DNA of 64,000 nt, taken from assembly GCA_001782475.1 (NCBI GenBank), contig MFOT01000024.1:42578-106577 (forward strand), in the 5' to 3' direction. Numbering within the stretch: the stretch's first letter is position 1; each line of letters opens with the position of its first letter. Position numbers and translations under genes: made by a program. This document shows, piece after piece, positions 1 to 64,000 of this stretch. This DNA comes from Candidatus Levybacteria bacterium RIFCSPLOWO2_01_FULL_38_21 (GTDB lineage: Bacteria; Patescibacteriota; Microgenomatia; Levybacterales; UBA12049). A model generated the notes under the pieces. That model was given only the letters and a program-made list of their open reading frames with translations. It searched no databases and was not told the DNA's origin.

Positions 1-18
1 GCCACGGAAAGATTTAGT

Positions 19-279
19 ATGGAATCTGGTGAGAGGTTAATAAAGAAGTTTTTTAAGAATGTGCAATTGCAAAAATACGCAAGTATAATTTCCGTAGATT
101 CTATTAACCCTTATCTTATCTACTGTAATACACTCCGCTATTTTTGGAATCAAGATTTTTCTGATTCCCAATGGAACGAAGTTATGGAATTTGTGAAAGA
201 GTACTTGCGGGAAATTTTAGCAAGACGTGGAGTAATAAAAGAAAGAAATATTTTTGGCATTTTTTTCGCTACAAGGTAA
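19..279 (+). CDS. hypothetical protein
   Basis: 86-aa ORF with no recognisable motif; sits directly upstream of the nucleotidyltransferase gene. Confidence 0.3.
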   Translation: MESGERLIKKFFKNVQLQKYASIISVDSINPYLIYCNTLRYFWNQDFSDSQWNEVMEFVKEYLREILARRGVIKERNIFGIFFATR

Positions 280-291
280 AAGATTAAGGAT

Positions 292-1002
292 ATGAAAAAA
301 GAAATTGAGGCTGTAATATTGGCGGGTGGACGAGGAAGAAGAATGGGCGAACTTACTGATTCAACTCAAAAATGTTTATTGCCCTTTAAAGACAAGCCAG
401 TACTCTTACATATTTTAGACACGATAAGCGATGCATTCGGATCAGCCAATGTTATAATAGCAACAGGCTATCATGGAGAAGATGTAAAAAAAATAGTTGG
501 AGATCAATATAGAAATATTCAAATAGAATACACCAATTCCCCTGAACAACTTGAAACTCGCAGAAGGCTTCTACTTGCAAAAAACTTACTGAAAGGACCT
601 TTTCTTCTGACTGCCGGAGATATAATTTATAATCCCGAACTCTTAACACAATTAGCTACTTCTTACGAAGCCAATAAAGTAGAAAGTATAATCGGCGCAA
701 TTTCAGTGAGCAGCCTCCACAAAGTAGCCCCTACTCACGCATTGATAGCTGTATCTGGAGGTTATGTAACGGAAATCACTTATCCTCCAACAACTACCTG
801 GCAAGCTAATCAGCTTAGAGAGATGGGTACTGCTTTTTATGATCATGATTTACTGCGCATCGCGGAACAGGCTTCTGCCAGCATTACACAAATAACAGAA
901 TTGATGATAGATGCTTTAAAAAATGGAGGGAAATTCCGAGCCGAACAGTATTTCTCGCAATGGTATCATTTTGCAACCCCAGAGGATTTAGTAAAATCTT
1001 GA
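292..1002 (+). CDS. sugar-phosphate nucleotidyltransferase (NTP_transferase family)
   Basis: N-terminal ILAGGRGRRMGELTDSTQKCLLPF matches the G-x-G-x-R signature of glucose-1-P nucleotidyltransferases. Confidence 0.7.
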   Translation: MKKEIEAVILAGGRGRRMGELTDSTQKCLLPFKDKPVLLHILDTISDAFGSANVIIATGYHGEDVKKIVGDQYRNIQIEYTNSPEQLETRRRLLLAKNLLKGPFLLTAGDIIYNPELLTQLATSYEANKVESIIGAISVSSLHKVAPTHALIAVSGGYVTEITYPPTTTWQANQLREMGTAFYDHDLLRIAEQASASITQITELMIDALKNGGKFRAEQYFSQWYHFATPEDLVKS

Positions 1003-1013
1003 AGATAGATAAC

Positions 1014-1040
1014 TCAAGCTCGACTTCTTCCCCGGATATA
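1014..1040. repeat. 27-bp direct repeat, left copy (TCAAGCTCGACTTCTTCCCCGGATATA)
   Basis: Exact 27-nt match with 3957..3983; the two copies bracket a 2.9-kb three-gene minus-strand cassette. Confidence 0.85.
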
Positions 1041-1069
1041 AATCGTAAATATTGGCAACAAACTTCCTT

Positions 1070-2071
1070 TCACCAATTTATACCCTTTTCTACTTCTTGA
1101 ATATACTGGTCAAAAGAATTAATTTCAACAATTGTCTTTCTACCAAAATAAAAAATAAATGCCTTTTTACGGAGAGCTTCATCATCTATGGCCCGACTTA
1201 TTTCAAACAACCATTTTCCATCCTGTCTTTGAATGGTTTGAGTACCAGCGTAAAAGAGCATTTTCTGTTCGTTCTCAGGCGAAATTGGTTCAACTTCCGT
1301 ATACGCTTGGATCATTTCACCGATAAATTGAGCCGCTTGCTGCGGAGTAATATATCCGAAGATGGAAAAGACGGGAATTTGACCGAAAAAGTTAGGTAAC
1401 ATATAGTCAGGGTCTCCAAAGTGGCAACAGTCAAAATCAATAGCCCTGACTGGTGAACCGGAATTGCCGAACAGGACGTTTTTTGGATGTCCGTCAGGCC
1501 AAACAAATTTTTGTTGACTTAAATACGTATTTCGCATCCGCTCTCCCCATGCGGGATATGCTAAATCTACCTCCATCCCCCGCGTCCAAATCTGTTCAAA
1601 CGGCTGCTCAATTGTAGAAAATGGCTGCCAATCGGCAGTTTCCTGTTTTAATTCTGCTAAAAATCTGCCTAGTGCGCGTGCGTGGATAGACTCTGCTTTA
1701 CCTTCAAGTAAATACGGGAAACCAAGTTGCGCATCTTGACCCACATCAGTCATAAGCAATACATCCTGCTCAGGATAAAACTGAAGCACATTCGGAACCA
1801 CAGTGGGAAAAAGCGGATGTAGATAAGTCAAAACTTCTGCTTCGGTGCGTATCCTCGTTTCAGACATAACTTGGCGTATGGGATAAAAGGAATCTCGATT
1901 CCTAGCGTGTTTAATAATTGTTGGTTGACCGTCTAATGCAGCCCTGAAGACCGTTGAAGTGTAACCGCCAGAAAGCAACTCAAAGTTGGTAGCTCTGATA
2001 CCTTGTTCAAATAGAAAAACTTGTAAACCGTCAGCTCCGTCAAGACTATAGGGATATTCTTTCATTTTCAT
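1070..2071 (-). CDS. phosphotransferase-family kinase (APH / MtnK / choline-kinase-like fold)
   Basis: DGHPKNVLFG ... VRAIDFDCCHFGDPDYML resembles the HGDxxxxN catalytic loop and IDFE/D motif of APH-family kinases. Start is probably at the MKMKEY Met (2071) rather than the ORF-track start (2107), because the next gene ends at 2046. Confidence 0.55.
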   Translation of the reverse strand: MKMKEYPYSLDGADGLQVFLFEQGIRATNFELLSGGYTSTVFRAALDGQPTIIKHARNRDSFYPIRQVMSETRIRTEAEVLTYLHPLFPTVVPNVLQFYPEQDVLLMTDVGQDAQLGFPYLLEGKAESIHARALGRFLAELKQETADWQPFSTIEQPFEQIWTRGMEVDLAYPAWGERMRNTYLSQQKFVWPDGHPKNVLFGNSGSPVRAIDFDCCHFGDPDYMLPNFFGQIPVFSIFGYITPQQAAQFIGEMIQAYTEVEPISPENEQKMLFYAGTQTIQRQDGKWLFEISRAIDDEALRKKAFIFYFGRKTIVEINSFDQYIQEVEKGINW

Positions 2072-3137
2072 TCGATTTCGCTTTCCAGTCTGGCCCAATA
2101 GATACAAGCGAAATAGCTGTCCTAAATTTATTTATGTCTATAGCTCCGTCGGTTGTTAGTGGTATAACTTCCCGCGTTTGTAGGAAGCAAGGAACCGCTG
2201 CTAATCCTACTGGCGTGGGAACGACCCGCATATGAATTTTGCGGCAGTTACCGCAATCCAAATCAGCGCAATGATCTTGAAAAAACTTGACTGCGGGTTT
2301 GGTTTTATCAGGATTTCCAGGCTCATGAAGATATACCTGGTTGAGTGATGGATAATAGTATGGCTCAAGATCAAATAAGTCGGCAATGTCGTTAAGTAAA
2401 GCCAGATATGCCTGTCTGGTTTCGTATTTAGTGCCCATAACTCCGTTGACTTCCAAGATATGTGTGGTCATAACTGGGCGATGCTTCATAGCCTCTCGTA
2501 GTACACTTAACACTCGTTCTTCATTGCCGGCATATACCACATTAATCTTTATGTCTCGGCCAGGCGTTTTCTCAAACTCCCCAGCTAAGGGAACTACTAC
2601 GTCCTGAAAAAGCTTGCGTCCCTCCGCACCGATAGTAGAATGATAAGGTTTAGACATTTCGCCTTCAATAAGTGAGTCAATGCCCAACGTTACTCTTTGA
2701 AGCGGAGAATCAACCATCATTGCTAGTTTTCGAGGACTTAAAAACGGAATCCCGTTAGTACTGATTCCCCATCTAATTCCTGGAAATTGCTCTTGCCAGT
2801 CATTACTAAGATTTCCAAGCAAAGTTTCTAAATGCCGGTATACTCCTGGATCACCGCCAGTCAACTTAATTGACTTAACTCCGAATTGCTGGGCAGTAGC
2901 GACTAATTGACCAATTGAATCTACGGAAACATCATATTCTGAAAGTTGTTCCCGTTTAGCCCAAGGAGGCGGTTGGCCTTCGTTGTGACAGTGTGGGCAA
3001 CGCAAATTACATCTAGGCGTGACTGACAGACGCAGATTGCGTCTACCTGGCATAACCGTTGGGGATGTTTCGACCTGAATTTGCTCAGGCGGAATGTTTT
3101 GAAAAACTTCGTTAGTAATTCGCTCTTTCATATACAC
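2046..3137 (-). CDS. radical SAM enzyme, MoaA/twitch-like, with a C-terminal auxiliary Cys cluster
   Basis: CNLRCPHCHNEG is a CxxxCxxC motif; KLTGGDPGV and GISTNG are MoaA-like; a second Cys cluster CADLDCGNCRK...C lies near the C-terminus. Confidence 0.7.
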   Translation of the reverse strand: MYMKERITNEVFQNIPPEQIQVETSPTVMPGRRNLRLSVTPRCNLRCPHCHNEGQPPPWAKREQLSEYDVSVDSIGQLVATAQQFGVKSIKLTGGDPGVYRHLETLLGNLSNDWQEQFPGIRWGISTNGIPFLSPRKLAMMVDSPLQRVTLGIDSLIEGEMSKPYHSTIGAEGRKLFQDVVVPLAGEFEKTPGRDIKINVVYAGNEERVLSVLREAMKHRPVMTTHILEVNGVMGTKYETRQAYLALLNDIADLFDLEPYYYPSLNQVYLHEPGNPDKTKPAVKFFQDHCADLDCGNCRKIHMRVVPTPVGLAAVPCFLQTREVIPLTTDGAIDINKFRTAISLVSIGPDWKAKSNENERISL

Positions 3138-3904
3138 GCAAGTATTGCTTTCGTCGATTTTTGATTTGTAACCAAAGTACTTTCTGAGTCTAATGTCCAG
3201 GCCCTACCATCAAGATCTAAAATTTCGCCGCCCGCTTCTTTGATAATGGACCATGCCGGGACAATTGCATAACGATCGGAATAATTATTTACCATTGCCT
3301 CAAGCCTTCCATGAGCCACATAGCAGATTGTTAATGCGACGGAACCGATGGCTCGTACAGTACATCTGCGACCAAGAGATGTAAACAAACGCACACCTTC
3401 CTCAATTTTTGCTTTACCCCTGCGCTTTTGCCAATCGACATTAATAAAAGCATGTTCGCCAAAAGGCCTTCGGGATACTGATATTTTTTTTCCGTTGCAA
3501 AAAGCACCTGTATGTTTTTGACCAATATATAGCTCGTCAAGCATTGGATCATATACGACTCCAAAAATTGGTTTTTTATTACGTATCAACCCCACCGCTA
3601 CCGCAAAGCCTGGTAGTCCATGGATAAAATTTCGTGTATTAGAAAGTGGATCGATATACCATTCGAACTCAGACGAGTTGGGCATTATGCCAGACTCCTC
3701 GCTGTAAACTGTATGGCTTGGATAAACAGCGGTAAGCGTTTTTATAATCAGTTTTTCAATCTGCGTATCAAAAGCGGTAACATAGCTTTGTTTTTCTTTT
3801 AGGGTATATCGTATCTTACTATCACAATTATTTCGAAGAAGAACACCTGCATCCCTAACAGCATCTATAACAGTCTTGTACATATATAAAAAAATCAGTG
3901 TCAA
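3128..3904 (-). CDS. inositol monophosphatase family phosphatase (IMPase / SuhB / CysQ-like)
   Basis: WYIDPLSNTRNF matches the WxIDPLDGT metal-binding motif; FGVVYDPMLDELY follows downstream. Start may instead be the MYKTV Met at 3883. Confidence 0.65.
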   Translation of the reverse strand: MTLIFLYMYKTVIDAVRDAGVLLRNNCDSKIRYTLKEKQSYVTAFDTQIEKLIIKTLTAVYPSHTVYSEESGIMPNSSEFEWYIDPLSNTRNFIHGLPGFAVAVGLIRNKKPIFGVVYDPMLDELYIGQKHTGAFCNGKKISVSRRPFGEHAFINVDWQKRRGKAKIEEGVRLFTSLGRRCTVRAIGSVALTICYVAHGRLEAMVNNYSDRYAIVPAWSIIKEAGGEILDLDGRAWTLDSESTLVTNQKSTKAILACI

Positions 3905-3956
3905 TTATACCAAATAGCACAAGGAAATGCGCGGATTCTAAAGCTGCAAAAGAACA

Positions 3957-3983
3957 TCAAGCTCGACTTCTTCCCCGGATATA
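3957..3983. repeat. 27-bp direct repeat, right copy
   Basis: Identical to 1014..1040. Confidence 0.85.
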
Positions 3984-4038
3984 CCTCCCCATAGCTTCGG
4001 TTCTTGACATTAGTCTTGATCTTGCCTAACATAAAAGA

Positions 4039-4758
4039 ATGGATACTAATCAGCTTCCTCAAGAACCACAAAAAAGGAAATTCAGCGGGCTATTGTTTTT
4101 GGAGGTTGGTTTAATTGAGGTATTCTCTGTTATTCTTGCACTGCTCCTGATTTTTGGAACCCTTAACTATTTTGGCATACTCCCCATCTCCGAATCCCTC
4201 CCCTTTCTTTCCTTTCTTCCGCAGAAACAAAAAACAATTACGAATAAAACTGTAAAAACCAGCACTCAATCAAAATCAAACAAGCAGTTGCCTATAGAGA
4301 TATTAAGAACCATCCCTGTCGTTGGCTGCCCAGTTGAACAAAATTTGTGTACGAATGGCGTAACTATTCCAGAATCTAAAGAAAATACCGCATCGCTTTC
4401 CGCAATCGCCTATAATTTAGAACAAGGGGCCACAGTCTCGGCTGTGATGAATGGTGATATAGAAATAAAAAATGAAAACATAAATGGACAAAAGCTGCTT
4501 ATATTAAGCATTATAAATAAATCAAGAAATATTAAGGTAAATTATGAATTTGAGATCAATTCATTCAGATATACAGCTTCTCAAGCTAATAAGACTGAGC
4601 AAGGAAAGGTCTTGGGGAATATAGTTGGTGAAGACACGATCAATCAATTTGGCAATAAATTTAATCTGATCTTTTCTGTCCAAAACCTAAATGCTCTCCA
4701 GTACCTCAAAATAAAACCTTCCCCAGACGGTAAAGGAATCCTCAACACTGGATTTTAA
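4039..4758 (+). CDS. hypothetical membrane-anchored protein
   Basis: N-terminal hydrophobic helix LLFLEVGLIEVFSVILALLLIFGTL; no catalytic motif. Confidence 0.35.
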   Translation: MDTNQLPQEPQKRKFSGLLFLEVGLIEVFSVILALLLIFGTLNYFGILPISESLPFLSFLPQKQKTITNKTVKTSTQSKSNKQLPIEILRTIPVVGCPVEQNLCTNGVTIPESKENTASLSAIAYNLEQGATVSAVMNGDIEIKNENINGQKLLILSIINKSRNIKVNYEFEINSFRYTASQANKTEQGKVLGNIVGEDTINQFGNKFNLIFSVQNLNALQYLKIKPSPDGKGILNTGF

Positions 4759-4919
4759 TTTTTAGTTCTTGACACAAATTTAGAATCCCATCTCTTGGAT
4801 AGTAGAATCGTACCAAAACACCCCTAGGGTATGCTCAAGAAAACTTCTTTAAAGTCTTACCGATGTGATCAGCCAGAACACTCCCTTGACTCACCCAAGA
4901 AACATGGTAAAATAATAGT

Positions 4920-5162
4920 ATGAATCAGACAATTACCGTATCTCAAGAAACAATCGAGGAAATTCTTACTCGTCTTGACAGACTCACTAGAGAAATAAAA
5001 GCTATTAGGACAAAACTTTTTGAAGAGGAACCGCCCTATGGAAGCGACGAGTGGTGGGAATGGTCTGATAAAAAATCGATCGAAGATTACAAAAAAGGTC
5101 GCTATACAGTGATTCGTTCAAAAAAAGAACTTAATGAATTTTTTAGTTCGTTAGGAAAATAA
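4920..5162 (+). CDS. putative antitoxin, partner of the RelE/ParE-like toxin
   Basis: 80-aa ORF; its stop lies 1 nt before the toxin gene start, the usual antitoxin-toxin gene order. Confidence 0.4.
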   Translation: MNQTITVSQETIEEILTRLDRLTREIKAIRTKLFEEEPPYGSDEWWEWSDKKSIEDYKKGRYTVIRSKKELNEFFSSLGK

Positions 5163-5163
5163 A

Positions 5164-5424
5164 GTGAAACAAATTCTTCTTACAAAAGGGACTGAGAGAT
5201 CTTTTAAACGGCTTCCAAAGAAGAATCAAGAAAAAACCAAGAAACAATTTGAACTTTTATTAGCCAATTATCGTCATCCTTCGCTTCGAGCACGCAAAAT
5301 GCCCGGAGCAAACTATTTCGAGGCAAGAATTGATATACACTACCGTTTTACTTTTAGTTTAGTGAGGAAAGGAATTTTAGTTCTGACTATTGGTCCCCAC
5401 GATGAAGGGTTAGGGAAAAAGTGA
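5164..5424 (+). CDS. RelE/ParE-family type II toxin
   Basis: C-terminal RKMPGANYFEARIDIHYRFTFSLVRKGILVLTIGPHDE follows the RelE/ParE pattern (G..L.e.R...YRiiy...d..v.vl.igHR). Confidence 0.6.
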   Translation: MKQILLTKGTERSFKRLPKKNQEKTKKQFELLLANYRHPSLRARKMPGANYFEARIDIHYRFTFSLVRKGILVLTIGPHDEGLGKK

Positions 5425-5433
5425 TTTAAACCT

Positions 5434-5462
5434 TGACAAAGACTATGAGATAGGATAGAATC
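5434..5462 (+). promoter_or_regulatory. sigma-70-like promoter (TTGACA, 17 nt, TAGAAT)
   Basis: cTTGACAaagactatgagataggaTAGAATcg lies 12 nt upstream of the ATG at 5474. Confidence 0.4.
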
Positions 5463-5473
5463 GCTTTTGTATT

Positions 5474-6262
5474 ATGGGGAATAGAATTGAAAAATCTCCA
5501 AGAAGAATGTCGAGAAGAAGGTTATTGAAGTTAGGAGGCTTGGCGGCTGGTGCTGTCGTCGCTAGCGCTTTGCTTGAAGCCTGCGGAGGCGGAGCTGAAA
5601 CGACAACTCCAAACCCAACTGCAGATGTATTGAAAACGGAAAGCCCGATGCCATCGGCAACCCCTATGGCAACCCAAGCTGCCGAATCCCCCATCCCAAC
5701 TGCTATTAGCACAGCGAAGCCGCCAGAACCAACCCCAACCCCAACAGAAGTATCTAAAGCCCCAGTCAATTGTGAAGTTCTCCCCCAGGAATTCTGCTCC
5801 CAGGGAAAAAGAATAACAATGGAACTTCAAGGGGAAAAACATGAGTACATTGCATTCAATTTACCCCCAGGTACTCCTATTCTTGCTCGATTTGATGGTC
5901 TTTTAGACAAAATCGAAGAGAGCGGTGATCCATTTTCCGGCTTTAGCGCAGTACTGACGCCTGATAACTATAGATCCTTTGATATTGCTAGAGGAGATAT
6001 CCATTTCGACGATATGATACAAAGGCAAGTAAGGCAGGGCGATGTAATTGGCTATGTGGGTGATGCAGGCATCAAGAATTTTGACTACAATGTTCTTTAC
6101 CTAATTAGTACTGCAAGTCCTGACGGACCGATTATTGATGAAGGAAAAATGAAGGAATTGTTTCCCGAGGCATTTGAAAAGGAGAGTGTAGAGATTACGT
6201 ATAATGGCCCTGTTAACCCCCCAGTATCCTACGACTATTCCTCTACCCCTCCAGGCCAATAA
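5474..6262 (+). CDS. Tat-signal lipoprotein with a degenerate (non-catalytic) LytM/M23 peptidase domain
   Basis: SRRRLLKLGGLAAGAVVASALLEAC is a twin-arginine signal with lipobox; a PT-rich linker follows; the C-terminal domain (HEYIAFNLPPGTPILARFDG ... QGDVIGYVGDAGIKNFDYNVLYL) aligns to the M23 HxxxD and G.IGyvGsTG..HLHFE motifs but lacks the catalytic Asp and His residues. Confidence 0.5.
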   Translation: MGNRIEKSPRRMSRRRLLKLGGLAAGAVVASALLEACGGGAETTTPNPTADVLKTESPMPSATPMATQAAESPIPTAISTAKPPEPTPTPTEVSKAPVNCEVLPQEFCSQGKRITMELQGEKHEYIAFNLPPGTPILARFDGLLDKIEESGDPFSGFSAVLTPDNYRSFDIARGDIHFDDMIQRQVRQGDVIGYVGDAGIKNFDYNVLYLISTASPDGPIIDEGKMKELFPEAFEKESVEITYNGPVNPPVSYDYSSTPPGQ

Positions 6263-6337
6263 AGCTAAGTGTAAGTAATTGTAGTAAAATTATTACTCCC
6301 CTTGACATATAATCTTTGCATATAGTAACTTTAGATT

Positions 6338-6910
6338 ATGGGGGTTTTATTTAAAAAACCAATTTTTTGGATTGGAATAATTATTGTATTAATAATTGGG
6401 CTTCTAATCCTTGTTCTCCAATCTACTAGTCCTAAGAATCTCAAAAATATTTCTCCAAAAATATCTGAGAAATCAAAATCAGGGCCAAAGCCCGGAACCT
6501 GCCTTATCTTAGAACAAAAATTCTGCTCCCAGGAAAAAAGAATAACAATAGAAGTTCAAGGGTTAAAACATGAGTACATTGCCTTCAATCTGCCCCCTGG
6601 CACTCCTCTTTTTGCTCGATTTGATGGTCTTTTAGACAAAACTAAAGAGAGTGATGCTCCATTTTCTGATTTTAGCGCGTCACTAACGTTTAATAATTAC
6701 AAATCTTTTGATATTATCAGAGGAGATTTTAGTTTCGACAGCATGCTACAGAAAAACGTAAAACAAGGCGAGATAATTGGCTATGTGGGCGATACAGGCG
6801 TCAAAGACTTTGGTTACAACGTTCTTTATCTAATTACTACTGCCGGCCCTAACGGACCGATTATTGATGAGGGAAAAATGAAAGAGTTATTTCCCAAGGT
6901 TCTAAAGTAA
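6338..6910 (+). CDS. membrane-anchored paralog with a degenerate LytM/M23 domain
   Basis: N-terminal TM helix; its C-terminal ~150 aa are near-colinear with 5474..6262 (HEYIAFNLPPGTPLFARFDG ... QGEIIGYVGDTGVKDFGYNVLYL). Confidence 0.5.
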   Translation: MGVLFKKPIFWIGIIIVLIIGLLILVLQSTSPKNLKNISPKISEKSKSGPKPGTCLILEQKFCSQEKRITIEVQGLKHEYIAFNLPPGTPLFARFDGLLDKTKESDAPFSDFSASLTFNNYKSFDIIRGDFSFDSMLQKNVKQGEIIGYVGDTGVKDFGYNVLYLITTAGPNGPIIDEGKMKELFPKVLK

Positions 6911-6911
6911 T

Positions 6912-9900
6912 ATGAAGTTAAGCAAATTTTTGGCTGTCCCCGCAGTAACTTTTCTATTTTTTGTCTTCTTATCTGGCAGTGCCTATGCTTCTTTCTCTTA
7001 CTCATACGATTCCTCTCCGCCCTCCGCCGACCAGGTAGCTGATTCATTCTGCGCTGGCTCCATCCAGACTTGTTGGAACAGTTCGTCTGTTGGTGTAACA
7101 GATTGTGGAACTGCTTGTACCGGCGGTAACGCCTGGGAAAAGCATGTATATTCAGGCTGTTATTATGTAGCTTTTTTAGGTTATAAGGCATGGCTTCCAT
7201 TTGCATCCGCTACCTGCTCAACCGGGGATAAGTGTACGAGTAGTTGGCCTTATCTAAACGCTGGATATTGCGATTGCTCAGTCGGAGGCATATATAAAAC
7301 CTGCTGTGATACTACGACAGGAAGAGCTGATGGGGCTTGCGTGGCATATGCTGTTGATACCACAAATCCTCCATGGGAAGGTTATTGTCCTGCGGGAACA
7401 GCGACGGAGTTCTGTGGCTTCGGAGGCTATCCTGCCTGCGGAGATGCGGCTTGCGCAAAGTACGCCCCCCCTCCAGATTGTAATACTGGGGTTTCTTGTT
7501 CTGGAGCCTGCAGCGCGCCGGCAAATACCTGCTCTACAAATAATGGAACGCAAACAAGCTGTGTCTATACAGCCTACAGCGGAGGAGGATCCTGCACTCA
7601 AACAACTGCTCCCAACCAACAATGCACAGTTAATAATTGTTCTGCGGGATATACTTGCCAGAGTGGCATTTGTACGGCAGGACCGAATCCTCCTACTGCC
7701 GCAATCAACGGACCCACTTCCATTACACTTGGCCAATCAGGCAGCTTTACTGCAACCGCCAACCAAGACTCAACCAGTTCGCTTGCATCCGGAGAAATTT
7801 ATTGGTCGCCAACCGGTTCTCAATCCTGGACTCTTCTTAATCCCGTAGCTGCGCTTTCGGGCTCAACTGGGTCATTTTCCAGAACGTGGACTCCGACTGC
7901 TACCGGTACTTACTACGTAGTTGTCAACGCTTACAATGTAAATGGCCAACAATGCACAGGTAATCCTTTCGGGATTGATCCCGGCTGGGTTAATTGCGGA
8001 TCAAACGATGCTGTAACTGTCACAGTCACAACTGTAGCAGCAACCCCAACCCCAACTCCCACACCTGCCTCTTCATGCAATGCTGCGTGCATTGCAAGTG
8101 GTTATTATTATGGAATATGCCAAGGTGCATGCGGTGGAAACTATGATGGATCGCCTAGTCAATATGAATGTGCAAGTAATATTGGTGCACCTCTTTGCTG
8201 TTGTTCACGTGTGCCAGCCACTCCAACTCCAACCCCGACTGGCGCTCCAACTCCCACTCCAACTCGAGCTCCCTCAACATACGACATTTCTGGTACTGTT
8301 TGGGTAGATACCAATGGGAATGGGTTTAAGGACATATTAGAAGATGGATTCCAGAGCGCTCGCATAACCATAACCGGCGGTGCTTTTAGGAATACAGACA
8401 ACTCTGGATTTTACCTTTTTTCAAGTCTAGCTTCCGGAACATATACAATTACTCTTACTGTACCTTCTGGCTATATCTTAACCACTTCAAATCCTGTCAC
8501 CAGAACCCTCCCGAACAATGCCACAGCTAATTTTGGGATACAACCCCTATCAACCATCTCTGGAACTGTATTTGTGGACACTAATGGGAGTGGGGCTAAG
8601 GACACAGGAGAACCGGGATACAGCGGGGCTACCCTAACCGGACCCGGCGGTGAGACTGATACTACAGGCGCCAGTGGATCTTACGGTTTTCCAGGTCTAG
8701 CTTCCGGAACCTATACAATTACTCTTACTGTACCTTCTGGCTATATCTTAACCACTTCAAATCCTGTCACCAGAACCCTCCCGCCCGATGCCACAGCTAA
8801 TTTTGGGATAAGATTCAACAAGCCAGACCTGGTTGTCTCAAATCTTAGTGTCCAGTCGGTTGCCGCAGGCCCGATAACACCAAGAGATGGCAGTAGCTTT
8901 GATACCAATGGCGGCTCGGGCGCAAGTTGGTCAAATCCAACCTATGCTCAGACTTCCAATAGCCAGCGCGCCTCTGTTTCACTGGACGGTAATCCCAGTT
9001 CCCGTTATCTTAAGGCTCAAGGCTTTGGTTTTAACATTCTACCCGGTTCTACCATCAATGGTATTCTCGTTGAGGTAGAACGCAGGGCCGAAGAAGAAGG
9101 CTGGGGCGGCAATCCCAGAATAGTAGATGATGTCATCAGACTTGTCAAAGCCGATGGAACAATTGGCGGAAGTAACAGAGCAGGCAGTAGTTACTGGCCA
9201 GAATCGGATGCTTATACAAGCTATGGCTCAGGTACCTACCTGTGGGTCCTAACCTGGACACCGGCCGATATCAATAATTCCAATTTTGGGGTGGCAGTCT
9301 CGGCCAGGAATGAGGGTGATGACGCAATTGCATACATTGACCATATCCGTATCACGGTGTATTTAGCTTCCGAAGCAGGAGAGTCGTTAGAAGCAGTCTT
9401 TACCTTAAAAAATAACAGTTCTATTACCACGCCACCCGGGGTTAATTTTAGGATTGATCTTTGGCCGGACCGCACCAGCTCTCCCAATCTTGGAGAACTA
9501 AGTGATTGTACCCCGACCCCTTGTAAGATAGACCAAACAGAAATGGCCGCCAATGAACAGAGATCCGTGACTATACCTTTCACCGCTCCCTTAACCGCTG
9601 GAACAAAGACGGTCCAAATTTTGGCTGATTCGCCGGACGTCATTGACGAAATGGAGGAGTTAACTAATAATAGGATATCTAAAATCTACTTTGTTACTGC
9701 ACCCCCAACATACACAATTTCTGGAAATGTATTTGTAGACGCCGATAAAAATCGGCTCAAGAATGGAGGGGAGACAAACTACACAGGCGCAATCACTATT
9801 TCCTCAACAGAAGGAACTGTATCTGCTCCCTCTGGTACTGGGGTTTACACTGTAGACGGTTTAATAGAAGGAACATATACAATTTCTTACACAGATCTTC

Positions 9901-10904
9901 CTTCTGGATATCAACTAACATATCCTCTAAACGGTCCCCCGCCCTCTTTTACGGTTACGGTTGGGGCATCTTGTTCTGTTGGCGGTTCAAACAGCGCAAC
10001 TTGCGGTGGAGGAAGCATTTCAAATCTTAACTTTGGCATAACCAATTCAAATCCATGGATCCAGTCAACCTGTACAGATATAAGATTTGATACTGGCTTT
10101 GATGACCCCATACCAATAACCGCTGATCCTGTTCTCTGTGGCGGGCCAAATGCATCTATCAATGCATCTATTTCAGTCGTTTGCACAACTCCGGGAATCA
10201 TTATGTCTGGAGACAGCTCATATTCCTTTGGTCAAGGACAGGCCTCATCTACGAACTGGGTCGTGGGGGGAACTACCTATCCGGAAGTTTTTGCTCCCAC
10301 AAGAGGAGGCGGCTTTGCAACTTCTTACGCATATGTCTTATCTGTTATAAAACAAGCAGGTCTAACACCAACGGATCTTTCAACCGTATGTACCCTTTCA
10401 AACTGCACTTTACCCGCAGGATTTTCTCACGGTCTTTACAAGGCAAATTCTGATCTCTACCTTAACGCTTTTACATTCCTAGCCTCATCAAATTATGTAA
10501 TCTTGGTCAACGGAAATCTCTACATTCGCGGTAAAATCCTCGTACCAAATGGTTCAACCGCAACCTTTATTGTCTCTGGCAACATTTATGTAGACCAAAC
10601 CGTAGGAGAAGCAGTTATTTCATCAACAACCCCTGATATTGAAGGCTTCTATAGTACGGATAAGAGTTTTATAATCCAGGGTACAAACGACTGCATGGTG
10701 GGAGCGGATTTACGACTAAATGTTGCCGGCACAATTGTAGTTAATGCAGGACTTACGGGCGGATCATTCCAAAACTTAAGAGATCTTTGCGGAGGAAATC
10801 TTTCCTGTCCTGTATTTTCGATATCAGAAAGGCCAGATTTTATTCTAAATGCTCCGGAGGTAATAAAAAGACAGAATGCAATTTATCAGGAAGTAGCACC
10901 CTAG
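6912..10904 (+). CDS. giant secreted/cell-surface protein (1330 aa) with Cys-rich N-domain, PT linkers and tandem Cna-B/SdrD-B-like repeats
   Basis: Signal peptide MKLSKFLAVPAVTFLFFVFLSGSAYAS; about 40 Cys in the first 400 aa; linkers ATPTPTPTPASS and PATPTPTPTGAPTPTPT; two near-identical repeats ...SGTYTITLTVPSGYILTTSNPVTRTLP..ATANFGI... (DNA 8404-8530 and 8665-8800). Confidence 0.6.
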   Translation: MKLSKFLAVPAVTFLFFVFLSGSAYASFSYSYDSSPPSADQVADSFCAGSIQTCWNSSSVGVTDCGTACTGGNAWEKHVYSGCYYVAFLGYKAWLPFASATCSTGDKCTSSWPYLNAGYCDCSVGGIYKTCCDTTTGRADGACVAYAVDTTNPPWEGYCPAGTATEFCGFGGYPACGDAACAKYAPPPDCNTGVSCSGACSAPANTCSTNNGTQTSCVYTAYSGGGSCTQTTAPNQQCTVNNCSAGYTCQSGICTAGPNPPTAAINGPTSITLGQSGSFTATANQDSTSSLASGEIYWSPTGSQSWTLLNPVAALSGSTGSFSRTWTPTATGTYYVVVNAYNVNGQQCTGNPFGIDPGWVNCGSNDAVTVTVTTVAATPTPTPTPASSCNAACIASGYYYGICQGACGGNYDGSPSQYECASNIGAPLCCCSRVPATPTPTPTGAPTPTPTRAPSTYDISGTVWVDTNGNGFKDILEDGFQSARITITGGAFRNTDNSGFYLFSSLASGTYTITLTVPSGYILTTSNPVTRTLPNNATANFGIQPLSTISGTVFVDTNGSGAKDTGEPGYSGATLTGPGGETDTTGASGSYGFPGLASGTYTITLTVPSGYILTTSNPVTRTLPPDATANFGIRFNKPDLVVSNLSVQSVAAGPITPRDGSSFDTNGGSGASWSNPTYAQTSNSQRASVSLDGNPSSRYLKAQGFGFNILPGSTINGILVEVERRAEEEGWGGNPRIVDDVIRLVKADGTIGGSNRAGSSYWPESDAYTSYGSGTYLWVLTWTPADINNSNFGVAVSARNEGDDAIAYIDHIRITVYLASEAGESLEAVFTLKNNSSITTPPGVNFRIDLWPDRTSSPNLGELSDCTPTPCKIDQTEMAANEQRSVTIPFTAPLTAGTKTVQILADSPDVIDEMEELTNNRISKIYFVTAPPTYTISGNVFVDADKNRLKNGGETNYTGAITISSTEGTVSAPSGTGVYTVDGLIEGTYTISYTDLPSGYQLTYPLNGPPPSFTVTVGASCSVGGSNSATCGGGSISNLNFGITNSNPWIQSTCTDIRFDTGFDDPIPITADPVLCGGPNASINASISVVCTTPGIIMSGDSSYSFGQGQASSTNWVVGGTTYPEVFAPTRGGGFATSYAYVLSVIKQAGLTPTDLSTVCTLSNCTLPAGFSHGLYKANSDLYLNAFTFLASSNYVILVNGNLYIRGKILVPNGSTATFIVSGNIYVDQTVGEAVISSTTPDIEGFYSTDKSFIIQGTNDCMVGADLRLNVAGTIVVNAGLTGGSFQNLRDLCGGNLSCPVFSISERPDFILNAPEVIKRQNAIYQEVAP

Positions 10905-10916
10905 CGCAAAGCGCTA

Positions 10917-10952
10917 AGGAAATTCTAAACACTAAATCCGAAATCCTAAACA
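10917..10952. repeat. left terminal inverted repeat of a MITE-like element (AAATCCTAAA-type arm)
   Basis: ttctaaacactaaatccgaaatcctaaac is the reverse complement of the arm at 55592-55622 and is inverted relative to 11322-11385. Confidence 0.5.
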
Positions 10953-10959
10953 AATAATA

Positions 10960-11319
10960 ATGGACCAGATCACAAATAATAAACGGTATGACCTAGAAGA
11001 ACGATGCTTAAATTTTGCCAAGAGGGCCAATAAGTATATAAACCATTTACCCAAGACTATTACTAATATCGAAAATGGAAAACAATTAGCAAGATCCGTA
11101 GGATCTGTTGGAGCAAATTATATAGAAGCAAATGAAGCGCTAAGCAAAAAAGATTTCATAATGAGAGCTAAAATTTGCAAGAAGGAAGCTAAAGAAAGCA
11201 GATTTTGGTTTACTCTTTCAGAACCTTTGCAAGGAGAACAAAAAGAAAAAGATCTGCTCATTCAGGAAGCAACAGAACTTATGAAAATCTTTGGATCGAT
11301 TCTTGAAAAATCTAAATAG
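10960..11319 (+). CDS. four helix bundle protein (TIGR02436-like; 23S rRNA intervening-sequence protein family)
   Basis: RSVGSVGANYIEANEALSKKDFIMRAKICKKEAKESRFWFTL is the hallmark of this family. Confidence 0.7.
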   Translation: MDQITNNKRYDLEERCLNFAKRANKYINHLPKTITNIENGKQLARSVGSVGANYIEANEALSKKDFIMRAKICKKEAKESRFWFTLSEPLQGEQKEKDLLIQEATELMKIFGSILEKSK

Positions 11320-11321
11320 TT

Positions 11322-11385
11322 CTGGGATTTGAGGATTTAGAATTTAAATATTGTTTAGTATTTAGATATTAGAATTTAGGATTTA
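11322..11385. repeat. right terminal inverted repeat of the MITE-like element
   Basis: gggatttgaggatttagaatttaaatattgtttagtatttagatattagaatttaggattta matches arms at 55497-55530 and 55590-55622. Confidence 0.5.
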
Positions 11386-12408
11386 ATTAAGATAAGTGAT
11401 TTCTTCCTCTAGTTCCAGCTTGTATTTTTCTTTTATAATCTCTTTTATTTCTCCAATTAAACTTCTTACATCTTCCGATGTCGCGTTGCCAAGATTGACA
11501 ATAAAATTAGGATGCTTTTCGGAGACCATTGCGCCTCCTTGTCTTTTCCCTTTTAAACCTGCTACTGCTAAAAGTTTAGCTGTTGGCAAAATAGGAAAAG
11601 GATCATCTTTTATCGAACTACTTAGTCCTCCTAATAATTTTTGGGGAACTTTTTCGATTGGGATGTTTTTGAAAATACTTCCTATATTTGGGTATTCTAG
11701 AGGATGTCTTTCTTTCCGATAATTGATCTTTTTCTCGATCTGTCTTTTAATTAAATCTTTATTGCCCCCTTGAAGTTTTAATTCCACTGAGATTATAATT
11801 TCACTTTTCCCCTCCCCGTCTTTAAAAATACTTGATCTATACCCAAAATTGCACTCTGAGTTTTTTCTTTTTCTAACCTCGTAGGTTGCGAGATTACCAA
11901 CCTCGTAGGTTGAGAGACTTTCGACTTCGTAAGCACTATCTTTTATTTCCCCTTTAAATGCTCCAGCATTCCCCCTGACAGCGCCGCCGATTGTGCCAGG
12001 AAGACCTCCTGCCCACTCAAGTCCGGATAGACAATTTTGAACACAAAAATTGAGCAAATCCTCCAATAAAACACCGGCGCCGGCTAAAATCTTAATATTG
12101 CCAGCCTCGCCAACCTCGCAGGTTTCGTGCGTGCAACCTGCGAGGTTACAATAACCCAATATCCTGATCTCTTTTATTTTATTGTGAATAACAAGTCCAT
12201 TAAATCCTTTATCGCTTACTAAGACATTCGTCCCCCCACCGAAGATAAACATATCCTGCGAAGGTGATTTTTTTGAGATTTTTTTCCATTGTTTAAGGCC
12301 TTCGATTAACTCCTCAACGCTTGAAACCTTAAGAAGATACTTGGCTCTGCCCCCGATTTTGAAATTGTTGAGGTCTTTTAAAGAGATATCTTTTTGAATC
12401 GAAACCAT
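11383..12408 (-). CDS. murB: UDP-N-acetylenolpyruvoylglucosamine reductase
   Basis: FAD-binding N-terminus (GGRAKYLL...FGGGTNVLV) and MurB C-terminal domain; contains in-frame palindromic insertions (YEVESLSTYEVGNLATYEV; CTHETCEVGEAG). Confidence 0.75.
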   Translation of the reverse strand: MVSIQKDISLKDLNNFKIGGRAKYLLKVSSVEELIEGLKQWKKISKKSPSQDMFIFGGGTNVLVSDKGFNGLVIHNKIKEIRILGYCNLAGCTHETCEVGEAGNIKILAGAGVLLEDLLNFCVQNCLSGLEWAGGLPGTIGGAVRGNAGAFKGEIKDSAYEVESLSTYEVGNLATYEVRKRKNSECNFGYRSSIFKDGEGKSEIIISVELKLQGGNKDLIKRQIEKKINYRKERHPLEYPNIGSIFKNIPIEKVPQKLLGGLSSSIKDDPFPILPTAKLLAVAGLKGKRQGGAMVSEKHPNFIVNLGNATSEDVRSLIGEIKEIIKEKYKLELEEEITYLN

Positions 12409-12411
12409 AAG

Positions 12412-13530
12412 CTACCTACTCGGGGCGGGTTTTAGAGCTGCTTTTGTGTCAATTGTCTTCCCATTTCTCCAAACTGTAATATTTATGCTGTCTTCTACTT
12501 TTTTTCTTGAAATTATGCCTGCAACGTCTGTTTTGCCCTCAATCCTTTTGCCGTCGATTTTTATAATTATATCTCCTTTCTCAATTCCTGCCTTTTCTGC
12601 CGAGGAACCAGCGATAACTTCCTGAACAAAAGCGCCCTCCGGGACATTATTTAAAAGAGCAACATCCCGATCTATAATCTTATAGGCAATTCCCAAATAC
12701 GGCCTGTTAAACTGGCCGCTTTCATTAAAATTTTTAAGCGAATCTTTAACAACGTTTATCGGAAGCGCAAATCCGATATTTTGTCCTCCCCTTGCAATTG
12801 CGGTGTTTATTCCGATAACTTGCGAAGAGGAGTTCAAAAGAGGGCCTCCGCTGTTTCCGGGATTAATTGCCGCAGATGTTTGTATAACATTATCAAGCCG
12901 CTCAACATACCCTTCAAATTCCGATCCTGCTGTAATCCCCCGGCCTAACCCAGATATTACTCCTGTTGTTACAGTATTTCTAAATTCACCAAGCGCTGTT
13001 CCGATTGCAATTGCAAACTGACCTACTACAAGTTTTGATGAATCGCCCATTTCAACAGGCTTTAATTTCTGAGGCGGATTTTGGGAGGGGTCGATTTTAA
13101 GAATTGCAATATCATTTAGCGGGTCTCTGTAGATTTTTTGAACATCGTATTTTTTATCGGCTGCGGTTATTATCTGATAAGAAACTCCGCTGTCTCCCAC
13201 GACATGTTTGTTTGTTACAATAAACCCGTCTTTTGAAACCATAAACCCAGATCCAATATTTTGGGACTGCGGTTGCGCGGGAGATTCAAAGATTGAAAAA
13301 GGTCCAAAAGAAAACTGACGGGAGGACGAGGAAACTTCAACAACTGTTACAACCGAGGGTCCAACTTTTTTAACAGCATCTATTACTATAGATTCTTCTG
13401 TAACAATTTTTACTTTTTCTTGCGAAGGCGCTTCGGGATTTTTAAGAGCCTGAGGCAGATAATTTGCTACAGCGCTTAAAATGAATAAAACAGCAACTAA
13501 AATAGCGGCAAGAATTATTAACCTTCTCAT
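12412..13530 (-). CDS. htrA: periplasmic serine protease HtrA/DegP (trypsin-like plus PDZ)
   Basis: GSGFMVSKDGFIVTNKHVV carries the catalytic His; INPGNSGGPLLN carries the catalytic Ser; a PDZ domain sits at the C-terminus; N-terminal TM anchor. Confidence 0.8.
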   Translation of the reverse strand: MRRLIILAAILVAVLFILSAVANYLPQALKNPEAPSQEKVKIVTEESIVIDAVKKVGPSVVTVVEVSSSSRQFSFGPFSIFESPAQPQSQNIGSGFMVSKDGFIVTNKHVVGDSGVSYQIITAADKKYDVQKIYRDPLNDIAILKIDPSQNPPQKLKPVEMGDSSKLVVGQFAIAIGTALGEFRNTVTTGVISGLGRGITAGSEFEGYVERLDNVIQTSAAINPGNSGGPLLNSSSQVIGINTAIARGGQNIGFALPINVVKDSLKNFNESGQFNRPYLGIAYKIIDRDVALLNNVPEGAFVQEVIAGSSAEKAGIEKGDIIIKIDGKRIEGKTDVAGIISRKKVEDSINITVWRNGKTIDTKAALKPAPSR

Positions 13531-13536
13531 GTGTGA

Positions 13537-14811
13537 TTATTTTACTAATTCTTCTATTGCTTTTTCAAGTTGAGAATCGCGGGGTTGGTCTTTTTGATCA
13601 AGCGAAACAGATATATCCGGGACCAGTCCTTTCCCGTTTATCCAAGTTCCGTTTGGCGTAAGCCATTTTGCAATAGTTATATGAAGCCCGGCTCCATTCC
13701 CCAAATCCCGAGCCTCTTGGATTGTTCCTTTTCCAAAAGATGTCTCTCCGACTAGTTTTGCTCTACCATTATCCCTTAAGGCTCCGGAGACAATCTCGCT
13801 TGCCGAGGCACTCCCTTTATTGATCAAAATCACAATTGGTGTATTTACAAATAACCCTCTTCTTGAAGCTTTAAGAATAGACCGCTCTGCCTGCCCACTT
13901 TCCTGTATCACAACAGGCGTCCCCTCCTTTAGAAATTCCGATGCTATAAAAGCTGCATCTGTTAAGTATCCTCCGGGATTATTTCGTACATCCAGAATTA
14001 TTCCTTTAAAATTTGGGTTGTTCGCAACTTTTAAGTTGAGGTTATTAACAAGAGCGAGCCAGTCTTTATTTGTGTTATCTCCAAACTGGGAGAGCTTAAG
14101 ATAAATAATCTCATCATTCTCATGGGATTTAAGAAGTGAGGATAATTTAATATTTTCTATATCTTTAACTTTTTTTATGAAACCGTCTATGCTTTTCACC
14201 ACAATTACATCTCTTATTATTTTTATATCCTGCGGAGTTTTTGAGTCTTTATGAAGGATAGAGAGCGTAACAACAGTTCCCTTAGCCCCTCTTATTTTCG
14301 AAACAGCCTGAGAGAGCGTCCAGCCTTCTATGGATGCGCCGTCTACCTTAAGAACTGTATCCCCTGCTTTTATGCCCGCCTTTTGCGCCGGGCTTGAGTC
14401 CAAAGGCGCAATAACAATAATCTTCTTATCTTTTATTCCAAGTTCTGCTCCGATTCCCTGAAATTGCCCTGCAAGCCCCTGTTTAAAATCATTATTTGAG
14501 ACAGGAGGAAGATAAATTGTATACGGGTCTCCGATGCTCTGAACTAGCCCCGATATCGCACTGTTTAGCATTTTAGAAGGATCTAATTTGGATTTATCAT
14601 AATAATTACTCTCAAGGCTCTGCCATACTGTCCAAAAGTTGGAAAAATCCAGATTAGATAAGGAAGGCGGAGGTTCTTTACTTGATATTGATAGGGCTGG
14701 TTTATAATTTTTCCAGTCTAAGGAAATTTTATTAAGCCCAAAATAATAGCCGCCAAAAAAAGCTATTAGAATAAGGATTATAATTTGAAAACCTCGCAGC
14801 CTATCCTTCAT
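13537..14811 (-). CDS. ctpA: carboxy-terminal processing peptidase (S41 family, CtpA/Prc-like)
   Basis: PDZ domain followed by GIILDVRNNPGGYL and the KGSASASEI catalytic Ser region. Confidence 0.8.
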   Translation of the reverse strand: MKDRLRGFQIIILILIAFFGGYYFGLNKISLDWKNYKPALSISSKEPPPSLSNLDFSNFWTVWQSLESNYYDKSKLDPSKMLNSAISGLVQSIGDPYTIYLPPVSNNDFKQGLAGQFQGIGAELGIKDKKIIVIAPLDSSPAQKAGIKAGDTVLKVDGASIEGWTLSQAVSKIRGAKGTVVTLSILHKDSKTPQDIKIIRDVIVVKSIDGFIKKVKDIENIKLSSLLKSHENDEIIYLKLSQFGDNTNKDWLALVNNLNLKVANNPNFKGIILDVRNNPGGYLTDAAFIASEFLKEGTPVVIQESGQAERSILKASRRGLFVNTPIVILINKGSASASEIVSGALRDNGRAKLVGETSFGKGTIQEARDLGNGAGLHITIAKWLTPNGTWINGKGLVPDISVSLDQKDQPRDSQLEKAIEELVK

Positions 14812-15565
14812 AAATAATAATTATCTTCTTTTCGCAGTCCATATAAATTTTTTTACCATTGTGCTTTGCAAGTTTTTCAAAATTTTCACCACTTACCACA
14901 AATACTGGTGTTTTTATCATCTTTTTTTCTAAATCATCCAAATCTTCATCTTTAATATTCACAGAAACTAGCCCCGCTATCCCAAGCCCTATTGATTTTG
15001 ATATTGCCTCTCTTGGAAAAGCTTTTCCTAAAATTATTTTTCCTCTAATCTCCCCATCCAAATCCTGCGAATCTACCTCTTTGTTGCCTATTAAAACCAG
15101 TTGAGCTTGTATAATTCCTTTTCCGCAAACCCTATCTGCCAAAATCGCATCTTTGTCAGTCTTTATTACAATTTTTTCATTATCGCACAATTTAACAACT
15201 CCATCAACAGGCGAAAATAAATTTTCTACATTTGCGCTCTTTTTTTCTCCTCTTATGTAGATAAATCCTGTCTTTTCATCAAACTTAAAAATTGTTCCTG
15301 TTATCGGACTTGCGATTTTTTTTCCTCCAATACCTAAGAATCCTTTTTTAACTGCGAGAATCGTGCCTTTTTCTGCTTTGTCTCCGGGTCTTTTGATAAG
15401 ATATTTTAAGACTTGACCGGGAGAAACGCCGAGAAGCTTGCCTAAATCTCCTCTTTCATCATTTTCTATGGTTCTTTCTGCTATAACCTGGCCTAAGGCT
15501 ACATTATCACCTGTTTTAACCTTTGGAACAAAATCTTCTTCAAGAGGTATGGACAACAAAGTCAT
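14801..15565 (-). CDS. hypothetical protein
   Basis: ORF-track start at 15667 overlaps rpsR; the internal MTLLSIPLEEDF Met at 15565 is the more likely start. No recognisable motif. Confidence 0.35.
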   Translation of the reverse strand: MTLLSIPLEEDFVPKVKTGDNVALGQVIAERTIENDERGDLGKLLGVSPGQVLKYLIKRPGDKAEKGTILAVKKGFLGIGGKKIASPITGTIFKFDEKTGFIYIRGEKKSANVENLFSPVDGVVKLCDNEKIVIKTDKDAILADRVCGKGIIQAQLVLIGNKEVDSQDLDGEIRGKIILGKAFPREAISKSIGLGIAGLVSVNIKDEDLDDLEKKMIKTPVFVVSGENFEKLAKHNGKKIYMDCEKKIIIIYEG

Positions 15566-15579
15566 TATCAAAAAAGGGT

Positions 15580-15822
15580 TTAAATTTCTCGAGCCGTAAA
15601 CGGCAATAAAGCCAAATGTCTTGCCTGTTTTATTTTTTTTGAAACAACTCTTTGATGTTTTGCACAAACACCGCTTCGACCTCTTGGAATAATCTTGTTT
15701 CGCTCGCTTAAAAATCTTTTAAGAACCGCTGTATCTTTAAACGACGGTTCTTTTTTGTCTTTACAAAAATAGCAGACTCCTTTTGTTTTAGGTTTACGAA
15801 TTTTTATTCTCTTTTTAGCCAT
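15580..15822 (-). CDS. rpsR: 30S ribosomal protein S18
   Basis: CYFCKDKKEPSFKD ... FLSERNKIIPRGRSGVCAKHQRVVSKKIKQARHLALLP. Confidence 0.85.
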   Translation of the reverse strand: MAKKRIKIRKPKTKGVCYFCKDKKEPSFKDTAVLKRFLSERNKIIPRGRSGVCAKHQRVVSKKIKQARHLALLPFTAREI

Positions 15823-15905
15823 AAACTAATTGCTAGACAGAATACAATTCTAACAATTTCTTCAAGATTTGACAACTGGTTAAAACTAGTTGCTAGGGGC
15901 TAGTG

Positions 15906-16424
15906 TTAAAATGGGATATCGTCCGGAGCAATTTCTTCGTTAGGAGCTTCTTCTGGTACTTCCTGGGATCCAGGCTCTTTTTTGCCCTTTGGCCCCGCCT
16001 TTGGCGGGGTTGATTTTCCTTTCAATTTTTTACCGCTTGTTTCTTCGGCTACTTCCTCTGGTTTTTCCTCCATTTTCTCTTCCTCGGGTCTTCTTGAGTC
16101 AAGTAAAATCATATCGGATATTATTATCTCTGTTGTTGATCTTTGTGTTCCGTCCTGAGCGTTCCAGGATCTTGTAGAAAGTCTCCCCTCGAGATAGACC
16201 TTTCGCCCTTTAACCAGAAACTGGCTGCAGATTTCGGCCAATTTATTCCATGCGACTACTCTGTGAAAATCAGCCTCGTCTCTTTTTTCTCCTGTTTCGG
16301 TAGTCCATCTTCTGTTTGTAGCAACACTAAAAGAGCAGACAGCAGTTCCGTTTGGAGTGTACCTAAGCTCCGGATCCCTCGTTAAATTTCCAATAATTTG
16401 TGCTCTGTTCAAACTCCTAGCCAT
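15906..16424 (-). CDS. ssb: single-stranded DNA-binding protein
   Basis: OB-fold N-terminus (MARSLNRAQIIGNLTRDPELRYTPNG) and acidic C-terminal tail ending DDIPF. Confidence 0.85.
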   Translation of the reverse strand: MARSLNRAQIIGNLTRDPELRYTPNGTAVCSFSVATNRRWTTETGEKRDEADFHRVVAWNKLAEICSQFLVKGRKVYLEGRLSTRSWNAQDGTQRSTTEIIISDMILLDSRRPEEEKMEEKPEEVAEETSGKKLKGKSTPPKAGPKGKKEPGSQEVPEEAPNEEIAPDDIPF

Positions 16425-16509
16425 ATCCTTAAAATTTCTAATTACTAATTTCTAATTGACCTAAGCGCTTAGAATAATTAGAGCGATTAGGTTAATTAGG
16501 TCAATTTTC

Positions 16510-16788
16510 TTACTTCTTTTTAAGAAGTAAGTGTCTTAAAATATTGTCGTTTGTAATAAGTTTTTTTTCAAAATCTTTTGGGAGCTCTCCTTTTAGCTCA
16601 AAAACCCAATTGAGATAGTATCCTGCGATCTCCCTTGTAATAGAATAGGCAAGGGGTTTTTGCCCCCATTCTTCTTCTTTGACAATTTTAAAATCAGGCA
16701 AAAAGCCTTTAATGGTCTCTAAAAGTTTTTTTCTGTTTGTCTCCGAAAGCGAGGTTTTAAGAACTAAAACTAATTCGTAAACGCGCAT
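16510..16788 (-). CDS. rpsF: 30S ribosomal protein S6
   Basis: MRVYELVLVLKTSL...; sits in the conserved rpsF-ssb-rpsR arrangement. Confidence 0.7.
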   Translation of the reverse strand: MRVYELVLVLKTSLSETNRKKLLETIKGFLPDFKIVKEEEWGQKPLAYSITREIAGYYLNWVFELKGELPKDFEKKLITNDNILRHLLLKKK

Positions 16789-16875
16789 TGCCCACTCATC
16801 CTAGCATATTTAAAAATGAAAAAGCAAGCCCCCACTCTTGTCTTTCATCTTCCTTTATGATATAAAAGGAGCATC

Positions 16876-17427
16876 GTGAGGAATTTATTTATTGGTATTG
16901 CTGTTGGCATCATTCTAATTGCATTTGTAGGAGGAGCTTATTATTTTGGCAAAAACCAAAATGAGATACCGCCAAATCCAACTCCCGCCCCGACACAATA
17001 CATAAGCTCAGCACCAACACAAATCCTAACAGAAGGCATGTCTCCTACCTCGGTTCCAAAAAATACAAGAAGTTATGTTTCTGAGAACATTATTGCAGCT
17101 GTATCTTCCAAAAATTATGCGGCTTTAGAAGGATATATGTCCGATACTGTGAGTGTCATTCTATACGCTTCAGAATGTTGTGGACAGATCAGTAAAGCGA
17201 AGGCAACAGGGCAAATGTCATATCTTAACTCAAGTAGCGGAACTTGGGATTTTTCCGAAAACAACTCCACAAGAGCAAAGCTTATACAAAATAACCCTCA
17301 AAATTTTTCCTCCGATATGATAATTGGAATTTCTTCTGATAAGTATGCGGTCGGCTTTAAATTAAATTCGCAGAATGAGATTGAAAAAATAATTCTCGTA
17401 TCGAACTATTCGCTTATAGTTCCCTGA
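16876..17427 (+). CDS. hypothetical membrane-anchored protein
   Basis: N-terminal TM helix FIGIAVGIILIAFVGGAYYFG. Confidence 0.35.
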   Translation: MRNLFIGIAVGIILIAFVGGAYYFGKNQNEIPPNPTPAPTQYISSAPTQILTEGMSPTSVPKNTRSYVSENIIAAVSSKNYAALEGYMSDTVSVILYASECCGQISKAKATGQMSYLNSSSGTWDFSENNSTRAKLIQNNPQNFSSDMIIGISSDKYAVGFKLNSQNEIEKIILVSNYSLIVP

Positions 17428-17443
17428 TCCGGGGGCAAAATTA

Positions 17444-18379
17444 CTATCCGATTTTAAATTCAATCACGTCTCCGTCTTTTACTATATAATCCCTTCCTTC
17501 AAGCCTTATTTTCCCTTCCTCTTTTGCATTTTTCCACCCGCCAACAGATAATAAATCCCCAACTAAAATTACTTCTGCTTTAATAAAGTGTTTGGCAAAA
17601 TCTGTGTGGACTAAATTCGCCGCATCGATAATGTTTGCGCCGTTTTTAATTGGCCATGCTTGAGTCTGTTTCCCGCCAACAATCGTAAAGAAAGTTATTA
17701 AATTTAATAATTTGTAAGATTCTACAATAACTTGATCTAATCCTGAACTTGCTTGCCCTGAGTTTGTCGAATGGGCCGAAGGATCAACACCTAGCTCCCT
17801 AAGATAGCCCTCCTGTTCTGATTCTGAAAGATCTGAAAGTTCTGCTTCTAGTTTTGCGCAGATTTTAATGAATGAAAACGGAAGGCTGAAATCCTGCCTG
17901 CCGGCAGGCATGGCTTTTTTTAAATCTTTTTCGGAAACATTTAATACATAAATCGTTGGCTTTTTTATGCTTGCTAATTCAAGTTCTTGATTAACAGTTT
18001 CAACATCGATTATTGGGTCAATTTTCTGATAAGGATGCAAAACACTCGGGTTTTCAAAGACCCTTACAATATGTAAAATCGCATCTGCTTCTCTTATATG
18101 AGCTAAGAACTGATTTCCTAAACCTTCGCCGGCATGCGCCCCTTTGATCAGACCTGCTATATCTATAAATTTTATTGAAGCAGGTACTTTTTTATTAATA
18201 TTTGCGACTGCGGCAATTTTATCAAGTCTTTCGTCAGGCACCTCAACTACACCCACATTTGGTTCAATTGTCGTATACGGATATTCACCAACTTGTGCGA
18301 TCTGTCTTTTTAAAAGCGCATTAAAAAGTGTGGACTTCCCACTATTTGGCAGGCCAACGATCCCGATTGATAAGGACAT
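17444..18379 (-). CDS. ychF: ribosome-binding ATPase YchF (Obg-like)
   Basis: GIVGLPNSGKSTLFNAL ... YPYTTIEPNVGVV ... FIDIAGLIKGAHAGEGLGNQFLAHIREADAILHIVR; TGS-like C-terminus. Confidence 0.85.
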   Translation of the reverse strand: MSLSIGIVGLPNSGKSTLFNALLKRQIAQVGEYPYTTIEPNVGVVEVPDERLDKIAAVANINKKVPASIKFIDIAGLIKGAHAGEGLGNQFLAHIREADAILHIVRVFENPSVLHPYQKIDPIIDVETVNQELELASIKKPTIYVLNVSEKDLKKAMPAGRQDFSLPFSFIKICAKLEAELSDLSESEQEGYLRELGVDPSAHSTNSGQASSGLDQVIVESYKLLNLITFFTIVGGKQTQAWPIKNGANIIDAANLVHTDFAKHFIKAEVILVGDLLSVGGWKNAKEEGKIRLEGRDYIVKDGDVIEFKIG

Positions 18380-18462
18380 AAGAGGATTATATCCTAATGG
18401 AGGTCAAGATTCGAGCTCTCTACTTTATAACCGACCTATAAGTTGAAAAAAGGCTTTTGTTA

Positions 18463-18954
18463 CTAGGCTGCTTGAGTTAGTACAAATTTACCTCGCTTTG
18501 CATAGCCTTCGAGACGGTTATATTCTTTGTTTTCTGCGTCAGTCAGAACTGATTCAATTTTTTTTCTGCCCAGCAATCTGTATCTTTCTGCTGATGCTTG
18601 TGGATCAATTAATTCTTTAGCTTCTGCTTCGATAAGAGCTTTGTATGCTGCATCTTTTGCCTCTAATTGTTTCTCTGACAAATTTGCTTCGAACAATCCA
18701 AAACTCGCCATCTGATTCAGGTTTTCGCGCTCCCTTCTTTCTTCCTCGCTTAAAACACCGTCAAGCTGTTTTTGCCCCAATTCCCTAAATCTTGCCGCAA
18801 GTCCTGAGTATTTTTCTCCCAAAGGTAAGCTCTCTGGCGTAACAGCCACTCCTGACGGCGGACTAAACTCCGCTTGGGTGGTAACGGGTTCCGTGCTGTC
18901 CAACGTTCCTCGTTGTTGGGGCTCAACTGCCTCTGGTGTTCCATTATCCTGCAT
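18463..18954 (-). CDS. hypothetical protein
   Basis: 163-aa acidic/charged ORF, no motif. Confidence 0.3.
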   Translation of the reverse strand: MQDNGTPEAVEPQQRGTLDSTEPVTTQAEFSPPSGVAVTPESLPLGEKYSGLAARFRELGQKQLDGVLSEEERRERENLNQMASFGLFEANLSEKQLEAKDAAYKALIEAEAKELIDPQASAERYRLLGRKKIESVLTDAENKEYNRLEGYAKRGKFVLTQAA

Positions 18955-19064
18955 TACTTATACCTCCTTAAGAATATCTATATATTATTAATAACAGTTA
19001 TCTATAGCATCGTCAAGTCTACAGTCCCGACTGACAAGTTGATATTGAAAATTATAGCAGATTT

Positions 19065-19093
19065 CAAATGATTGTTGACAAAAGCTACGATAA
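19065..19093 (+). promoter_or_regulatory. strong sigma-70-like promoter (TTGACA, 17 nt, TACAAT)
   Basis: gTTGACAaaagctacgataattctTACAATcaag. Confidence 0.5.
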
Positions 19094-19157
19094 TTCTTAC
19101 AATCAAGTCAAGTTAATATCTTTTATCAATTGAGTTAAATTGCTGACCGCAAACGGA

Positions 19158-19192
19158 GGCAATCCCAGTTCAAACGGGGTTGCCTTTTTTTT
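19158..19192 (+). terminator. intrinsic terminator/attenuator hairpin in the 5' leader of the ugd-like gene
   Basis: ggcaatccc-agttcaaac-ggggttgcc forms a 9-bp stem followed by TTTTTTTT. It lies about 60 nt downstream of the promoter and 14 nt upstream of the ATG at 19206. Confidence 0.5.
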
Positions 19193-19205
19193 GCAGGCTT
19201 TATCG

Positions 19206-20456
19206 ATGAATTACAAAAAGATTTTATCTGAAAAAATTAAAACAAGAAAAGCTGTTGTTGGCATTATTGGAATTGGGTACGTCGGTGGAGCACTTGCTCA
19301 AGGAGCTGCTACTGCAGGATTTCGGGTTTTTGGATTCACCAGAAGTACGACCCGCGCTAATCATGTTAACAAACAAAAAATCCATAATTATACCGCTACT
19401 ACCGACATTACTCTACTCTCAAAATGCAGTATCATTTGTATCTGTGTTCCTACTCCGATACACGAGAACAAGTCACCCGATCTTGAACCTCTTCAGGACG
19501 CGCTTTCGAAGACAGCCGAATATTTAAAACCCGGATCACTTGTTATTATCGAGAGCACCGTAGCACCCGGTACCACCCGAAATATTGCTCTTCCAATGCT
19601 TCAGACGTCAGGGTTAAAAAAAGAAGAAGAAGAGTTTTTTCTATCTTTTTCTCCTGAGCGAGTCGATCCGGGAAATAAAAAATATACTATATGTAATACT
19701 CCAAAAGTAGTAGCCGGTTTAAGCAACACATCCAGTGATCTTGCCTGTAAGTTTTTTCAGAGTTTTGTTGAAAAGGTAGTCCCCGTTTCCTCTATTGAGG
19801 CAGCCGAAATGTCCAAGATTCTTGAGAATACGTTCCGACTTGTCAATATAAGCTTTATTAATGAACTTGTTCCATACGCAAAAAGTCTGGGTGTTGATAT
19901 ACATGAAGTGATAAATGTGGCAGCCACAAAACCATATGGATTTCTGCCGCATTATCCCGGTCCTGGGGTTGGCGGACACTGTATCCCAGTTGATCCATAT
20001 TACCTGCTTTCGGATGCGCGAAAACGGGGAATCTCACTTACCATAGTTGAAGACGCAGGTAGAGTGAATGAAGAACAACCAAAAAAAGTAGTCACCAAAG
20101 CTCTTGAGATTTTGAAAAAAACAAACGGACACAAGGCAACTTACAAGGTTTTGCTTCTCGGGCTTACATATAAAAAAGACATCGGCGATCAACGCGAATC
20201 AGCATCGCTTAAAATTTGGAAACTCTTGGAAGAAAAGAATGTCAATGTTTCTTACCACGACCCATATGTACCTTCATGGAACGACCACGTATCTGTGGAG
20301 CTGACCGATAAAACGCTTTCTGAAAATGACGTTATTATTATCACGACAGACCATGAGAATATCGACTATGCAAAACTTACCTCGCATCAAAAGCCTATCC
20401 TTGATACACGTAATGTACTGCGCAAAAACGGTTTTCCGTTTGTGTATGGAATATGA
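19206..20456 (+). CDS. nucleotide-sugar dehydrogenase (UDP-glucose / UDP-ManNAc dehydrogenase family)
   Basis: VVGIIGIGYVGGALA Rossmann motif; GPGVGGHCIPVDPYYL holds the catalytic Cys. The ORF-track start at 19140 lies inside the leader; 19206 is the more likely start. Confidence 0.75.
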   Translation: MNYKKILSEKIKTRKAVVGIIGIGYVGGALAQGAATAGFRVFGFTRSTTRANHVNKQKIHNYTATTDITLLSKCSIICICVPTPIHENKSPDLEPLQDALSKTAEYLKPGSLVIIESTVAPGTTRNIALPMLQTSGLKKEEEEFFLSFSPERVDPGNKKYTICNTPKVVAGLSNTSSDLACKFFQSFVEKVVPVSSIEAAEMSKILENTFRLVNISFINELVPYAKSLGVDIHEVINVAATKPYGFLPHYPGPGVGGHCIPVDPYYLLSDARKRGISLTIVEDAGRVNEEQPKKVVTKALEILKKTNGHKATYKVLLLGLTYKKDIGDQRESASLKIWKLLEEKNVNVSYHDPYVPSWNDHVSVELTDKTLSENDVIIITTDHENIDYAKLTSHQKPILDTRNVLRKNGFPFVYGI

Positions 20457-21394
20457 AACATGTTTTAGTAACAGGCGGCGCGGGTTTTATAGGCGCAAGT
20501 TTAGTTCGAAAGCTTCTTGAAAATGGCGATAAGGTTGTAGTAATTGATAATCTAATTACTTCAAACGGGGAAAGTATTAAACCGCTACTTAAAAATCCCA
20601 ATTTCAAATTTATCAAACGCGACATAATAAAACCTTTGCCTTCATCAATCATCAATCATCAATCATCAATTGGGCATATCTTCCATCTTGCCTGTCCGAC
20701 CGGCGTTCCGAATCTCACAAAACTTGCCAGAGAAATGCTACTTACCTCCGCGATCGGAACAATGAATGTTTTAGAACTTGCCAGAAAACACAAGGCAAAG
20801 TTTATATTCACAAGTTCTTCTGAAGTTTATGGTGATCCCAAAGTTTTTCCGCAGAACGAAAACTATACAGGCAATGTCAGCTCTGTAGGTATTAGAAGTC
20901 CATATGAAGAAGGAAAAAGATTTGCCGAAAGTCTGATTATGACTTACGTTCGAAAATATAATTTGGATGCAAGAATTGTCCGGGTGTTTAATACCTACGG
21001 ACCCCTGATGTCTATTAACGATACGCGCGTTATTCCAAAATTCTTAAAACAAATTAGTAAAAACCAGCCTCTGACAGTTCAAGGAGATGGCAGGCAAACA
21101 AGAACATTTTGTTACGTTGACGATCTAATAAAAGGTTTAGTTCTTCTTATGGACAAGGGGGGGGAGGGCGAAGTTTATAATCTCGGGAGTAACAAAGAAA
21201 TAAGTATAAATACCCTGGCTGGGCTCATGATAAAAATTACAAAATCTAAAAGTAAAACAATAAATATTAGTCGTCCGTCTCATGACCACAACCGCCGTCT
21301 CCCCGACCTGAGAAAAGCAAACAAACTTAATTGGTACACTAAGGTAGGCCTTGATGAAGGTTTAGAAAGGACCGTACGATGGTTTGGGTTTTAG
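20453..21394 (+). CDS. NAD-dependent epimerase/dehydratase (UDP-glucuronate decarboxylase/UXS-like)
   Basis: VLVTGGAGFIGASLVRKL ... PYEEGKRFAE (YxxxK). Contains an in-frame heptanucleotide tandem repeat encoding SSIINHQSSIG. Confidence 0.65.
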   Translation: MKHVLVTGGAGFIGASLVRKLLENGDKVVVIDNLITSNGESIKPLLKNPNFKFIKRDIIKPLPSSIINHQSSIGHIFHLACPTGVPNLTKLAREMLLTSAIGTMNVLELARKHKAKFIFTSSSEVYGDPKVFPQNENYTGNVSSVGIRSPYEEGKRFAESLIMTYVRKYNLDARIVRVFNTYGPLMSINDTRVIPKFLKQISKNQPLTVQGDGRQTRTFCYVDDLIKGLVLLMDKGGEGEVYNLGSNKEISINTLAGLMIKITKSKSKTINISRPSHDHNRRLPDLRKANKLNWYTKVGLDEGLERTVRWFGF

Positions 21395-22602
21395 CGTTCC
21401 TTACGCTTGCAGGATATAATTTTTCTTTTTGGCTAATTGTAGGAATAGCTAGATTTTTGTTCGAGAGAATCCCGCATTCTGATAAAAGAAAGAGGGGTCG
21501 GCCGTCAAAACCAATTTTGCCAAAAGACGTTGCGGCAGTCATTCCCGCGCATAATGAACAACGAACGATCGCAAAAGCAATAAGATCTCTTAGGAAGATT
21601 TTACCTGTGGGAAATATTTATGTTGCTAGCGACTACTCAACCGATAAGACGGTTAAAATTGCCAGATCTTTTAAAGTCAAGGTTTTAGACATTAGACCAA
21701 ACAGAGGAAAAGCAAGAGCATTGGTTTACATAATGAAACGCTATCATCTATTAAGCCGCTTCAAAGCAATAATTATTCACGACGCGGACGTTGAGGTTAG
21801 TAAAGATTATTTGAAAAATGCATTGCCATTTTTAAAAGACCAAAACGTAGCGGCGGTAGCAACTCACGGAGTAACAAGACTTAAGAACTACAAAGTGCTT
21901 GAGAGATTTTATATTACTTATAGGTTGAGACTTTGGAGAATTCTACAATACGGAATGCGTTTTGGTCAGACATGGAAATACACCAATGTAACTTATATCA
22001 TCCCCGGCAGTTTATCTCTCTATAGAACGAGGGTTCTTAAGAAACTTAAAATTGATGCACCTGATCTTATTATTGAAGATTTTAATATGACTTTTGAGGT
22101 GCGCAGAAAAAAACTTGGAATAATTGCCTATAATCCATCAATTTTTGGAGTTCATCAGGACCCTTACACATTTAGAGATTATACTAAACAATTAAGACGC
22201 TGGAATTTAGGTTTTTGGCAGACAGTTAAGAAAAACGGCATTTGGCCAAGTCTTTTCTGGCTTTCTATGGGGTCTTTTCTCATAGAACTTCTTCTTTATA
22301 CGTTTTTCATATTGTCCGTGCCAATTTTAATATTTATTTTCATTCTTCATTCCTTCAATCCGATAAGCATTCCCCTTGTATCATCTTACTTAACATTCCT
22401 TGATCTTCTCATTGGACTATTCCTTATGGATTATGTCCTTACTATAATTGCAGCGGCTGCGGAGAGAAAACCTGAAATGCTTATTTATGGTCTTGGCTTT
22501 TTCTTTCTTCGCTATGTTGATGCTATCATCTATACATATACTCTGCCTTTGGCATTTCTGGTTAAATCGAAGGGCACGTGGAGCAGTCCGGAGAGAAAGT
22601 AA
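21379..22602 (+). CDS. processive family-2 glycosyltransferase (NodC/HasA/PgaC/CesA-like, QxxRW)
   Basis: D, DAD, IEDFNMT (ED) and QLRRW motifs; one N-terminal and about four C-terminal TM helices. Confidence 0.7.
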   Translation: MVWVLAFLTLAGYNFSFWLIVGIARFLFERIPHSDKRKRGRPSKPILPKDVAAVIPAHNEQRTIAKAIRSLRKILPVGNIYVASDYSTDKTVKIARSFKVKVLDIRPNRGKARALVYIMKRYHLLSRFKAIIIHDADVEVSKDYLKNALPFLKDQNVAAVATHGVTRLKNYKVLERFYITYRLRLWRILQYGMRFGQTWKYTNVTYIIPGSLSLYRTRVLKKLKIDAPDLIIEDFNMTFEVRRKKLGIIAYNPSIFGVHQDPYTFRDYTKQLRRWNLGFWQTVKKNGIWPSLFWLSMGSFLIELLLYTFFILSVPILIFIFILHSFNPISIPLVSSYLTFLDLLIGLFLMDYVLTIIAAAAERKPEMLIYGLGFFFLRYVDAIIYTYTLPLAFLVKSKGTWSSPERK

Positions 22603-23667
22603 TTAGAAAAGCAATTTAAGGGCTTTTGTAATGGTAGAAATCTCATCTTCAGTTAAGCTTGGGTGGATAGGAAGAGCAAGGGTCGTATTTGATATATCCT
22701 CTGCATTTGGAAAATCTTTCTTAGGCAATTTCAGGTAACGATGTAAAAGCTGATAGTTTTCAATGGGAATGACTGTTGAGATTCCTTTTTTTGCAAGATT
22801 TAATTTAAACGAATCTCTGGTTTTTTTATCTTTGAATTTAATTATAAAGCGATAGTGATTTAAATTTTTATCCTCTTTTTTTGGCCAAAACTCAATTTCT
22901 TTTTGTTTTTTAAGCACAGGGGTGTATTTCGAAGCAATATATCTTCTTTTCTTAAATAAATTATCAATCCTTTTAAACTGCACATTGCCAATAGCGGCGG
23001 CAAAATCTGTCAGCTGATAATTATATCTTACTCTGTAATTCTTACGACGATCATAATGGATCAGATCTCTGACGATTTTGTAATATTTTTTATTATTAGT
23101 TACAAGCATTCCTCCATGACCCGTGGTTATTACTTTTGTTGCATAAAATGAGAAGATGGTTATGTCTCCGAATGATCCCAGAGGTTTACCTTTATAGAAA
23201 CCTCCAAGAGAGTGCGCACAGTCTTCGACTATCAGAAGTTTAAATTTCTTGATCTCATCGATTTTTGCCGGAAATCCAAGAACATGAGGAACAATAATTG
23301 CTTTTGTTTTCTTATTAATTTTTTTCTTAATCTCCAGAGGATCAATTGTGAACCAATTTTTTTCAATATCTACGACTACAGGAGCAGCACCCATATAATA
23401 TATTGCGTTAAGAAGTGCAGTACAGACATAAGTTGGAACTATAACCTCATCTCCTTTTTCAACCCCGAGTGCGATTAGACTTAGATGAAGAGCGGCAGAA
23501 CCTGAACTTGTCGCAACGGCATATTTTCCTTTGACATAATTTTTAATATTGTTCTCAAGTTTCCTAGCTTCCTTATTTGGTATAAGCCACTTACTCCTCA
23601 GAGTCCTTGCAACTGCTTTTATTTCTTGCTCATCAAGGTAAGGCGTATTATGTAAAATCTGTTTCAT
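22603..23667 (-). CDS. DegT/DnrJ/EryC1/StrS-family PLP-dependent sugar aminotransferase
   Basis: KYAVATSSGSAALHLSLIALGV...DEVIVPTYVC...; the PLP lysine region is conserved. Confidence 0.8.
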   Translation of the reverse strand: MKQILHNTPYLDEQEIKAVARTLRSKWLIPNKEARKLENNIKNYVKGKYAVATSSGSAALHLSLIALGVEKGDEVIVPTYVCTALLNAIYYMGAAPVVVDIEKNWFTIDPLEIKKKINKKTKAIIVPHVLGFPAKIDEIKKFKLLIVEDCAHSLGGFYKGKPLGSFGDITIFSFYATKVITTGHGGMLVTNNKKYYKIVRDLIHYDRRKNYRVRYNYQLTDFAAAIGNVQFKRIDNLFKKRRYIASKYTPVLKKQKEIEFWPKKEDKNLNHYRFIIKFKDKKTRDSFKLNLAKKGISTVIPIENYQLLHRYLKLPKKDFPNAEDISNTTLALPIHPSLTEDEISTITKALKLLF

Positions 23668-23671
23668 AAAA

Positions 23672-25015
23672 CTAATGCTTCATTCCTCCGCTTAGAAAAA
23701 GAAGTGCATTTAATCGCATGCCTTCATTGGTAGAATAATCAGGGCTTCTTAGTGTAATTGTATTTTCCAAAAGATGTTTTTGATATCCTGGTTTAGTGGA
23801 GATAACCGCCGCCATTGCTGCTGTGGCGACAAAGGCTACCTCGACGTATTCAGTTTCCAGTGGGGTACCGGTTTTAGGATCATAACCTCCTCGGATTTGA
23901 TCTGGATTTTCTGTCTCAAAAAATGCATTAATCTGCTGTAGTTGAGCTATCGCGTCTTTATCTTCATACCATAGCGCTGCCATCCCTTGTCTCCATGGGA
24001 TACGAATTGCTTCATATCCGAATTTATCGTTGTTCCCTCCTCTTTGAGGCACCATACTTCCATCTGCAGTTGTCCAATCTGGCGGCAGAAGAGTTTGGCG
24101 TTTTGCTTTGATTGCAGCAAAAACTTGCCGTCCGGCCTCTGTGACGCGATCCCAATCGGTATTTCCTGTGTACTCTTTAAACAACTGATAATATGCAGGG
24201 GAATAGTATGAAGGGTTTGTTTCATAAAATCCTCCCCAATCATTCCCGCCTTTTAAAACATATGACCCCGGCTCAACGTCATGCTTTAAAATATTTTCAA
24301 TCATTCTCGTTGCGTCATCTCTGTATCCACCCCATATGTTATCAGCAATAATAAGTCCATAAGCTATATCCAGATCAGCGTCTGCTGCGGAACTATCATC
24401 AGCCGGAGTATTATCTGCATTTATTTCATTGCTCATAAGCCCATCCGAATTTAAATGAGACTTGGCATATTTCCATAACGAGTCAAATGTAGGCTTATCT
24501 TCAGCATTAACTGCGTATATCATACTGTATGCAACAACTTCTGAATTTGAATTTCTTTTATCTTTGTCCCATATCGCACGAAGTTCATCAGCGTCTCCTA
24601 ATCCCTCATTTCTAACCCAGGCGCTTTTCCATTCTTCGTATCCTTTTTGAAAAGCTTCTTTTGCAATTTGTCGTATTTCGGGATCAATTGAGATACCTTC
24701 TACTGGCGCTGTAGTAGTGGATTCTGTTACAGTTGGCGTTGTTGGGGGCCCTGCGGTGATAGTTGGTTCTGTTGTGGCTGACTCTGTTGTAATTGAGGTT
24801 GCTGTTGGATCTACTATTGGCTCCGCTGAAGGAATAACAGATACAGTGTCAACATTTCGCGTTGGGGCTGAACTACCTCCATTACTTGAAGAGCAAGCCT
24901 TCAGTGCTAAATCCAAGCCAGCGATCCCTGTTAATTTAAAAGCTCCTCTTCTAGAAATAACTGGACCATTTAACAAATGATCTAATTTTTCTGCTAATCG
25001 TTCAATTCTATCCAT
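23672..25015 (-). CDS. Tat-lipoprotein glycoside hydrolase family 8 (endoglucanase / chitosanase / xylanase family)
   Basis: AADADLDIAYGLIIADNIWGG matches the GH8 signature ATDADxDIAyAL..A...WG; Tat signal plus lipobox (SRRGAFKLTGIAGLDLALKAC); PT-rich linker. Confidence 0.6.
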   Translation of the reverse strand: MDRIERLAEKLDHLLNGPVISRRGAFKLTGIAGLDLALKACSSSNGGSSAPTRNVDTVSVIPSAEPIVDPTATSITTESATTEPTITAGPPTTPTVTESTTTAPVEGISIDPEIRQIAKEAFQKGYEEWKSAWVRNEGLGDADELRAIWDKDKRNSNSEVVAYSMIYAVNAEDKPTFDSLWKYAKSHLNSDGLMSNEINADNTPADDSSAADADLDIAYGLIIADNIWGGYRDDATRMIENILKHDVEPGSYVLKGGNDWGGFYETNPSYYSPAYYQLFKEYTGNTDWDRVTEAGRQVFAAIKAKRQTLLPPDWTTADGSMVPQRGGNNDKFGYEAIRIPWRQGMAALWYEDKDAIAQLQQINAFFETENPDQIRGGYDPKTGTPLETEYVEVAFVATAAMAAVISTKPGYQKHLLENTITLRSPDYSTNEGMRLNALLFLSGGMKH

Positions 25016-25023
25016 AATTAAAA

Positions 25024-26160
25024 CTAATTCTTAAGCTTACCTACTTCTTCCCAGACTCTTGGGTCTTCTCCGCCCAATCTCCAGAAGGCAAGGCCTCCGA
25101 CTCTAAATTCCTTTGCCAAATCAAAACGGGCTGAAGCACTCTCTGAATTTTCGAACCATATTACATACTTTTGTCCACTTTGTAAATACTCAAGGTAAGG
25201 GCTTTTTGAAGGACTGTCCCATTTAGTCTCCGCTCCATTTTCTTGTGCGGTAGATAAAATATCGAAGAACTTAAGGTCGTCACTTATCCCTGCATAAGAT
25301 TTGTCTGATCCGACTCGCCATTTAACCCCATCAAGTCCTATGCCAAGAAAGACCTTCTCAGGCGGCACTCCTACTTCGCCAATTGCGTAACTTAGCACTC
25401 TTCTTATCCACCCAAATTCCCCGATTGAGCCGGGTTCTGAGAATAGTTCGTGCTGGGTATAGGTCATAAAATACATTTGATCTGCCGCTTTAGAAATCCG
25501 TAATAAATCCTGAGCATGTGCACCGTTGTTTTCCTGGGGGTCATTTTCTGAAGTCTTAGGGTGGATAGCAACTCCCAATACTTTCCCCTTTTTATGTAAG
25601 CTTTTCGAAAGTTCCTCAATAAATAGACTAAAGTTTTCCCTTTCTGATACCTTCAATGCTTCATAATCAATATCAATTCCATCTAAATTATTTTCATCTA
25701 CTAGAGTGAGCAAATCATTTATGTGCTTGACTCTTTTCTCTTGAGTTGAGATAACTCTGGCAACCCTGCTATCATCGAAACCCTCTCCTTCTCCATAGTC
25801 TACTAAATTCGCTACAACTGCCAACACTTTTACATTGTGCGCGTGAGCAAAATCTATTATTGATTTGTCGACAATTGTCGATTTATAAGTTCTGAGATTT
25901 CCGCTTGCATCGACTCTGTACCAAAAAAACGAAACAAAATCAAAAGCAGATGTGTTCTTTGAGAAACTCTCAAACGCAGCTTCCTGATCCCAAAAAGGAA
26001 TCCATCCAATAACCTTCGGGTTAAATCTTAAAACTTGCTGGCTTGGCACTTGTTTTTCTTTATAAAATTTATGTCTGTTGTATGACATAGCAATTAATAA
26101 CGCAGTCCAAACTAAAAAAAATACTGCGGAAAATAATAAAAACTTTCTAAATCGCATCAA
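25024..26160 (-). CDS. membrane-anchored glycoside hydrolase family 18 (chitinase-like)
   Basis: LDGIDIDYE matches the GH18 DxxDxDxE catalytic motif; N-terminal TM helix. Confidence 0.6.
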   Translation of the reverse strand: MMRFRKFLLFSAVFFLVWTALLIAMSYNRHKFYKEKQVPSQQVLRFNPKVIGWIPFWDQEAAFESFSKNTSAFDFVSFFWYRVDASGNLRTYKSTIVDKSIIDFAHAHNVKVLAVVANLVDYGEGEGFDDSRVARVISTQEKRVKHINDLLTLVDENNLDGIDIDYEALKVSERENFSLFIEELSKSLHKKGKVLGVAIHPKTSENDPQENNGAHAQDLLRISKAADQMYFMTYTQHELFSEPGSIGEFGWIRRVLSYAIGEVGVPPEKVFLGIGLDGVKWRVGSDKSYAGISDDLKFFDILSTAQENGAETKWDSPSKSPYLEYLQSGQKYVIWFENSESASARFDLAKEFRVGGLAFWRLGGEDPRVWEEVGKLKN

Positions 26161-26797
26161 GTACCCACTTCTTTCCTTTGGTGAATAAATAGTGAATGCT
26201 TGAGTACGGGTACATTGCAGTTAAATTATTATTTACAAACTCATGATTTAAGCCTTGATTTTTTATTTCATTTAATCTTGTCTCATCCAAGTATTCTCTT
26301 GCTCCAACACCGGATAAATATATATCGCCTTTGTATTTCTTACATATGTTTATTAAAAGCTCATGTTTTATTCCCGAAACTTCCTCATCGATCACAACAG
26401 GTGTTTTTATGTTTAAAATGTCTCTGATCGTTAATATCATCTCAGCATTTAAATCTATAAGTCTCTTCCAATTTTTCTTGTAAACCGAAGTGATCTCTGA
26501 AATGTACTCCTTACCTTTGGATTTTCCATAAATCATCTCAAGCGTCTTTATGTGTTTTTTTCTCCAGTCAGCTTGGTTATTTATCAAAACATCCTTAACC
26601 TTTTGATTTTGCGACCCAAAAACCGGCACTGTAAGCCATATATCATTATTGAGTCCTTTTATTTTGTGTCTTTGCTGCCAACCTTCTTGCTTTTCAAATT
26701 GAAGATTACTAATTACGACAAAAAGGTCGGAAAGTCTCATTTTATTAAAGAATGCAAGATTAGGCAGAAAATTTGGCTGGTGAGCTGCTATTTTCAT
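26147..26797 (-). CDS. WbqC-like family protein
   Basis: MKIAAHQPNFLPNLAFFNKM is the characteristic WbqC N-terminus. Confidence 0.65.
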   Translation of the reverse strand: MKIAAHQPNFLPNLAFFNKMRLSDLFVVISNLQFEKQEGWQQRHKIKGLNNDIWLTVPVFGSQNQKVKDVLINNQADWRKKHIKTLEMIYGKSKGKEYISEITSVYKKNWKRLIDLNAEMILTIRDILNIKTPVVIDEEVSGIKHELLINICKKYKGDIYLSGVGAREYLDETRLNEIKNQGLNHEFVNNNLTAMYPYSSIHYLFTKGKKWVLDAI

Positions 26798-27540
26798 AAG
26801 CCGTGCGCGTATCTATGAATAAAAAAACCTTCTGAGAAATCGTTGCCGCTCTGTGTCCCTCGAAGTTTTGCTAAGGTTTTAAGTGCTTCTGGAGAACGTG
26901 GATTTGGGAAGTTTCGAAGCTGAGATCTGTATAACCTTATTGCTTTTGATTTATTCTCAATCTCCTTTTCGTTAAGTGGAATAAAGAAATTCGGTATGAG
27001 CTGTTCTCCGCTATTCCAAAAATCTACCAATTCCTCATATCCCAGAACAATTGACACAAAGTGTTTTACATCTTTTTCCGAAGGACGAAGGCCTGCATGC
27101 GCTGCGTAAGCTGCGACCCGATGATCTTGATTGTACGAGTGGAATGATGGAAAAGCAACGATTGAGGGTCGGACCCTCTCAAGAGAAACAATACCTCCCC
27201 GCTCTATCGTATCCATTATCGGAAGTTGTCCGAGTCTATCGAGCTTTAGATGATATTTATTTCCAGGGAATGCGATGGCGTAATTATCGTATTTTAGAAA
27301 TGCCGCAACTTTTTTTATTTCTTTTTTCCGCTCTGAGGTTTTTGAGACTCCGTTTTTTGAAAAATCTTGGGCATCGCCCAGCGTCAAGAACAAGACATAA
27401 ACTTTCCCGCCTTCTTTTTTAATTTTTTGAATGAGTCCGCCGCACCCAATGACCTCATCATCCGGATGCGGAGCAATTACTAACAATCTCTGCCCTTTAA
27501 AATCCATCATGTAAAAGGGCAGTATCGCATAGGATATCAT
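26794..27540 (-). CDS. PIG-L/LmbE-family N-acetylglucosaminyl deacetylase
   Basis: LVIAPHPDDEVIGCGG (AHPDDE motif). Confidence 0.75.
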   Translation of the reverse strand: MISYAILPFYMMDFKGQRLLVIAPHPDDEVIGCGGLIQKIKKEGGKVYVLFLTLGDAQDFSKNGVSKTSERKKEIKKVAAFLKYDNYAIAFPGNKYHLKLDRLGQLPIMDTIERGGIVSLERVRPSIVAFPSFHSYNQDHRVAAYAAHAGLRPSEKDVKHFVSIVLGYEELVDFWNSGEQLIPNFFIPLNEKEIENKSKAIRLYRSQLRNFPNPRSPEALKTLAKLRGTQSGNDFSEGFFIHRYAHGL

Positions 27541-27582
27541 AGAAGAAAACTTCTTTCAAGAAGAATTTCTAGAATGAGAGGT

Positions 27583-28416
27583 TTATAATTTTTTCGCTAT
27601 CTTGTAGAGTCCGAATAAAACGGCAATAAGAAAAAGAATATTAATGACTATGTTTCCTCCAACTGCCTGATTTACGAAACCTCCGGCATTGGTAATCATT
27701 TTGGTAAATCCCTCAAGATTTTTCATTCCCAGATTGCCGGTTGCATTAAGGTATATAATAATACCTCCCGTTAAAAAGAAGATGATACTTGCTATTAAGT
27801 TACTCATAATTAGCGTTCTTTCCCTGCCAAGAAAGTGAAACTTAAGAACCGGTTTTCTAAGCACCATAAATCTATCCATCTTTCCCGAAAGAAAAACCGA
27901 AATGATAAGAAGAGGTGTTACCATCCCAAGAACATATAATGCGCCGATACCTAATGCGCCGAGAAAATTGGGTGAGAGAAAAGTAAGAGTCAGAATTCCA
28001 ATAAGAACCGGCGCGCAGCAGGCGCTTGTTATTCCGGAAAAAATACCCAAAGTGAAGATCGATAAAACATCTGTTTTCCCCGAAGCTCCTTGAGAAAGAT
28101 GCGGCATGGGAAGTTTAATATCAAGAAATGTTACTAGAGCTGTTGCAAGCATTACTAAACCGCCAATAAAGTAGATCGTATCATGATAGACAAACAAAGC
28201 CTTTGAAAGAAGAGCAACCCCTAGAACTGCAGGCATCATTACTATAAAGATGCCAAAGCCAAATACAAGCGTCATTAAAAGTACTTTTTCTTTTTCCTTA
28301 AATACACCACCAAGATAGGCAGGGAGAAGAAACGTTATGCAGCATGGAGCAAAAAGGGCAACAGTTCCTGCGGCAAATGCCGCGATAAGAGATGTCTGAA
28401 AAAGTGCATTTTCCAT
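27583..28416 (-). CDS. polytopic membrane protein with two vicinal-Cys motifs in TM helices (MerT/DsbD_2-like)
   Basis: FAPCCITFLLPAYLGG and TSACCAPVLIGIL each embed a Cys pair in a hydrophobic helix; about 7 TM segments. Confidence 0.4.
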   Translation of the reverse strand: MENALFQTSLIAAFAAGTVALFAPCCITFLLPAYLGGVFKEKEKVLLMTLVFGFGIFIVMMPAVLGVALLSKALFVYHDTIYFIGGLVMLATALVTFLDIKLPMPHLSQGASGKTDVLSIFTLGIFSGITSACCAPVLIGILTLTFLSPNFLGALGIGALYVLGMVTPLLIISVFLSGKMDRFMVLRKPVLKFHFLGRERTLIMSNLIASIIFFLTGGIIIYLNATGNLGMKNLEGFTKMITNAGGFVNQAVGGNIVINILFLIAVLFGLYKIAKKL

Positions 28417-29364
28417 TTATGCTCCGCACCCTCCCGGAGCAGCGAAACCTGGAATATTCTGTACTTGTTGGTGCACTTTTTGCATACCTTGCAAAGATGA
28501 ATACTCGGCTGCAAGAACTTTTTTTGCGTCAACGGTATTCCATTTTGCCCCTTGCTTATCAAGATATGCTGCAAGCTCAACGTATTGCTGAGGAAACCAG
28601 AATGAATTAAGCGCTAAAACGTCTTTGTATATTTGACGCTCAGACACACCTTGTTTTACCGCAAGCTCAATGTATCCTAAGGCTGCCATGCCGTGATTGC
28701 AGTCCGGAAATGATGTTGGATTACCACAACAAGGTCTATAAATATTCTGCGCTATTTTTTTAACAATTTCCTGTTGCTGTGGCGTTAGCTTAATAATCTC
28801 TTGCGATGAATAGAGTTGGCTGGTGGGTTTTGAGCCCAGATTCCATCCTCCGGTTGAAGCATAAGCCATGGGGTCTTTGTTTCCATACGTTTTCATTGCT
28901 CCCTCCGAAAGAATAGGATTTTTATTCACAAGTCCTAATGCCCATAATGTATTTACCATAAAACGTGAGTTTTTTTCACTAATCATCATGTGGTTACCAG
29001 ATGGATTATTAAGGTATTTCATCTGCTCTTTTGCAAAAGAATCCTGAGCAAACAACTCTGCGTATTTTACCTTATCTATTACGCCTGATGAAATAAGCTG
29101 TTTTCCAATATCGTTCCATTTTACCGAAAGTATATAGCCTTGTTGAGGCACTACCTGCTGCTTTAATATCTGCACAAATTCTTCGGGACTTTTTGTTTTT
29201 TGGTAAAGAGCAGCAATCTGGTTATTGAAGTTTCTTTTCATAAGATAGTATTCAAAAAGACCAACTGCCGCAGATGATTCGATTATCAATATTACTACCA
29301 GGTAAAGAGGGATTGCCTTATTAAGAACTGACTTTAACTTTTTTCTGGTCCTCTTACTTCTCAT
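28417..29364 (-). CDS. membrane-anchored extracytoplasmic protein with a Cys-rich motif
   Basis: N-terminal TM helix; RPCCGNPTSFPDCNHG; C-terminal GGCGA. Confidence 0.35.
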   Translation of the reverse strand: MRSKRTRKKLKSVLNKAIPLYLVVILIIESSAAVGLFEYYLMKRNFNNQIAALYQKTKSPEEFVQILKQQVVPQQGYILSVKWNDIGKQLISSGVIDKVKYAELFAQDSFAKEQMKYLNNPSGNHMMISEKNSRFMVNTLWALGLVNKNPILSEGAMKTYGNKDPMAYASTGGWNLGSKPTSQLYSSQEIIKLTPQQQEIVKKIAQNIYRPCCGNPTSFPDCNHGMAALGYIELAVKQGVSERQIYKDVLALNSFWFPQQYVELAAYLDKQGAKWNTVDAKKVLAAEYSSLQGMQKVHQQVQNIPGFAAPGGCGA

Positions 29365-29365
29365 A

Positions 29366-29866
29366 TTATTTAATAACTGTCCCTGTTAATGTAAAAGTTA
29401 ATTTTGAATTTCTGCTATCATTTGTTTCTATTAGAACAAATCTGTTGATTGGTCCAATTCCCTGCACTCCGTGAAAAGCCGGGTCAAAAATAGCAGTAAG
29501 CTTTGCTTTGTCTCCTGCAGGCACTTCCCCCACCCACGAAGAAATGCTATCCATGCCAAAGTCCGGACTATCCTCTTCGGCAATTGTTACGCGTGCCTTT
29601 GTGCAATGACATGATGTTTTTACATTAAAAACCTTAAGCACCCCGCTTCCTGCGTTTTTGATAGTAAAAGTTTTTGTTACATTTCCGCCGTTTATTGGTA
29701 CGTTGCCCAAGTCAAAGCTTGTTGGTTCTAAGGTATATGCTTTGGCGTCTTTTGAGGCACCTGCTTTCGGCGTATTATTTGTTGTTGAGCCTAGAACGAA
29801 TACACCGCCAAAAATAATAATAACCGTTATAACAATCACTAAGATGATCAACTTTTTTTCATTCAT
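29366..29866 (-). CDS. DUF1573-like membrane-anchored protein (CxC motif)
   Basis: N-terminal TM helix; KTFTIKNAGSGVLKVFNVKTSCHCTKARV resembles the DUF1573 beta-sandwich with a conserved SCgCT. Confidence 0.4.
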   Translation of the reverse strand: MNEKKLIILVIVITVIIIFGGVFVLGSTTNNTPKAGASKDAKAYTLEPTSFDLGNVPINGGNVTKTFTIKNAGSGVLKVFNVKTSCHCTKARVTIAEEDSPDFGMDSISSWVGEVPAGDKAKLTAIFDPAFHGVQGIGPINRFVLIETNDSRNSKLTFTLTGTVIK

Positions 29867-30144
29867 ACACTTTTCCCATTATTTCTAAAGATTCGCATAA
29901 TCTCTTCTACCGATTGCTTGGTCTTTCCGCTTTTTATAAAATCGACAATACATCTTTTTAGGTGGTTTTGCAAAAGAAGATAGTCAACTTCTCTAAGTGC
30001 ACTTTGGACTGCCCGGGATTGGTTGATGATATCGATGCAGTATTGATCTTCCTTGATCATTTTTGTGACTTTCTCAAGATGCCCTCTTGTTATCTTTAAG
30101 CGATGGAGAATTCGTTCTTCTATATTTCTTGGTCTATATGCCAT
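29863..30144 (-). CDS. CsoR/RcnR/FrmR-family metal-sensing transcriptional repressor
   Basis: ILHRLKITRGHLEKVTKMIKEDQYCIDIINQSRAVQSALREVDYLLLQNHLKRC carries the C-H-C metal-ligand pattern; the start is probably the MAYRPRN Met. Confidence 0.65.
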   Translation of the reverse strand: MAYRPRNIEERILHRLKITRGHLEKVTKMIKEDQYCIDIINQSRAVQSALREVDYLLLQNHLKRCIVDFIKSGKTKQSVEEIMRIFRNNGKSV

Positions 30145-30226
30145 ACCTGTGCTGAGTATACCGAAGTATATCCCCCTCCTGGGGATATTATCACAAAAAT
30201 AAAAATACATTGCAAGTAGGAAAAGG

Positions 30227-31558
30227 CTATGTGGGCTGATTGCCGTTGTCACGCTTGTTTCTCCTAATTGCAAGCTCTTGTGCGCCAGTGGTTCTTATTG
30301 CTTTTGGATCTTCATCAAAATATGGACGGAGTTTTTCGGCTCGGGTGGGATCGCGGAGTTTTCCTAAGGCTTGTGCTTCAATTTGACGAATTCTTTCTCG
30401 AACTACATTAAACTCCCGACCAATCTCTTCCAGAGTTCTCCCTCTGCCATCCTCAAGGCCATAACGCAATATAAGAACTTTTTGCTCTTTCGGTGGTAGG
30501 GTTGCTAACGTTTCCATTAATGCTTTTTTACGTTCTGCCTCAAAGCTTTCTTCGTGAACGTCTGGTCCTCTATCTGGTATAAATTCGCCAAACTCGTCTA
30601 CTCCTTCGCCTACTGGTTCATTAAGTGAGACAATTTGTTGTGCTTTAATGGCAGCCAGAAGTACTGCCCCGCCTGCATCAAGCTCATCAGCCATGTCTTC
30701 AAGGCTTGGCTCGTAACCGAGCTCTTGAGCAAGCTGAGCTTTTACCTCCTTATACCGACGGAGCTTCTCTTTGGCGTGGGCAGGTATACGAATTGCTGAT
30801 CCATAATTAGCAATTCCCCTGATAATCGCTTGGCGAATCCACCAGACAGCATAAGTTGAAAATCTATACCTTGGTCGATTATCGTATTTTGCCGCAGCAA
30901 TCATAAGACCAATGTTACCGAAACTAATTAACTCGGGGAGCGATAAGCCCAGTCCTTGATATTTCTTAGCCCAAGAAACAGAAAGTCGCAAATTAGTATT
31001 AACCAAATCATTGTATGATTCAAGACCTTTGTACAGACGGTTAGTCTGCCGATCGATAAATTCCTGGAGAGTCCGTTCTCTTAGCTGGGTAGTCTCAATT
31101 TGCTCAATAGTCTCAAGCCTCTCTCTTACCTGGTCAACGTAACTTTCCGCAATTTTCACTAACTTGTTGTTAAAGTGGTCGAGAAGAAATCGGGCTTGTC
31201 GTGCTTGTAGTGATTGTTTATCTTCAAATAGGAAACTGATCTTTTCTTTCTGGGGTGGTGTTAGCAAGCTCGACTGGACTGTTTCCCTAAGAGCCAGAAG
31301 GGCCAGTTGACCAGCAAAAATTCGGCGAGCGCACCGCCATTGTTCCTCAGTTTCAAGTATCTTGAATTGACCAATCTCTTCTAGATAAAGACTGACCGGA
31401 TTGATATCTTCCCCATCATCCTCCGCATCTGGATGGTAATCAATCGCTCCAACTGCTTCTCCGAGTCGTCCAATTAGTGATTTTGGGCCGCTTAAAGTCT
31501 CGGGGACAATGTCCTTTGTAGGCAAAATATTTCCTCGCTCAACCCCAGCGCTCATCAT
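30227..31558 (-). CDS. rpoD: RNA polymerase sigma-70 factor
   Basis: Region 2 (YAVWWIRQAIIRGI) and region 4 (TLEEIGREFNVVRERIRQIEAQALGKLR). Confidence 0.85.
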   Translation of the reverse strand: MMSAGVERGNILPTKDIVPETLSGPKSLIGRLGEAVGAIDYHPDAEDDGEDINPVSLYLEEIGQFKILETEEQWRCARRIFAGQLALLALRETVQSSLLTPPQKEKISFLFEDKQSLQARQARFLLDHFNNKLVKIAESYVDQVRERLETIEQIETTQLRERTLQEFIDRQTNRLYKGLESYNDLVNTNLRLSVSWAKKYQGLGLSLPELISFGNIGLMIAAAKYDNRPRYRFSTYAVWWIRQAIIRGIANYGSAIRIPAHAKEKLRRYKEVKAQLAQELGYEPSLEDMADELDAGGAVLLAAIKAQQIVSLNEPVGEGVDEFGEFIPDRGPDVHEESFEAERKKALMETLATLPPKEQKVLILRYGLEDGRGRTLEEIGREFNVVRERIRQIEAQALGKLRDPTRAEKLRPYFDEDPKAIRTTGAQELAIRRNKRDNGNQPT

Positions 31559-31645
31559 CTGAATTCTAGATAGCTTTTTAACATTTGTAAAGAGACAAAA
31601 CTAAGTTTTCTGCCGACGGGCTAGAATTTTTCCAAGAGGGCTTCT

Positions 31646-32110
31646 TTACTGAGAGAATTGGGATGCATCAGCAGTATTTTTGTCAAGATCCGCGCCGACT
31701 GCATCGGGATTTGAATTTTCCACTTGCTGCAAGGCATTTAGAACATCCTGTTGGCTTGTGATTGGTTGTTTTGATACTATTTCTTGATTCTGATCGCTCG
31801 GCGTTGGCGTTATAATTTGCTGAGCCTGTGGTGTTGGAACAGCAGGCTTATTGGACTTACCCAGCGTTCTCGAAAATATTATTACGATAAGTATTATAGC
31901 TAGTACTAAAACTGCACCAATGATTAAAAACATTAATTTATTATCGCTCTTGGGCGATTTGCTCTCTTTAGGATCATCTGCTGAAGCTGAATTGTCAGCT
32001 TGTGGTTGGTCAAGCGGTTGAGAAGCCACTTGTTGATTTTCAACTGGTTGAGTGTTTTGTTGCGTACTATCCATTGTATTGTTTACTTGCGTATTATCTT
32101 GATTATCCAT
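31646..32110 (-). CDS. hypothetical Q/N-rich membrane protein
   Basis: Single TM helix LMFLIIGAVLVLAIILIVIIF; low-complexity regions. Confidence 0.3.
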   Translation of the reverse strand: MDNQDNTQVNNTMDSTQQNTQPVENQQVASQPLDQPQADNSASADDPKESKSPKSDNKLMFLIIGAVLVLAIILIVIIFSRTLGKSNKPAVPTPQAQQIITPTPSDQNQEIVSKQPITSQQDVLNALQQVENSNPDAVGADLDKNTADASQFSQ

Positions 32111-32116
32111 ATTATT

Positions 32117-32824
32117 TTATTGTGATAAAGTTGGCAAAGCTGTCGGCTCTATGCTTGGCTGAGTGGCCGACCCAGTAGCATTCCCTTCTCCAGTTCCTCT
32201 TATTGAAGCAACTGCAACAATTAAGTTTCTCACAGACTTTTTATAAGCCTTAAGTCCTGCAATAACTGCGTGCATGTCTTCTTTGAATTGATCCAATTGC
32301 CCTTTAGGATCATTTCCATCGCATTTGAAATTCGCAATATCTGTCTGTATTGCCTGTAAAAGTGGTGCTATTGCGTTTTTATTTGTTTGAATATCCAAAA
32401 CTAAAGCATTATAGTTTGACAAAGTCTTTCCTTGCGGAACCAATCTTGTCAAATAATAGTTTTGAATTCTTGTTGCTATTGAATCAAATACTTCTACCAT
32501 ACGGTTTGCATGGCGGATCATTTGATTTGAGCGATTAACTATATTTTTTTCGCGCAGCCGGCATACACGCAGTTTGGCTTCTTCAAGACGGCCTTTACCA
32601 AATGGAGGCGTACCCGATGGCCTATTGAATGGCAAAGCTCCTCCCGGTGAAGCAGGTTTTCCCCAAACTGTCGTATACGTCTGCTTTTTCAACAAACCCG
32701 GTGGAACATTCTGACCTGATGCTGAATTATCAACCGCAGAGACTTGAGAAGCAAAAACAAGTAATGAAACTGCAAGAATTATCAAAGATATTATAAAAAA
32801 ATGTGAATTTAAAACTTTCCTCAT
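32117..32824 (-). CDS. hypothetical secreted protein
   Basis: N-terminal signal/TM helix FFIISLIILAVSLLVFASQVSA. Confidence 0.3.
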   Translation of the reverse strand: MRKVLNSHFFIISLIILAVSLLVFASQVSAVDNSASGQNVPPGLLKKQTYTTVWGKPASPGGALPFNRPSGTPPFGKGRLEEAKLRVCRLREKNIVNRSNQMIRHANRMVEVFDSIATRIQNYYLTRLVPQGKTLSNYNALVLDIQTNKNAIAPLLQAIQTDIANFKCDGNDPKGQLDQFKEDMHAVIAGLKAYKKSVRNLIVAVASIRGTGEGNATGSATQPSIEPTALPTLSQ

Positions 32825-32880
32825 CTTCTTAAAGAATACGAGATATTAAAGCATTTTGTCAAGTAACCTTTTTAAAAAAA

Positions 32881-34308
32881 CTACTTAATTCTTTCTACGC
32901 TCGTTGTTCCGTCTTCATTGTCCTGAATCTCATACCCTAATTTTTTAATCTTGTGCCTTACTTGATCTGCGAGATGATATCTTTTTTTCTTTCGCAATTC
33001 ATTTCTCTCCTCAACTAATTTTTGAATATTTTCCGGAATTTTTTCTTCCTCTTTTTTTATGTAATTTTTTGCATTTTCCAAATCAAGTCCCAAAACTTTA
33101 TCAAATTTAAAAAGGCTTTCTGCCTTAGCCCTCATTGGATAGTCTGATTTAACAAGGTCCCAAACTATGCTTAATGCCTGCGGGATATTTAAATCATCGT
33201 TAATCGCATTAAGAAATTTTTCTTCATATTCTGCGCATCCGATTTTTGGTGTGTCATAAGTTGAAACAATTTCTCTTAAATGATTTAAAGCAGTTTGAGC
33301 TCCCTTAAGTGCTTTAAATGTAAAATTCATTTTAGAACGATAGTGAATTGTTAGTGTGAGGTAGCGAAAGGAGAGGGGGTCGAATCCTTTTTTTTCAAGA
33401 TCAGAAATTGTGTAGATATTTCTCTTGGAACGAGACATTTTCTCTTCATTCACCAATAAATGCCCAGCGTGAACCCAGTAGTTTACAAATTTACTGCCGG
33501 TTGCAGCCTCGCTTTGTGCAATTTCATCCTCATGATGAGGAAAAATTAAATCCTCTCCGCCTGTATGGATATCGAAAGTATCACCTAGGTATTTGATGCT
33601 CATCGCAGAGCACTCAATATGCCAACCCGGAAAGCCAAGCCCCCAAGGGCTGTCCCATTTCATGAGCCTCTCTTTTTCTGCTTTTTTCCAGAGCGCAAAA
33701 TCAGCACTGTCTTTTTTATCAGTCTCAAGCGATACTCTAACTGCCTTTAAAAGATTGTCCATCTTCGAAAGAGTATTTCCCGAAAGCTTTCCATAGTTTT
33801 TAAACTTTTTAACATCAAAATAGACTGTTCCGTCAACCTCATATGCGAAGCCTTTTTTAAGAAGGACTTTGATAATTTCGATCATCTCCTTAATATTTTC
33901 GCTGGCCTTAGGATAGACAGTTGCAGGCAGAATATTTAATTTCTTTTCGTCCTCAAGATAAATTTTTGTAAAATGATCAGCAATCTCTTCGGGTGTTTTT
34001 TCCATCTTTATTGCTTCCTCTATTATCGGATCTATCTGTTCGACTTGTGGTGAGCCTGTCGAACCATGATGTCCTGTACCGATATTCCGCATATGTCCTA
34101 CATCGGTTATGTTCTTGATATATAAAACTCTATAACCGTTGTACATTAAAACCCGCCGCAAAAGATCCGAAGTGATATATGTTCTAAAGTTTCCTATATG
34201 AACTTCTCTATAAACCGTAGGTCCGCAGGTGTAAATACTAACCTTATCTTTATCAATTGGCTTAAACTCTTCAATTTTCCGGGAAAGTGTGTTATAAATT
34301 CTTAACAT
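32881..34308 (-). CDS. cysS: cysteine--tRNA ligase
   Basis: [17 protein letters not shown] (HIGH) and KMSRSKRN (KMSKS). Confidence 0.9.
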
Positions 34309-34315
34309 AAGAGGC

Positions 34316-34807
34316 TTATCCGCTTGTGCCGGGAAATTTCTCTACTCTCTCTCGAATTTTTTGAACAAGGGGCGGCGGTTCCTTTTTCTTTTTTTCCGCA
34401 AGCTCAACCATCTCCTCTCTTTCCTCCCGCTCAACTTTCTCAGTAGGCCTTTCTTCCTTCTGAGATTTAGGTGGATTTACTAAAGGTTCGTAATAAACTG
34501 CTTTATGAAGCTCTCGTCTTAACTCTTCAAGCTTTTTTTTCTTTTCTATTGCCTGCGGAGTATTATCCTCGGGCTGTTGAAGGTTTTGATTCGTTGATTT
34601 ATTTGGCAACTGACCTACCTTCTCATCGCTTTCTTTATATAATGACTTAACAATATCTTGCGTATCTTGACTTCGCCCACTTATTTGTGATCCGGCCGCT
34701 TTTGCCGTATCGGAAACTGCAGCAGCAGCAACTTTTCCTGATTTTTTTATCAGGGAGATTCCCGACTCCAGTGCCTCCTCCCCGCTTAAAACTCCCCCCT
34801 TACTCAT
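34316..34807 (-). CDS. hypothetical charged protein
   Basis: K/E-rich low-complexity sequence. Confidence 0.3.
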   Translation of the reverse strand: MSKGGVLSGEEALESGISLIKKSGKVAAAAVSDTAKAAGSQISGRSQDTQDIVKSLYKESDEKVGQLPNKSTNQNLQQPEDNTPQAIEKKKKLEELRRELHKAVYYEPLVNPPKSQKEERPTEKVEREEREEMVELAEKKKKEPPPLVQKIRERVEKFPGTSG

Positions 34808-35438
34808 AAACTTGTCTTCCCTCCATAGCCCTTTGAAGTGTTATTTCATCTGCATATTCAATATCTGCTCCAACCGGAAGTCCTCTTCCAATCCTAGTAA
34901 TTGTTAATTGTTGATTGTTAATTGTTGATTGTTCGCGAAATTTTTTCGCGATATACATCGCAGTTGCCTCCCCCTCCATTGTAGGATTTGTTGCTAAAAT
35001 TATCTCTTTAATTCCTTCTTTCTTAAATCCATTTGATGATTCCTTGACTCTTTCCAAGAGTTCTTTTACGTAAATCTCATCCGGCCCGATATTGTTTAAC
35101 GGATCAATTCTTCCATGAAGAACATGATAGACCCCGTTGTATTTTCCGCTTTTTTCAAAAGACAAAACATCCAAAGGGCTTTCAACAACACAAATTGTTG
35201 AGCTGTCTCTTTTTTCATCAGAACAGATATGGCACGGATCGCTTTCCGCAACCAAAAAACAGATTGAACACAAAACTGTATCTCTTTTTAGATTTTGGAC
35301 TGATAAAGAAAACTTGTCCAATTCACCTTGAGGTACATGCAAGAGATAAAAAGTTAAACGCTGGGCAGTCTTAGGACCAATCCCTGGTAATCTCTCGAAA
35401 GATTCAACCAGATTTTGTATTGCTTTTGGAATTTTCAT
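34800..35438 (-). CDS. recR: recombination protein RecR
   Basis: HhH motif (LPGIGPKTAQRL), C4 zinc finger (CSICFLVAESDPCHICSD) and Toprim domain; carries an in-frame heptad-repeat insert TINNQQLTITR. Confidence 0.85.
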   Translation of the reverse strand: MKIPKAIQNLVESFERLPGIGPKTAQRLTFYLLHVPQGELDKFSLSVQNLKRDTVLCSICFLVAESDPCHICSDEKRDSSTICVVESPLDVLSFEKSGKYNGVYHVLHGRIDPLNNIGPDEIYVKELLERVKESSNGFKKEGIKEIILATNPTMEGEATAMYIAKKFREQSTINNQQLTITRIGRGLPVGADIEYADEITLQRAMEGRQVYE

Positions 35439-35509
35439 AAAAATTATTGCTCAATTACTTTATTGTTCGATCGCTTCAACAATTTAGCAATGAAACAATT
35501 TAACAATTT

Positions 35510-36433
35510 TTATTCTAGCTCTTTGGCTATCATCTCTGATATCGACAGAATTTCTAGCTTACCAAAACGCTTCTCTTCCGGAACATCAATCGTATCTGTT
35601 ACGAAAATTTTTGATGCTCTTAAATTTTGCAAAATATTCTTTGCATCGTTTGAAAAAACAGGATGGGTTGCAAAGACAATATTTTCTTCTATTCCGTTTT
35701 TAACTAAAAGGTCAACAGCTGAGGCAATTGTTCTTCCAGTTGAAATCATATCATCAACAATAATAGCTCTTTTTACTCGTTTTTTCCAGCCTGAAGAAGC
35801 GCTATCTATTCTATTTGACTTGATATCTCCGCTTACCAAGTCTCTATCTTTAACTATTGATATAAAAGGCATATTTGAAAGCAGTTCTGATAAAATTTTT
35901 ATTCTTCTTATTCCTCCCATATCCGGAGAAACTAGAATAGTATCTTTTAAAAAATGGGGGGTGGCGATCTCCTTTATTTTCTCTGCAATAATAGGAAGAG
36001 CGGAAAGATGGACAATGGGAATTGAAAAAAGCTCGGGTATTTTTATTGAATGAAGATCAAAGGTAATAAGCTTATCCATTCCAACTGCCTCAAGAGTTTC
36101 TATAATCACTTCCAAAGAAACTGCTTCGCCGTCTCGAAAAACATGATCTTGTCTCTGATACCCAAGATACGGAACAACTGCTGTTATTGATTTTGCTCCG
36201 CTTCGTTTTAGCGCATCTACAATAAAAAACAGCTCCATATAGTGAGTATCGGGATTTGGGGAGGTAGACTCAATAATAACAGTATCCTCATCTACTACTC
36301 TATCGGTAACCCGGACTCTTCTTTCTCCGTCTGGAAAAATAACAATTTCAAGAGGCGAGATTAGGGTATTTAAACTTTTTGTAATTTTTTCTGCCAACGG
36401 CTTATTGGAGGATCCGGAAAAAACCTTCATCAA
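35510..36433 (-). CDS. prs: ribose-phosphate pyrophosphokinase
   Basis: IIVDDMISTGRT PRPP-binding motif; overall Prs architecture. Confidence 0.85.
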   Translation of the reverse strand: MMKVFSGSSNKPLAEKITKSLNTLISPLEIVIFPDGERRVRVTDRVVDEDTVIIESTSPNPDTHYMELFFIVDALKRSGAKSITAVVPYLGYQRQDHVFRDGEAVSLEVIIETLEAVGMDKLITFDLHSIKIPELFSIPIVHLSALPIIAEKIKEIATPHFLKDTILVSPDMGGIRRIKILSELLSNMPFISIVKDRDLVSGDIKSNRIDSASSGWKKRVKRAIIVDDMISTGRTIASAVDLLVKNGIEENIVFATHPVFSNDAKNILQNLRASKIFVTDTIDVPEEKRFGKLEILSISEMIAKELE

Positions 36434-36454
36434 CTTTTATTGTACTATGAAGTT

Positions 36455-37249
36455 CTACTTTTTCCTAGGACCTCCTCGTCTTAAACTGACCCCGATAGAT
36501 TTTAATCTATTCGAAATTGTTTGACCGCTAACATGCATAATTTCTTCAATTTCTTCTAATGACTTATTATCATCGACATACAATTGCCTCATTAAGGATA
36601 AGTCTAAATCTAATTTTCTTCGACCTCCAGGTCTTGTTTTAACTCCGGCTTCGCTTAATCTTTGCAAAACAGTTTTAGCTGATATATCTAATGGCTTTGC
36701 TATTTCATCTGCAGACATTTCTTCAGCTATATATTGCCGAGCTAATAAATTAATATTGATTTTAATTTTTCTTCTTCCCCTTCTAGTTGGTGTACCAGCT
36801 GCTCTCAGTCGACCAGAGATAACGTCCTTACTGCAAGTCATCAGATCCGCTATTTCTCTCATTGTCTTTTCTTCTACGGTGTATAATCTGACTACCTCAT
36901 TTACATCTATATCGTCGCGTGGTCTGCCCGCATTCGTCTGTCTTTTTCCTTCCAACAATCTTCTAATTTTTCTTAACGCTCGGGCTTCTTTTTGTCTTAC
37001 TGCTTCTCTTGTTATATTCGTATCAGAACCTATATCAGAAAGGCTACGAGGCTTTCCCTCTCCTGGATAACGTTGTAGCAGAACTTCTTGCAAACCAGAA
37101 GGTAGTTCATCAATAAGCCCCTTTTCCTCTCCCGCTCTTACCAACTCTACATTCGCAGGTTTTAAAACTGGAACTCCTTTTATATATCCTCTTCTTTTTT
37201 GCATTGATTCACTTATTTCCCCCACAGGAGGACCTTCAATTCTTCCCAT
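36455..37249 (-). CDS. atypical DNA-binding protein: sigma-70 region-4-like N-domain plus three tandem HTH repeats
   Basis: N-terminus RSLSDIGSDTNITREAVRQKEARALRKIRRLL resembles sigma region 4. It is followed by three ~40-aa repeats of the form E(E/M)..(E/D)IA..(L/M)..S..T(V/I)..RL...G(V/T)..R.GG.RK. Confidence 0.4.
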   Translation of the reverse strand: MGRIEGPPVGEISESMQKRRGYIKGVPVLKPANVELVRAGEEKGLIDELPSGLQEVLLQRYPGEGKPRSLSDIGSDTNITREAVRQKEARALRKIRRLLEGKRQTNAGRPRDDIDVNEVVRLYTVEEKTMREIADLMTCSKDVISGRLRAAGTPTRRGRRKIKININLLARQYIAEEMSADEIAKPLDISAKTVLQRLSEAGVKTRPGGRRKLDLDLSLMRQLYVDDNKSLEEIEEIMHVSGQTISNRLKSIGVSLRRGGPRKK

Positions 37250-37300
37250 AAATTTATCTTATAGTATAACTTAGATGAGTTCTGAAGTCAACGATGGAAA

Positions 37301-37582
37301 TTATTGGCCGCCGCCCAAAAGGCCAGCAAGTCCTCCGCCCATTTGCGAAAGTTTTTTAGCCGCAACCTCTTGAGATTTTTTAATTGCTTCATTTATTGCC
37401 TCTTTTATGTCGTTGTCGGACATGCCGTTAGTATTTAGTTCTTTAATTTTCTGATCACCGGTAATTAGAATATCGACTCCGTTTTTTGATACACTTACCT
37501 CCTCTGACTGCAATTCCCTTTGAATTTGCATAGCCTGATCTCTCATTTTCTTTAAATCCTGCAACTTTTGAAATGGATTCAT
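37301..37582 (-). CDS. ybaB: nucleoid-associated protein YbaB/EbfC
   Basis: 93 aa, MNPFQKLQDLKKMRDQAMQIQRELQ; conserved dnaX-ybaB-recR context. Confidence 0.8.
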   Translation of the reverse strand: MNPFQKLQDLKKMRDQAMQIQRELQSEEVSVSKNGVDILITGDQKIKELNTNGMSDNDIKEAINEAIKKSQEVAAKKLSQMGGGLAGLLGGGQ

Positions 37583-37595
37583 AAAATCACCTCCC

Positions 37596-39065
37596 CTAAG
37601 ATTTTAACATAACCGAAACCGGAATTCTTTTTCCGCCGATCTGAAATAGAGCCTTTTCTATTATTTCCTTTGATTTTTTTTCATCCAGTTTTTCTTTGTG
37701 AAATTTAAATCTTGCTTCAATAACGAACTTTTTTTCATTATAACTTTTAAGACTGCAGCCTCTAAGAACTCCGGCAATAGAATGGTTTTGCGATTTAACT
37801 TTATTGATCAGCTCATGCCATAGAGTATTGTTACTTTGCCCATCTGAAGGAGAACTGAACGCCGACTTAGATTTATTTTCGAAATTCTTTTTTTCTGATT
37901 GTCGGCGTTCACTTAGCGAGCGGGGATTTTGTCGAGATTGTAATAAATCATTGCGAGCGTCTCCTGCAGTATGCGGCAAAGTAACAGAAGACTGATCCTG
38001 CGTAGACCACTCTATAATCGCAATCTCCAAAGGCAGCTGGGGTAAAACAGAATATTTAAGTTTTGAATAAGCATTTGTCAATAAATCCATAAGCATTCTG
38101 ATATCCTCAATACTTAGAATATCCATACCTGATTGCTCCCCTGAAACACCAACTTTTACAAGCAGAAGCTCGTGAAGTTTAAGCATAAGCTTCTCTAGGA
38201 AATACTTCATATCAACGCCTGTTGTTGTAATTTTGTCAACAAGAAGCATTGCTTTTTTTACATTTTTTTCGGAAAGAAACTTAATCATTTCCCCTATTTT
38301 ATAATCTAAATTTACCGCCTGATGCATCTTTTCAACCGTCTCTTTTGTAATTTTTTTATTTCCAACCTCCGAATAAATTTCCTCTAAAATTTTTACTCCG
38401 TCTCTAAAACTGCCATCTGAAAATTCCGAAATCTTAAAGAGCGCCTCTTTGTCTACGGAAATCTTTTCTTTTTTGGCAATCCGCAAAAACGCGCGAACAA
38501 GTTCGTTCGCTGTTGCCTTTTTAAAGGCCATATGAAAACAGCGCGACGCAATGGTTTGGGGAACTTTATGAGGCTCAGTCGTGCAAAGTATAAAAATAAC
38601 ATGATTTGGAGGCTCCTCTAGGGTTTTTAACAAGGCGTTAAAGGCCTCTGTTGTAAGCATATGAACTTCATCTATTATGTAAACTTTTTTTAGTGCCTGG
38701 AAAGGAGACAATCTAATCTTTTCCCGAAGGTCTCTTATTTCATCTATTCCCCTGTTTGAAGCTCCGTCTATTTCCAAAACATCTATATTTGTTCCGTTTG
38801 TTATGGAGACACACTGATCGCATTTATTGCATGGCTCAACTGATAACTTACGGCTTTTAGCTGTCTGCTTTTGGTTAAGTTTTTCGCAATTGACCACTTT
38901 TGCAACTATTCGCGCAGCAGAGGTTTTACCAAGACCCTTGGGGCCTGTAAAAAGGAGAGCGTGAAAAGAAGAAGGTCTTGACAAAATATTAGTCAGTTTA
39001 TCTCTGACAACTTCACTATCCAGTTCTTCTATTGTTTGGGGTCTGTACTTGCGGTAAAAAACCAT
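37596..39065 (-). CDS. dnaX: DNA polymerase III subunit gamma/tau
   Basis: YRPQTIEEL ... LFTGPKGLGKTSAARIVAK (Walker A) ... zinc module CNKCDQC. Confidence 0.85.
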   Translation of the reverse strand: MVFYRKYRPQTIEELDSEVVRDKLTNILSRPSSFHALLFTGPKGLGKTSAARIVAKVVNCEKLNQKQTAKSRKLSVEPCNKCDQCVSITNGTNIDVLEIDGASNRGIDEIRDLREKIRLSPFQALKKVYIIDEVHMLTTEAFNALLKTLEEPPNHVIFILCTTEPHKVPQTIASRCFHMAFKKATANELVRAFLRIAKKEKISVDKEALFKISEFSDGSFRDGVKILEEIYSEVGNKKITKETVEKMHQAVNLDYKIGEMIKFLSEKNVKKAMLLVDKITTTGVDMKYFLEKLMLKLHELLLVKVGVSGEQSGMDILSIEDIRMLMDLLTNAYSKLKYSVLPQLPLEIAIIEWSTQDQSSVTLPHTAGDARNDLLQSRQNPRSLSERRQSEKKNFENKSKSAFSSPSDGQSNNTLWHELINKVKSQNHSIAGVLRGCSLKSYNEKKFVIEARFKFHKEKLDEKKSKEIIEKALFQIGGKRIPVSVMLKS

Positions 39066-39146
39066 AAGCTAAGATTTATGATTTATGAATTATGATTTAT
39101 GAATTTTAAAATGGTCAATGGTAAATGATAAATTGTCAATCGTTTG

Positions 39147-39533
39147 CTATTCATGGTTTATTCCAAGTAAGTGCATTATTCCGTGTTCTACAAGTTCTCC
39201 GATCTTTTCATCCACCAGAACTTCTTCAGCCGCTGCCTCTCTTATTACCTCAGGGTAGGATATAACAACATCACCCAAGAAAAGGACGTCGGAGGAAGTC
39301 CCAACTCTCTCTCCCTCGGCCTGGGAAAACGAAAGCACATTTCTTGTTTTATCTTCGCCTTTATATTTTTTACTAAGGGAGCGCATTTTTCTATCTCCGA
39401 CAATTGCAATAGAAACTTCAACTTTTCCTACAACTCCCTTTTTTTTTAATAAATTATTAACCAAGGATCTAATACGTTTTCTATTTATTTTATATCTGCT
39501 TTCTACAAAAATTGGGACTAAAACTTCTTCCAT
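39147..39533 (-). CDS. ybeY: rRNA maturation endoribonuclease YbeY
   Basis: HGIMHLLGINHE (HxxxHxxxxxH zinc motif). Confidence 0.8.
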   Translation of the reverse strand: MEEVLVPIFVESRYKINRKRIRSLVNNLLKKKGVVGKVEVSIAIVGDRKMRSLSKKYKGEDKTRNVLSFSQAEGERVGTSSDVLFLGDVVISYPEVIREAAAEEVLVDEKIGELVEHGIMHLLGINHE

Positions 39534-39534
39534 A

Positions 39535-39717
39535 TTAAATCCAGGTTTTCTTTATTCGTCTTGCTTCCTCTTGCTTTTGCTTGCGAGCCAAGGACGGTTT
39601 AAGATAAAATTCTCTTCTTTTTGCCTCTTGGATTATTCCTCCGGCAATTACTTTCCTTGAAAATTTTCGAATCAAAGACTCATCACTTTCTCCCGGCATT
39701 TTTTTAACAAATACCAT
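39535..39717 (-). CDS. rpsU: 30S ribosomal protein S21
   Basis: MVFVKKMPGESDESLIRKFSRKV...KRREFYLKPSLARKQKQEEARR. Confidence 0.8.
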   Translation of the reverse strand: MVFVKKMPGESDESLIRKFSRKVIAGGIIQEAKRREFYLKPSLARKQKQEEARRIKKTWI

Positions 39718-39779
39718 AAAAACACCCCCTTTTACCCGCCAAAGCCTTGGCGAAGGCGGGCTTACATTCTTTACCTATT

Positions 39780-40127
39780 TTACTCTATTGAAACCTTTTT
39801 TCCAAGAGGACCGATCAGGTGAAAATGGAGATGATTTATAATCTGCGCACCGCCCCCATTTACAATAATTTTGTATCCTCTGTCTTCCAGTTTTTGATTT
39901 TTGATTAATTTTTGGATAACAGTTTTTAATTTACCAAAAAGCAGATTGTCTTCGAGATCCAAAAAATCTACGATGTGTTTCTTGGGCATAATAAGAAGGT
40001 GGACAGGCGCGATCGGATTAATGTCCGGAAAAACCATCATTTCTTGATCTTTGTATATAAATTCTTTTAGAATTTCTTTCTTTGCGATTTTGCAAAAAAT
40101 ACAATCCATAAGCCAGTTACTAGCCAC
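39780..40127 (-). CDS. HIT-family (histidine triad) hydrolase
   Basis: CIFCKI... and HLHFHLIG histidine triad. Confidence 0.8.
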   Translation of the reverse strand: MASNWLMDCIFCKIAKKEILKEFIYKDQEMMVFPDINPIAPVHLLIMPKKHIVDFLDLEDNLLFGKLKTVIQKLIKNQKLEDRGYKIIVNGGGAQIINHLHFHLIGPLGKKVSIE

Positions 40128-40141
40128 TAGTTGCTAGTTGC

Positions 40142-41089
40142 TTAAATCTTTTCCAATACTTTAATTATTTCTGTCAAAGATAGCTTCGTTGGCTTCATTT
40201 TTGGATTTTTGACAGAGCCGTTTAAAAGCATTTTCCGACCGATATGAAGAAACCAAGTTGCTTGAGGGTCCATTTTTTTTAATCTTTCATAAACTAACGT
40301 CAAATCTATATTCTTGTTGATTGTTGATTGTTGATTGTTGATTGTTGATAAAGGCTTTGCCTTTATCCTAACATACCCTTTTCGCGGGTCTTTGCGAACA
40401 ACAATTACATATCCCATTTTTTGAGACAATTTTATAACGGTGTCATTAATCGTTTCAAAACCTATTCCACGGCCGTACCGCGTTTTAAATTTTTTTCCTT
40501 TTTCTTTAATCTCCCGCTCTGCCCAAATTCTGTTTTCAAATTCGTGCAAAACCGCATCAAGGCATTGCATTACGAAACCTACATAATATTCATCCTGATC
40601 GGGCCTTTGAACCTTAAGTCCATCTAAAATGCCTACTAGAGAAAATTCATGGTAATCCGCCGTTGGGTCTTTCCAAAAAACTTCTTTAAAATGATCAACA
40701 TCCACAACTACCTTAACCATTCTTCCTACAGCTTCCATCCGGTCTTTTACTCCTTCTGAACTCTGAATTCTGAACTCTGAATTCTGAACTCGTTTGACGA
40801 AGTCAAACGTAAGGCTTGCCGCACACACATTTGTATCGGCTACTTGATGATGATCCAAAGGACCAAGGCCCGTATCTACATGAATAACCTCATCATCTCC
40901 TATTTTCTCTATCGCATTGCGCGGGGAGCCCCGCCCGGGCGGGGCGACCTCAGCGCTTTTTCCAATTCGTTCTCCGGCTGGAACGAATCGGACGACCGCA
41001 TCTTCCCATCCCGGTAAAAATCTTTTTATAAGCCAAACAGAAGTTATCGCATCCAAATCCGGCGAACTATGCCCAATTATAATTTTCAT
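40142..41089 (-). CDS. DHH-family phosphoesterase (NrnA-like)
   Basis: MKIIIGHSSPDLDAITS and HVDTGLGPLDHH motifs; contains three in-frame repeat insertions (heptad STINNQQSTINK, ctgaact repeats, GC-rich palindrome). Confidence 0.65.
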   Translation of the reverse strand: MKIIIGHSSPDLDAITSVWLIKRFLPGWEDAVVRFVPAGERIGKSAEVAPPGRGSPRNAIEKIGDDEVIHVDTGLGPLDHHQVADTNVCAASLTFDFVKRVQNSEFRIQSSEGVKDRMEAVGRMVKVVVDVDHFKEVFWKDPTADYHEFSLVGILDGLKVQRPDQDEYYVGFVMQCLDAVLHEFENRIWAEREIKEKGKKFKTRYGRGIGFETINDTVIKLSQKMGYVIVVRKDPRKGYVRIKAKPLSTINNQQSTINKNIDLTLVYERLKKMDPQATWFLHIGRKMLLNGSVKNPKMKPTKLSLTEIIKVLEKI

Positions 41090-41194
41090 AAATTAAACTC
41101 AATAGTAAATGGTCGATTGTAAATTGTCAATTGTTAATTGTCGATGGCGGGGTTGACAAAAATAAAAAAATGAACCAATATATAATTACAGAGT

Positions 41195-41452
41195 ATGAAT
41201 CCTAAAACTGCGGATTTAGATCCAAAACTTAAAGAGACCTATGAGCGGGTAATGGGGACAGTAACTCCTACAGCATCAAATATGCCTCAAGCATCAACTG
41301 ATACTCCAAAACCTCAAACTCAAGTGGTTACGGCTAAGAACAGGGGAAGACTTTCTCCCATTCTTCTTGCGATTGTAATTGTTTTGTTTTTTATAATCTA
41401 TACTTTTGTCTGGACAATAGTTTTTAAACTAAAACTCCCCTTCTTACCCTAA
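41195..41452 (+). CDS. hypothetical small membrane protein
   Basis: C-terminal TM helix ILLAIVIVLFFIIYTFVWTIVF. Confidence 0.3.
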   Translation: MNPKTADLDPKLKETYERVMGTVTPTASNMPQASTDTPKPQTQVVTAKNRGRLSPILLAIVIVLFFIIYTFVWTIVFKLKLPFLP

Positions 41453-42742
41453 TCGTTTAATCGCTTGATCCACAGAAATAATCTCTGTCTTATCTTCATC
41501 TCTTTTTTTCCATTCCACTTGTCCTCCAGAGACTTTATCTGAGATTACAAGCCGAACGGGAATTCCGATTAAATCCGCATCCGCAAATTTCTCTCCAGCA
41601 CTCACATCTTCTCTATCATCATAAAGAACCTCAACTCCTGTTTTCACAAGCTTATCGTACACCTCGGAGGTGGCCGACTCGCCCGGCGAAGCCTTGGCGA
41701 AGCGAGGATGGACTCCTCCGAGGTGGATTAAATGGACCTGATAGGGCGCAACAGATTTTGGCCAAACAATCCCTTTTTTATCGTTGTGAACTTCAGCAAT
41801 TGCTCCCATTGTTCTTGATATTCCTATCCCATAACAACCCATAACAACATATTTTTCTTTTCCGCTTTTATCTTTAAAAGTAAGTCCGAATGCTTTGGAA
41901 AATTTGTCTTTAAGAGGAAAAATATTTCCTACCTCGATTGTCTTTACTTTTTTCAAAGGTCCATGGCCAAGATCACATTCCTTGCCTTCCTTAACTTTGG
42001 TGATTTCTGAATTTTGCGAAAAATCTCCGCTGGGACAATAAATAATCTCATCTTCTCCGTTCCCACAGATAACCTGAAACTCATGGGAAAATTTGGAAAA
42101 TGTCCCGCCTGAAGCAAGTGTTTCTATAGCATTAAGCCCCAATCTTGAAAAAGTTTTTTTATAGACCTTTTTCATCAGCTCATAATAATCCACTAGATCT
42201 TTTTCGCTTTGGTGGAATGAATAAAGATCTTTCATAAGAAATTCTCTTCCTCTTAAAAGTCCTGCCTTCGATCTTGCCTCATCCCGAAATTTATTCTGAA
42301 TTTGATAAAGTTTTAACGGAAGATCTCTGTATGAATTCGCAAAGTTTTTTACCAGAGGCACTAAGACCTCTTCATGAGTAGGACCTAAGGCATACTCAAA
42401 ATCATATCTGCTTTTAACTTTAAAAAGCGCGTCAAAAGAATCCCACCTTCCGGTTTTTTCCCAATTTGCTTTATTTTGAAAGGAAACTAATAGAAGTTCC
42501 TGCGCTCCTGTATTATCCATCTCATCCCGTATAATATTTGAGATTTTATTTAATACCCTAAGTCCTAAAGGCAGAAAATTATAAACTCCGGCAACTTCTT
42601 TTCTTATAAATCCTGCCTGAATTAACAATCGTGCATTTACCGAAGATTCATCTTTGGGGGATTCTTTTATTGTTTTACCAAAAAGCTTTGAATATAGCAT
42701 AGAATATCCTGAGTTTACCGAAGGATAAAACGAGTATAGCAT
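41444..42742 (-). CDS. proS: proline--tRNA ligase
   Basis: Class II aaRS motifs (GPTHEEVLVPL..., FRDE, GCYGIGISR); contains an in-frame GC-rich repeat insertion (GGVHPRFAKASPGESATSEV). Confidence 0.85.
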   Translation of the reverse strand: MLYSFYPSVNSGYSMLYSKLFGKTIKESPKDESSVNARLLIQAGFIRKEVAGVYNFLPLGLRVLNKISNIIRDEMDNTGAQELLLVSFQNKANWEKTGRWDSFDALFKVKSRYDFEYALGPTHEEVLVPLVKNFANSYRDLPLKLYQIQNKFRDEARSKAGLLRGREFLMKDLYSFHQSEKDLVDYYELMKKVYKKTFSRLGLNAIETLASGGTFSKFSHEFQVICGNGEDEIIYCPSGDFSQNSEITKVKEGKECDLGHGPLKKVKTIEVGNIFPLKDKFSKAFGLTFKDKSGKEKYVVMGCYGIGISRTMGAIAEVHNDKKGIVWPKSVAPYQVHLIHLGGVHPRFAKASPGESATSEVYDKLVKTGVEVLYDDREDVSAGEKFADADLIGIPVRLVISDKVSGGQVEWKKRDEDKTEIISVDQAIKRLG

Positions 42743-42743
42743 A

Positions 42744-43724
42744 TTATTTCTTCTTAACTTCCCTGCCCTGAGCTTTTATCCTGAGCGGAGTCGAAGGATG
42801 CCGAATGGGGTGGCCGCCGAAAGCGTTTCGAAGAGCAGAAATCATTTTTGCGGTAAAGGAATTTTGAATTTTTGGATTCTCTTGAGATCTTTTTCTAAAA
42901 TCAAGCGATCTTTCAATAATCTCAACCGGGACGTTTTCTTCTTTCGCCTGATCAATCGTCCAATCTGCTTCTCCCGAGCTTTCGATAAAACCTGAAGATT
43001 TTGATAAATTCGGATCTTTTTTTAAAACATCGACTACCCTATCAAGCATAAAGCCTGAAACCAGTGTCCCTTTTTGCCAAAGCTTTGCAACTTTAAGAAG
43101 ATCAAATTCGTACGGAGCTTTTTCTAAAACCTCAAACCCTTCCGAAAGACTTTGCATAATTCCATATTCTATTCCGTTATGAACCATTTTTATAAAGTGT
43201 CCTGCTCCTCCCTCTCCAAAATATTCATATCCTCCATTGGGTTTTGAGAGAGTATCCAAAATTGTAGTGATGTATTGATACGCTGAGACATCGCCGCCGA
43301 CCATTAGAGGGTATCCAGTTTTTTCGGCAATAATTCCCCCCGAAACTCCAATTCCCAAAAATCTTATCCCTTTTATCTTTAACTGCCTATATCTTCTTGC
43401 AGTATCTTTAAAATAAGAATTTCCTCCATCTATAATAATATCTTCTGTTTCTATAAATTTGACAACTTCATTTAAAGTACTCTCTGTTACGGAACCTGCC
43501 GGAAGCATTAACCAAATAACTCTTGGTTTTTCAAGACTTTTAACCATCCACTCTATAGTTTTAAATAGTCTGTATTTTGCGCCTTTAAAAGAAGCCAGTT
43601 TCGCTTCTAATTTTTTAAAAGGCTCCTCTGATCTATTCCATATTGAAACTTCGTGTCCGTCCAAGATAAGTTTTGCCACTATCCGACTTCCCATTTTTCC
43701 AAGTCCAATAAACCCGACTTTCAT
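42744..43724 (-). CDS. gnd: 6-phosphogluconate dehydrogenase, decarboxylating (short YqeC/GntZ-like form)
   Basis: MKVGFIGLGKMGSRIV NAD-binding N-terminus; 6PGDH C-domain; adjacent to zwf and pgl. Confidence 0.7.
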   Translation of the reverse strand: MKVGFIGLGKMGSRIVAKLILDGHEVSIWNRSEEPFKKLEAKLASFKGAKYRLFKTIEWMVKSLEKPRVIWLMLPAGSVTESTLNEVVKFIETEDIIIDGGNSYFKDTARRYRQLKIKGIRFLGIGVSGGIIAEKTGYPLMVGGDVSAYQYITTILDTLSKPNGGYEYFGEGGAGHFIKMVHNGIEYGIMQSLSEGFEVLEKAPYEFDLLKVAKLWQKGTLVSGFMLDRVVDVLKKDPNLSKSSGFIESSGEADWTIDQAKEENVPVEIIERSLDFRKRSQENPKIQNSFTAKMISALRNAFGGHPIRHPSTPLRIKAQGREVKKK

Positions 43725-43804
43725 AATTTCTAATTACTCCAATTCCTAATCAAATCTCAAATTTTATCAGTATTTATTCACTATTCTTAAATCTCAAATC
43801 TTAT

Positions 43805-45232
43805 TTAGAGCCATTTTCGCCCGTCTCTGTCGATAAGCTCTTGTGCTTCTTTTGGACCCCAAGTCCCAGGCGTATAAATTTTCAATTTAGAACCGTCTTC
43901 CTCCCATCCCTTTAAAATTTTTGTTATAAACTCCCAAGAACTTGCCAGCTCATCTGATCTATTAAAAAGCATCTGATCGCCTGAGAAAATGTCGATGAGC
44001 ACTTTCTCGTAAGCTTCCGTCCCTTTTGTCATGAACGATTCTTCATAAGTAAAATGCATATCTGCAGTTTCTAAAGCAAGTTTTGACCCGGGCTTTTTTG
44101 CAATAACTCGAAGATAAATCCCCTCATCGGGCTGAATTTTTATTGTCAACACATTTCCCATCTCAGGGCATCCGTATTCTTTAAACAATATGTGGCAGGT
44201 TTGAAGAAAGACAATTGAAATTGTTACCTCATCTTTTGGCATTTTTTTACCAGCTCTTACATAAAACGGGACTCCTGAGAGTCTTTCTGATTCGATATTG
44301 AACTTAAAAGCAACAAAAGTTTCGGTATTTGAGCCAGGCAATACATCTTTCTCTTTTATATAATCTTGATACTGACCCCTAACTACTTCTTTTGCTACTT
44401 CCTTGGGCTCAATGCATTTTATCGATCTTATTACTCTTGCTCTTTCGTCTCTTAAGTCTTCTTTTGTAAAACTTTTTGGCATTTCCATGCCAACTGCTGC
44501 AATAAGCTGCATCAAATGATTTTGCCCCACATCCCGAAGTATTCCCACTCCGTCAAAAAACTTCCCTCTTGCCTCAACCCCTTTTTTCTCGGCAAATGTT
44601 ATCTGCACATGGTCTATAAAGTTTTTATTCCAAACAGGTTCAAAAATTCCGTTCGCAAAGCGGAAGGCAAGCATATTCTGTAAAGTCTCTTTCCCCAGAT
44701 AATGATCTACTCTAAAGATTTGTTTTTCCTCAAAAATTTTTGAGAGTTTTTTATCTAAAGTTATTGCGGTTTCCAGATCTTTTCCAAAAGGTTTTTCGAT
44801 GATTACACGCGTCCATTTGTTTGATCCCTGACCGCAACCTTCGGCAAGTTCTGTGGATGAGAGAAAATTTAAAATCATTTCATAATTCTCTGGAGGCGTT
44901 GCGAGATAAAAAAATCGAGTGATACAAGCTCCCATTTTCTTATCGAATGAGTTTAATTTTTTAATAAGCCCTAGATATCCTTGCTCTTTTGTAAAATCTC
45001 CTTTTTGATAATAGAGATGCTTTGAAAAATCTGACCATTCCGGCTTTTGAGAAAGTTCCCCAAAATGCTCTCTGAATTCATCATCTGAAAGCTCTCGTCT
45101 TGAAAAACCAACAATATAAAAATCTTTTGGCAAAAAGTTTTGATTAAAAAGAGTAAGAAGAGCCGGCATAAGGCGGTTTTGAGACAAATCTCCGGTTGCG
45201 CCAAAAATAACCATTACAAAAGCTGATTGCAT
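43805..45232 (-). CDS. zwf: glucose-6-phosphate 1-dehydrogenase
   Basis: IFGATGDLS and RVDHYLGKE signatures. Confidence 0.9.
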   Translation of the reverse strand: MQSAFVMVIFGATGDLSQNRLMPALLTLFNQNFLPKDFYIVGFSRRELSDDEFREHFGELSQKPEWSDFSKHLYYQKGDFTKEQGYLGLIKKLNSFDKKMGACITRFFYLATPPENYEMILNFLSSTELAEGCGQGSNKWTRVIIEKPFGKDLETAITLDKKLSKIFEEKQIFRVDHYLGKETLQNMLAFRFANGIFEPVWNKNFIDHVQITFAEKKGVEARGKFFDGVGILRDVGQNHLMQLIAAVGMEMPKSFTKEDLRDERARVIRSIKCIEPKEVAKEVVRGQYQDYIKEKDVLPGSNTETFVAFKFNIESERLSGVPFYVRAGKKMPKDEVTISIVFLQTCHILFKEYGCPEMGNVLTIKIQPDEGIYLRVIAKKPGSKLALETADMHFTYEESFMTKGTEAYEKVLIDIFSGDQMLFNRSDELASSWEFITKILKGWEEDGSKLKIYTPGTWGPKEAQELIDRDGRKWL

Positions 45233-45304
45233 ATTTATAATTTACTATTGACTATATACCATTTTAAATCATAAATGGTCAATGATAAATGGTCAATTAT
45301 ATTT

Positions 45305-46135
45305 CTATAACTTTTGATCTGTAATTAAAAGAGTTTTTTTGGAAACTTGGGGAGTTTTTAGAAATCTAGCCGGAATTTCTTCTATTGGTCCTTTCGAAAA
45401 CAAAAGCTCTAAGGCCTTCTTCTTTTCCTTTCCAAAAACAAGAAGAATTAAAAGATCCATTTTTGAAAGGGCATGAATTGTCAAAGTGATTCTTTCCCCA
45501 AAGCCAAAAGGCGGAGCCGGAGAACCTTCTTTTGACATTGACTTAGGATCTCTAAATTCCGAAACAAATAAATTTTTTCTTTCTCTTTTGAAAAGTGGAT
45601 TTTTAAAGTCAGGCCGATTTGGAGCGATACTTGCAGTATGACCATCGACTCCTAGGCCTAAAATCGAAATGCATTTTGGAAATTGTGTAAATAATTGACT
45701 CACAATGCTATTATATCTCTCCGCCACCTTCCTTCTTTTCCTCATATTTGTATCTCCACCCTTGGGGTGGAATCGTAGGTCTTGGTGAAGGATTGGGAAA
45801 AACGGAATGTGCTCAGATGCAAAATAACCAAGAAGTCCTGTTTTCTTAATTGATAGTTCATTGCTTATCCTATGAAGCGCTGGCCCAAATCGCTCATCTA
45901 CCATCGCAACTGTCCCGGGTTTTAAAATTTTCTCTTTTGCTAAGATTTGGTATAGAGGTTTTGGGGTGGACCCGCCTGACAAAAACAAAACAGTTCTTTC
46001 ATCAACAATTTTATATATCTCCCTTTTTGCAAGCTCAACCCCTGGGGTTGAGCCGTAAACTTTAAGTATTGAAATCCCATCTTTATTGTTGACCCCGATT
46101 GAATCGAGGTTGACTTTTGAACTTAAATTTTTCAC
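45305..46135 (-). CDS. pgl: 6-phosphogluconolactonase
   Basis: VLFLSGGSTPKPLY motif; GlcN6P-isomerase/6PGL fold. Confidence 0.75.
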   Translation of the reverse strand: MKNLSSKVNLDSIGVNNKDGISILKVYGSTPGVELAKREIYKIVDERTVLFLSGGSTPKPLYQILAKEKILKPGTVAMVDERFGPALHRISNELSIKKTGLLGYFASEHIPFFPILHQDLRFHPKGGDTNMRKRRKVAERYNSIVSQLFTQFPKCISILGLGVDGHTASIAPNRPDFKNPLFKRERKNLFVSEFRDPKSMSKEGSPAPPFGFGERITLTIHALSKMDLLILLVFGKEKKKALELLFSKGPIEEIPARFLKTPQVSKKTLLITDQKL

Positions 46136-46161
46136 TTTTAATTTTTAATTTTTAATTTATT

Positions 46162-47298
46162 TTATGGTTTTGGAAGAATTGGCTGGCCAGAGATAAAACG
46201 AATAATATCGCTTAGGGTAATAGCTGCGATTAAGGCAAGAAGAATTGCCATTCCAATTGCGTGCGCATAACTTTCAAATTTTGTAGAAACTTTTCTGCCT
46301 GTTACGGCTTCTATTAGAATAAAAAAAAGTCTTCCCCCATCAAGCGCCGGAATCGGCAAGATATTCAAAATCGCAAGATTCAAAGACAGGAGCGATACAA
46401 AAGATAAAACCGCCAAAGGACCTATTGCTACAAACTGTCCGGTTAATTGAGCAATTCCAACAGGTCCTGCAACTCCTTTTGGCGCTTGTGCATGGACAAG
46501 TAACTGATAAACAATTCCTGCAAGACCCGACAAAATAAGCCAAGAGTATTTAAGAGCTTCTAAGAGCCCTACAAACGGTGCTTGATATAGTGAATATTTT
46601 TTAGTAATAACATTGGAAGTTATTCCTACTCCCATTGGTCCTTGATCGGATGGATAATTTTTTCGCGGAATTACCTCTACATTTCTTTCTTTTTTAGATT
46701 TGTCTAAAACTCTGAGAGCTAATTTCTGCCCTAAATGCTGTTTTGTGACTGATACTAATTGAGAAGGGCTTGTAATTTTTTCACTATTGATAGTAACAAT
46801 CTGATCTCCTGTTTTAAGTCCCGCTTTTTGAGCAGGAGAATCCTTTACTATCTCTGTTATAAAAACCTTATCGCCGGGAGTCTGGACGCCTGATATTCCA
46901 TAAAAATAAGTGAGTATAAAAACTGCTAAAAGAAAATTCATTACAACCCCAGCTATTACAACCAATGCTCTTTGCCAAACAGGTCTTGAGAAGAATGCTC
47001 TTTGAGCATCTTCAACTTTCAACTTTCCACTTTCAACTTTCAACTTTCCGCCGCCAGCGCTGTCTTCTCCGTAAAGTTTTACAAATCCTCCGATAGGCAA
47101 AAAGTTTATTGAATATATTGTTTCTCCTCTTTTTATTCCGAACGCTCGGGGCGGAAGACCAAATCCAAATTCCTCAACTCTTATCCCTAACTTTTTCGCC
47201 ACAAAAAAATGCCCCGCCTCATGTATTAGAACGAGAACCGTCAATATTATCAAAAAAACTAAAATTGTTATTAGCATAAAATTTAAGTCAAAAGGCAA
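46162..47298 (-). CDS. rseP: RIP metalloprotease RseP (site-2 protease, M50)
   Basis: LIHEAGHFFVAKK (HExxH), PDZ domain, LDGG motif; contains an in-frame caacttt heptad repeat encoding GGGKLKVESGKLKVED. Confidence 0.8.
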   Translation of the reverse strand: MPFDLNFMLITILVFLIILTVLVLIHEAGHFFVAKKLGIRVEEFGFGLPPRAFGIKRGETIYSINFLPIGGFVKLYGEDSAGGGKLKVESGKLKVEDAQRAFFSRPVWQRALVVIAGVVMNFLLAVFILTYFYGISGVQTPGDKVFITEIVKDSPAQKAGLKTGDQIVTINSEKITSPSQLVSVTKQHLGQKLALRVLDKSKKERNVEVIPRKNYPSDQGPMGVGITSNVITKKYSLYQAPFVGLLEALKYSWLILSGLAGIVYQLLVHAQAPKGVAGPVGIAQLTGQFVAIGPLAVLSFVSLLSLNLAILNILPIPALDGGRLFFILIEAVTGRKVSTKFESYAHAIGMAILLALIAAITLSDIIRFISGQPILPKP

Positions 47299-47409
47299 AA
47301 GTCAAAGGTCAAAAGTTAAAGTAAAAAGTTAAAAGTTTTTGAATTTTGAATTGCTCTTCGGTCTTGAGCTCAGGGTCGAAAGATAATTTTGAATTTTGCA
47401 TTTTGAATT

Positions 47410-47970
47410 TTAAATTTGGAGGAGTTCTTCTTCTTTTTTCTTCCCCATTCCCTCAATATCTTCCATGAGTTCATCTGTCAGTTTTTGAACTTCTTTTTCC
47501 ATTCTTCCCGCCTCATCTTCTGAGATTGACTTATTGTTTTGCTGTTTTTTAATATCGGCCATTGCCTCATGTCTTACTTGGCGAACCATAATCCTCCCGT
47601 TCTCAAGTTTTTGTTTCATTAAATGGATTAGCTCCTGACGCCTCTCCTCAGATAATCTTGGGATAGAAATTCTTATTATCTGTCCATCAATTACGGGATT
47701 TAAGCCAAGATTTGCTTCAAGAATTCCTTTTTGAATTTCTCCGATTATTGAATGGTCAAAAGGAGTAACAGCGAGGGTCTGCGGATCAGATGTTGTAATA
47801 GTTGTAAGCTCCATTACTTTAAGTCTTTGAGTTGCGCCATATGCATTTATAACTATATTTTCTACAAGAGAAGGGGCTGCCCGCCCGGTTCGAACTGTTG
47901 AAAGATCATTTCTTACAACCTCAAGTATCTTGTTCATTTTTGACCGGGCATCCGCAATTAGCTGATCCAT
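47410..47970 (-). CDS. frr: ribosome recycling factor
   Basis: VRTGRAAPSLVENIVINAYG... characteristic RRF sequence. Confidence 0.9.
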   Translation of the reverse strand: MDQLIADARSKMNKILEVVRNDLSTVRTGRAAPSLVENIVINAYGATQRLKVMELTTITTSDPQTLAVTPFDHSIIGEIQKGILEANLGLNPVIDGQIIRISIPRLSEERRQELIHLMKQKLENGRIMVRQVRHEAMADIKKQQNNKSISEDEAGRMEKEVQKLTDELMEDIEGMGKKKEEELLQI

Positions 47971-48009
47971 TTGAGAAAAAGTATACGACAGATCCTGTGA
48001 TTTAGCAAA

Positions 48010-48462
48010 TTAAATTTCGAATCTCTCAAACCTTTTGAGAACAATATTTTCCCCAAGCCTTGAGATTGCTTGTTTTATAAAATCTTGAATCGTTAAGGAT
48101 GGGTCTCTTATGTATTCTTGCTTAAGGAGTGAGTTAACATCCCTAGGTTTCATTGCGGCAATCTGCATTGCAATTTCGTGCGCTAAGTTTTTAAATTCAC
48201 TTGTTCTTGCAACAAAATCAGTCTCGCACAAAAGCTCAACTATTGCTCCAACTTTTCCGTTTTGATGGATGTAGCTTTCGATAATTCCCTGAGCAGTTTT
48301 TCTATCTCTTTTCTTCTCTGCCTTTTTAATACCATGTTTTTTAATCCACGCAAGAGCTTTTTTATAATCGTTATTCGTCTCTTCCAAAGCTTTTCTTAAA
48401 TCCACAATTGATACAGATGTTTCATTTCTTAACTGCTTTAATAACTTAATGTCTGTCTTCAT
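48010..48462 (-). CDS. tsf: elongation factor Ts (short form)
   Basis: LVKQLRNETSVSIVDLRKALEETNNDYKKALAWIKKHG UBA-like N-terminus; rpsB-tsf synteny. Confidence 0.8.
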   Translation of the reverse strand: MKTDIKLLKQLRNETSVSIVDLRKALEETNNDYKKALAWIKKHGIKKAEKKRDRKTAQGIIESYIHQNGKVGAIVELLCETDFVARTSEFKNLAHEIAMQIAAMKPRDVNSLLKQEYIRDPSLTIQDFIKQAISRLGENIVLKRFERFEI

Positions 48463-48465
48463 ATT

Positions 48466-49350
48466 TTACTTTTTACTTCTCGCCCTGAGCGAAGCCGAAG
48501 GGTTGACTTTTGTTTTTGGCCTTCGGTCTTTAACTTTTGACACCGCTGAACTTTTACTCTTTATCTCTTTCTTTTCTTCTTTATTTTTTAATTTCTCGCC
48601 CTGAGCTTGTCGAATGGGTTCTTTTTCATTTTTTATTTTATTCCGCCCCTCAATCCATGCATCTATTATATAACTTGTTATAAGTTTTATCGATCCTGTC
48701 GCATCATCGTTTGCCGGAATTGGATAATCAATAATTTCGGGGTTTGCGTTTGTATCAACGATTGCGACTGTTGTAACGCCCATTTTTCTTGCCTCATCAA
48801 TTACCAAGTCTTCAAGATGAGAGTCTATTACAAATACTGCATCCGGAATTTTTTTAAGATCTGCGATTCCTCCGTATAATAATGCGAGTTTTTGCCTTTC
48901 CTTTTCCCAGAGCCCTATCTCTTTCTTAGTATATTTTGATCTTTCTTCCTCACTTCTAAGTTTTTCGGCAAGATCTTTCAATTTTTTAAAGTTCTTTGCA
49001 ACCTCGGAAAAATTAGTAAGCGTTCCGCCTACCCATCTTTCTGTTACATAAAAAATTTGATTTTCTATTTTACCTGAAGATTGCTGTTTTGCCTTTTTAA
49101 CTTCTTCCTCCACAACCGACCGGGCTTGTCTTTTTGTTCCAACAACAATTAAGCTTCCGTTTTTTTGCGAAAGATTGAAAATAAATTTTCCAGCTTCTTC
49201 AAGACCTGCTTTGGTTTTGGTAAGATCAACTATATGAATATTATCGCGGGCTTCAAAGATGTAGTCTCGGGCTTTTGGATTTCCGCGCGTTACCTGATGT
49301 CCAAAATGGCATCCTGCCTCAAGAAGTTCTTCAAGCGTAATTTCCCTCAT
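48466..49350 (-). CDS. rpsB: 30S ribosomal protein S2
   Basis: MREITLEELLEAGCHFGHQVTRGNPKARDYIF. The ORF-track start at 49488 adds a 46-aa hydrophobic extension that is probably not translated. The C-terminal tail carries two GC-rich repeat insertions. Confidence 0.85.
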   Translation of the reverse strand: MREITLEELLEAGCHFGHQVTRGNPKARDYIFEARDNIHIVDLTKTKAGLEEAGKFIFNLSQKNGSLIVVGTKRQARSVVEEEVKKAKQQSSGKIENQIFYVTERWVGGTLTNFSEVAKNFKKLKDLAEKLRSEEERSKYTKKEIGLWEKERQKLALLYGGIADLKKIPDAVFVIDSHLEDLVIDEARKMGVTTVAIVDTNANPEIIDYPIPANDDATGSIKLITSYIIDAWIEGRNKIKNEKEPIRQAQGEKLKNKEEKKEIKSKSSAVSKVKDRRPKTKVNPSASLRARSKK

Positions 49351-49524
49351 AATCCTTAACCTCCGTCCTAAAAGTTTTAAATCAGGATTATTCTGAATAG
49401 GACGTGTATAATAGTAGCAATAATACAAAAAATTAGCAGAAAAAACAACAAGTAAAATTATACAAATATTGACAACCAAAAAAAACATAACTACGATAGA
49501 TATTGCTGGTTAACGAAGTCTAAA

Positions 49525-50394
49525 TTGAATATGAAACTATCAAGAGGCGGAATTGGAATAATGGCTATGATTATGATAATACTCCTTGCCAGTATTTTTA
49601 TAGTCGGCGGAATATTCCCAAAACCCTCAACAACAGATCCAAATGCAGAAAAATTTACTGTCATAACAGGAATACCGCTTGACAGCCACAATACTCTTCA
49701 GCTTAAAACTATAAAATTTAATTCTTGCGCTTCAACCGCCGCCGTTGATTTTTTGGTGGACAGATCTGGCTCCATGCGGTTTGGATCCAAACTTGATAAC
49801 GTAAAGGGGGCGCTTAAAGTTTTTGCCGATAACTTTCCGAATGAAGGTATAATAGCAATGCAAACTTTTAGTGATTTTCCAAGCGCGGATGTGCCCTTTG
49901 ATTATTTTAGAAATGTTAAATCTCAATTTATAAATGCAGTTTATTCAATTTACGCCGATGGAGGCACATCTACAAAAGACGCTTTTACTTTTACAAAATC
50001 TAAATTAGATAACGCAATGCCCAAATTCCCAAATCAAAAATTCTCTCTAATTTTTATATCAGATGGAGTCCCGGAAACTTTGGCAACCAACATAGCGCTT
50101 TGTCCTGGTGGAAACCCAGATCCAACTTATTGCACATACAGCCCGACTACTCCTGGCGCATGCAGATGTTTTGATACAAACCAAGATCCGACTCAGGTCG
50201 CAGATGAGATTAAAAAATCCGGAGTTCGTATTTTTACCATCGGCTTTATACATGATGAGGATTTAAAATTCCAAAACGATTTAACAGAGCTTATGAAACG
50301 CGTTGCGTCTTCTCCAAATGACTTTTACCAGGCACCTATCAATAATCAGCTCACAGACATCCTCCAGCAAATATCGGTAAAAATCTGCAATTGA
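49525..50394 (+). CDS. membrane-anchored von Willebrand factor A (vWA) domain protein
   Basis: N-terminal TM helix; DFLVDRSGSMRF MIDAS motif (DxSxS). Confidence 0.6.
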   Translation: MNMKLSRGGIGIMAMIMIILLASIFIVGGIFPKPSTTDPNAEKFTVITGIPLDSHNTLQLKTIKFNSCASTAAVDFLVDRSGSMRFGSKLDNVKGALKVFADNFPNEGIIAMQTFSDFPSADVPFDYFRNVKSQFINAVYSIYADGGTSTKDAFTFTKSKLDNAMPKFPNQKFSLIFISDGVPETLATNIALCPGGNPDPTYCTYSPTTPGACRCFDTNQDPTQVADEIKKSGVRIFTIGFIHDEDLKFQNDLTELMKRVASSPNDFYQAPINNQLTDILQQISVKICN

Positions 50395-50402
50395 TACTAG
50401 CT

Positions 50403-50768
50403 TTATCCCGCTGACGTTCTTGTGAAGTCAACAATTGTTATTTCATATCCGTCAATTCCGTCAACCCCGATTGATCTTTCATATTCGCCGACATGTTTTA
50501 AGAAATAAGAAGTTTCCTCCAGAGTAGGATTTCCATTAATCAAATGGCTAAGGCATCTGTCAAATTGTTGCCTAGACAATGTTCCATCATTAAACTGTCT
50601 TGCTTGTTCCTTTCTTCTTTCTGCTTTTACCCCCTTACTGTTAGGTCTCCCTAACACCTTATTTGCTGTATCCAAACCTCCTCTGATTCTTCTTTGGTTT
50701 AACGAATGTCCAGCCAAGGGACTTCCGCTTACTCTTATTTCCCATCTTACTTCTTTTGCTCTTGACAT
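50403..50768 (-). CDS. hypothetical protein
   Basis: 121-aa ORF, no motif. Confidence 0.3.
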   Translation of the reverse strand: MSRAKEVRWEIRVSGSPLAGHSLNQRRIRGGLDTANKVLGRPNSKGVKAERRKEQARQFNDGTLSRQQFDRCLSHLINGNPTLEETSYFLKHVGEYERSIGVDGIDGYEITIVDFTRTSAG

Positions 50769-50849
50769 ATGATTTTTTTAATTTGCGTAGCGCAATCTGA
50801 TTTTACCATAACTTGCTAGAATTATTAGAAGGGTTAACATATTGAACGT

Positions 50850-52217
50850 TTATGGAACTGGAAAATTACTACAAAACTCCTTTACTTGCCTATTAATTTC
50901 CAAAAGTTTTTTGTTCCTTACAATCTTTCTTTTAAACTCCTTCCAAAACTCGCTTCTTTTTTCTCTTGTGGTGAGCTTGCCGAATCCATTTTGTAATCGA
51001 CCCCCCTTTATTTCTTCAATTACCTGATTGATCCATTCAGCAATTTTTACCATCTCTTTTTCCTTCATGCCTCTTGTTGTCAGAACTGGAGTTCCTAAAC
51101 GAATTCCCGATGGGTAAAACGGCGGCATTGGATCATTTGGTACGGCATTTTTGTTAACAACTATTCCCGCAACCTCCAGAGCAAAAGCTGCCAAAGCGCC
51201 GTTTACCTTCCTATTCGAAAGATCAATCAACAAAAGATGATTATCCGTTCCTCCGCTTACAAGATTAAATTTAAATTTCCTGAGCTCTTCAGCGAGGACT
51301 TTTGCATTTTTGACCACCTGCTGACTATATTTTTTAAATGACGGGAAACCTGCTTCTAAAAGACTAACTGCAATTGCCGCGGTTTGATTATCATGCGGCC
51401 CTCCCTGTAATCCCGGAAAGACTGCTTTATCAATTTTTTCTCCCAACTGTGAATCTTTTTTTAGCCCCTCACCAGTCACCATGATGATAGCTCCCCTTGG
51501 ACCCCTAAGAGTCTTATGTGTCGTCGTCATAACAATATGGGCATAAGGAACTGGTGAAGGGTGAGCGCCAGCGACTATTAATCCTGCAATATGGGAAATA
51601 TCGGCTAAAAGATATGCTCCTACTCTGTCTGAAATCTTTCCAAATCTTTTAAAATCTATAATTCTAGGATATGCGGTTGCTCCACAGACAATTATTTTTG
51701 GTTTTTCTTTTAAGGCAAGTTTTTCAACTTCATCATAATCGATTAATCCGTTTTTATCCAAATGATATGGCACCACTTTATAGTATTTTCCCGAAATTGA
51801 AACAGGCGATCCGTGGGTTAAATGACCTCCAAAGGCAAGCGAGAGTCCCATTATTTTATCTTTAAAAGGTTTAAGAAGCGCAAGATAAACTGCAGTATTT
51901 GCAGGAGATCCGGAATAAGGCTGGACATTAACATAAGAAACTCCAAACAATTTTTTCGCCCGCTCCTCTGCCAAGATTTCTACACTATCTATAATGGTAT
52001 TCCCCTGATAATATCTTTTCTTAGGATACCCTTCCGAATATTTATTTGTTAGAACACTTCCCAATGCCTCCATTACAGCCTTTGAAGTATAATTTTCAGA
52101 GGGAATCATCTCCAAAACCTCTTCCTGCCTTTTTTCTTCCTCTTTTATTAAATTGTAAATCTCAGGATCTGTCTGTTTTAATTTTCTCATAATATTATTT
52201 CCGAGCGTTTTGAACAT
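50850..52217 (-). CDS. glyA: serine hydroxymethyltransferase
   Basis: LTNKYSEGYPKKRYYQGN and the TTHKTLRGPRG PLP-lysine region. Confidence 0.9.
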   Translation of the reverse strand: MFKTLGNNIMRKLKQTDPEIYNLIKEEEKRQEEVLEMIPSENYTSKAVMEALGSVLTNKYSEGYPKKRYYQGNTIIDSVEILAEERAKKLFGVSYVNVQPYSGSPANTAVYLALLKPFKDKIMGLSLAFGGHLTHGSPVSISGKYYKVVPYHLDKNGLIDYDEVEKLALKEKPKIIVCGATAYPRIIDFKRFGKISDRVGAYLLADISHIAGLIVAGAHPSPVPYAHIVMTTTHKTLRGPRGAIIMVTGEGLKKDSQLGEKIDKAVFPGLQGGPHDNQTAAIAVSLLEAGFPSFKKYSQQVVKNAKVLAEELRKFKFNLVSGGTDNHLLLIDLSNRKVNGALAAFALEVAGIVVNKNAVPNDPMPPFYPSGIRLGTPVLTTRGMKEKEMVKIAEWINQVIEEIKGGRLQNGFGKLTTREKRSEFWKEFKRKIVRNKKLLEINRQVKEFCSNFPVP

Positions 52218-52721
52218 TTACCTCTCTAAATTAATGAATCTGAATTTAATTCCGTTTGATTCTCCGGTTTCTTCGCTTACTACTTTTTTAAACTGCGAAT
52301 AATCCGGGAAAAATGTATCGCAACTAAAGTCCCCCTCAACTTTTGTTAAGTATATTCTATTTACAATACCTTTTTCCAGTACTTCGCGAAAAACATGTGC
52401 TCCCCCAATTATAAAAATCTCGCGATTTTCAGACTTTTTTGCTTTATTAATAGCATCTTCCAACGAATTCGAAATTACTATTCCCTCTTTTTTAAAATCT
52501 GGATTTTGTGTCACAACTATATTTACTCTGTTCGGAAGTGGCTTTCCAATATACTCCAGAATTGATTCAAAAGTTTTTCTCCCCATTATAACAGGGTGTC
52601 CGGTCGTAAGTTTTTTAAATCTCTTAAGATCCTCAGAAATATGCCATGGAATTGTATTATCTTTACCGATTCCGCCTCTGCTGTCTATTGCTACGATTAA
52701 ACTAATTCTTGGTTTGCTCAT
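52218..52721 (-). CDS. folA: dihydrofolate reductase
   Basis: ISLIVAIDSRGGIGKDNTIPWH ... GRKTFESI. Confidence 0.85.
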   Translation of the reverse strand: MSKPRISLIVAIDSRGGIGKDNTIPWHISEDLKRFKKLTTGHPVIMGRKTFESILEYIGKPLPNRVNIVVTQNPDFKKEGIVISNSLEDAINKAKKSENREIFIIGGAHVFREVLEKGIVNRIYLTKVEGDFSCDTFFPDYSQFKKVVSEETGESNGIKFRFINLER

Positions 52722-53274
52722 TGCATTTTTTTCTCAAAACAAGTATATTATACCAATTGCGAGGTGGCAAGCATTCATAAACAAAACAGAAATTTCTATC
52801 CCATATAGAATAGATCGAAACCCTGACACGACTGACGTTGAGAGGGTTTTCATAAATCCAGAGGCAGGCACCAATTGCGAACTTTTAGTTCATTCAATCG
52901 TTTCTGCAAGGGGTTTTGAACTCCCCCGACTTAGATCTTCTGATCTATACGAAGATACTAATTATACTAGTCTCGTTGAAGACATATCACAAGCTCAAAC
53001 TGGAGATATAATAGGTCTTAGCCCAATAAATAAAAATGGTTTTAGAGGAATTCACGTCGCAATGATATGGATTGACGATAGCAAAAAAATACACATAGTT
53101 CATAATGCAAGACACACAGGAGGAGTACGATTGCAGACACTCGAGGATGCAATGCAACATCCTGAGCATGCAAGAATTGCATGGATTAAAAGACCAATTA
53201 GAGAAAATCCTACTCTCTTACAATCAGAGAAACTCAGAGAGCTTGATTTTGGCTATTTAGCAAGAGATCTTTGA
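52714..53274 (+). CDS. hypothetical protein
   Basis: 186-aa ORF; no confident motif. Confidence 0.3.
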   Translation: MLIAFFSQNKYIIPIARWQAFINKTEISIPYRIDRNPDTTDVERVFINPEAGTNCELLVHSIVSARGFELPRLRSSDLYEDTNYTSLVEDISQAQTGDIIGLSPINKNGFRGIHVAMIWIDDSKKIHIVHNARHTGGVRLQTLEDAMQHPEHARIAWIKRPIRENPTLLQSEKLRELDFGYLARDL

Positions 53275-53441
53275 GCAACCCTAACAGCGTCTTCCTCCCG
53301 GAAGTCCGTATATTCCTGTCAGATACCCTGCTTTCTCGGTGTGTTTTACTAAAAGAACCTCATCGTCTTTAATAATTAAAACAGCGACAGTCGGGATTAT
53401 TTCTATCATTTATTAAAAATATTAACCGTTGGATTGTAGTG

Positions 53442-53455
53442 ATGTATCAATACAT
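53442..53455. promoter_or_regulatory. candidate operator palindrome ATGTATCAATACAT (downstream of the TrpR-like gene)
   Basis: Part of a 20-nt exact match GTGATGTATCAATACATCAA shared with 61058-61077. Confidence 0.4.
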
Positions 53456-53464
53456 CAATATGAG

Positions 53465-53851
53465 TTAGCTAAACCATCTTTTTACGAATTTTGAACCACC
53501 GTACGGTCCCTTTTTTAGAAAGTCTTTCTTTTCTCTATCCATTTGTTTTTCTATTCTTTCTAAAGCTAGAATAATTCCGCCCTCTCCCTCTTCAATTATT
53601 CTTTTCATCCTCGAAACGGTTTGAGTACTTGTTTTTGCTTTCAATGCAACAGTTCTTAAGTCCAGACCTTTTATCAAAAGGCTTGCTATGTGCCATCTTC
53701 TTTTTAGCATTCGAAGCTCAGATTTTGTCAGGATATCTTTTAAAAATTTTTTAATTTCCTCCGTATCTTTTAAAGAATTTATAATCTCATAGAGAAAATG
53801 AATCTCTCTAAAATAATCTTCATTTTGAATTTCCTCCCTTGGTTTTGACAT
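53465..53851 (-). CDS. TrpR-like (YerC/YecD family) DNA-binding protein
   Basis: LTKSELRMLKRRWHIASLLIKGLDLRTVALKAKTSTQTVSRMKR fits the Trp-repressor-family HTH. Confidence 0.55.
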   Translation of the reverse strand: MSKPREEIQNEDYFREIHFLYEIINSLKDTEEIKKFLKDILTKSELRMLKRRWHIASLLIKGLDLRTVALKAKTSTQTVSRMKRIIEEGEGGIILALERIEKQMDREKKDFLKKGPYGGSKFVKRWFS

Positions 53852-53895
53852 AAAATAATTATACCAATAACTTATAGCCTATCAATTTTGTTTCC

Positions 53896-53909
53896 ATGTA
53901 TCAATACAT
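53896..53909. promoter_or_regulatory. candidate operator palindrome ATGTAT-CA-ATACAT (upstream of the TrpR-like gene)
   Basis: Inverted repeat with 2-nt spacer; identical copies at 53442-53455 and 61064-61077. Confidence 0.45.
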
Positions 53910-53985
53910 CATTATAGTATCACAACAAAACAAACGATAATAGTTCTAAAAAATACAAGGAGTATTCGAACTAAATCGCAAAATT

Positions 53986-54954
53986 TCAGAAGCCTCCGAC
54001 AACTGTGACTTCTCCTTTGATTGGAGGGTGGGAATCATATCCTTCCAAAGTGAAATCTTCAAATTTTATATCGTCTATGTCTTTTAATTTTGGATTGATT
54101 TTCATTTTGGGAAACGGCCGTGGTTTTCTTTTAATTTGCTCTTTGACCTGATCAAAATGATTGCTGTAGATATGCGCATCTCCAAAGGTGTGAACGAAAT
54201 CCCCGGGAGGATAACCCGTCAGATGGGCAAAAATCATCGTAAAAAGCGCATAGCTTGCTATATTAAACGGAACGCCCAAAAAAAGATCAGCGCTTCTTTG
54301 ATATAGCTGGCAGGAAAGCCGGCCATTTATTACATTAAACTGGAAAAGCGTATGGCAGGGCGGAAGAGCAACCGATTGTCCCGGCTTTGCCATTTCATAT
54401 ACAAACTCCGGATTCCAGGCAGAAATTACAATATGCCGCCTCTCCGGTGTTTTTTTTATCTTTTGAATCGCCCATTTTACCTGATCGATTTTCCGCCCAT
54501 CTGATGCCGGCCATCTTCTCCACTGGACTCCATAAACAGGCCCCAATTCTCCATATTTTTTAACAAACGGATGATCGGATGATGAGCTTTTTATTTTTAC
54601 AACATACTCTTCCTGCGTCAATATTTTTGAGTTTTGAGTTTTGAGTTTTGAGTTTTGGGCTACTTTGTAGCCCTTGTATCCCCATTCATCCCAAATATGA
54701 ACATCGTTATCAACTAGATATTTTATATTTGAATCGCCTCTTAAAAACCAGATCAACTCATGCAAAATTCCCCTAAGAAAAACTTTTTTCGTAGTCAAAA
54801 GAGGAAAACCGGTTGATAAATCAAAGCGAATTTGCCTTCCAAAAACACTCCTAAACGTTATTCCGGAATTAAACTCATGCTTCTCAAACCCATTTTCCAT
54901 GACATCTGTAAGTAAATCTAGATATTGATATTCCGGATGAAGATTTTTTTTCAT
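53986..54954 (-). CDS. thyA: thymidylate synthase
   Basis: [25 protein letters not shown] (catalytic Cys); in-frame ttttgag heptad-repeat insertion ([11 protein letters not shown]). Confidence 0.9.
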
Positions 54955-55490
54955 ACTTGTTTCTCTCTTTTTAGCACGCTAACGCGTCCTCCCTGCCACT
55001 GACCACGATATAAACTTCCTCCACCCAAAACCTGCTCAAATTGGGCGTGAACAAACCGTGCTCCCATCTCAATTGCAACCGGAATAGGCCCTTCATTTTT
55101 AAGCCCGAACGTTAATTTTCCTTTATATCCGGGTGCGACATTTCCCGTCCTTAGGAAAAGACCCGATCGAAAAGTCGTTGTCCTTGGCTTAAAATTAATT
55201 GTGATATCAAACGGCGTATTCACGCTTTCTATTGTCGTGACAAGATAAAAATCCCCAGGCTTGATTAAAATACTCCTGTTCTCTCCCTCTACATATTTTT
55301 CAACAAGCTTGATATCTGCGGTTTTACGGTGGGTTTCTCCAAGGAAAGCATCGCCCGAAATTTTATAGACTTCTCCAAGTCTCAAATCAAATCCGGCACC
55401 TTCAGGATTCTCAAGCTCTCTTTTGGATAAACCCTCGACGAGTTTTTTCGTCTTTACTAATTGCAATAATTTTCTCGGCCCAAGTACCAT
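54951..55490 (-). CDS. dCTP deaminase/dUTPase-fold protein (divergent Dcd paralog)
   Basis: [42 protein letters not shown] matches the dUTPase-superfamily beta-barrel motifs. Confidence 0.6.
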
Positions 55491-55496
55491 AAATGC

Positions 55497-55622
55497 TAAA
55501 TTCTAATATCTAAATCCTAAATAAATTCCAATTTTCAAGATAGCAAATTCGAAACAGTTTTGTATTTATAAATTGTGATTTTGATATTATTTAGGATTTC
55601 GGATTTAGTGTTTCGAATTTAC
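55497..55622. mobile_element. empty MITE-like element (paired inverted repeats, no cargo)
   Basis: Arms ctaaattctaatatctaaatcctaaata (left) and tttaggatttcggatttagtgtttcgaattt (right) match the arms flanking the four-helix-bundle gene at 10917-11385. The right arm supplies the last 9 codons and the stop of tmk. Confidence 0.5.
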
Positions 55623-56283
55623 CGATAATATCGGCTGTTACTTTCTCCTGCGACCTTTCTCCATCTATCGCAGTTATTTCTTTAGAAAATTTCTTTGCGA
55701 TCCAGTCATATCCTGCTTTTATATTTTTAAGTTTTTCCGCTGTTTCGTAATATTCCTGTTTCTTTCTCATTTTAGAAAGTCTTGATATTGCAGTAGTCTC
55801 TGAGACATTAATATAAAAAGTTACATCCGGAACTATAAACTGGTGGTACATAGAAATAATGCTTTCCGAAACTAGAAGAATTTCTTCATTTTTTAATTTA
55901 TGCAGGTCTTCTTTTTTGTCTGAAATCCCATATGCAACTGACGACCAAAAACATCTATCCGAAATTACGATTCTACCTTTTTGAAGTGGTGGCTCAACAA
56001 CAGTTTTCATATGAATCGCTCGGTCTGCAGCAAAAAGGTATTGAACAGAGACCGGTGGCAGATCTATCTTTTCTTGTATAAAATCGTGAATTAGAGTCCC
56101 TATTGGAGGGATGTTTGTAGGTTCTTTTGTATAAACTACCTTCTTTTTTTTATCTTCGAAGTATTTTTTTAAAATAGAAGCTTGAGTTGTTTTACCAACC
56201 CCATCTATTCCTTCAAAAGCAACATAAACCCCTTTATATGGATTTTTTCTAAGCTCGATATCAAAAGAAACATGATGCTTCAT
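55591..56283 (-). CDS. tmk: thymidylate kinase
   Basis: VAFEGIDGVGKTTQ P-loop, DR(C/Y) motif. Confidence 0.85.
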   Translation of the reverse strand: MKHHVSFDIELRKNPYKGVYVAFEGIDGVGKTTQASILKKYFEDKKKKVVYTKEPTNIPPIGTLIHDFIQEKIDLPPVSVQYLFAADRAIHMKTVVEPPLQKGRIVISDRCFWSSVAYGISDKKEDLHKLKNEEILLVSESIISMYHQFIVPDVTFYINVSETTAISRLSKMRKKQEYYETAEKLKNIKAGYDWIAKKFSKEITAIDGERSQEKVTADIIGKFETLNPKS

Positions 56284-56849
56284 TTTTCTTCGTGAATTTT
56301 GCTCTCATCCGGCTCTCTTTGCGTCCTGTATTTTGCGGTTTTCTTTTGCGAATATGGAGTTTCTGCCTCGCTTGACAACTGCTCAAAACTCATTGCGCAA
56401 ATTCTCATGCCGGGGGTAAGCTTTACTGCCATTCGTCCCAAATTGCCAAGCTCCAAAACACACTTCCCGTCCCACCCCGCATCAAAAATTGACGCTGTTG
56501 AATGTACAACTATCCCAAGCCTACCCAAGGAGGACCTACCCTCAAGCCTTCCCATCATATTATTCGGAATTTTAACTCTCTCAAGCGTCACTGCCAAAGC
56601 AAAATCCCCGGGCTGCATAACAAATCCCTCGCCGTTTCTAACAACCACTTTTTTGGTTATTTCACTTGAGAAATTTTTTTTGGAAGGATCGATATACGGA
56701 TATTTGCTATGTTCAAAAACGCGAAAAACATTTCCCAACCGAAGATCAATAGAACAAGTTCCCAGCTGTTTGGAAAAATCAGGAAGAGGTTTTATCACTA
56801 TTTTTTTTGTTTTAATAGCTTTTTTAAGATCTCTATCCGACAAAACCAT
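56280..56849 (-). CDS. dcd: dCTP deaminase
   Basis: MVLSDRDLKKAIKTKKIVIKP ... GRLEGRSSLGRLGI ... canonical Dcd. Confidence 0.8.
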   Translation of the reverse strand: MVLSDRDLKKAIKTKKIVIKPLPDFSKQLGTCSIDLRLGNVFRVFEHSKYPYIDPSKKNFSSEITKKVVVRNGEGFVMQPGDFALAVTLERVKIPNNMMGRLEGRSSLGRLGIVVHSTASIFDAGWDGKCVLELGNLGRMAVKLTPGMRICAMSFEQLSSEAETPYSQKKTAKYRTQREPDESKIHEEK

Positions 56850-56953
56850 AGCAAAAGTTTAACACCAAAACTAAGAATTTAAAAGTAGTAAATTTGATAC
56901 CGCTTGACAAGTTAATAAAAATACCCTACTGTGTTTATAGAACTTATCTAAAA

Positions 56954-57628
56954 ATGGCAAAACAAGCAAAAACAAATCGATCAAGAACATTAGGTCTCTT
57001 TATACTATTTTTAATCGTCGCCGCAATCCCCCTGACCGTTATAATTTCCCAACAGCAACAGGAAACCCGCCAGCGTGCCGCCGGAATAATTGCAACTCCT
57101 GCTCCGGGATCTCGTCCTCCCCCCTGCTATATACCGCAAATAATTATTGACAAAATCAGATCCTCTACCAATAATCAAAATTTAAATACTCAATGGAGAC
57201 GACTCTTTGGCTATGGAGATGTAGATCTGGATGGATCTGTCACCGCTAGGGATGCTGAGCTTGTTTTGAAATTCGTTGTAAATTCTTATAAACTTACTCC
57301 CTTGCAAATAGAAGCAGCAGATGTAAATGGAACGCCAAATGTTCTTTCGGGAAAGTCAGATGTTGATTCAGTTGATGCGCTGAAGATACTCAGATATACT
57401 ACCGGTCGTTTTGAAAAAACTTTCCCCGTCTGCGGCAATTGGCAAGTAACTCCCACCTGTCGGCCTAGACCCCCATGTCTGGACGCAACACCAAAGTGTC
57501 TTATTGCAGAAACAGCTGACATGTGTCCACGCCCGACGCCTACCTGCCGTCCGAGGCCAGCCTGTTTGGATGCAACTCCAAGATGCTTGATTGCGGAAAC
57601 TTCAGATATGTGTCCCCGAACTAAGTAA
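56954..57628 (+). CDS. membrane-anchored dockerin-domain protein with tandem Cys/Pro-rich C-terminal repeats
   Basis: TM helix then ETRQRAAG; YGDVDLDGSVTARDAELVLKFVV ... ADVNGTPNVLSGKSDVDSVDALKILRY are two dockerin-like Ca-binding repeats; duplicated TPTCRPRP(P/A)CLDATP(K/R)CLIAET(A/S)DMCPR. Confidence 0.5.
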   Translation: MAKQAKTNRSRTLGLFILFLIVAAIPLTVIISQQQQETRQRAAGIIATPAPGSRPPPCYIPQIIIDKIRSSTNNQNLNTQWRRLFGYGDVDLDGSVTARDAELVLKFVVNSYKLTPLQIEAADVNGTPNVLSGKSDVDSVDALKILRYTTGRFEKTFPVCGNWQVTPTCRPRPPCLDATPKCLIAETADMCPRPTPTCRPRPACLDATPRCLIAETSDMCPRTK

Positions 57629-57707
57629 AAAAGCTCTCCGATTTTAGTACATATTCATAATTCTATTGGATATGTAACAACAATTTTAGAGAACCCAAGA
57701 TCAGGTA

Positions 57708-59618
57708 TTGACAAAGAGCGCAGTTTTGCGTACCTTTAAAGATATAGGGTTTCTTATGGATAAGGACACAAAAGAGAATTCACCCGCCAAGCCTGCCTCA
57801 GAACCTGTTTCCTATGCGAGAAGCAATAATTTCTTACCGAAATTCTTCGATAAGTTTTTCTCCTTTTTCACCAAAAAAACTGTTGCCGGTCTTGCTATTT
57901 TAGTTTTAGTAATAGGGATCGGAGCAACAATAATTGCAGTCCAGCGCTCAACAGAAATAAGACAACGAGCCGCTACCTCAACCTATTCTCTTTCTGGAGG
58001 GCAGGGAGATCTTTCGGGAAATGACAAACAGCACAAGATTCTTTATGCTTGGCAGCCCCCCAGCAGTCCTGGAGGGCAATATCATATTCTACTTGTCCGT
58101 AAAAACTATAATCCAGAGTGGAATAAGTTTGATTACAGAGTTGGCGAAATAGGAGGTTTGTCATTCATAACATTTACCTATGGCCAACCTTCCAGTACCT
58201 ATAAAGCGGCAATTTTCAACGGTCTCACAGGTGCAATACTTTCCAATGTAGTCTCTGTTACCACCGCTGCTACCTCAACACAAGGAGCACCTGATCTAAT
58301 TATTCAAAGTCTTACTCTTTCTACCTATAATCCTACTCCTGGTCAAACAGTCACTACCACTGTTGTTATCAAGAACCAAGGATCTGTCGCTGTAAACTCC
58401 CTGTTTGCCACTGCTTTGTGGGCGGATCGAGGTTCTGCTCCACCCTGTAATGATAAAACTTATAACCAGAGGAAATCAACTTATAATTCGCTGGCAGCAG
58501 GCGCAACTCAGACATTAGATATGCCTTTTTTTGCGCCCTCAACTAATGGATCAAAAACCGCCTGGGTTTTCGTTGATGACAGCTGTATAATCTCAGAAAG
58601 TAATGAGGGAAATAATACAGCCAGTGTAAACTATACTGTCGGGGCTTCAGCCATAAATTATACCGTCAGTGTCTATGTTTTTGTGGATAAAGATGGAGAT
58701 GGGATAAAAGATGGATCCACCGACCCTTATTATCTTAACGCAACAGCAACTCTAACAGGTGGAGGGTTAAATATTACACGTTCTATGCCTAATGGAAGTT
58801 ATGCTTTTAAAGTACCCGCTGGAACTTATACAATAACTGTCCCCACTCCTGCCGGATACAGGGCGACTACTCCCAATCCTACCTCAAGGACAGTACCGCT
58901 AGATGCCTACGTTGGTTTTGGTATACAGCGCGCACCAACTCCAACCCCAACTCGAGCCCCAACCAGAACACCCACCCCAACTCGTACACCTACTCCAACC
59001 GTGCCTCCTAATCAGACCCCAACTCCAACTGGAGTTGTAACCCCAACCCCAGGCGGAGGAACTCAATTTGCCCTATCTATAGGCCTTGACGGAATAGGAA
59101 GTGTAGGAGATAATGCCACTCCAAATGATAGCAGCGGCTCAAACAAGAATCCCACACGAACAACAAGAAACGCTGTGGTACAAATTTATAATGCGACAAA
59201 CAATCTAGTTGCATCAACAAGCGGAACTGTTGCTTATAATTCCACTCAAGGAATATTTATCGGCAATGTAAGCCTAGGTACAAACACAGATATACAAAGT
59301 GGAAGTTTCATTGTAAAAGTGAAATCAGACGGGTATCTTAGAAGGCGAACTCCAGGAATTCAAAATGTAGTATTGGGGCAAGTCAATACTATACCACAGA
59401 TTAATCTTGTTACCGGAGATATAAATGGGGATAATGCAATAAATATCCTCGATTACAACATTCTCATAAGCTGCTCCATCTTCTCAACCGATAATCATGC
59501 AACCTGCAATAGTAACAGCCAATACGCTACGCTTTCTGACCTTGATGATAACGGAGCAATTAATCAATTTGATTACAACTTGTTCCTAAGAGAACTCTCT
59601 GTCCAAAACGGAGACTAA
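57708..59618 (+). CDS. membrane-anchored surface protein with Cna-B-like domain, PT linker and a C-terminal type-I dockerin
   Basis: TM helix then EIRQRAAT; VFVDKDGDGIKDG...GSYAFKVPAGTYTITVPTPAGY (Cna-B/SdrD-like); APTPTPTRAPTRTPTPTRTPTPT linker; C-terminal GDINGDNAINILDYNILIS ... SDLDDNGAINQFDYNLFLREL dockerin repeats. Confidence 0.55.
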   Translation: MTKSAVLRTFKDIGFLMDKDTKENSPAKPASEPVSYARSNNFLPKFFDKFFSFFTKKTVAGLAILVLVIGIGATIIAVQRSTEIRQRAATSTYSLSGGQGDLSGNDKQHKILYAWQPPSSPGGQYHILLVRKNYNPEWNKFDYRVGEIGGLSFITFTYGQPSSTYKAAIFNGLTGAILSNVVSVTTAATSTQGAPDLIIQSLTLSTYNPTPGQTVTTTVVIKNQGSVAVNSLFATALWADRGSAPPCNDKTYNQRKSTYNSLAAGATQTLDMPFFAPSTNGSKTAWVFVDDSCIISESNEGNNTASVNYTVGASAINYTVSVYVFVDKDGDGIKDGSTDPYYLNATATLTGGGLNITRSMPNGSYAFKVPAGTYTITVPTPAGYRATTPNPTSRTVPLDAYVGFGIQRAPTPTPTRAPTRTPTPTRTPTPTVPPNQTPTPTGVVTPTPGGGTQFALSIGLDGIGSVGDNATPNDSSGSNKNPTRTTRNAVVQIYNATNNLVASTSGTVAYNSTQGIFIGNVSLGTNTDIQSGSFIVKVKSDGYLRRRTPGIQNVVLGQVNTIPQINLVTGDINGDNAINILDYNILISCSIFSTDNHATCNSNSQYATLSDLDDNGAINQFDYNLFLRELSVQNGD

Positions 59619-59688
59619 AATGAATACTACCAATACTACCAATAAACCAATATTGGAATATTTGTAGTATTTGTAGTATTCTTATCTT

Positions 59689-60294
59689 ATGTCCAGACGA
59701 ACTATTATATTAATAATAATACTTATAGGAATAACTGCGATTCTTTTGGCAATTGCATTAACGCCAAAGCAGGCTCCAGTCCCGGTAAAACAACGGCCAA
59801 CTCCCAGCATTTCTTATGCGCAAACCACGCTTAGGATAAGTAACAATCCTGCTTTGGTGAATTCTACCTCCTCAGCAGTTCCTCTTTACTCAGCAGACGT
59901 AACAATAATAACCGGAGACAATAAAGTAAATGCCGTTCAACTTGAGTTAGCTTTTGACGTAGCTCGTCTTTATAATGTCGATATAAAACCAGGTTCTCTG
60001 TTCCAAAATTCGGTGGAGTTGCTTAAAAAAGTAGATAATCAAAAAGGGACTATTTCTTATGCTCTTGCAGGAGGACTTGGTCAAAAGGGAGTGACGGGAG
60101 GAGGAACCGTAGCTGTAATAACTTTTCAGGAAAAAGGAAAGGCTGGAGAAATTGCGAGTATAAATTTCCTGCCAAAAACTTTGGTAACAGCTCAGGGCAC
60201 AGATAAATCGGTTCTTAAAACCGCAGTCGGCGCTACATTCCCAATTCAGGAATCGCCATCTCGGTTAAATACCGGCACTCCATCCGCTCAGTAA
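59689..60294 (+). CDS. membrane-anchored cohesin-domain protein (mini-scaffoldin)
   Basis: N-terminal TM helix; beta-sandwich sequence VNAVQLELAFDVARLYNVDIKPGSLF...GTISYALAGGLGQKGVTGGGTVAVITFQEKGKAGEIASINF follows the cohesin pattern (v.a.q..l.yD...l..v...g.l....g.g..g.G.la.itF). Confidence 0.5.
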   Translation: MSRRTIILIIILIGITAILLAIALTPKQAPVPVKQRPTPSISYAQTTLRISNNPALVNSTSSAVPLYSADVTIITGDNKVNAVQLELAFDVARLYNVDIKPGSLFQNSVELLKKVDNQKGTISYALAGGLGQKGVTGGGTVAVITFQEKGKAGEIASINFLPKTLVTAQGTDKSVLKTAVGATFPIQESPSRLNTGTPSAQ

Positions 60295-61031
60295 CCGCCT
60301 TTTTTAAAGCGCGCGTTTTTAAGAAAAGGGGCGTATAGATCTTCCTTAAGTATAATTTTAATTTTTCCCAAATCTTTTTTTGTTGGGCTTTTTTTTTGAA
60401 AAACAATACCGGGTATTCTTTCTATTACTACAATCGGAGTCTGCTCGTTCCCCTCTCCCATAACCATTACTGCCGCCGCTGCCAAATTGTCTACAACACT
60501 TAACTTTGTAAACTCAAGTTTTCTTCCAAAAATATCCTTCGTCCCAATATAATTTTTAAGCGGCTCAAACCCGCTGTAGGCGACTGAAAATCCTGTTACT
60601 CCCCATCTTAAAGGTGTAGTCCTGCTGTCGGTTATAATCACTCCCACATTTTCAAGGTTGAATCTTGATTTGAGCCATTTTCTAATCCGATTTGCAGATT
60701 TTTGCGGATTTTTTGGCCAAAGAATATAATAACCATTACCGTTTGATTCATCAATCCCTGCACTTGCAACAAGCGCTCCCCCTGTTATGGTAAGACTTAC
60801 GTTGTACGGATTTTGCGATCTTGGAAGATAATATTGCGATTCTCTTTTTATCAACTCGTCCTTATCAATTGTTCCTATTTTGATAATTCGTCCCTCTGTT
60901 ATGGCAACAATTTTTGATGCAATCGCAACAACTGATTTCTCAGAAAGCTTTTTCACATAGCGATCTAAAATCCTGAAGATGTCCTTATCTTTTTGGGTAA
61001 TTTTATGAGTCTTAATCCCCGTAACTTTCAT
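60288..61031 (-). CDS. CofE-like gamma-glutamyl ligase family protein (F420-0:gamma-glutamyl ligase homolog)
   Basis: IITDSRTTPLRWGVTGFSVAYSGF ... DNLAAAAVMVMGEGNEQTPIVVI matches CofE-family motifs. Confidence 0.6.
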   Translation of the reverse strand: MKVTGIKTHKITQKDKDIFRILDRYVKKLSEKSVVAIASKIVAITEGRIIKIGTIDKDELIKRESQYYLPRSQNPYNVSLTITGGALVASAGIDESNGNGYYILWPKNPQKSANRIRKWLKSRFNLENVGVIITDSRTTPLRWGVTGFSVAYSGFEPLKNYIGTKDIFGRKLEFTKLSVVDNLAAAAVMVMGEGNEQTPIVVIERIPGIVFQKKSPTKKDLGKIKIILKEDLYAPFLKNARFKKGGY

Positions 61032-61063
61032 ATTTTACTTTAATGTACCGGATATCTGTTGTG

Positions 61064-61077
61064 ATGTATCAATACAT
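61064..61077. promoter_or_regulatory. candidate operator palindrome ATGTATCAATACAT upstream of the cofE-like gene
   Basis: 20-nt exact match to the site next to the TrpR-like gene; lies about 33 nt upstream of the start at 61031. Confidence 0.45.
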
Positions 61078-61094
61078 CAAATCACAAACGCAGA

Positions 61095-61493
61095 TTATAA
61101 TTCTTCTACTATCCATTCTCCGTTTATTTTTTTTATATAAACAGGGAAAACTGAAACTTTTGGAAATATTAATGACATAAGATCTGAAGTTTTTCTTATG
61201 TCCTTCTTGTGTATTTCTTCTGAAACCGGATTCCCTGCGCAATCTTCATGTCCTGAAACAACTATATTTTTTGATTTATGTTTTTCCAAAGAAATTTTTA
61301 TTTTATTCGCAAGGGAATCAATCAAGTACTTGTCTGGGTGATCTTTTGAGAAAAGCCCAACAAGTCCTGCTTCTGTAATTGTGTCCGGGTATTTCGCGCC
61401 GAATTTTTTCCAGCCGAAATCAGCAATGGGTTTTTGAACCCGGCCATCTATACACCCAACGCTTGTAAAAAATGTATCGCTTGATGAGGACAT
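61095..61493 (-). CDS. hypothetical protein with beta-carbonic-anhydrase-like Cys/His motifs
   Basis: CIDGR and GHEDCAG resemble the CxDxR / HxxCG zinc ligands of beta-CAs; the start is probably MSSSSD, since the longer ORF-track start overlaps a tRNA fragment. Confidence 0.3.
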   Translation of the reverse strand: MSSSSDTFFTSVGCIDGRVQKPIADFGWKKFGAKYPDTITEAGLVGLFSKDHPDKYLIDSLANKIKISLEKHKSKNIVVSGHEDCAGNPVSEEIHKKDIRKTSDLMSLIFPKVSVFPVYIKKINGEWIVEEL

Positions 61494-61520
61494 AATTGTG
61501 ATACTATAACAAAAAGTTGG

Positions 61521-61585
61521 TGGGTCGGGATGGAATCGAACCATCTACCTGTCGCCTCAGGCGACCGTTCTGCCCATTGAAACAG
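61521..61585 (-). tRNA. tRNA-like gene, 3' portion (positions ~8-73, encoded CCA follows at 61518-61520); lacks the 5' acceptor strand; aberrant anticodon arm
   Basis: Minus-strand reading: CTGTTTCAATGGGCAGAACGGTCGCCTGAGGCGACAGGTAGATGGTTCGATTCCATCCCGACCCA + CCA. The T-arm GATGG-TTCGATT-CCATC is canonical. The anticodon arm is a perfect GTCGCC-TGA-GGCGAC hairpin, giving a 3- or 5-nt loop. Confidence 0.5.
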
Positions 61586-61657
61586 TGGGCACGGATAGAA
61601 TCGAACTATCCACCTCTTCTTTATCAGAGAAGCGTTCTACCAATGAACTACGTGCCC
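61586..61657 (-). tRNA. tRNA-Ile (anticodon GAU)
   Basis: GGGCACG-TA-GTTC-ATTGGTA-GAAC-G-CTTCT-CTGATAA-AGAAG-AGGTG-GATAG-TTCGATT-CTATC-CGTGCCC-A forms a canonical cloverleaf; CCA is not encoded. Confidence 0.8.
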
Positions 61658-61890
61658 AAAATTTGCTTTAAAAGCTCTCTTCCTTTTCCGCTTTTCAAAA
61701 ATCTTTCCCTACGACTTGCCCCTAATTTTGTATTATATGTCTCCTTATAAATTAACTCAAACGGTCCAGCCTGGCTCGTATATTTAGTTTGACCGTTATT
61801 ATGTTCAGCAATTCTCCTGTTTAGATTATTTGTCGAACCGGTATAATGCCTACCGTTCTTCAAGCTTTTCAAAACATAAACGTACCACAT
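61648..61890 (-). CDS. GIY-YIG nuclease domain protein (stand-alone URI-domain endonuclease)
   Basis: MWYVYVLKSLKNGRHYTGSTNNLNRRIAEHNNG covers the GIY..YIG, Arg and Glu/Asn catalytic motifs. The ATG lies 6 nt after the breakpoint of the tRNA-like 5' fragment. Confidence 0.65.
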   Translation of the reverse strand: MWYVYVLKSLKNGRHYTGSTNNLNRRIAEHNNGQTKYTSQAGPFELIYKETYNTKLGASRRERFLKSGKGRELLKQILGT

Positions 61891-61892
61891 TT

Positions 61893-61947
61893 TGAACCAT
61901 CTAGCTGTCGCCTCAGGCGACCGTTCTAGCCGGTGAACTACCGACCC
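61893..61947 (-). tRNA. tRNA-like gene, 5' portion (positions 1-56), truncated within the T-loop
   Basis: GGGTCGG-TA-GTTC-ACCGGCTA-GAAC-GGTCGCCTGAGGCGACAG-CTA-GATGGTTC, then diverges (AAAATG...). Positions 21-56 are duplicated at 61533-61568 with one mismatch. Confidence 0.5.
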
Positions 61948-62064
61948 ATTTCAAACCATTATATTACAATTAGGATCAATTTAAAAGGCGAGGGTACAAA
62001 ATTTTCTTAGCACGACAAGCGAACTGCGTGTGCAAGAAAATTTTCGTGCCCGAGCCGAGGTCCT

Positions 62065-62445
62065 CTACTTTATCAAATCCCAAACCTCTTTTGGAATTCT
62101 TTCGTTCCCAAGCTGTTCTTTTGGCTCCCAAACCAAGCAGTTCATCAAAATTTCCTGAATGAGACGTAGCTTCCGAAGCTCATCAAGCATTTTCTTAGCT
62201 TCCTTAGGATTACCGCTTACAAATTTATAATATAGTACAATCAATTGATTGAGCCTATTAGAAACTGCCTGATAAGTTGCGATTATTTTCCCCTGCCTTG
62301 ATCTTTTTTGATAAGTTTTAATTTTTTTAAGATTCTGCCACTCTCCTGCCCTTATTTCAATATCCAAATCCAATTCTTTTTCGGAAAATCCGCCTTCTCC
62401 TTTTTCTTCCGAATTGTCTCTCTCTTTATCCATTTTATTTTGCAA
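62065..62445 (-). CDS. hypothetical protein
   Basis: 126-aa charged ORF followed by a long terminator-like hairpin (61990-62055). Confidence 0.3.
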   Translation of the reverse strand: MQNKMDKERDNSEEKGEGGFSEKELDLDIEIRAGEWQNLKKIKTYQKRSRQGKIIATYQAVSNRLNQLIVLYYKFVSGNPKEAKKMLDELRKLRLIQEILMNCLVWEPKEQLGNERIPKEVWDLIK

Positions 62446-62578
62446 AAATCTTAATAAGACCTATGATCCCAGCAATTATTCCGCCAAAAATAGCTATATT
62501 TTTGAGTTTTTCAGTAAAACTTGGCTGTCCCTCTTTCATAATTTTTAATTCTAAGCTTTGAATTCTAAATTCTATTAG

Positions 62579-62651
62579 AGGCGCGAAGGGGACTTGCACC
62601 CCTGAATGGCTGTTCTGCAGACAGCTGTGTTAGCTACTTCACCACCGCGCC
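62579..62651 (-). tRNA. tRNA-Cys (anticodon GCA)
   Basis: GGCGCGG-TG-GTGAAGTAGCTAACAC-A-GCTGT-CTGCAGA-ACAGC-CATTC-AGGGG-TGCAAGT-CCCCT-TCGCGCC-T. U73 discriminator and G7-U66 are typical of tRNA-Cys; CCA is not encoded. Confidence 0.7.
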
Positions 62652-62764
62652 ACGTTACAATTTGCTTTGCAAATTTACGTGGCTGGAACGTTTTCGCCAA
62701 CAGCGAATTACGTTCCGCCAATATAGAACCAAGTATACCAAAAAGCTTTGATTCTTGCCAACAA

Positions 62765-62795
62765 AAAATCCCTCACCAATTTGGTGAGGGATTTT
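62765..62795 (-). terminator. rho-independent terminator downstream of the 16S rRNA gene
   Basis: Minus strand reads AAAATCCCTCACC-AAATT-GGTGAGGGATTTT followed by TTGTTGG. Confidence 0.5.
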
Positions 62796-63283
62796 AATCT
62801 TAACGACCAAGAAGTGGTAGGAAAACTATTGAATAGAATTCGTCTCGCCCTAAGTATTAACGGGCTAACCAAGCGCTATTCACTCCCGCTTTTGAGCGGA
62901 ATTCGCTTGTGGCCATTACACTTTGTTCCAACTATTAACATTTCACTTTTAACAATTAACAAAAGTTAACTGTAAATTGTTACTGGTTAATTGTTAGTTA
63001 GGTGTCTTCTCTCAATCTAAACTCTATTCCCTCATAAATCTGAAGTTTTGAATTTAGAAAGGAGGTGATCCATCCCCAGCTTCGGCTAGGGATACCTTGT
63101 TACGACTTAAGCCTCATCGCCGATTTTAGACTCCCCCTCACCTTTGTCAACGATAAGCTTTGAAACTCCCATCGTAGAGAGCCGAAGGCTCCTTGCCAGG
63201 CTTTCCCTTCGGTAAATTCAAATGTCTTTCTAAACAAAGGTGAGGGGTTCGTCTACCACCGACTTTGCTGCCTTGACGGGCGG

Positions 63284-64000
63284 ATTTCGATAACTTGGGT
63301 TGTTTCGAGTTCCCACTAGACAAGCGGTTTTCCCGCATCTAGCGAGCCCCTGTTCATCTGTGATTTTAACTGTCGAATCTTCTTATATCCTTCATTACTT
63401 TTATGTTCTCCATTCTTTACCATTAAAGCGATTCGCCGAAAGAGTAAATAATTTTTAAGCTTTTTGCTATGAAGCTGGTTCTTATCAAAAAAAGGTATTA
63501 TTTTTTCATGTAAATCTTTTTGAGCAGTTACGCCAAATCTGTAACAATTTTTTTGATTTGCACGATATTCCTTTTGATAATATACTCCACCGCAATCAAA
63601 AAACTTCTGAACTTTCTTGAGTAATGGAAGTTCGTCTTCCCGAAGTTTTATGAAAAAGTGCATTTCTACTCGAGATTTATGAGTTCTGTTTGGAACTCTA
63701 GTCGCTACATAAAAACACCCTTCTCCATCAGTTAATCCTACGATATAATCATCAGATAAACGATTAGGTTTTTCCCTTCCCCCGCTAAGCGGGGTACTAT
63801 GGATCTGCTGACTTCTCTTCTTCAAGTTCATCTACCTTGAGAATAGATAAACAATTACCCAATTGTCAAGAAGAGATCTCCTAAGGTCACTTACCAAACA
63901 ATTCCTGGCATCCTAATTAGACTTTTTATATGTTCTTCCCTTAGACACACCTGATTAAGGTCGAACGTCTATTTTTTATTAGGCTGTCATTTGCTTCAGG
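63284..64000 (-). mobile_element. 16S rRNA intron (probably group I) inserted near E. coli position ~1400, continuing beyond the window
   Basis: The expected TGTGTACA following CCGCCCGTCA is replaced by more than 700 nt of non-rRNA sequence that contains a LAGLIDADG ORF. Confidence 0.6.
63316..63831 (-). CDS. LAGLIDADG homing endonuclease encoded within the 16S intron
   Basis: DYIVGLTDGEGCFYV is a single LAGLIDADG motif in a 171-aa protein (homodimer type). Confidence 0.75.
   Translation of the reverse strand: MNLKKRSQQIHSTPLSGGREKPNRLSDDYIVGLTDGEGCFYVATRVPNRTHKSRVEMHFFIKLREDELPLLKKVQKFFDCGGVYYQKEYRANQKNCYRFGVTAQKDLHEKIIPFFDKNQLHSKKLKNYLLFRRIALMVKNGEHKSNEGYKKIRQLKSQMNRGSLDAGKPLV

Follow-up and report, generated by a model that had tools for sequence, protein, structure and literature searches.

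Short GC-rich palindromes in a Levybacteria genome as probable ultra-small repeats inserted in and between genes

Why should short GC-rich palindromes sit inside and between the genes of a Candidatus Levybacteria genome whose GC content is 39%? An earlier note placed three such sequences in the window, the 64-kb (64,000-nt) stretch of DNA analyzed here, and all three are found where it put them. We propose that these patches are ultra-small palindromic repeats that colonized permissive sites of an AT-rich, gene-dense genome, and we regard this reading as probable. The features on which the argument turns are as follows.

39535-39717, minus strand: rpsU (ribosomal protein S21; Ribosomal_S21 in syntenic loci), downstream of the spacer copy
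39731-39760, plus strand: spacer copy of the 30-nt family, between the HIT-family gene and rpsU, in a spacer of 62 nt (L020 and L022 have 31-32 nt)
39780-40127, minus strand: HIT-family gene, upstream of the spacer copy; a host-family gene in other loci
40142-41089, minus strand: DHH-family protein gene, a host gene with three hypervariable loops
40919-40957, minus strand: family 2 palindromic element, 38-39 nt, in the DHH-like gene; copies in L156, L150 and L144
41444-42742, minus strand: proS (prolyl-tRNA synthetase), a host gene with Pfam domains tRNA-synt_2b and HGTP_anticodon; an identical protein is found on a Levybacteria contig
41660-41677, minus strand: right-hand half (gene orientation) of a 36-nt coding palindrome, with arm CACCTCGGAGG at 41660-41670
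41678-41707, plus strand: 30-nt hairpin element in proS; sites empty in L018 and L166
41708-41725, minus strand: left-hand half (gene orientation) of the 36-nt coding palindrome, with arm CCTCCGAGGTG at 41715-41725

The clearest case is the copy in proS. On the plus strand the element reads CTCGCCCGGCGAAGCCTTGGCGAAGCGAGG, a CTCG head followed by a 26-nt hairpin; on the coding (minus) strand it reads CCT CGC TTC GCC AAG GCT TCG CCG GGC GAG and encodes PRFAKASPGE. The longer segment delimited in the earlier note is in frame and translates as GGVHPRFAKASPGESATSEV. The empty site, seen in L018 and L166, runs GTCCAT directly into TCGGCCACC, and the window has 26 nt plus CGAG between these same sequences, so that the gain is exactly 30 nt (10 codons) and target duplication is absent. 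PRFAKASPGE occurs in one of 120 ProS homologues, the window protein itself, and the closest relatives read HLGGVH-LST-SE or HLGGVHSATPEV at this position. The idea of an in-frame insertion is thus borne out by empty sites in relatives and by the absence of the peptide from the other 119 ProS sequences. A ProS-based search of genome contigs found 12 loci, one of them close, and the proS element is identical to the L214 copy at 24 of 30 positions.

The insertion had also been read as flanked by 14-nt direct repeats resembling a target-site duplication, and this part of the proposal fails. The proS flanks form a perfect 11-nt inverted repeat, CACCTCGGAGG and CCTCCGAGGTG, and appear direct because CCTCNGAGG is nearly self-complementary. 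Relatives without the 30-nt insert have these arms too, and among relatives the arms carry compensatory changes (GGAGG/CCTCC, GGGGG/CCCCC, GAAGG/CCTTC). They belong to a 36-nt coding palindrome encoding HLGGVH and SATSEV, which the 30-mer splits at its apex; 96.4% of its cells pair, and four pairs change on both sides. The fold of 41660-41725 has a predicted energy of -24.8 kcal/mol (z = -5.6). The same palindrome with a nested family 1 insert occurs outside proS as well (L191, 7051-7129), and relatives differ in the orientation of its centre, which reads HLGGVHSATSEV or HLGGGRMDSSEV. A target-site duplication is ruled out, since the repeats are inverted, pre-date the insertion and covary. Judging from these alignments, the 36-nt palindrome is the older of the two, and the new element landed in its apex.

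The spacer copy, ttta followed by CCCGCCAAAGCCTTGGCGAAGGCGGG, adjoins the rpsU ribosome-binding site on its upstream side and differs from the family consensus by one mismatch. The corresponding element-free spacers of L020 and L022 read TAAAATAGGTAAAGA[T]TAAAAGGGGGTG. The 14-mer AAGCCTTGGCGAAG that it shares with the proS copy is present exactly twice in the window, at 39742-39755 and 41689-41702; with up to one mismatch, 0.03 occurrences are expected in the window, and none of 100 shuffles reaches two. A search of the window for a 15-mer core with three mismatches had no power and was uninformative. The proposal that the proS and spacer units form one GC-rich family is supported by this shared 14-mer and by many further copies in related loci. 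The family 1 unit is 30 nt long: a 4-nt head precedes a 6-bp stem that closes the loop GAAGCCTTGGCGAA, with the loop consensus GAAGC(C/T)TT(G/A)GCGAA. CTTG is the commonest head, and CTCG, CCTG and TTTA also occur. The stem covaries: 93.5% of cells pair and four pairs change on both sides, a level reached by none of 500 shuffles. Predicted hairpin energies of the 30-mers are modest, at -2.5 to -7.4 kcal/mol, and no better than those of shuffles.

To take the census beyond the two family 1 copies of the 64-kb window, we scanned related loci totalling 948 kb, with one syntenic region taken from each genome, by Hamming distance with shuffles as controls. Family 1 occupies 37 sites in these loci (none in shuffled controls), about one copy per 20-25 kb, and 36 of the 37 lie on one strand. 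The Hamming scan found 33 copies of the 26-30-nt form, four of the 38-mer of family 2 and 21 matches to a third palindrome, GCCTGCCGGCAGGCAGG, palindromic sites being counted on both strands, with at most one match in any shuffle. A regular-expression census gave 22 matches against 0-1 in 20 shuffles. The absence of further copies, together with the presence of the peptide in unrelated ProS sequences, would have spoken against the family; copies are many and the peptide is absent. Unit lengths of 21, 30 and 38 nt with paired stems fall within the 20-40 nt of imperfect-palindrome repeats. Single-linkage clustering of GC-rich islands on 9-mers collapsed them into one cluster.

The elements are not mostly extragenic, since the majority of copies fall within the reading frames of known proteins. 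The proteins concerned are ProS (in three different loops), HIT, RecR, DnaX, DHH, G6PD-like and 6PGL-like ones and one putatively secreted; other copies stand in intergenic spacers. In L195, L196, L197, L207 and L176 a 30-nt element lies within the HIT coding sequence, and several copies stand immediately upstream of a ribosome-binding site. Translation of the same family 1 DNA gives PxFAKASxGx, SPLRQGFxGQA or, from the opposite strand, PTEASAKAG; in unrelated proteins it occurs in two reading frames and on either coding strand, and despite the strand bias its opposite strand is open in at least two frames. This multi-frame, both-strand usage rules out a function at the peptide level. At the level of sequence, the conserved unit of family 1 is DNA rather than peptide. 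In the otherwise confident AlphaFold models of the ProS and DHH proteins the inserts are low-confidence loops: pLDDT falls below 50 at ProS residues 330-341, between the strand at 322-326 and the helix at 343-353, and is low at DHH residues 41-60.

The patch in the DHH gene belongs to a second family. Its coding strand reads AGC GCT GAG GTC GCC CCG CCC GGG CGG GGC TCC CCG CGC, translated as SAEVAPPGRGSPR, and has as its core the 18-nt perfect palindrome GCCCCGCCCGGGCGGGGC at 40928-40945, which is unique in the window and contained in none of 100 shuffles. In other Levybacteria the family 2 38-mer recurs with 0-1 mismatch, in the prs-like gene of L156 and the dnaX-like gene of L150, and the DHH gene of L144 holds the element with a different 4-nt loop. 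It is missing from the window's own prs and dnaX. Comparison with homologues and syntenic loci shows the DHH segment to be lineage-specific, with an empty site in the L022 DHH gene, in agreement with the earlier view of it as an insertion. Family 2 carries neither a GTAG nor a CGTC tag, has no match in viral contigs and, by its sequence, is distinct from the GAAGCCTTGGCGAA family. The other two hypervariable loops of the DHH protein, at 40754-40791 and 40314-40349, are encoded by heptamer repeats. The element-bearing loops vary strongly across 120 homologues and contain heptanucleotide tandem arrays as well. Such arrays lie within 25 nt of two of 38 elements under a strict test; a flank-based test finds them at 7 of 38 elements against 0.8% of random positions.

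How the elements arrive is best seen where filled and empty sites can be paired. At seven or more sites the filled version is longer by exactly 30 nt, and there is neither a duplication nor a terminal direct repeat nor any loss of target bases. No conserved target motif was seen beside the copies. A MITE, for which terminal inverted repeats and a target-site duplication are required, is rejected on the same sites, and PARCELs were rejected as a 25-residue tandem protein domain. Presence and absence differ between related genomes, the same gene being filled in one and empty in another. Orthologous copies keep 22-30 of 30 positions, against 57-88% in 60-nt coding flanks, and because copies are more conserved than coding flanks, plain junk DNA is unlikely; the difference points to recurrent insertion, gene conversion or function. 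A tblastn search of the 948 kb (one syntenic region per genome) with an approximate IS200 TnpA query gave E values of 2 or worse, and no IS200/RAYT homologue was found within that sample by this query.

Family 1 copies thus sit in proS and upstream of rpsU, and a family 2 copy in the DHH gene. In proS a third element, the 36-nt palindrome, occupied the loop first, and the 30-mer then entered its apex. Insertion is exact, with the target neither duplicated nor shortened. Copies in surface loops would be translated as short Pro/Ala/Gly/Arg/Ser-rich peptides and tolerated, because unit lengths are multiples of three and nearly all reading frames, bar a few, are stop-free. We infer that the elements spread in trans, by an enzyme recognizing the single-stranded hairpin plus its loop; the leading candidate would be an HUH/tyrosine-type enzyme, as for REPs and IS200/IS605. 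The elements may persist as selfish or nearly neutral DNA.

Several known systems invite comparison. In behaviour the elements resemble Rickettsia palindromic elements or intragenic REPs, yet they depart from both in defining traits. Rickettsia palindromic elements, as portrayed in the passage of PMC10969869 that cites Ogata 2000 and 2002, lie in frame in many unrelated housekeeping genes, are translated and are thought to be fold-compatible; going by that passage, the likeness lies in palindromic repeats placed in frame in unrelated housekeeping genes (here ProS, HIT, RecR, DnaX, Prs, DHH and others). However, they are about 100-150 bp long, encode a conserved peptide and are confined to Rickettsia, whereas the units here measure 21-39 nt, are read in several frames and share no sequence with them, and one family extends across phyla. 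REPs, including intragenic GTAG- and CGTC-tagged ones, are families of imperfect GC-rich palindromes of 20-40 nt with a conserved terminal tetranucleotide, sometimes intragenic; RAYT tyrosine transposases are believed to move them, leaving the target unduplicated (Di Nocera et al. 2013, PMC3733652). The elements here are instead headed CTTG, CCTG or CTCG, are mostly intragenic and conserve the loop rather than the stem; REPs are RAYT-associated, and none was found here in 948 kb with an approximate query and one region per genome. IS200/IS605 single-strand transposition shares hairpin dependence, strand bias and the lack of target duplication, but depends on a TnpA gene and on a fixed tetranucleotide as target; neither was seen for these elements (the tblastn query being approximate). 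The GC clusters of yeast mitochondria are short GC-rich palindromes in an AT-rich genome, in frame in var1 and regarded as mobile, with fast-diverging loops, merging and nesting (PMC8811140); their AG/TAG terminal repeats, read as target duplications (PMC8811140), have no counterpart seen here, and they are organellar and in some yeasts bypassed in translation, whereas these elements are bacterial. In Nematomorpha mitochondria, inverted repeats lie within protein-coding genes and both arms are translated (PMC6649704), but those palindromes are perfect, extend to as much as 284 bp and do not form dispersed families.

The family 1 loop also reaches beyond the lineage. It occurs with different, covarying stems in viral contigs of 27-72% GC, among them a Planctomycetes-type phage; at least five of six stem pairs form at 53 of 115 and 34 of 67 loop sites. 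In high-GC viral contigs the ORF context is unreliable, spurious long ORFs being frequent there. PLSDB plasmids gave weak matches only (83-92% identity), and L274 had no match in plasmids and phages. An Rfam scan of the window at the gathering score returned no family for the elements, its sole matches being a tRNA and a group II intron fragment; permissive Rfam scans of two element copies gave noise only, and literature searches by topic, sequence string and encoded peptide found no description of the hairpin family. An invariant loop with covarying stems from 27% to 72% GC implies a conserved, unnamed trans-acting partner. We suggest, tentatively and with somewhat less than even confidence, that the loop and its covarying 6-bp stem represent cosmopolitan, undescribed elements of about 30 nt that dwell in genes, insert exactly and are spread, from a candidate phylum to Planctomycetes-type phages, by a widespread enzyme reading the single-stranded hairpin, or else that the hairpin is the conserved recognition site of such an enzyme and serves the host.

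The same observations bear on a different reading, in which the hairpin is a selected, strand-specific cis-acting signal, an RNA or single-stranded DNA site for a widespread host or phage factor with roles in chromosome handling, DNA uptake, or mRNA processing or stability, scattered wherever a compact genome tolerates it. The invariant 14-nt loop, the near-total strand bias (36/37), the better conservation of orthologous copies than of flanking coding DNA and the copies just upstream of ribosome-binding sites all suit such a signal. We nevertheless consider it unlikely: positions differ between related genomes, the proteins with copies are unrelated and the loops arbitrary, and no Rfam family matches. 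Known uptake sequences occur at densities far above one per 20-25 kb, well over that of family 1.

It is far less probable still that the palindromes arise locally and independently, through template switching (quasi-palindrome correction) and slippage in tolerant loops, with no movement between sites. In its favour, the loops are hypervariable and contain heptanucleotide arrays, a slippage signature; insertions nest at hairpin apices, and the 36-nt palindrome has a centre found in either orientation. Local processes may account for the arrays and for this flip, yet they leave the element families unexplained. Identical or near-identical 21-, 30- and 38-nt sequences, shared mismatches included, recur at many non-homologous sites in many genomes and in no shuffles, and the same loop is found in other phyla; by this identity across sites and genomes, a local origin is already largely refuted. 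Equally improbable is that the spacer copy at 39731-39760 is a HIT intrinsic terminator or rpsU leader hairpin that resembles the proS copy incidentally: it does form a GC-rich intergenic hairpin right before the rpsU ribosome-binding site, but no T run follows it (the coding strand continues as TAAAAGGGGGTG), a terminator scan did not call it, L020 and L022 lack it, and the 26-30-nt unit also occurs at a dnaX-ybaB junction and within coding sequences of other loci.

Genomes of candidate phyla are tiny and almost wholly coding, and selfish DNA therefore has little room in them. The elements would solve this scarcity of non-coding room by being readable as protein, and in doing so would make the surface loops of ProS, RecR, DnaX, Prs and other essential enzymes longer and more diverse. 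Alignments, phylogenies and predicted structures from these lineages can be misled by them, and they offer strain-level markers. Naming the trans-acting partner could add a new mobilization system or nucleic-acid recognition module, and would make the movement of the smallest mobile elements directly testable.

The hairpin elements of the window are members of dispersed families that insert exactly and in frame, keep covarying stems around a fixed loop, show a strand bias and, within proteins, occur only in loops. The window as a whole is 39% GC, with a negative GC skew on the plus strand and the majority of its genes on the minus strand, and the genes around the elements are these:

39147-39533, minus strand, ybeY
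39535-39717, minus strand, rpsU
39780-40127, minus strand, HIT gene
40142-41089, minus strand, DHH-family gene
41444-42742, minus strand, proS

At 63773-63851 there is also a match to Rfam group II intron D1-D4 (38.2 bits), overlapped by an ORF at 63316-63831 with a LAGLIDADG-like motif (LTDGEGCF).

All sequences quoted in the earlier note were found in the window, and the shared 14-mer AAGCCTTGGCGAAG occurs there exactly twice, against an expected count of 0.03 with at most one mismatch. The ProS protein is identical to one from Candidatus Levybacteria bacterium RIFCSPLOWO2_01_FULL_38. The insertion that the note proposed in proS is borne out by alignment of 120 homologues: the loop here reads HLGGVH-PRFAKASPGE-SATSEVY, and the closest relatives, which lack PRFAKASPGE, read HLGGVH-LST-SEAY or HLGGVHSATPEVY. 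Set against the DNA of a relative, L018, the gene in the window is longer by exactly 30 nt, added between GTCCAT and TCGGCC, and two further relatives (L019 and L192) carry related inserts in the same apex, a few bases away and in opposite orientation. AlphaFold places the insert in a loop (residues 330-341, pLDDT <50) between a strand (322-326) and a helix (343-353).

The flanks of this insert were earlier read as a target-site duplication, an interpretation that does not stand. The unit is flanked by a perfect 11-nt inverted repeat, and 41660-41725 forms a single long hairpin (-24.8 kcal/mol, z = -5.6). The same arms are present in relatives as CACCTCGGAGG...CCTCCGAGG (L016), CACCTCGGGGG...CCCCCGAGGTG (L018) and CACCTCGAAGG...CCTTCGAGGTG (L164), where they differ by compensatory changes made at the expense of amino-acid replacements; across eight sequences 96.4% of cells are paired, with both-side changes at four pairs. 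Because the arms predate the insertion and covary in relatives, the flanks are an older 36-nt coding palindrome rather than a target duplication. This palindrome is itself a repeat, found outside proS in L191 and as a 34-nt relative at 12113-12146 of the window. The latter is a perfect 13-nt inverted repeat, AACCTCGCAGGTT/AACCTGCGAGGTT, of the same 34-nt architecture, in a 341-aa ORF (peptide NLAGCTHETCEV). At the protein level, the loop HLGGGRMDSSEV of three ProS homologues (P0006, P0008 and P0026) is the exact translation of the palindrome's reverse complement (HLGGVHSATSEV), which suggests that the centre has stood in both orientations at one site among close relatives.

The 30-nt unit in proS belongs to a family that we followed through 948 kb of DNA (80 syntenic Levybacteria loci, the earlier loci and the window). 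A regular expression matched 22 sites, where 20 shuffles gave 0-1; scans by Hamming distance yielded 33 copies of a 26-30-nt form plus shorter relatives (21 and 30 nt), with none in shuffles; and a wider scan gave 37 sites that represent 29 distinct sequences, 36 of the sites lying on one strand. The hosts include ProS (three different loops), HIT, RecR, DnaX, DHH, G6PD-like, 6PGL-like and a putative secreted protein, and copies also lie at intergenic junctions. The same DNA is translated as PxFAKASxGx, as SPLRQGFxGQA or, where the coding strand is the opposite one, as PTEASAKAG, and these several readings indicate that it is the DNA that is conserved, not the peptide. Pairs of empty and filled sites (at HIT, RecR, proS, the 6PGL-like gene, DHH, dnaX-ybaB and others) show a gain of exactly 30 nt, a 26-nt hairpin and a 4-nt tail (sense strand: CAAG, CGAG or CAGG), with no duplication and no loss. 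The earlier note's reading of a family that inserts holds. Unit lengths of 21, 30, 36 and 39 nt are all multiples of three, and the majority of frames are open. In the stems 93.5% of cells are paired, with both-side changes at four pairs, and none of 500 shuffles did as well. Orthologous copies are conserved at 22-30 of 30 positions versus 57-88% in 60-nt flanks, and this high conservation keeps alive the idea that the hairpin is a functional signal, which we consider unlikely.

In the HIT-rpsU spacer the added sequence is the hairpin itself: the spacer is 31-32 nt in L020 and L022, TAAAATAGGTAAAGA(T)TAAAAGGGGGTG, and 62 nt in the window, and no run of T directly follows the hairpin. The DHH element belongs to a family separate from that in proS. 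Its 18-nt palindrome occurs once in the window and never in shuffles, in a loop between FVPAGER and IEKIGDDEVIHVDTGL that is hypervariable among 120 homologues (263-406 aa); AlphaFold puts all three variable DHH segments in low-confidence coil. The site is empty in L022, holds the same hairpin except for its 4-nt loop in L144/L020, and has a larger palindrome in place of the core in L021. Further copies of the 38-mer GCGCTGAGGTCGCCCCGCC(A/C)GGGCGGGGCTCCCCGCGC, with 0-1 mismatch, lie in genes resembling prs (L156) and dnaX (L150), encoding (S/G)AEVAPPGRGSPR at each site; prs and dnaX of the window itself lack it. In another genome (L021/L148) both the DHH loop and the spacer between HIT and rpsU, two places occupied by other elements in the window, are filled by a repeat of a different kind that has CGAAAATTTTCG-type arms; L218 and L158 are further loci for this repeat. 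Other coding hairpins of the window are GCCTGCCGGCAGGCAGG at 17893-17909 (peptide PAGRQ, in a 311-aa ORF), a member of a further family that has 21 hits, spread over 8 loci, and is absent from shuffles; CCCCGCCAAAGGCGGGG at 15993-16009, within a 172-aa ORF; and, in the DnaX linker (37853-37914), a 14-nt inverted repeat whose arms stand 34 nt apart.

Heptanucleotide tandem repeats are strikingly frequent: of 72 rows from Tandem Repeats Finder for the window, 32 have period 7 or 14 (40314-40349, 40754-40791, 41099-41145, 34898-34933, 39073-39105, 47011-47048, 54625-54657 and others), and the 948 kb hold 163 arrays of period 7 and 144 of period 14, twice 7, against at most 10 for each other period from 4 to 15. 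That bacteria have more heptamer repeats than expected was noted earlier, with polymerase slippage given as the cause (PMC4692102). Many arrays encode, in frame, protein-loop peptides that repeat every seven residues, for example NGKWQMANGK and NSEFRIQNSE. Seven of 38 distinct hairpin copies lie inside or against such arrays (L150 534-554; L151 10142-10162 and 16628-16648; L176 2429-2458; L179 593-622; L185 15823-15843; L218 17444-17473), versus 0.8% of random positions, and in L151 a composite (AAATCTC)n + 21-mer + (AAATCTC)n is present in both DHH and RecR. In the DHH loop of L173 and L179 a small hairpin, ATCCGTCAG..GACGGAT, splits two different heptamer arrays with TCA on each side, possibly a 3-nt duplication. 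The proximity of hairpin copies and heptamer arrays may come from sites that are permissive to both or from a link in mechanism. Local template switching may be the source of the orientation flip and of the heptamer arrays, but it cannot account for the families.

Three known systems behave like these elements yet differ in defining features: Rickettsia palindromic elements by a size of about 100-150 bp, which the units here do not have (PMC10969869), intragenic REPs by a GTAG or CGTC tag (PMC3733652) and yeast mitochondrial GC clusters by a terminal duplication (PMC8811140), both missing here. Rfam gave no family for the hairpin elements (the window and permissive scans of two copies), and literature searches turned up no paper with the element sequence or its encoded peptides, nor one on such elements in candidate-phylum bacteria. 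A tblastn search for RAYT over the 948 kb, one syntenic region per genome, with IS200 TnpA as an approximate query, was a weak test and returned only E values of 2 or worse. We infer that a trans-acting enzyme recognising the single-stranded hairpin would spread the elements; an HUH/tyrosine-type enzyme is the favoured candidate, since the elements are hairpins whose loop is conserved, insert without target duplication and are biased to one strand.

The loop motif extends beyond Levybacteria. The 16-mer CGAAGCCTTGGCGAAG occurs 115 times in viral contigs; at 53 of these sites 5 or more of the 6 flanking bases are complementary, in stems of many kinds. A TTTA-loop variant reaches the same degree of stem pairing (5 or more of 6) at 34 of 67 sites; PLSDB plasmids hold no exact copy. 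Across 99 distinct viral sites, all taken without selection, 73% of cells pair in the 6-bp flanking stem, and both-side changes occur in 125 cells versus 62 in shuffles, none of 500 being as good. In one viral contig of 60% GC (L268, 2995-3028) a hairpin copy adjoins a palindrome, CTTGTCCGCCG followed by CGGCGGACAAG, which looks like head and stem fused to their own reverse complement, with the loop missing. The loop-bearing contigs range from 27 to 72% GC, and one is, judged by its terminase, a Planctomycetes/Phycisphaerae-type phage or prophage. The GAAGCYTTRGCGAA hairpin has a real chance of being a widespread class that is still undescribed.

Follow-up and report, generated by a model that had tools for sequence, protein, structure and literature searches.

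The repeat and its surroundings

The window (the whole 64-kb stretch of DNA that was analysed) contains a repeated palindrome, two copies of which bracket a gene for a TrpR/YerC-family regulator. All genes in the repeat region are encoded on the minus strand: dcd, tmk, a DCD/dUTPase-like gene and thyA upstream of the regulator gene, and folA and glyA downstream of it (Table 1). Behind the regulator gene lies the remnant of a Nudix gene, of which ~40–57 N-terminal codons are left—the matches to the Nudix proteins of the related loci L001 and L002 cover residues 1–39 and 1–57 only—in a reading frame interrupted by stop codons. An ORF on the opposite strand separates this remnant from folA.

Profile searches and a predicted structure show that the regulator belongs to the TrpR/YerC family. 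Both the Pfam and the NCBIfam model score above cutoff (42.2 bits for TIGR02531), and a Candidatus Levybacteria protein matches the regulator at 100% identity. Its AlphaFold model (pLDDT 81.6) best matches the structures 3G1C, 3FRW and 3KOR (TM 0.74–0.84), followed by E. coli TrpR, including 1TRR; the recognition helix, STQTVSR, aligns to STATISR in HisR-type structures. Two further genes have a copy of the motif before or inside them. One encodes a CofE-like gamma-glutamate ligase, for which the top-scoring NCBIfam model is TIGR04132 ("putative folate metabolism gamma-glutamate ligase"; 280.6 bits, under the cutoff of 350), and which is probably of the FolC2 type, glutamylating folate; a Chlamydia CofE homologue, CT611, complements folC (PMC1971073). 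The other encodes 6-phosphogluconate dehydrogenase (6PGDH).

Table 1. Positions of the candidate operators and neighbouring features in the window.
Feature	Position	Strand	Sequence or evidence
Site 1 (DOWN), candidate operator behind YerC-like gene	53434..53463	.	TTGTAGTGATGTAT-CA-ATACATCAATATGA; 32.3 bits
Site 2 (UP), candidate operator in YerC-like gene promoter	53888..53917	.	TTGTTTCCATGTAT-CA-ATACATCATTATAG; 29.4 bits
Site 3, candidate operator before CofE/FolC2-like gene	61056..61085	.	CTGTTGTGATGTAT-CA-ATACATCAAATCAC; 31.2 bits
Site 4, candidate operator inside 6PGDH gene	43262..43291	.	TTGTAGTGATGTAT-TG-ATACGCTGAGACAT; 30.7 bits
TrpR/YerC-family regulator gene, 128 aa	53465..53851	-	PF01371 57.9 bits; TIGR02531 55 bits
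Second sigma-70-like promoter of YerC-like gene, TTGATA-16-TG-TATAAT	53858..53885	-	promoter scan, 11/12 matches, extended -10 TG; consensus match only
Upstream part of cluster	53986..56849	-	Pfam hits
thyA	53986-54954	-	Pfam
DCD/dUTPase-like gene	54951-55490	-	Pfam
tmk	55591-56283	-	Pfam
dcd	56280-56849	-	Pfam
Nudix gene remnant	53233..53409	-	tblastn with L001 and L002 Nudix proteins
folA	52218-52721	-	DHFR_1 178 bits
glyA	50850-52217	-	SHMT 536.6 bits
CofE-like gamma-glutamate ligase gene	60288..61031	-	PF01996 146.5 bits
6PGDH gene	42744-43724	-	holds site 4

The 20-mer GTGATGTATCAATACATCAA occurs exactly twice in the 64-kb window (53439-53458 and 61061-61080), and its 14-nt core ATGTATCAATACAT three times (53442-53455, 53896-53909 and 61064-77). 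None of 100 shuffled sequences contains any match to the 20-mer; at up to two mismatches the core has 10 matches against 0.59 expected, a number reached in 0 of 100 shuffles. Because the exact 20-mer is present twice and the 14-mer three times, chance is excluded as their source. The palindrome described in an earlier note on this DNA is thus real, with the first 20-mer and the core at 53896-53909 exactly where they had been placed; the second 20-mer lies 3 nt away from the 61058-61077 given for it. It is the 14-nt core, not the second 20-mer, that ends at 61077. At sites 1 and 3 the symmetric unit is 8-2-8, TGATGTAT-CA-ATACATCA, in which the central CA is not self-complementary.

The arrangement of the copies is also as first described, with two bracketing the regulator gene (one of them in its promoter region) and a third some 30 nt upstream of the CofE-like gene. 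Site 1 begins 2 nt past the stop codon of the YerC-like gene (its 20-mer, 7 nt past) and is followed by the Nudix remnant; the core of site 2 is 45–58 nt upstream of the YerC-like ATG; site 3 is 24 nt, and the end of its core 33 nt, upstream of the ligase ATG (61031). Sites 1 and 3 share 20 nt of identity, including the same departure from the clade consensus (ATCAA for ATCAC), suggesting that one was copied from the other.

All three sites lie inside a longer dyad. The palindrome, to which a length of 14–20 bp had been assigned, is the centre of a ~28-bp element, TGTnnnnATGTAT-YR-ATACATnnnnACA, with two points of structure. Firstly, each half reads TGT-N6-GTAT around the central YR spacer, placing GT/AC dinucleotides every 8 bp. 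Secondly, TGTA-N12-TACA is present twice in the dyad, shifted by 8 bp. Scanning the window with a matrix for the 14-nt half-site, built from 23 sites of 12 other genomes and none of the window genome, gives exactly four sites (29–32 bits); no other independent position scores above 1.9 bits, and 50 shuffles peak at 16.6 bits. Three of the four are those already reported, and the fourth, overlooked until now, lies within the 6PGDH gene. Across 199 kb of related loci, no hit of at least 10 bits was found beyond the two sites flanking yerC, with a single exception. Over these sequences (four copies in the 64 kb, no others in the related loci), the motif does not show the pattern of which the earlier note was wary, that of being widespread at random positions. 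The single exception, a 10.3-bit hit, overlaps the UP site of L010.

Conservation of the sites in related genomes

The YerC-like gene is flanked by the dyad (i.e., UP in the promoter and DOWN after the stop codon) in 15/15 Levybacteria-type genomes, a count that comes from one clade (Levybacteria and relatives) and does not represent independent events. Two out-of-sample genomes, whose regulators are 53% and 55% identical, again carry both sites (28.9 and 37.4 bits; 26.9 and 35.1 bits). The conservation in related bins that the earlier note had proposed to check is found at the regulator gene, and the conserved second site is the one behind that gene, not the CofE-like one.

The YerC-like gene is always within a dcd-tmk-thyA-(nudix)-folA-glyA cluster or beside thyX, a non-orthologous thymidylate synthase gene; the synteny of thyA, folA, glyA, dcd and tmk is kept at all loci examined. 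In L127, a 36-bit site lies between a divergent yerC-like gene and thyX. The DOWN site of relatives precedes nudix/folA/glyA-type genes: an intact Nudix gene follows it in the closest relatives, and folA and glyA lie downstream of it (synteny in L001–L012). No matrix hit of at least 10 bits precedes dcd, tmk, the DCD/dUTPase-like gene or thyA in the window or in L001–L012, and none of the dyad was found by matrix at the distant HisR-type YerC-like genes L013 and L014. The DOWN site lies 5–25 nt from the yerC stop codon, while its distance to the next ATG ranges from 38 to about 310 nt. Given the decayed remnant and opposite-strand ORF in the window, and a convergent gene next to the DOWN site in L003, the DOWN site cannot simply gate folA in at least these two genomes.

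The other two sites have narrower distributions. None of seven orthologous CofE/FolC2-like loci (L135–L139, L142 and L143; 67–86% identity) has an upstream site, and in L135 and L136 the Pro_CA_2 gene upstream adjoins the ligase gene or runs into it, with zero spacer. By this comparison site 3 is a gain specific to the window genome, and the ligase gene, previously put forward as a regulon target, is not a conserved one. Site 4 codes for DVSAYQYITTI. The 6PGDH gene of L140 (71% identical) has a 24.6-bit site in the same codons, and that of L141 (72% identical), with family-consensus residues, has no site; the intragenic site is kept in two orthologues at the expense of consensus residues.

Promoters, folds and alternative explanations

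On the minus strand the centre of site 2 reads TTGATA, followed at 17 nt by TG-a-TAGGCT. A -10 box (TAnnnT) stands at 17–18 nt in 10/10 TTGATA-centred UP sites, against a background of 5.7%, and seven of the ten have an extended -10 TG. By consensus match, which is what all promoter assignments in this AT-rich DNA are, TTGATA at the UP-site centre would be the -35 box of the YerC-like gene's own promoter. The distance from dyad to ATG is just 22–23 nt in L004 and L010. In the window, a second putative promoter lies directly downstream of site 2, with 6 nt between the end of its -10 box and the ATG. At nine of 15 DOWN sites, a -10 box (at least 5/6 positions) is present 8–45 nt downstream (background, 17.8%); there, the outer arm of the operator would overlie the -35 region of a promoter driving the genes that follow (nudix, folA, glyA, HAD or Ham1-like).

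On this evidence, we consider the ~28-bp dyad to be the operator of an autoregulated TrpR-family repressor of the thymidylate/folate cycle, at a probability of roughly 0.7; both binding and repression are steps that we infer. The earlier note had also read the repeat as the site of an autoregulated repressor and its target. The comparative data strongly support the first part, the adjacent regulator with autoregulation; a conserved CofE target drops out.

Alternatively, the palindromes could act as nucleic-acid structures: as DNA cruciforms, or as RNA hairpins at the two ends of the yerC mRNA, serving to terminate, process or stabilize it. The DOWN sites of relatives lend this some weight: they are near-perfect palindromes with 13–15-bp arms, are predicted to fold strongly into 13–14-bp stems with tetraloops (-15 to -18 kcal/mol, with z between -5.6 and -7.1), vary compensatorily between lineages (GTGAT/ATCAC, TCCAT/ATGGA, TTCAC/GTGAA), are more symmetric than UP sites (13.5 vs 10.4 of 17 positions, p = 0.0013), and keep a short, fixed distance from the end of yerC, also in L003 with its convergent neighbour. 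However, predicted folding is weak at all four window sites and at the UP sites (-1.9 to -9.9 kcal/mol; z -0.1 to -2.0), which are nonetheless conserved in sequence; the predicted RNA hairpin of site 1 is weak (-5.9 kcal/mol, z -1.9), and none is predicted for site 2 (-1.9 kcal/mol, z -0.1). The UP sites join two kinds of arm that cannot pair, a hybrid make-up that is conserved, and since they contain the predicted -35 box, they would be mostly untranscribed. Several sites are palindromic right through the centre (TCGA, TTAA), without room for a loop; the sites have no T-run behind them, a terminator scan is empty at these positions, and an Rfam search matches no family. The hybrid UP half-sites and the weak hairpins of the window sites show that conservation keeps the sequence rather than the fold, and we regard a structural role as unlikely.

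It is similarly improbable that the sites are operators of another DNA-binding protein encoded elsewhere (e.g., NrdR-like), with the YerC linkage a by-product of the thymidylate cluster. A nucleotide-pool regulator would be expected to control genes for thymidylate, folate and deoxynucleotides, the link from the YerC-like protein to the DNA is one that we infer, and two high-scoring sites lie on short contigs without a visible yerC (L119, after a YfbR-like 5'-deoxynucleotidase gene; L063, inside a FemAB-like ORF). Yet in 15/15 genomes both sites hug the yerC-like gene, rather than thyA, dcd or tmk; the UP site carries that gene's own -35 box; the pairing recurs beside thyX in L127; and the HisR-type genes of L013 and L014 are without such a site. 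The TGTA-N12-TACA geometry and 8-bp register also fit descriptions of TrpR-family operators. The product of the bracketed gene is the presumed binder.

That no dedicated regulator exists, the repeat being a promoter module or a short dispersed (REP/MITE-like) element, is scarcely credible: TTGATA is a good -35 hexamer facing the downstream gene at sites 1–3, and the identity of sites 1 and 3 hints at copying, but copies are few and confined as described above, a promoter module has no need of a 28-bp dyad, a properly spaced -10 box is rare (2/15 DOWN sites; 0/1 for site 3), one copy is conserved in frame in coding sequence, and positions are syntenic between genomes, not scattered.

Known repressors and a proposed regulon

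Within the operator reading, the window regulator is best seen as a relative of the histidine repressor HisR (B. subtilis YerC) that is distinct in operator and regulon. The two share a NCBIfam family (TIGR02531), a fold (28–31% identity to the nearest solved structures, 3G1C, 3FRW and 3KOR), the recognition helix ST-x-T-[VI]-SR, and the general design of a small HTH protein of dimeric type whose operator is palindromic and often lies before its own gene. Operators of TrpR and HisR are 20-bp TGTA...TACA palindromes whose half-sites are spaced by 8 bp, and roughly one in two hisR genes is autoregulated (PMC9413887). The window regulator differs from HisR in (i) its thymidylate/folate context, rather than his genes (only the distant Dojkabacteria homologue L014 lies beside hisS), (ii) its ~28-bp operator, as opposed to the 20-bp cacTTTAnnnnnnTAAAgtg of HisR, (iii) its length (128 aa, with a longer last helix, vs roughly 100 aa), (iv) a conserved basic C-terminal tail, GGSKFVKxWF, missing in HisR, and (v) its occurrence in Patescibacteria.

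E. coli TrpR (trp/aroH/trpR operators) has the same fold (1TRR, 1TRO and others; TM about 0.67–0.72), operators built from TGTA...TACA 20-mers in an 8-bp register, and a logic of autoregulation and co-repressor; it binds in tandem on longer operators (PDB 1TRR). Identity is just 17–19%, however, the window protein scores 20.3 bits with TIGR01321 (cutoff 67.25), and inner operator sequence, regulon and, presumably, ligand differ. NrdR represses ribonucleotide reductase and some dNTP genes through palindromic NrdR-boxes near promoters. As a repressor of deoxynucleotide supply it is a functional analogue, but it belongs to a Zn-ribbon plus ATP-cone family with another box, whereas the window sites flank a YerC-like gene and involve no nrd genes. 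The usual RNA-level control of folate genes is by THF and ZTP riboswitches, acting on glyA, folate transporters and related enzymes; Rfam finds neither in the window region 40000-64000, and control in this cluster appears, unlike theirs, to be by protein and DNA operator.

These observations point to a regulon previously undescribed for this repressor family, in a bacterial group with very few regulators. At each site one dimer of the regulator would bind, or a pair of dimers in an 8-bp register like TrpR, assisted by a small-molecule co-repressor. RNA polymerase would then be blocked at the regulator's own promoter, resulting in autorepression, and also at or ahead of the downstream thymidylate-cycle genes. 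By analogy with tryptophan for TrpR and histidine for HisR, a folate or a thymidine/deoxyuridine nucleotide is a candidate co-repressor; its identity and the binding stoichiometry are guesses. The window genome would have gained two extra operators, one before the FolC2-like ligase gene and one inside the 6PGDH gene, where it would serve as a roadblock, and the Nudix gene behind its own DOWN operator has decayed.

The repeated dyad and its distribution

The palindrome of interest was first described as a 20-nt sequence, GTGATGTATCAATACATCAA, occurring twice in the window. There are exactly two copies (and no matches in 100 shuffles), at 53439–53458 and 61061–61080; the earlier note had placed the latter at 61058–61077, which is off by 3 nt. 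The 14-nt core, ATGTATCAATACAT, was correctly described as occurring three times in this AT-rich window (35–47% GC), with starts at 53442, 53896 and 61064. Two of these copies bracket, as claimed, a gene of the TrpR/YerC family (hereafter the yerC-like gene): one lies 45–58 nt upstream of the ATG (53851), and the other begins 7 nt past the stop. The third is indeed ahead of a CofE/FolC2-like ligase gene, ending 33 nt upstream of its ATG (61031).

A search of genome contigs, using an alignment of the regulator as query, yielded 12 Levybacteria-type loci (56–83% identity) and two distant ones. All 12 Levybacteria-type loci contain a GTAT-YR-ATAC core directly past the yerC stop (the DOWN site) and another at 22–52 nt before the ATG (the UP site). 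When aligned, the sites are dyads of ~28 bp with the consensus TGTnnnnATGTAT-YR-ATACATnnnnACA, each half consisting of TGT, about six variable bases, and GTAT. The half-sites fall into discrete types: A (TGTAGTGATGTAT), B (TGTTTCCATGTAT), C (TGTCTCAGCGTAT), and the type seen in locus L010 (TGTATTCACGTAT). Information content is highest at the TGT and GTAT of the half-site, and hence (i) the 28-mer carries invariant GT/AC dinucleotides at positions 2, 10, 18 and 26, and (ii) TGTA-N12-TACA is present twice, offset by 8 bp (the outer tetramer being TGTT or TGTC in some half-site types).

A half-site matrix, trained only on 23 sites of other genomes and on none from the window, picks out exactly four positions of the 64-kb window, with scores of 29–32 bits. 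These are the two sites flanking the yerC-like gene, the site before the ligase gene, and a fourth inside a 6-phosphogluconate dehydrogenase (6PGDH) gene. Besides a 6.5-bit score overlapping site 1, the next-best score in the window is 1.9 bits; the maximum in 50 shuffles is 16.6. Two genomes outside the training set (regulators 53% and 55% identical) have both sites, at 26.9–37.4 bits, so that the pair flanks the yerC-like gene in 15/15 genomes, and the conservation in related bins that had been proposed as a check is borne out. In 199 kb of related loci, the matrix finds no site of at least 10 bits beyond the two yerC-flanking sites per genome (12 genomes), save a 10.3-bit match overlapping the L010 UP site. 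Neither there nor in the window is the motif widespread at random positions, the finding that the earlier note had said would count against a regulon. A metagenome scan with the exact 15-mer GTGATGTATTGATAC returned 120 stretches, of which the matrix accepts only about five as full sites, the rest being chance matches; the scan contributed contigs L063, L119 and L127, and no usable regulon census.

Sites found by the matrix scan and genes of the surrounding region
Feature	Position	Strand	Remark
Pro_CA_2 gene	61095–61544	−	before site 3
Site 3	61056–61085		matrix scan
CofE-like ligase gene	60288–61031	−	after site 3
Three cohesin/dockerin genes		+	between CofE-like ligase and dcd
dcd	56280–56849	−
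tmk	55591–56283	−
DCD/dUTPase-like gene	54951–55490	−
thyA	53986–54954	−	followed by site 2
Site 2 (UP)	53888–53917		matrix scan
yerC-like gene	53465–53851	−	between site 2 and site 1
Site 1 (DOWN)	53434–53463		matrix scan
42-codon ORF		−	between site 1 and folA
folA	52218–52721	−
glyA	50850–52217	−
Site 4	43262–43291		matrix scan; overlooked by the earlier note

Flanking sites, promoters and predicted structure

The UP dyad lies 22–68 nt from the yerC ATG, and only 22–23 nt from it in loci L004 and L010. In terms of consensus matches rather than mapped transcription start sites, all ten UP sites with a central TTGATA have a TAnnnT box at 17 nt (18 nt in one), compared with a background of 5.7%, and seven of the ten also have an extended −10 TG. 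The five UP sites with TCGATA, TTAATA or TCAATA have no TAnnnT box at that spacing. The spacing makes the operator centre the −35 box of the regulator's own predicted promoter, with the operator covering the core promoter (again by consensus matches). Such an overlap, so close to the ATG, looks like autorepression as judged from the sequence; together with the conserved flanking pair, it upholds the earlier proposal that the adjacent regulator controls its own gene. The window contains a second strong promoter-like site just downstream of the UP site (53885–53858, TTGATA-16-TGnTATAAT).

At the DOWN sites, the central TTGATA was rejected as a −35 box: a −10 box occurs at the right spacing in only 2 of 15. 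A −10 box matching at least 5/6 positions is found 8–45 nt beyond the core in 9 of 15 DOWN sites (background 17.8%), often ~26–29 nt out, which would put the −35 region on the outer arm of the operator. The DOWN site keeps to 5–25 nt from the yerC stop, also when the gene after it is convergent (locus L003) or decayed. Because this spacing is fixed regardless of the next gene, the DOWN copy may also serve yerC itself, where it could stop read-through or cooperate with the UP copy ~455 bp away.

The DOWN sites also lend some weight to a different explanation, namely that the palindromes act as nucleic-acid structures (RNA hairpins or DNA structures) instead of protein operators. In relatives they approach perfect palindromes, changes in one arm are compensated in the other, and the hairpins predicted for them are strong (−15 to −18 kcal/mol); they are also more symmetric than UP sites (13.5 vs 10.4 of 17 positions, p = 0.0013). 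However, the window's four sites and the UP sites fold weakly (z −0.1 to −2.0), the UP sites conserve a combination of two arm types unable to pair with each other, and in some sites the palindrome runs through the centre. The DOWN sites are not followed by a T-run, and at none of the sites does an Rfam scan of 40000–64000 (E ≤ 0.1) report an RNA family, riboswitches included. On these predicted folds, structure cannot be the common denominator of the sites, and we consider this explanation improbable; an extra structural role for the DOWN copy may exist. An intrinsic terminator was rejected, the terminator scan being empty at all sites, the DOWN sites lacking a T-run, and the window hairpins being weak; a survey of short-range inverted repeats in the window gave no indication either way of a genome-wide style of hairpin terminator. 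A dispersed (REP/MITE-like) repeat is rejected by the count of four copies in 64 kb, with only syntenic yerC-flanking pairs in the 199 kb of relatives, and a mobile cassette flanked by repeats is ruled out by the syntenic position of the gene in 15 genomes.

Comparative sequence evidence points to a genuine, conserved operator of the protein type. Its probable binder is the neighbouring TrpR/YerC-family regulator, which would most likely act as a repressor of its own gene and of the thymidylate/folate genes beside it.

Thymidylate and folate genes, and the sites beyond the pair

The local genes and the yerC-like neighbourhood are all on the minus strand, except for the three cohesin/dockerin genes, and the gene order sets the regulator amid the genes of the thymidylate cycle, with ThyA on one side and FolA/GlyA on the other. 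An arrangement of dcd-tmk-DCD-like-thyA-[nudix]-yerC-[nudix or other]-folA-...-glyA is common to 12 loci, and dcd, tmk, thyA, nudix, folA and glyA are neighbours in 15/15 genomes. A second, independent link of the regulator–operator pair to thymidylate synthesis is the arrangement in L127, a short metagenome contig with a 36-bit site (219–248) between a divergent yerC-like gene and a gene for ThyX (Thy1, 600 aa), the non-orthologous, alternative thymidylate synthase.

Two further metagenome contigs have a site and no visible yerC gene. The L063 site (1013–1042, 30 bits) is inside a FemAB-like ORF, ~740 nt upstream of a uracil-DNA glycosylase gene, and that of L119 (964–993), a 37-bit perfect dyad, directly follows a gene for a YfbR-like HD 5'-deoxynucleotidase. 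In the window, two DCD-family paralogues flank tmk, a pair kept across related loci; the shorter paralogue has, in addition, a weak match to an archaeal-type dUTPase model.

The Nudix gene that follows the DOWN operator in the closest relatives is reduced in the window to a remnant of its first ~40–57 codons with in-frame stops (53233–53409, −); tblastn of the window recovers only residues 1–57. The rest of the gap before folA holds an unannotated 186-aa ORF on the opposite strand (52714–53274, +), which matches nothing in Pfam, NCBIfam or the PDB and lacks a counterpart in all the loci retrieved. The Nudix protein was considered as an NrtR-type regulator and rejected, being a bare 138–140-aa Nudix domain that is missing or decayed in several site-bearing genomes.

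The gene behind site 3 scores below cutoff with both ligase models—280.6 bits (cutoff 350) for TIGR04132 ('putative folate metabolism gamma-glutamate ligase') and 140.8 bits (cutoff 180.65) for TIGR01916 (CofE)—with the folate type fitting better. The Chlamydia homologue, CT611/FolC2, complements E. coli folC (PMC1971073). Seven orthologous loci (67–86% identity) share the synteny Pro_CA_2 or HAD, ligase, cohesin/dockerin genes, dcd-tmk; none of the seven has a site upstream of the ligase, and two lack any intervening spacer, their ligase gene being abutted or overlapped by the gene before it. The earlier designation of the ligase gene as a target therefore stands for this genome, where the site is genuine, but not as a conserved feature, and site 3 is a gain of this genome. 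Sites 1 and 3 depart from the clade consensus in the same way (ATCAA for ATCAC), which suggests that one was copied from the other.

Site 4 encodes DVSAYQYITTI. Among 59 6PGDH homologues the family consensus at these codons is GGDKSAYEYIKPILD, V, Q/R and TT being confined to the small clade of the window. In L140, an orthologue of 71% identity, these codons read ATGTCTCAGCGTAT-CG-ATACATAACAACAA (24.6 bits), where Q-to-R corresponds to the allowed spacer variant CA-to-CG; no site is present in an orthologue (72% identical) that has the consensus residues. Judging by these codons, the protein has evidently been altered in sequence to accommodate the site, for which a roadblock is the simplest guess.

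The regulator and a proposed model

A protein of Candidatus Levybacteria bacterium RIFCSPLOWO2_01_FULL_38 matches the 128-aa regulator at 100% identity. Residues 16–99 match Pfam PF01371 (Trp_repressor) above its gathering score (57.9 bits, cutoff 27), and the protein passes TIGR02531 (YerC/YecD subfamily, NCBIfam; 55 bits, cutoff 42.2), with 20.3 bits for TIGR01321 (TrpR equivalog) falling far under the cutoff of 67.25. Its AlphaFold model (pLDDT 81.6) has six helices and the all-helical TrpR fold, with helices D and E as the HTH. The best Foldseek matches to this model are 3G1C, 3FRW and 3KOR (TMt 0.74–0.84, rmsd 1.7–2.0), also the closest solved structures by sequence, followed by E. coli TrpR entries that include the tandem-binding complex 1TRR. 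The recognition helix is retained (STQTVSR vs STATISR of HisR-type structures), the last helix is longer, and a basic C-terminal tail, GGSKFVKxWF, is conserved and of low model confidence. Recognition-helix residues are changed in L004 (STTTVS) and L010 (STSTVI), with STQTVS elsewhere, and operator arms diverge most in the same two loci (TTAATGTAT-TA and TTCACGTAT-CG, respectively); this may represent protein–site co-variation, in two cases only.

HisR, comprising B. subtilis YerC and its orthologues, is a histidine-responsive and often autoregulated repressor with 20-bp palindromic operators (cacTTTAnnnnnnTAAAgtg; TGTAnTArnnnnyTnTTACA in Proteobacteria), and the TrpR motif, TGTAcTnGTnnACnAgTACA, has half-sites 8 bp apart (PMC9413887). 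The Levybacteria protein resembles HisR in its recognition helix. However, its ~28-bp site has another consensus than the 20-bp HisR operator, and whereas HisR is tied to histidine biosynthesis and transport genes, no his genes lie nearby in 15/15 genomes. The TGTA...TACA 20-mers and 8-bp register of TrpR may have a parallel in the doubled, offset TGTA-N12-TACA. One of the two distant loci, from a Dojkabacteria MAG (L014, 9944–11566), has a 102-aa YerC-like gene directly before hisS, which fits a HisR-like role; the matrix scan finds no Levybacteria-type site at either. By this comparison, the Levybacteria system is a putative new regulon, distinct from those of TrpR and HisR, with a new, longer operator and in a different lineage.

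The control of folate and one-carbon genes in bacteria is usually ascribed to riboswitches, and Candidate Phyla Radiation bacteria have tiny genomes with very few transcription factors; to our knowledge, almost none of their regulons is known. Literature searches for a TrpR-family link to folate/thymidylate or to Patescibacteria regulons returned nothing relevant, nor did the literature covered describe a protein regulator dedicated to the ThyA-FolA-GlyA cycle. We tentatively propose (with a probability of roughly one in three) that Levybacteria and related Patescibacteria possess a dedicated TrpR-family sensor of the thymidylate/folate cycle, whose ligand would have switched from an amino acid to a folate or pyrimidine deoxynucleotide. 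Two dimers would occupy the 28-bp operator in an 8-bp register. The repressor would (i) block promoters by occlusion, (ii) act as a roadblock inside coding sequence, 6PGDH having been remodelled (K>V, E>Q/R, KP>TT) to create the intragenic operator, and (iii) perhaps cooperate between the two operators bracketing its gene, for example by looping across ~455 bp. Such a system would extend the TrpR/HisR family to a third kind of regulon, and one that changes between close relatives: a folate glutamate ligase gene has acquired an operator in front of it, another operator is written into coding sequence, and a gene behind a retained operator has decayed. The precise 28-bp site and the 128-aa protein make it directly testable in vitro, though the organism is uncultured.

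Several other features lie towards the end of the window. A LAGLIDADG_1 endonuclease ORF (63316–63851, −; 73.7 bits) abuts an Rfam match to group II intron D1-D4 (63773–63851; 38.2 bits, gathering score 35). At 61585–61890 (−), an 80-aa GIY-YIG ORF (61648–61890) overlaps the end of tRNA-Ile (61585–61657), and tRNA-Cys is at 62578–62651. A palindrome with 33-nt arms, 88% complementary, lies between the CARDB/dockerin and cohesin genes (59622–59681) and is possibly a terminator, and a perfect 15-nt inverted repeat with 1 nt between its arms is found at 62765–62795.

Follow-up and report, generated by a model that had tools for sequence, protein, structure and literature searches.

The adjacency of two dockerin-type genes and a cohesin-type gene in the genome of a Levybacteria cell, an uncultivated and ultra-small member of the CPR/Patescibacteria, raises the question of whether their products form a complex at the cell surface and, if so, what that complex holds. 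Three open reading frames, all on the + strand, are present at this locus in the window (the whole 64-kb stretch of DNA that we analyzed, from whose first letter positions are counted):

56954..57628, + strand: gene A, small exported protein of 224 aa with a leader, an A-type dockerin and two 4-Cys units (ORF; Pfam; orthologs)
57756..59618, + strand: gene B, large exported surface protein of 620 aa (ORF; orthologs; public gene call)
59689..60294, + strand: gene C, membrane-anchored single cohesin of 201 aa (ORF; Pfam Cohesin)

We propose that these genes probably constitute a cohesin-dockerin surface-anchoring cassette of the Levybacteria (Patescibacteria) cell in which C is predicted to bind B, and that its most likely function would be noncovalent anchoring of adhesin-like cargo (CARDB and SdrD-B-like domains) to a membrane cohesin. 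The initial annotation had read the upstream proteins and the third gene as dockerin, dockerin and cohesin; the Pfam calls for all three lie above the curated cut-offs, and all the peptide strings that it quoted for the module are found in the sequence. NCBIfam gave no meaningful match to A, B or C. Gene A starts with ATG, its orthologs open with MAK..., and its product is identical to ENA protein P0070. The reading frame of gene B opens at a TTG at 57708, and we placed its start at the ATG at 57756, backed by orthologs that begin MDENTEKT... and MDEHVEPN... and by the public gene call. None of the three starts is preceded by an obvious Shine-Dalgarno sequence. A scan of 56600-60600 found no + strand terminator between the genes, and its promoter and terminator counts, which were not above those of shuffles, bear neither way on co-transcription.

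The proposed complex depends on C being a cohesin held in the membrane, and its parts are as follows:

59695..59760, + strand: N-terminal TM helix of C, residues 3-24 (AF2/DSSP helix 3-24)
59761-59823, + strand: Pro-rich linker directly after the TM helix
59824..60243, + strand: cohesin beta-sandwich, residues 46-185 (AF2, Foldseek, profile against PDB)

C had been described from the sequence as a TM-anchored protein with a cohesin ectodomain, and the Pfam match, the N-terminal helix of the AF2 model and the fold bear this out. The Pfam Cohesin profile (PF00963) matches residues 74-179 at 39.1 bits (cut-off 24.1, E 1e-9), the only cohesin match in the window. Failure to model as a cohesin had been set in advance as grounds for abandoning the idea; the AF2 model of C has a cohesin fold, its strands between residues 46 and 185 forming a nine-stranded, flattened beta-sandwich (jelly-roll), and the mean pLDDT is 87.5 over the whole protein, with means of 85-98 for 10-residue blocks within the cohesin domain. 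The top 46 Foldseek matches of the model in the PDB are all cohesins (best 6kgf_C, E 6.7e-8), and the target-normalized TM score against PDB cohesins reaches 0.78. Single-sequence phmmer against the PDB returned insignificant PDZ (Disks large) matches and one cohesin at E 0.19, and profile and fold searches were therefore needed; the profile matched the type I cohesins 1g1k_A and 2vn5_A at 6e-5. The best fold and profile matches (6kgf_C, 1g1k_A and 2vn5_A) are all type I, type II cohesins score lower, and C does not qualify as type II, a class whose sandwich bears an additional alpha-helix and beta-flaps: DSSP of the model shows no helix after residue 24. Its homologues form 69 clusters of proteins of ~200 aa, most of them annotated with PF00963, and those with a named source are from Levybacteria. 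The TM helix is unusually conserved among them, with T5 and L12 invariant and T16, L19, L20 and A23 conserved in at least 90%. We also considered C as a cleaved, soluble cohesin and rejected this, the candidate site being ~20 residues from the helix.

The predicted partner of C is the C-terminal part of B, which follows a row of passenger domains and a linker:

58287..58886, + strand: passenger domains of B, CARDB (58287-58625) and SdrD-B-like (58674-58886) (Pfam)
58929..59060, + strand: Pro/Thr-rich linker of 44 aa, RAPTPTPTRAPT...TPGGG (sequence; short-period DNA repeats)
59061..59408, + strand: X-module, a beta-sandwich packed on the dockerin
59409..59615, + strand: B-type dockerin in which both Ca loops are canonical and the two repeats enclose a conserved Cys pair (Pfam; family alignment)

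A dockerin is built from two repeats of ~22 residues, and in the EF-hand-like loop of each repeat positions 1, 3, 5, 9 and 12 are D/N. B has both the profile match (Dockerin_1, PF00404, 25.2 bits, cut-off 22.9) and the two repeats, whose loops read D-I-N-G-D-N-A-I-N-I-L-D and D-L-D-D-N-G-A-I-N-Q-F-D. A missing Ca-coordinating D/N pattern was the other outcome that had been named beforehand as counting against the module, and in the B family the pattern is present: in each of the two repeats, all 55 of 55 sequences have D at positions 1 and 12, and 50-55 of them have D/N at positions 5 and 9. C138 and C149 are invariant in the same alignment. In a type II X-module-dockerin (XDoc) dyad, an Ig-like X-module lies just N-terminal of the dockerin and is packed with it as one rigid unit. 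B has this arrangement, and its dyad is homologous to the CipA XDoc. What had been called a textbook type-I dockerin is thus a dockerin with canonical loops, as part of an XDoc dyad and not as a free type I module. In the passenger region, CARDB scores 46 bits; the "Cna-B-like" repeats that had been noted come down to an SdrD_B match that, at 24.9 bits, falls short of the 29.7 cut-off. Known XDoc dyads have type II or type III cohesins as partners, whereas the cohesin of C is type I-like, an observation that speaks against the pairing of C with B.

Protein A carries a different dockerin, followed by a repeated Cys-rich element:

57206..57415, + strand: A-type dockerin, residues 85-154, loop 1 canonical, loop 2 with a 6-residue insertion (Pfam; PDB matches; alignment)
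57449..57616, + strand: two tandem 4-Cys units (57449-57529 and 57536-57616), TPTCRPRPxCLDATPxCLIAETxDMCP

Dockerin_1 matches A at 31.2 bits (cut-off 22.9, E 2.5e-7) over profile positions 1-40 only, and the PDB sequence matches are 8x39_A (2.2e-6) and 4uyq_B (2.4e-3). The first Ca loop, D-V-D-L-D-G-S-V-T-A-R-D, is canonical; the second reads D1, N3, T5, D9 and D12, with six extra residues separating positions 8 and 9, an insertion that is kept within the small A-type dockerin family. Of the dockerin-like repeat pair suggested for A, the first repeat is thus canonical and the second is not, and the module is a probable dockerin. Because BLASTP gives no alignment between the dockerins of A and B, we treat them as separate classes, and the A-type is present in only a few loci. 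The 4-Cys units are identical at 24/27 aa, with 16 synonymous versus 3 nonsynonymous codon differences, and Tandem Repeats Finder missed the pair because their DNA is only 72% identical. The unit occurs in 244 protein clusters, is covered by no Pfam or NCBIfam model and is undescribed so far.

A and B also have in common a leader at their N-termini:

56987..57082, + strand: leader of A, hydrophobic helix (...LFILFLIVAAIPLTVII), Q-rich stretch and ETRQRAA (57062-57082) (motif scans)
57882..57974, + strand: leader of B, TM helix (VAGLAILVLVIGIGATIIAV), QRST and EIRQRAA (57954-57974) (motif scans)

The E(T/I)RQRAA motif that had been pointed out right after the TM helix of both proteins was located in each by motif scan, and it occurs nowhere else in the window. 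Further scans found the leader on nearly all related dockerin proteins, at many Levybacteria loci, a conservation that fits the suggestion of a sorting or processing signal. A few non-dockerin proteins bear it as well (P0122), and a different secreted protein encoded in the window, unlike the dockerin proteins, carries a conventional signal peptide, ...SAYA|S. Signal peptidase I classically requires small residues at -3 and -1. The c-region in A and B (~12 residues) ends in ...R-Q-R-A-A, which would place A at -1 but Q or R at -3 and so fits poorly, and variants in relatives (..S-A-A, ..T-A-A, A-Q-A) fit the rule better. This misfit and the ~40-residue cytoplasmic N-region ahead of the helix in B make cleavage of the A and B leaders uncertain. 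If uncleaved, the leader may keep the dockerin proteins membrane-anchored.

The survey of architecture that had been suggested as a check, carried out from both sides of the pair, shows that the cassette recurs across Levybacteria. One or more XDoc genes followed by a short TM-cohesin gene on the same strand are found at 22/28 assessable Levybacteria species loci, and the remaining 6/28 have the cohesin and no adjoining dockerin gene. From the XDoc side, a short cohesin gene adjoins in 31 of the 55 assessable metagenome loci (24/55 are without one), usually after one to four XDoc genes. The conserved partner of the cohesin gene is the XDoc-type dockerin of B, and this adjacency persists in dozens of genomes whose flanking genes and cargo differ. 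At one locus (L033), two cohesin/XDoc pairs alternate; their cohesins are 41% and their XDoc modules 42% identical, values that would be as expected for pairs that have co-diverged. No description of a dockerin/cohesin cassette in CPR, Patescibacteria, Microgenomates or Levybacteria was found in the literature, full-text searches included.

In the mechanism we envision, the N-terminal helix would hold C in the cytoplasmic membrane and present one cohesin just outside it. B would be exported, probably losing its leader at or close to the conserved E-I-R-Q-R-A-A sequence, after which the C-terminal X-module and dockerin would bind the cohesin of C in a Ca-dependent manner. The Pro/Thr linker would then serve as a stalk, and the N-terminal CARDB and SdrD-B-like domains would presumably face outward relative to the wall. 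The cassette would in this way display binding proteins and not enzymes, and A, which has the second dockerin class and a pair of 4-Cys units, may be a small protein with an accessory or adaptor role.

The step most readily doubted is leader removal. The AAIPLTV helix of the leader is itself highly conserved, unusual for a disposable signal peptide, and together with the break of the -3/-1 rule, the long cytoplasmic N-region of B and the strong conservation of the cohesin TM helix this would suit dockerin proteins that stay N-terminally anchored, forming a cis complex in one membrane or a link between neighboring cells (cell-cell or cell-host). We nevertheless consider this unlikely. That a Pro/Thr stalk immediately precedes the XDoc is best explained by an anchored C-terminus, the motif is conserved at the outer helix end, as a processing site would be, and, to our knowledge, dockerin proteins in all characterized systems are freed by signal-peptide cleavage. 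It is less plausible still that the neighbors do not bind each other, the dockerins recognizing some other ligand (a host surface, a glycan or a cohesin from another locus), with the protein of cohesin fold having an unrelated role or being set free in soluble form by cleavage at the conserved S-Y-A|Q site. Many non-cellulosomal dockerins reportedly have no known cohesin partner, the mixture of type I-like cohesin and type II-like dyad is compatible with such a view, and A44 in the ...YAQT stretch of C is nearly invariant among homologues. Against it stand the same-strand adjacency, seen in both search directions in dozens of genomes with varying flanks and cargo, and the alternation of paralogous pairs at L033; the YAQ site, moreover, lies ~20 residues past the helix, a distance at which a site is out of reach for signal peptidase I.

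Whether the cassette could instead be a minimal cellulosome-like system, with the cohesin tethering carbohydrate-active enzymes to the cell for polysaccharide degradation, turns on the cargo. One XDoc protein of a related locus (L024) carries a GH79 beta-glucuronidase-like catalytic domain (3vny_A, E 5.6e-29), and CBM60 (in L033) and a GH79C domain are also found among relatives. With enzymes or carbohydrate-binding modules as cargo in some relatives, the system cannot be called strictly nonenzymatic for the clade as a whole. The cargo of relatives is mostly of binding or adhesin type (VWA, SdrD_B, CARDB, CBM60 and fn3-like), however, and neither Pfam nor NCBIfam finds a catalytic or CBM domain in A or B, in agreement with the earlier remark that the dockerin proteins lack glycoside-hydrolase domains. 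Each anchor protein has one cohesin and hence there is no multi-enzyme scaffoldin; neither such a multi-cohesin scaffoldin nor carbohydrate-active dockerin proteins, the hallmarks of a cellulosome, are found in the window. A degradative role is thus very improbable. The self-contained cohesin-dockerin surface module envisaged by the initial annotation in place of a cellulosome is supported by the HMM matches, the fold, the single TM-cohesin and the conserved adjacency. We can extend this anchoring model only tentatively, to what may be a dedicated Levybacteria surface-protein pathway. In that rather doubtful scheme, a leader tag (the conserved helix plus E-[IT]-R-Q-R-A-[AS]) would be processed by a specific enzyme, and XDoc-cohesin docking would substitute for the sortase and LPXTG of other monoderm bacteria. 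Between these two constant ends, the passengers would be swapped among adhesins, occasionally enzymes and sometimes cohesin-like domains, such as XDoc proteins of L030, L050 and L104 carry, which might form chains, and the 4-Cys unit would be a second tag for anchoring or binding, with A as the adaptor that bridges both systems.

Functionally, the cassette would correspond, in noncovalent form, to sortase anchoring or to the anchoring of cellulosomes through type II XDoc dyads. As in the type II XDoc system of Clostridium (Acetivibrio) thermocellum (CipA with SdbA/OlpB/Orf2p; PDB 2b59, 3kcp, 5g5d), the partner cohesin is on a cell-bound anchor, but the Levybacteria anchor is a single N-terminal TM helix and not SLH repeats, its cohesin is type I-like, the docked protein would be adhesin-like instead of a nine-cohesin scaffoldin, and the host is a reduced-genome CPR bacterium. 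In Ruminococcus flavefaciens, the type III cohesin of ScaE takes the XDoc dyads of CttA, a noncatalytic substrate-binding adhesin, and ScaB. ScaE would be the closest functional analogue, a single-cohesin cell-surface anchor for XDoc dyads, as is proposed for C; it has a covalent sortase (LPXTG) wall anchor at its C-terminus, unlike C, the X-module insertion geometry there differs from that of B, and our searches detected no homology to that system. Non-cellulosomal cohesin- and dockerin-like modules occur in Bacteria and Archaea, examples being those of Archaeoglobus fulgidus and the Clostridium perfringens toxin complexes. The Levybacteria pair has in common with them the absence of a cellulosome, low copy number and non-glycoside-hydrolase cargo, and differs in being a conserved operon-like cassette across an entire candidate phylum, with an XDoc dyad, a common dedicated leader and a TM-anchored cohesin. 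In sortase/LPXTG adhesins (MSCRAMMs with SdrD-B/Cna-B stalks), the C-terminal end is fixed at the envelope, as predicted for B, and preceded by a Pro-rich wall-spanning segment, the N-terminal binding domains are exposed, and the stalk domains are of SdrD-B type; the Levybacteria proteins have no LPXTG motif, their attachment would be noncovalent, and they are not members of that system. In the cultivated saccharibacterium Southlakia epibionticum, the dockerin-domain envelope protein SEML1_0315 is reported to be essential, and its proposed role is in adhesion to the host or in targeting glycans; the word cohesin is absent from that paper (Wang et al. 2023, PMC10633639). By that description it is likewise a dockerin-bearing envelope protein of a Patescibacterium, from another lineage.

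The recurring Levybacteria cassette, its conserved leader, the dockerin class of A and the 4-Cys unit are newly described here. Compact and possibly orthogonal, its cohesin-dockerin pairs have potential use in protein-assembly engineering. The cassette would also carry XDoc-cohesin anchoring to bacteria other than the cellulolytic Firmicutes, and its proposed combination of a type I-like cohesin with a type II-like XDoc is unusual. Members of the CPR/Patescibacteria presumably live attached to other cells, and little is known of the assembly and retention of their surface proteins. For this biology, the cassette offers a concrete, clade-wide hypothesis, namely that a membrane cohesin captures XDoc-tagged adhesins.

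The three plus-strand open reading frames of the initial annotation are present as described, with the following Pfam-A calls, to which an NCBIfam search of all three proteins added nothing.

56954-57628, plus strand: A, small exported dockerin protein; Dockerin_1 31.2 bits (cut-off 22.9)
From 57756, plus strand: B, large exported dockerin protein upstream of C; CARDB 46 bits, Dockerin_1 25.2 bits
59689-60294, plus strand: C, 201-aa TM-anchored cohesin protein; Cohesin 39.1 bits (cut-off 24.1)

Judged by ortholog N-termini and by the public gene call, A starts at ATG 56954, as annotated, and B at ATG 57756, not at the TTG 57708 first proposed. The nearest named homologs are from Candidatus Levybacteria/Levyibacteriota (Patescibacteria, Microgenomates group). 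In B, an unassigned N-terminal region is followed by CARDB, an SdrD-B-like domain (SdrD_B 24.9 bits, sub-threshold against a Pfam-A cut-off of 29.7) and a 44-residue Pro/Thr linker.

An AlphaFold2 model of C built on 44 homologs (mean pLDDT 87.5) comprises a helix at residues 3-24, a Pro-rich linker of low confidence (25-45) and an all-beta domain (46-185). Cohesin modules were the top 46 Foldseek matches of this model in the PDB, type I cohesins being best by fold (6kgf_C, E 6.7e-8; 1g1k_A and 2vn5_A, target-normalised TM 0.77-0.78), and the family profile also matched type I cohesins best (6e-5) and type II more weakly (about 3e-3). Because of these matches C can be assigned a cohesin fold, the point on which the initial annotation had said in advance that its module could be refuted. 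In the family alignment of the N-terminal helix, T5 and L12 are invariant and T16, L19, L20 and A23 are conserved at 90% or above; no cleavage motif was found near this helix, which we infer to be a signal-anchor.

The C-terminal 185 residues of B constitute a module found in 84 protein clusters. Across a 55-sequence alignment of B-type dockerins, Ca-loop positions 1 and 12 are invariantly Asp in both repeats, 50-55 of the 55 have D/N at positions 5 and 9, and an invariant Cys pair lies between the repeats; the Ca-coordinating pattern whose lack, by the initial annotation, would have refuted the module is present in B. The module is modelled as one rigid unit (pLDDT 95.9, pTM 0.90) in which a beta-sandwich leads directly into a three-helix dockerin. 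Its top three Foldseek matches in the PDB are the type II X-dockerin chains 4u3s_B, 2b59_B and 4wi0_B (E about 1e-5), the sole other match below 1e-3 being an S-layer protein (8qox_B, 6.1e-4), and its family profile matches the XDoc (X-module plus dockerin) of CipA at E 6.6e-7, from the last X-module strands through both dockerin repeats. On this fold and profile evidence the C-terminus of B is a homolog of the XDoc dyad rather than the textbook type I dockerin that had been proposed. Such dyads are used by cellulosomes specifically for cell-surface anchoring.

The dockerin of A belongs to a small separate class, and BLASTP detected no similarity between it and that of B. By HMM its sequence qualifies as a dockerin, and the first repeat of the suggested dockerin-like pair is canonical. 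The second departs from the pattern by a Thr at position 5 and by an insertion of six residues that is kept throughout the class; it retains D1, N3, D9 and D12 and aligns to the solved dockerins 8x39_A (2.2e-6) and 4uyq_B (2.4e-3). In the C-terminus of A (57449-57616) a 4-Cys unit with the consensus PTPTC[RK]PRPACLDATPRC[LM]I[PA]ETSDMCP occurs twice. The copies are identical at 24 of 27 residues and at only 72% of nucleotides, with 16 synonymous against 3 non-synonymous codon differences, a predominance that indicates purifying selection on the peptide. A single copy, 83-100% identical over about 29 aa and usually near the C-terminus, occurs in over 100 Patescibacteria proteins (including P0079-P0189 and P0274-P0361), most of them TM-anchored, that are unrelated apart from this unit. 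An exhaustive search found the unit in 244 representative clusters, and one protein of 2337 aa has nine matching stretches. The unit is an undescribed mini-domain and is represented by no Pfam or NCBIfam model.

The motif noticed at the N-termini of A and B is present, and also conserved in relatives' loci, as part of a leader.

56987-57082, plus strand: leader of A
57882-57974, plus strand: leader of B
L001-L038 (homologous loci), dockerin genes: leader
Composition in each: hydrophobic helix, Q-rich stretch, E-[ITLV]-R-Q-R-A-[AS]

Within the window the motif is confined to A and B. In homologous loci it occurs on 30 ORFs, 26 of them dockerin-bearing, one cohesin-like and three small genes of the same clusters; a few dockerin-less proteins (P0122) have the leader as well. 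It is common to two helix classes, AAIPLTV... and IGxGAxIIAV, the latter following a cytoplasmic N-region some 40 residues long. The motif is genuine as well as conserved; it fits the -3/-1 rule poorly, and for that reason its use as a cleavage site is only inferred. A 1330-aa secreted protein encoded elsewhere in the window (6912-10904, plus strand) has three SdrD_B-like domains, a Cys-rich N-terminal region and no dockerin; unlike the leader of the dockerin proteins, its signal peptide is of an ordinary kind (...SAYA|S). Its gene lies in the stretch where the window's GC content is highest (0.47 versus about 0.38).

A scan of species-representative genomes from the cohesin gave 32 loci, nearly all from Levybacteria or other Patescibacteria MAGs, which were scored with local HMMs for cohesin, XDoc module and A-type dockerin. 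Of the 28 loci that could be assessed, 22 have one to three dockerin/XDoc genes directly adjoining the TM-cohesin gene and sharing its strand; the cohesin stands alone in the other six, and these HMMs found no XDoc gene elsewhere in the flanks. The reverse scan, from the XDoc module in metagenomes, gave 78 loci, and a short cohesin gene is present in 31 of the 55 with enough downstream sequence, typically after an array of one to four XDoc genes. At one locus (L033) two cohesin/XDoc pairs alternate, the cohesins 41% and the XDoc modules 42% identical to each other, as would be expected of co-diverged specific pairs. The cassette is usually flanked by a divergent dCTP-deaminase/thymidylate-kinase/dCTP-deaminase/thymidylate-synthase block and, on the other side, by a convergent F420-ligase-like gene. 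Within the window, the cassette and its surroundings have these features.

53986-56849, minus strand: thymidylate kinase bracketed by two paralogous dCTP-deaminase-like genes, beside thymidylate synthase, the whole block divergently oriented to the cassette; synteny conserved across Levybacteria
59619-59688, between B and C: two short tandem repeats of 9-nt units, AATACTACC x3.4 and TATTTGTAG x2.4, immediately 5' of the cohesin start codon
60288-61031, minus strand: F420-0:gamma-glutamyl-ligase-like gene converging on C with a 7-nt overlap; synteny conserved across Levybacteria
61585-61890 and 62578-62651, minus strand: GIY-YIG domain ORF (80 aa, 60.7 bits) abutting tRNA-Ile(GAT) with a 10-nt overlap; tRNA-Cys(GCA) about 1 kb beyond
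63316-63851, minus strand, near the window end: LAGLIDADG homing-endonuclease ORF (Pfam 73.7 bits) overlapping a marginal Rfam group-II-intron D1-D4 match (38.2 bits, gathering score 35); the endonuclease may be intron-borne

We propose that C would be inserted as a signal-anchor protein, exposing its cohesin near the membrane, and that B would be exported, probably with processing at the leader motif. The XDoc of B would then dock on this cohesin in a Ca-dependent manner, the PT linker serving as a stalk that presents the adhesin-like domains to the outside. Binding of B-type XDoc by C is likely. The reading on which the cohesin and dockerin modules do not interact is improbable, since they adjoin in both search directions. 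The main variant, in which the leader stays in the membrane and gives a cis or cell-cell complex, seems unlikely, if less so than non-interaction.

Cargo domains found in relatives are VWA, SdrD_B, fn3-like and CBM60, and one relative has a GH79 catalytic domain.

L024, 1491-4022: GH79 beta-glucuronidase-like catalytic domain (3vny_A, E 5.6e-29)
L033, 7549-10422: XDoc protein with CBM60, VWA and SdrD_B
L030, 1005-3953: XDoc protein with VWA and SdrD_B
L030, 3811-5268 and 5285-6904; L050, L052, L057, L091, L092, L104 and others: cohesin-like domain plus XDoc

The GH79 and CBM60 cargo of orthologous XDoc proteins implies that some relatives dock enzymes or glycan-binding modules. In B, a domain search found no catalytic domain, as the initial annotation had held, and we consider a cellulosome-like degradative role at the window locus very improbable. 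In several XDoc proteins the chain also includes a weak cohesin-like domain (sub-threshold at 19-21 bits with Pfam Cohesin, E 1e-5 to 1e-10 with the local HMM), a sequence architecture that hints at adaptor-like proteins that could chain.

Docking of B on C would resemble type II XDoc anchoring as known from C. thermocellum, as well as the ScaE-CttA system of R. flavefaciens. The cassette falls among the non-cellulosomal cohesin-dockerin modules, a broad class that Peer and colleagues reportedly described in 2009. Full-text literature searches found no description of the cassette itself; a 2023 study reports a dockerin protein as essential in a Saccharibacterium, in a text without the word cohesin (PMC10633639). 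The cassette departs from known systems in its TM-helix anchor, in pairing a type I-like cohesin with a type II-like XDoc, in a cargo that is mostly non-enzymatic and bears a dedicated leader of its own, and in being conserved as a unit across a CPR phylum.
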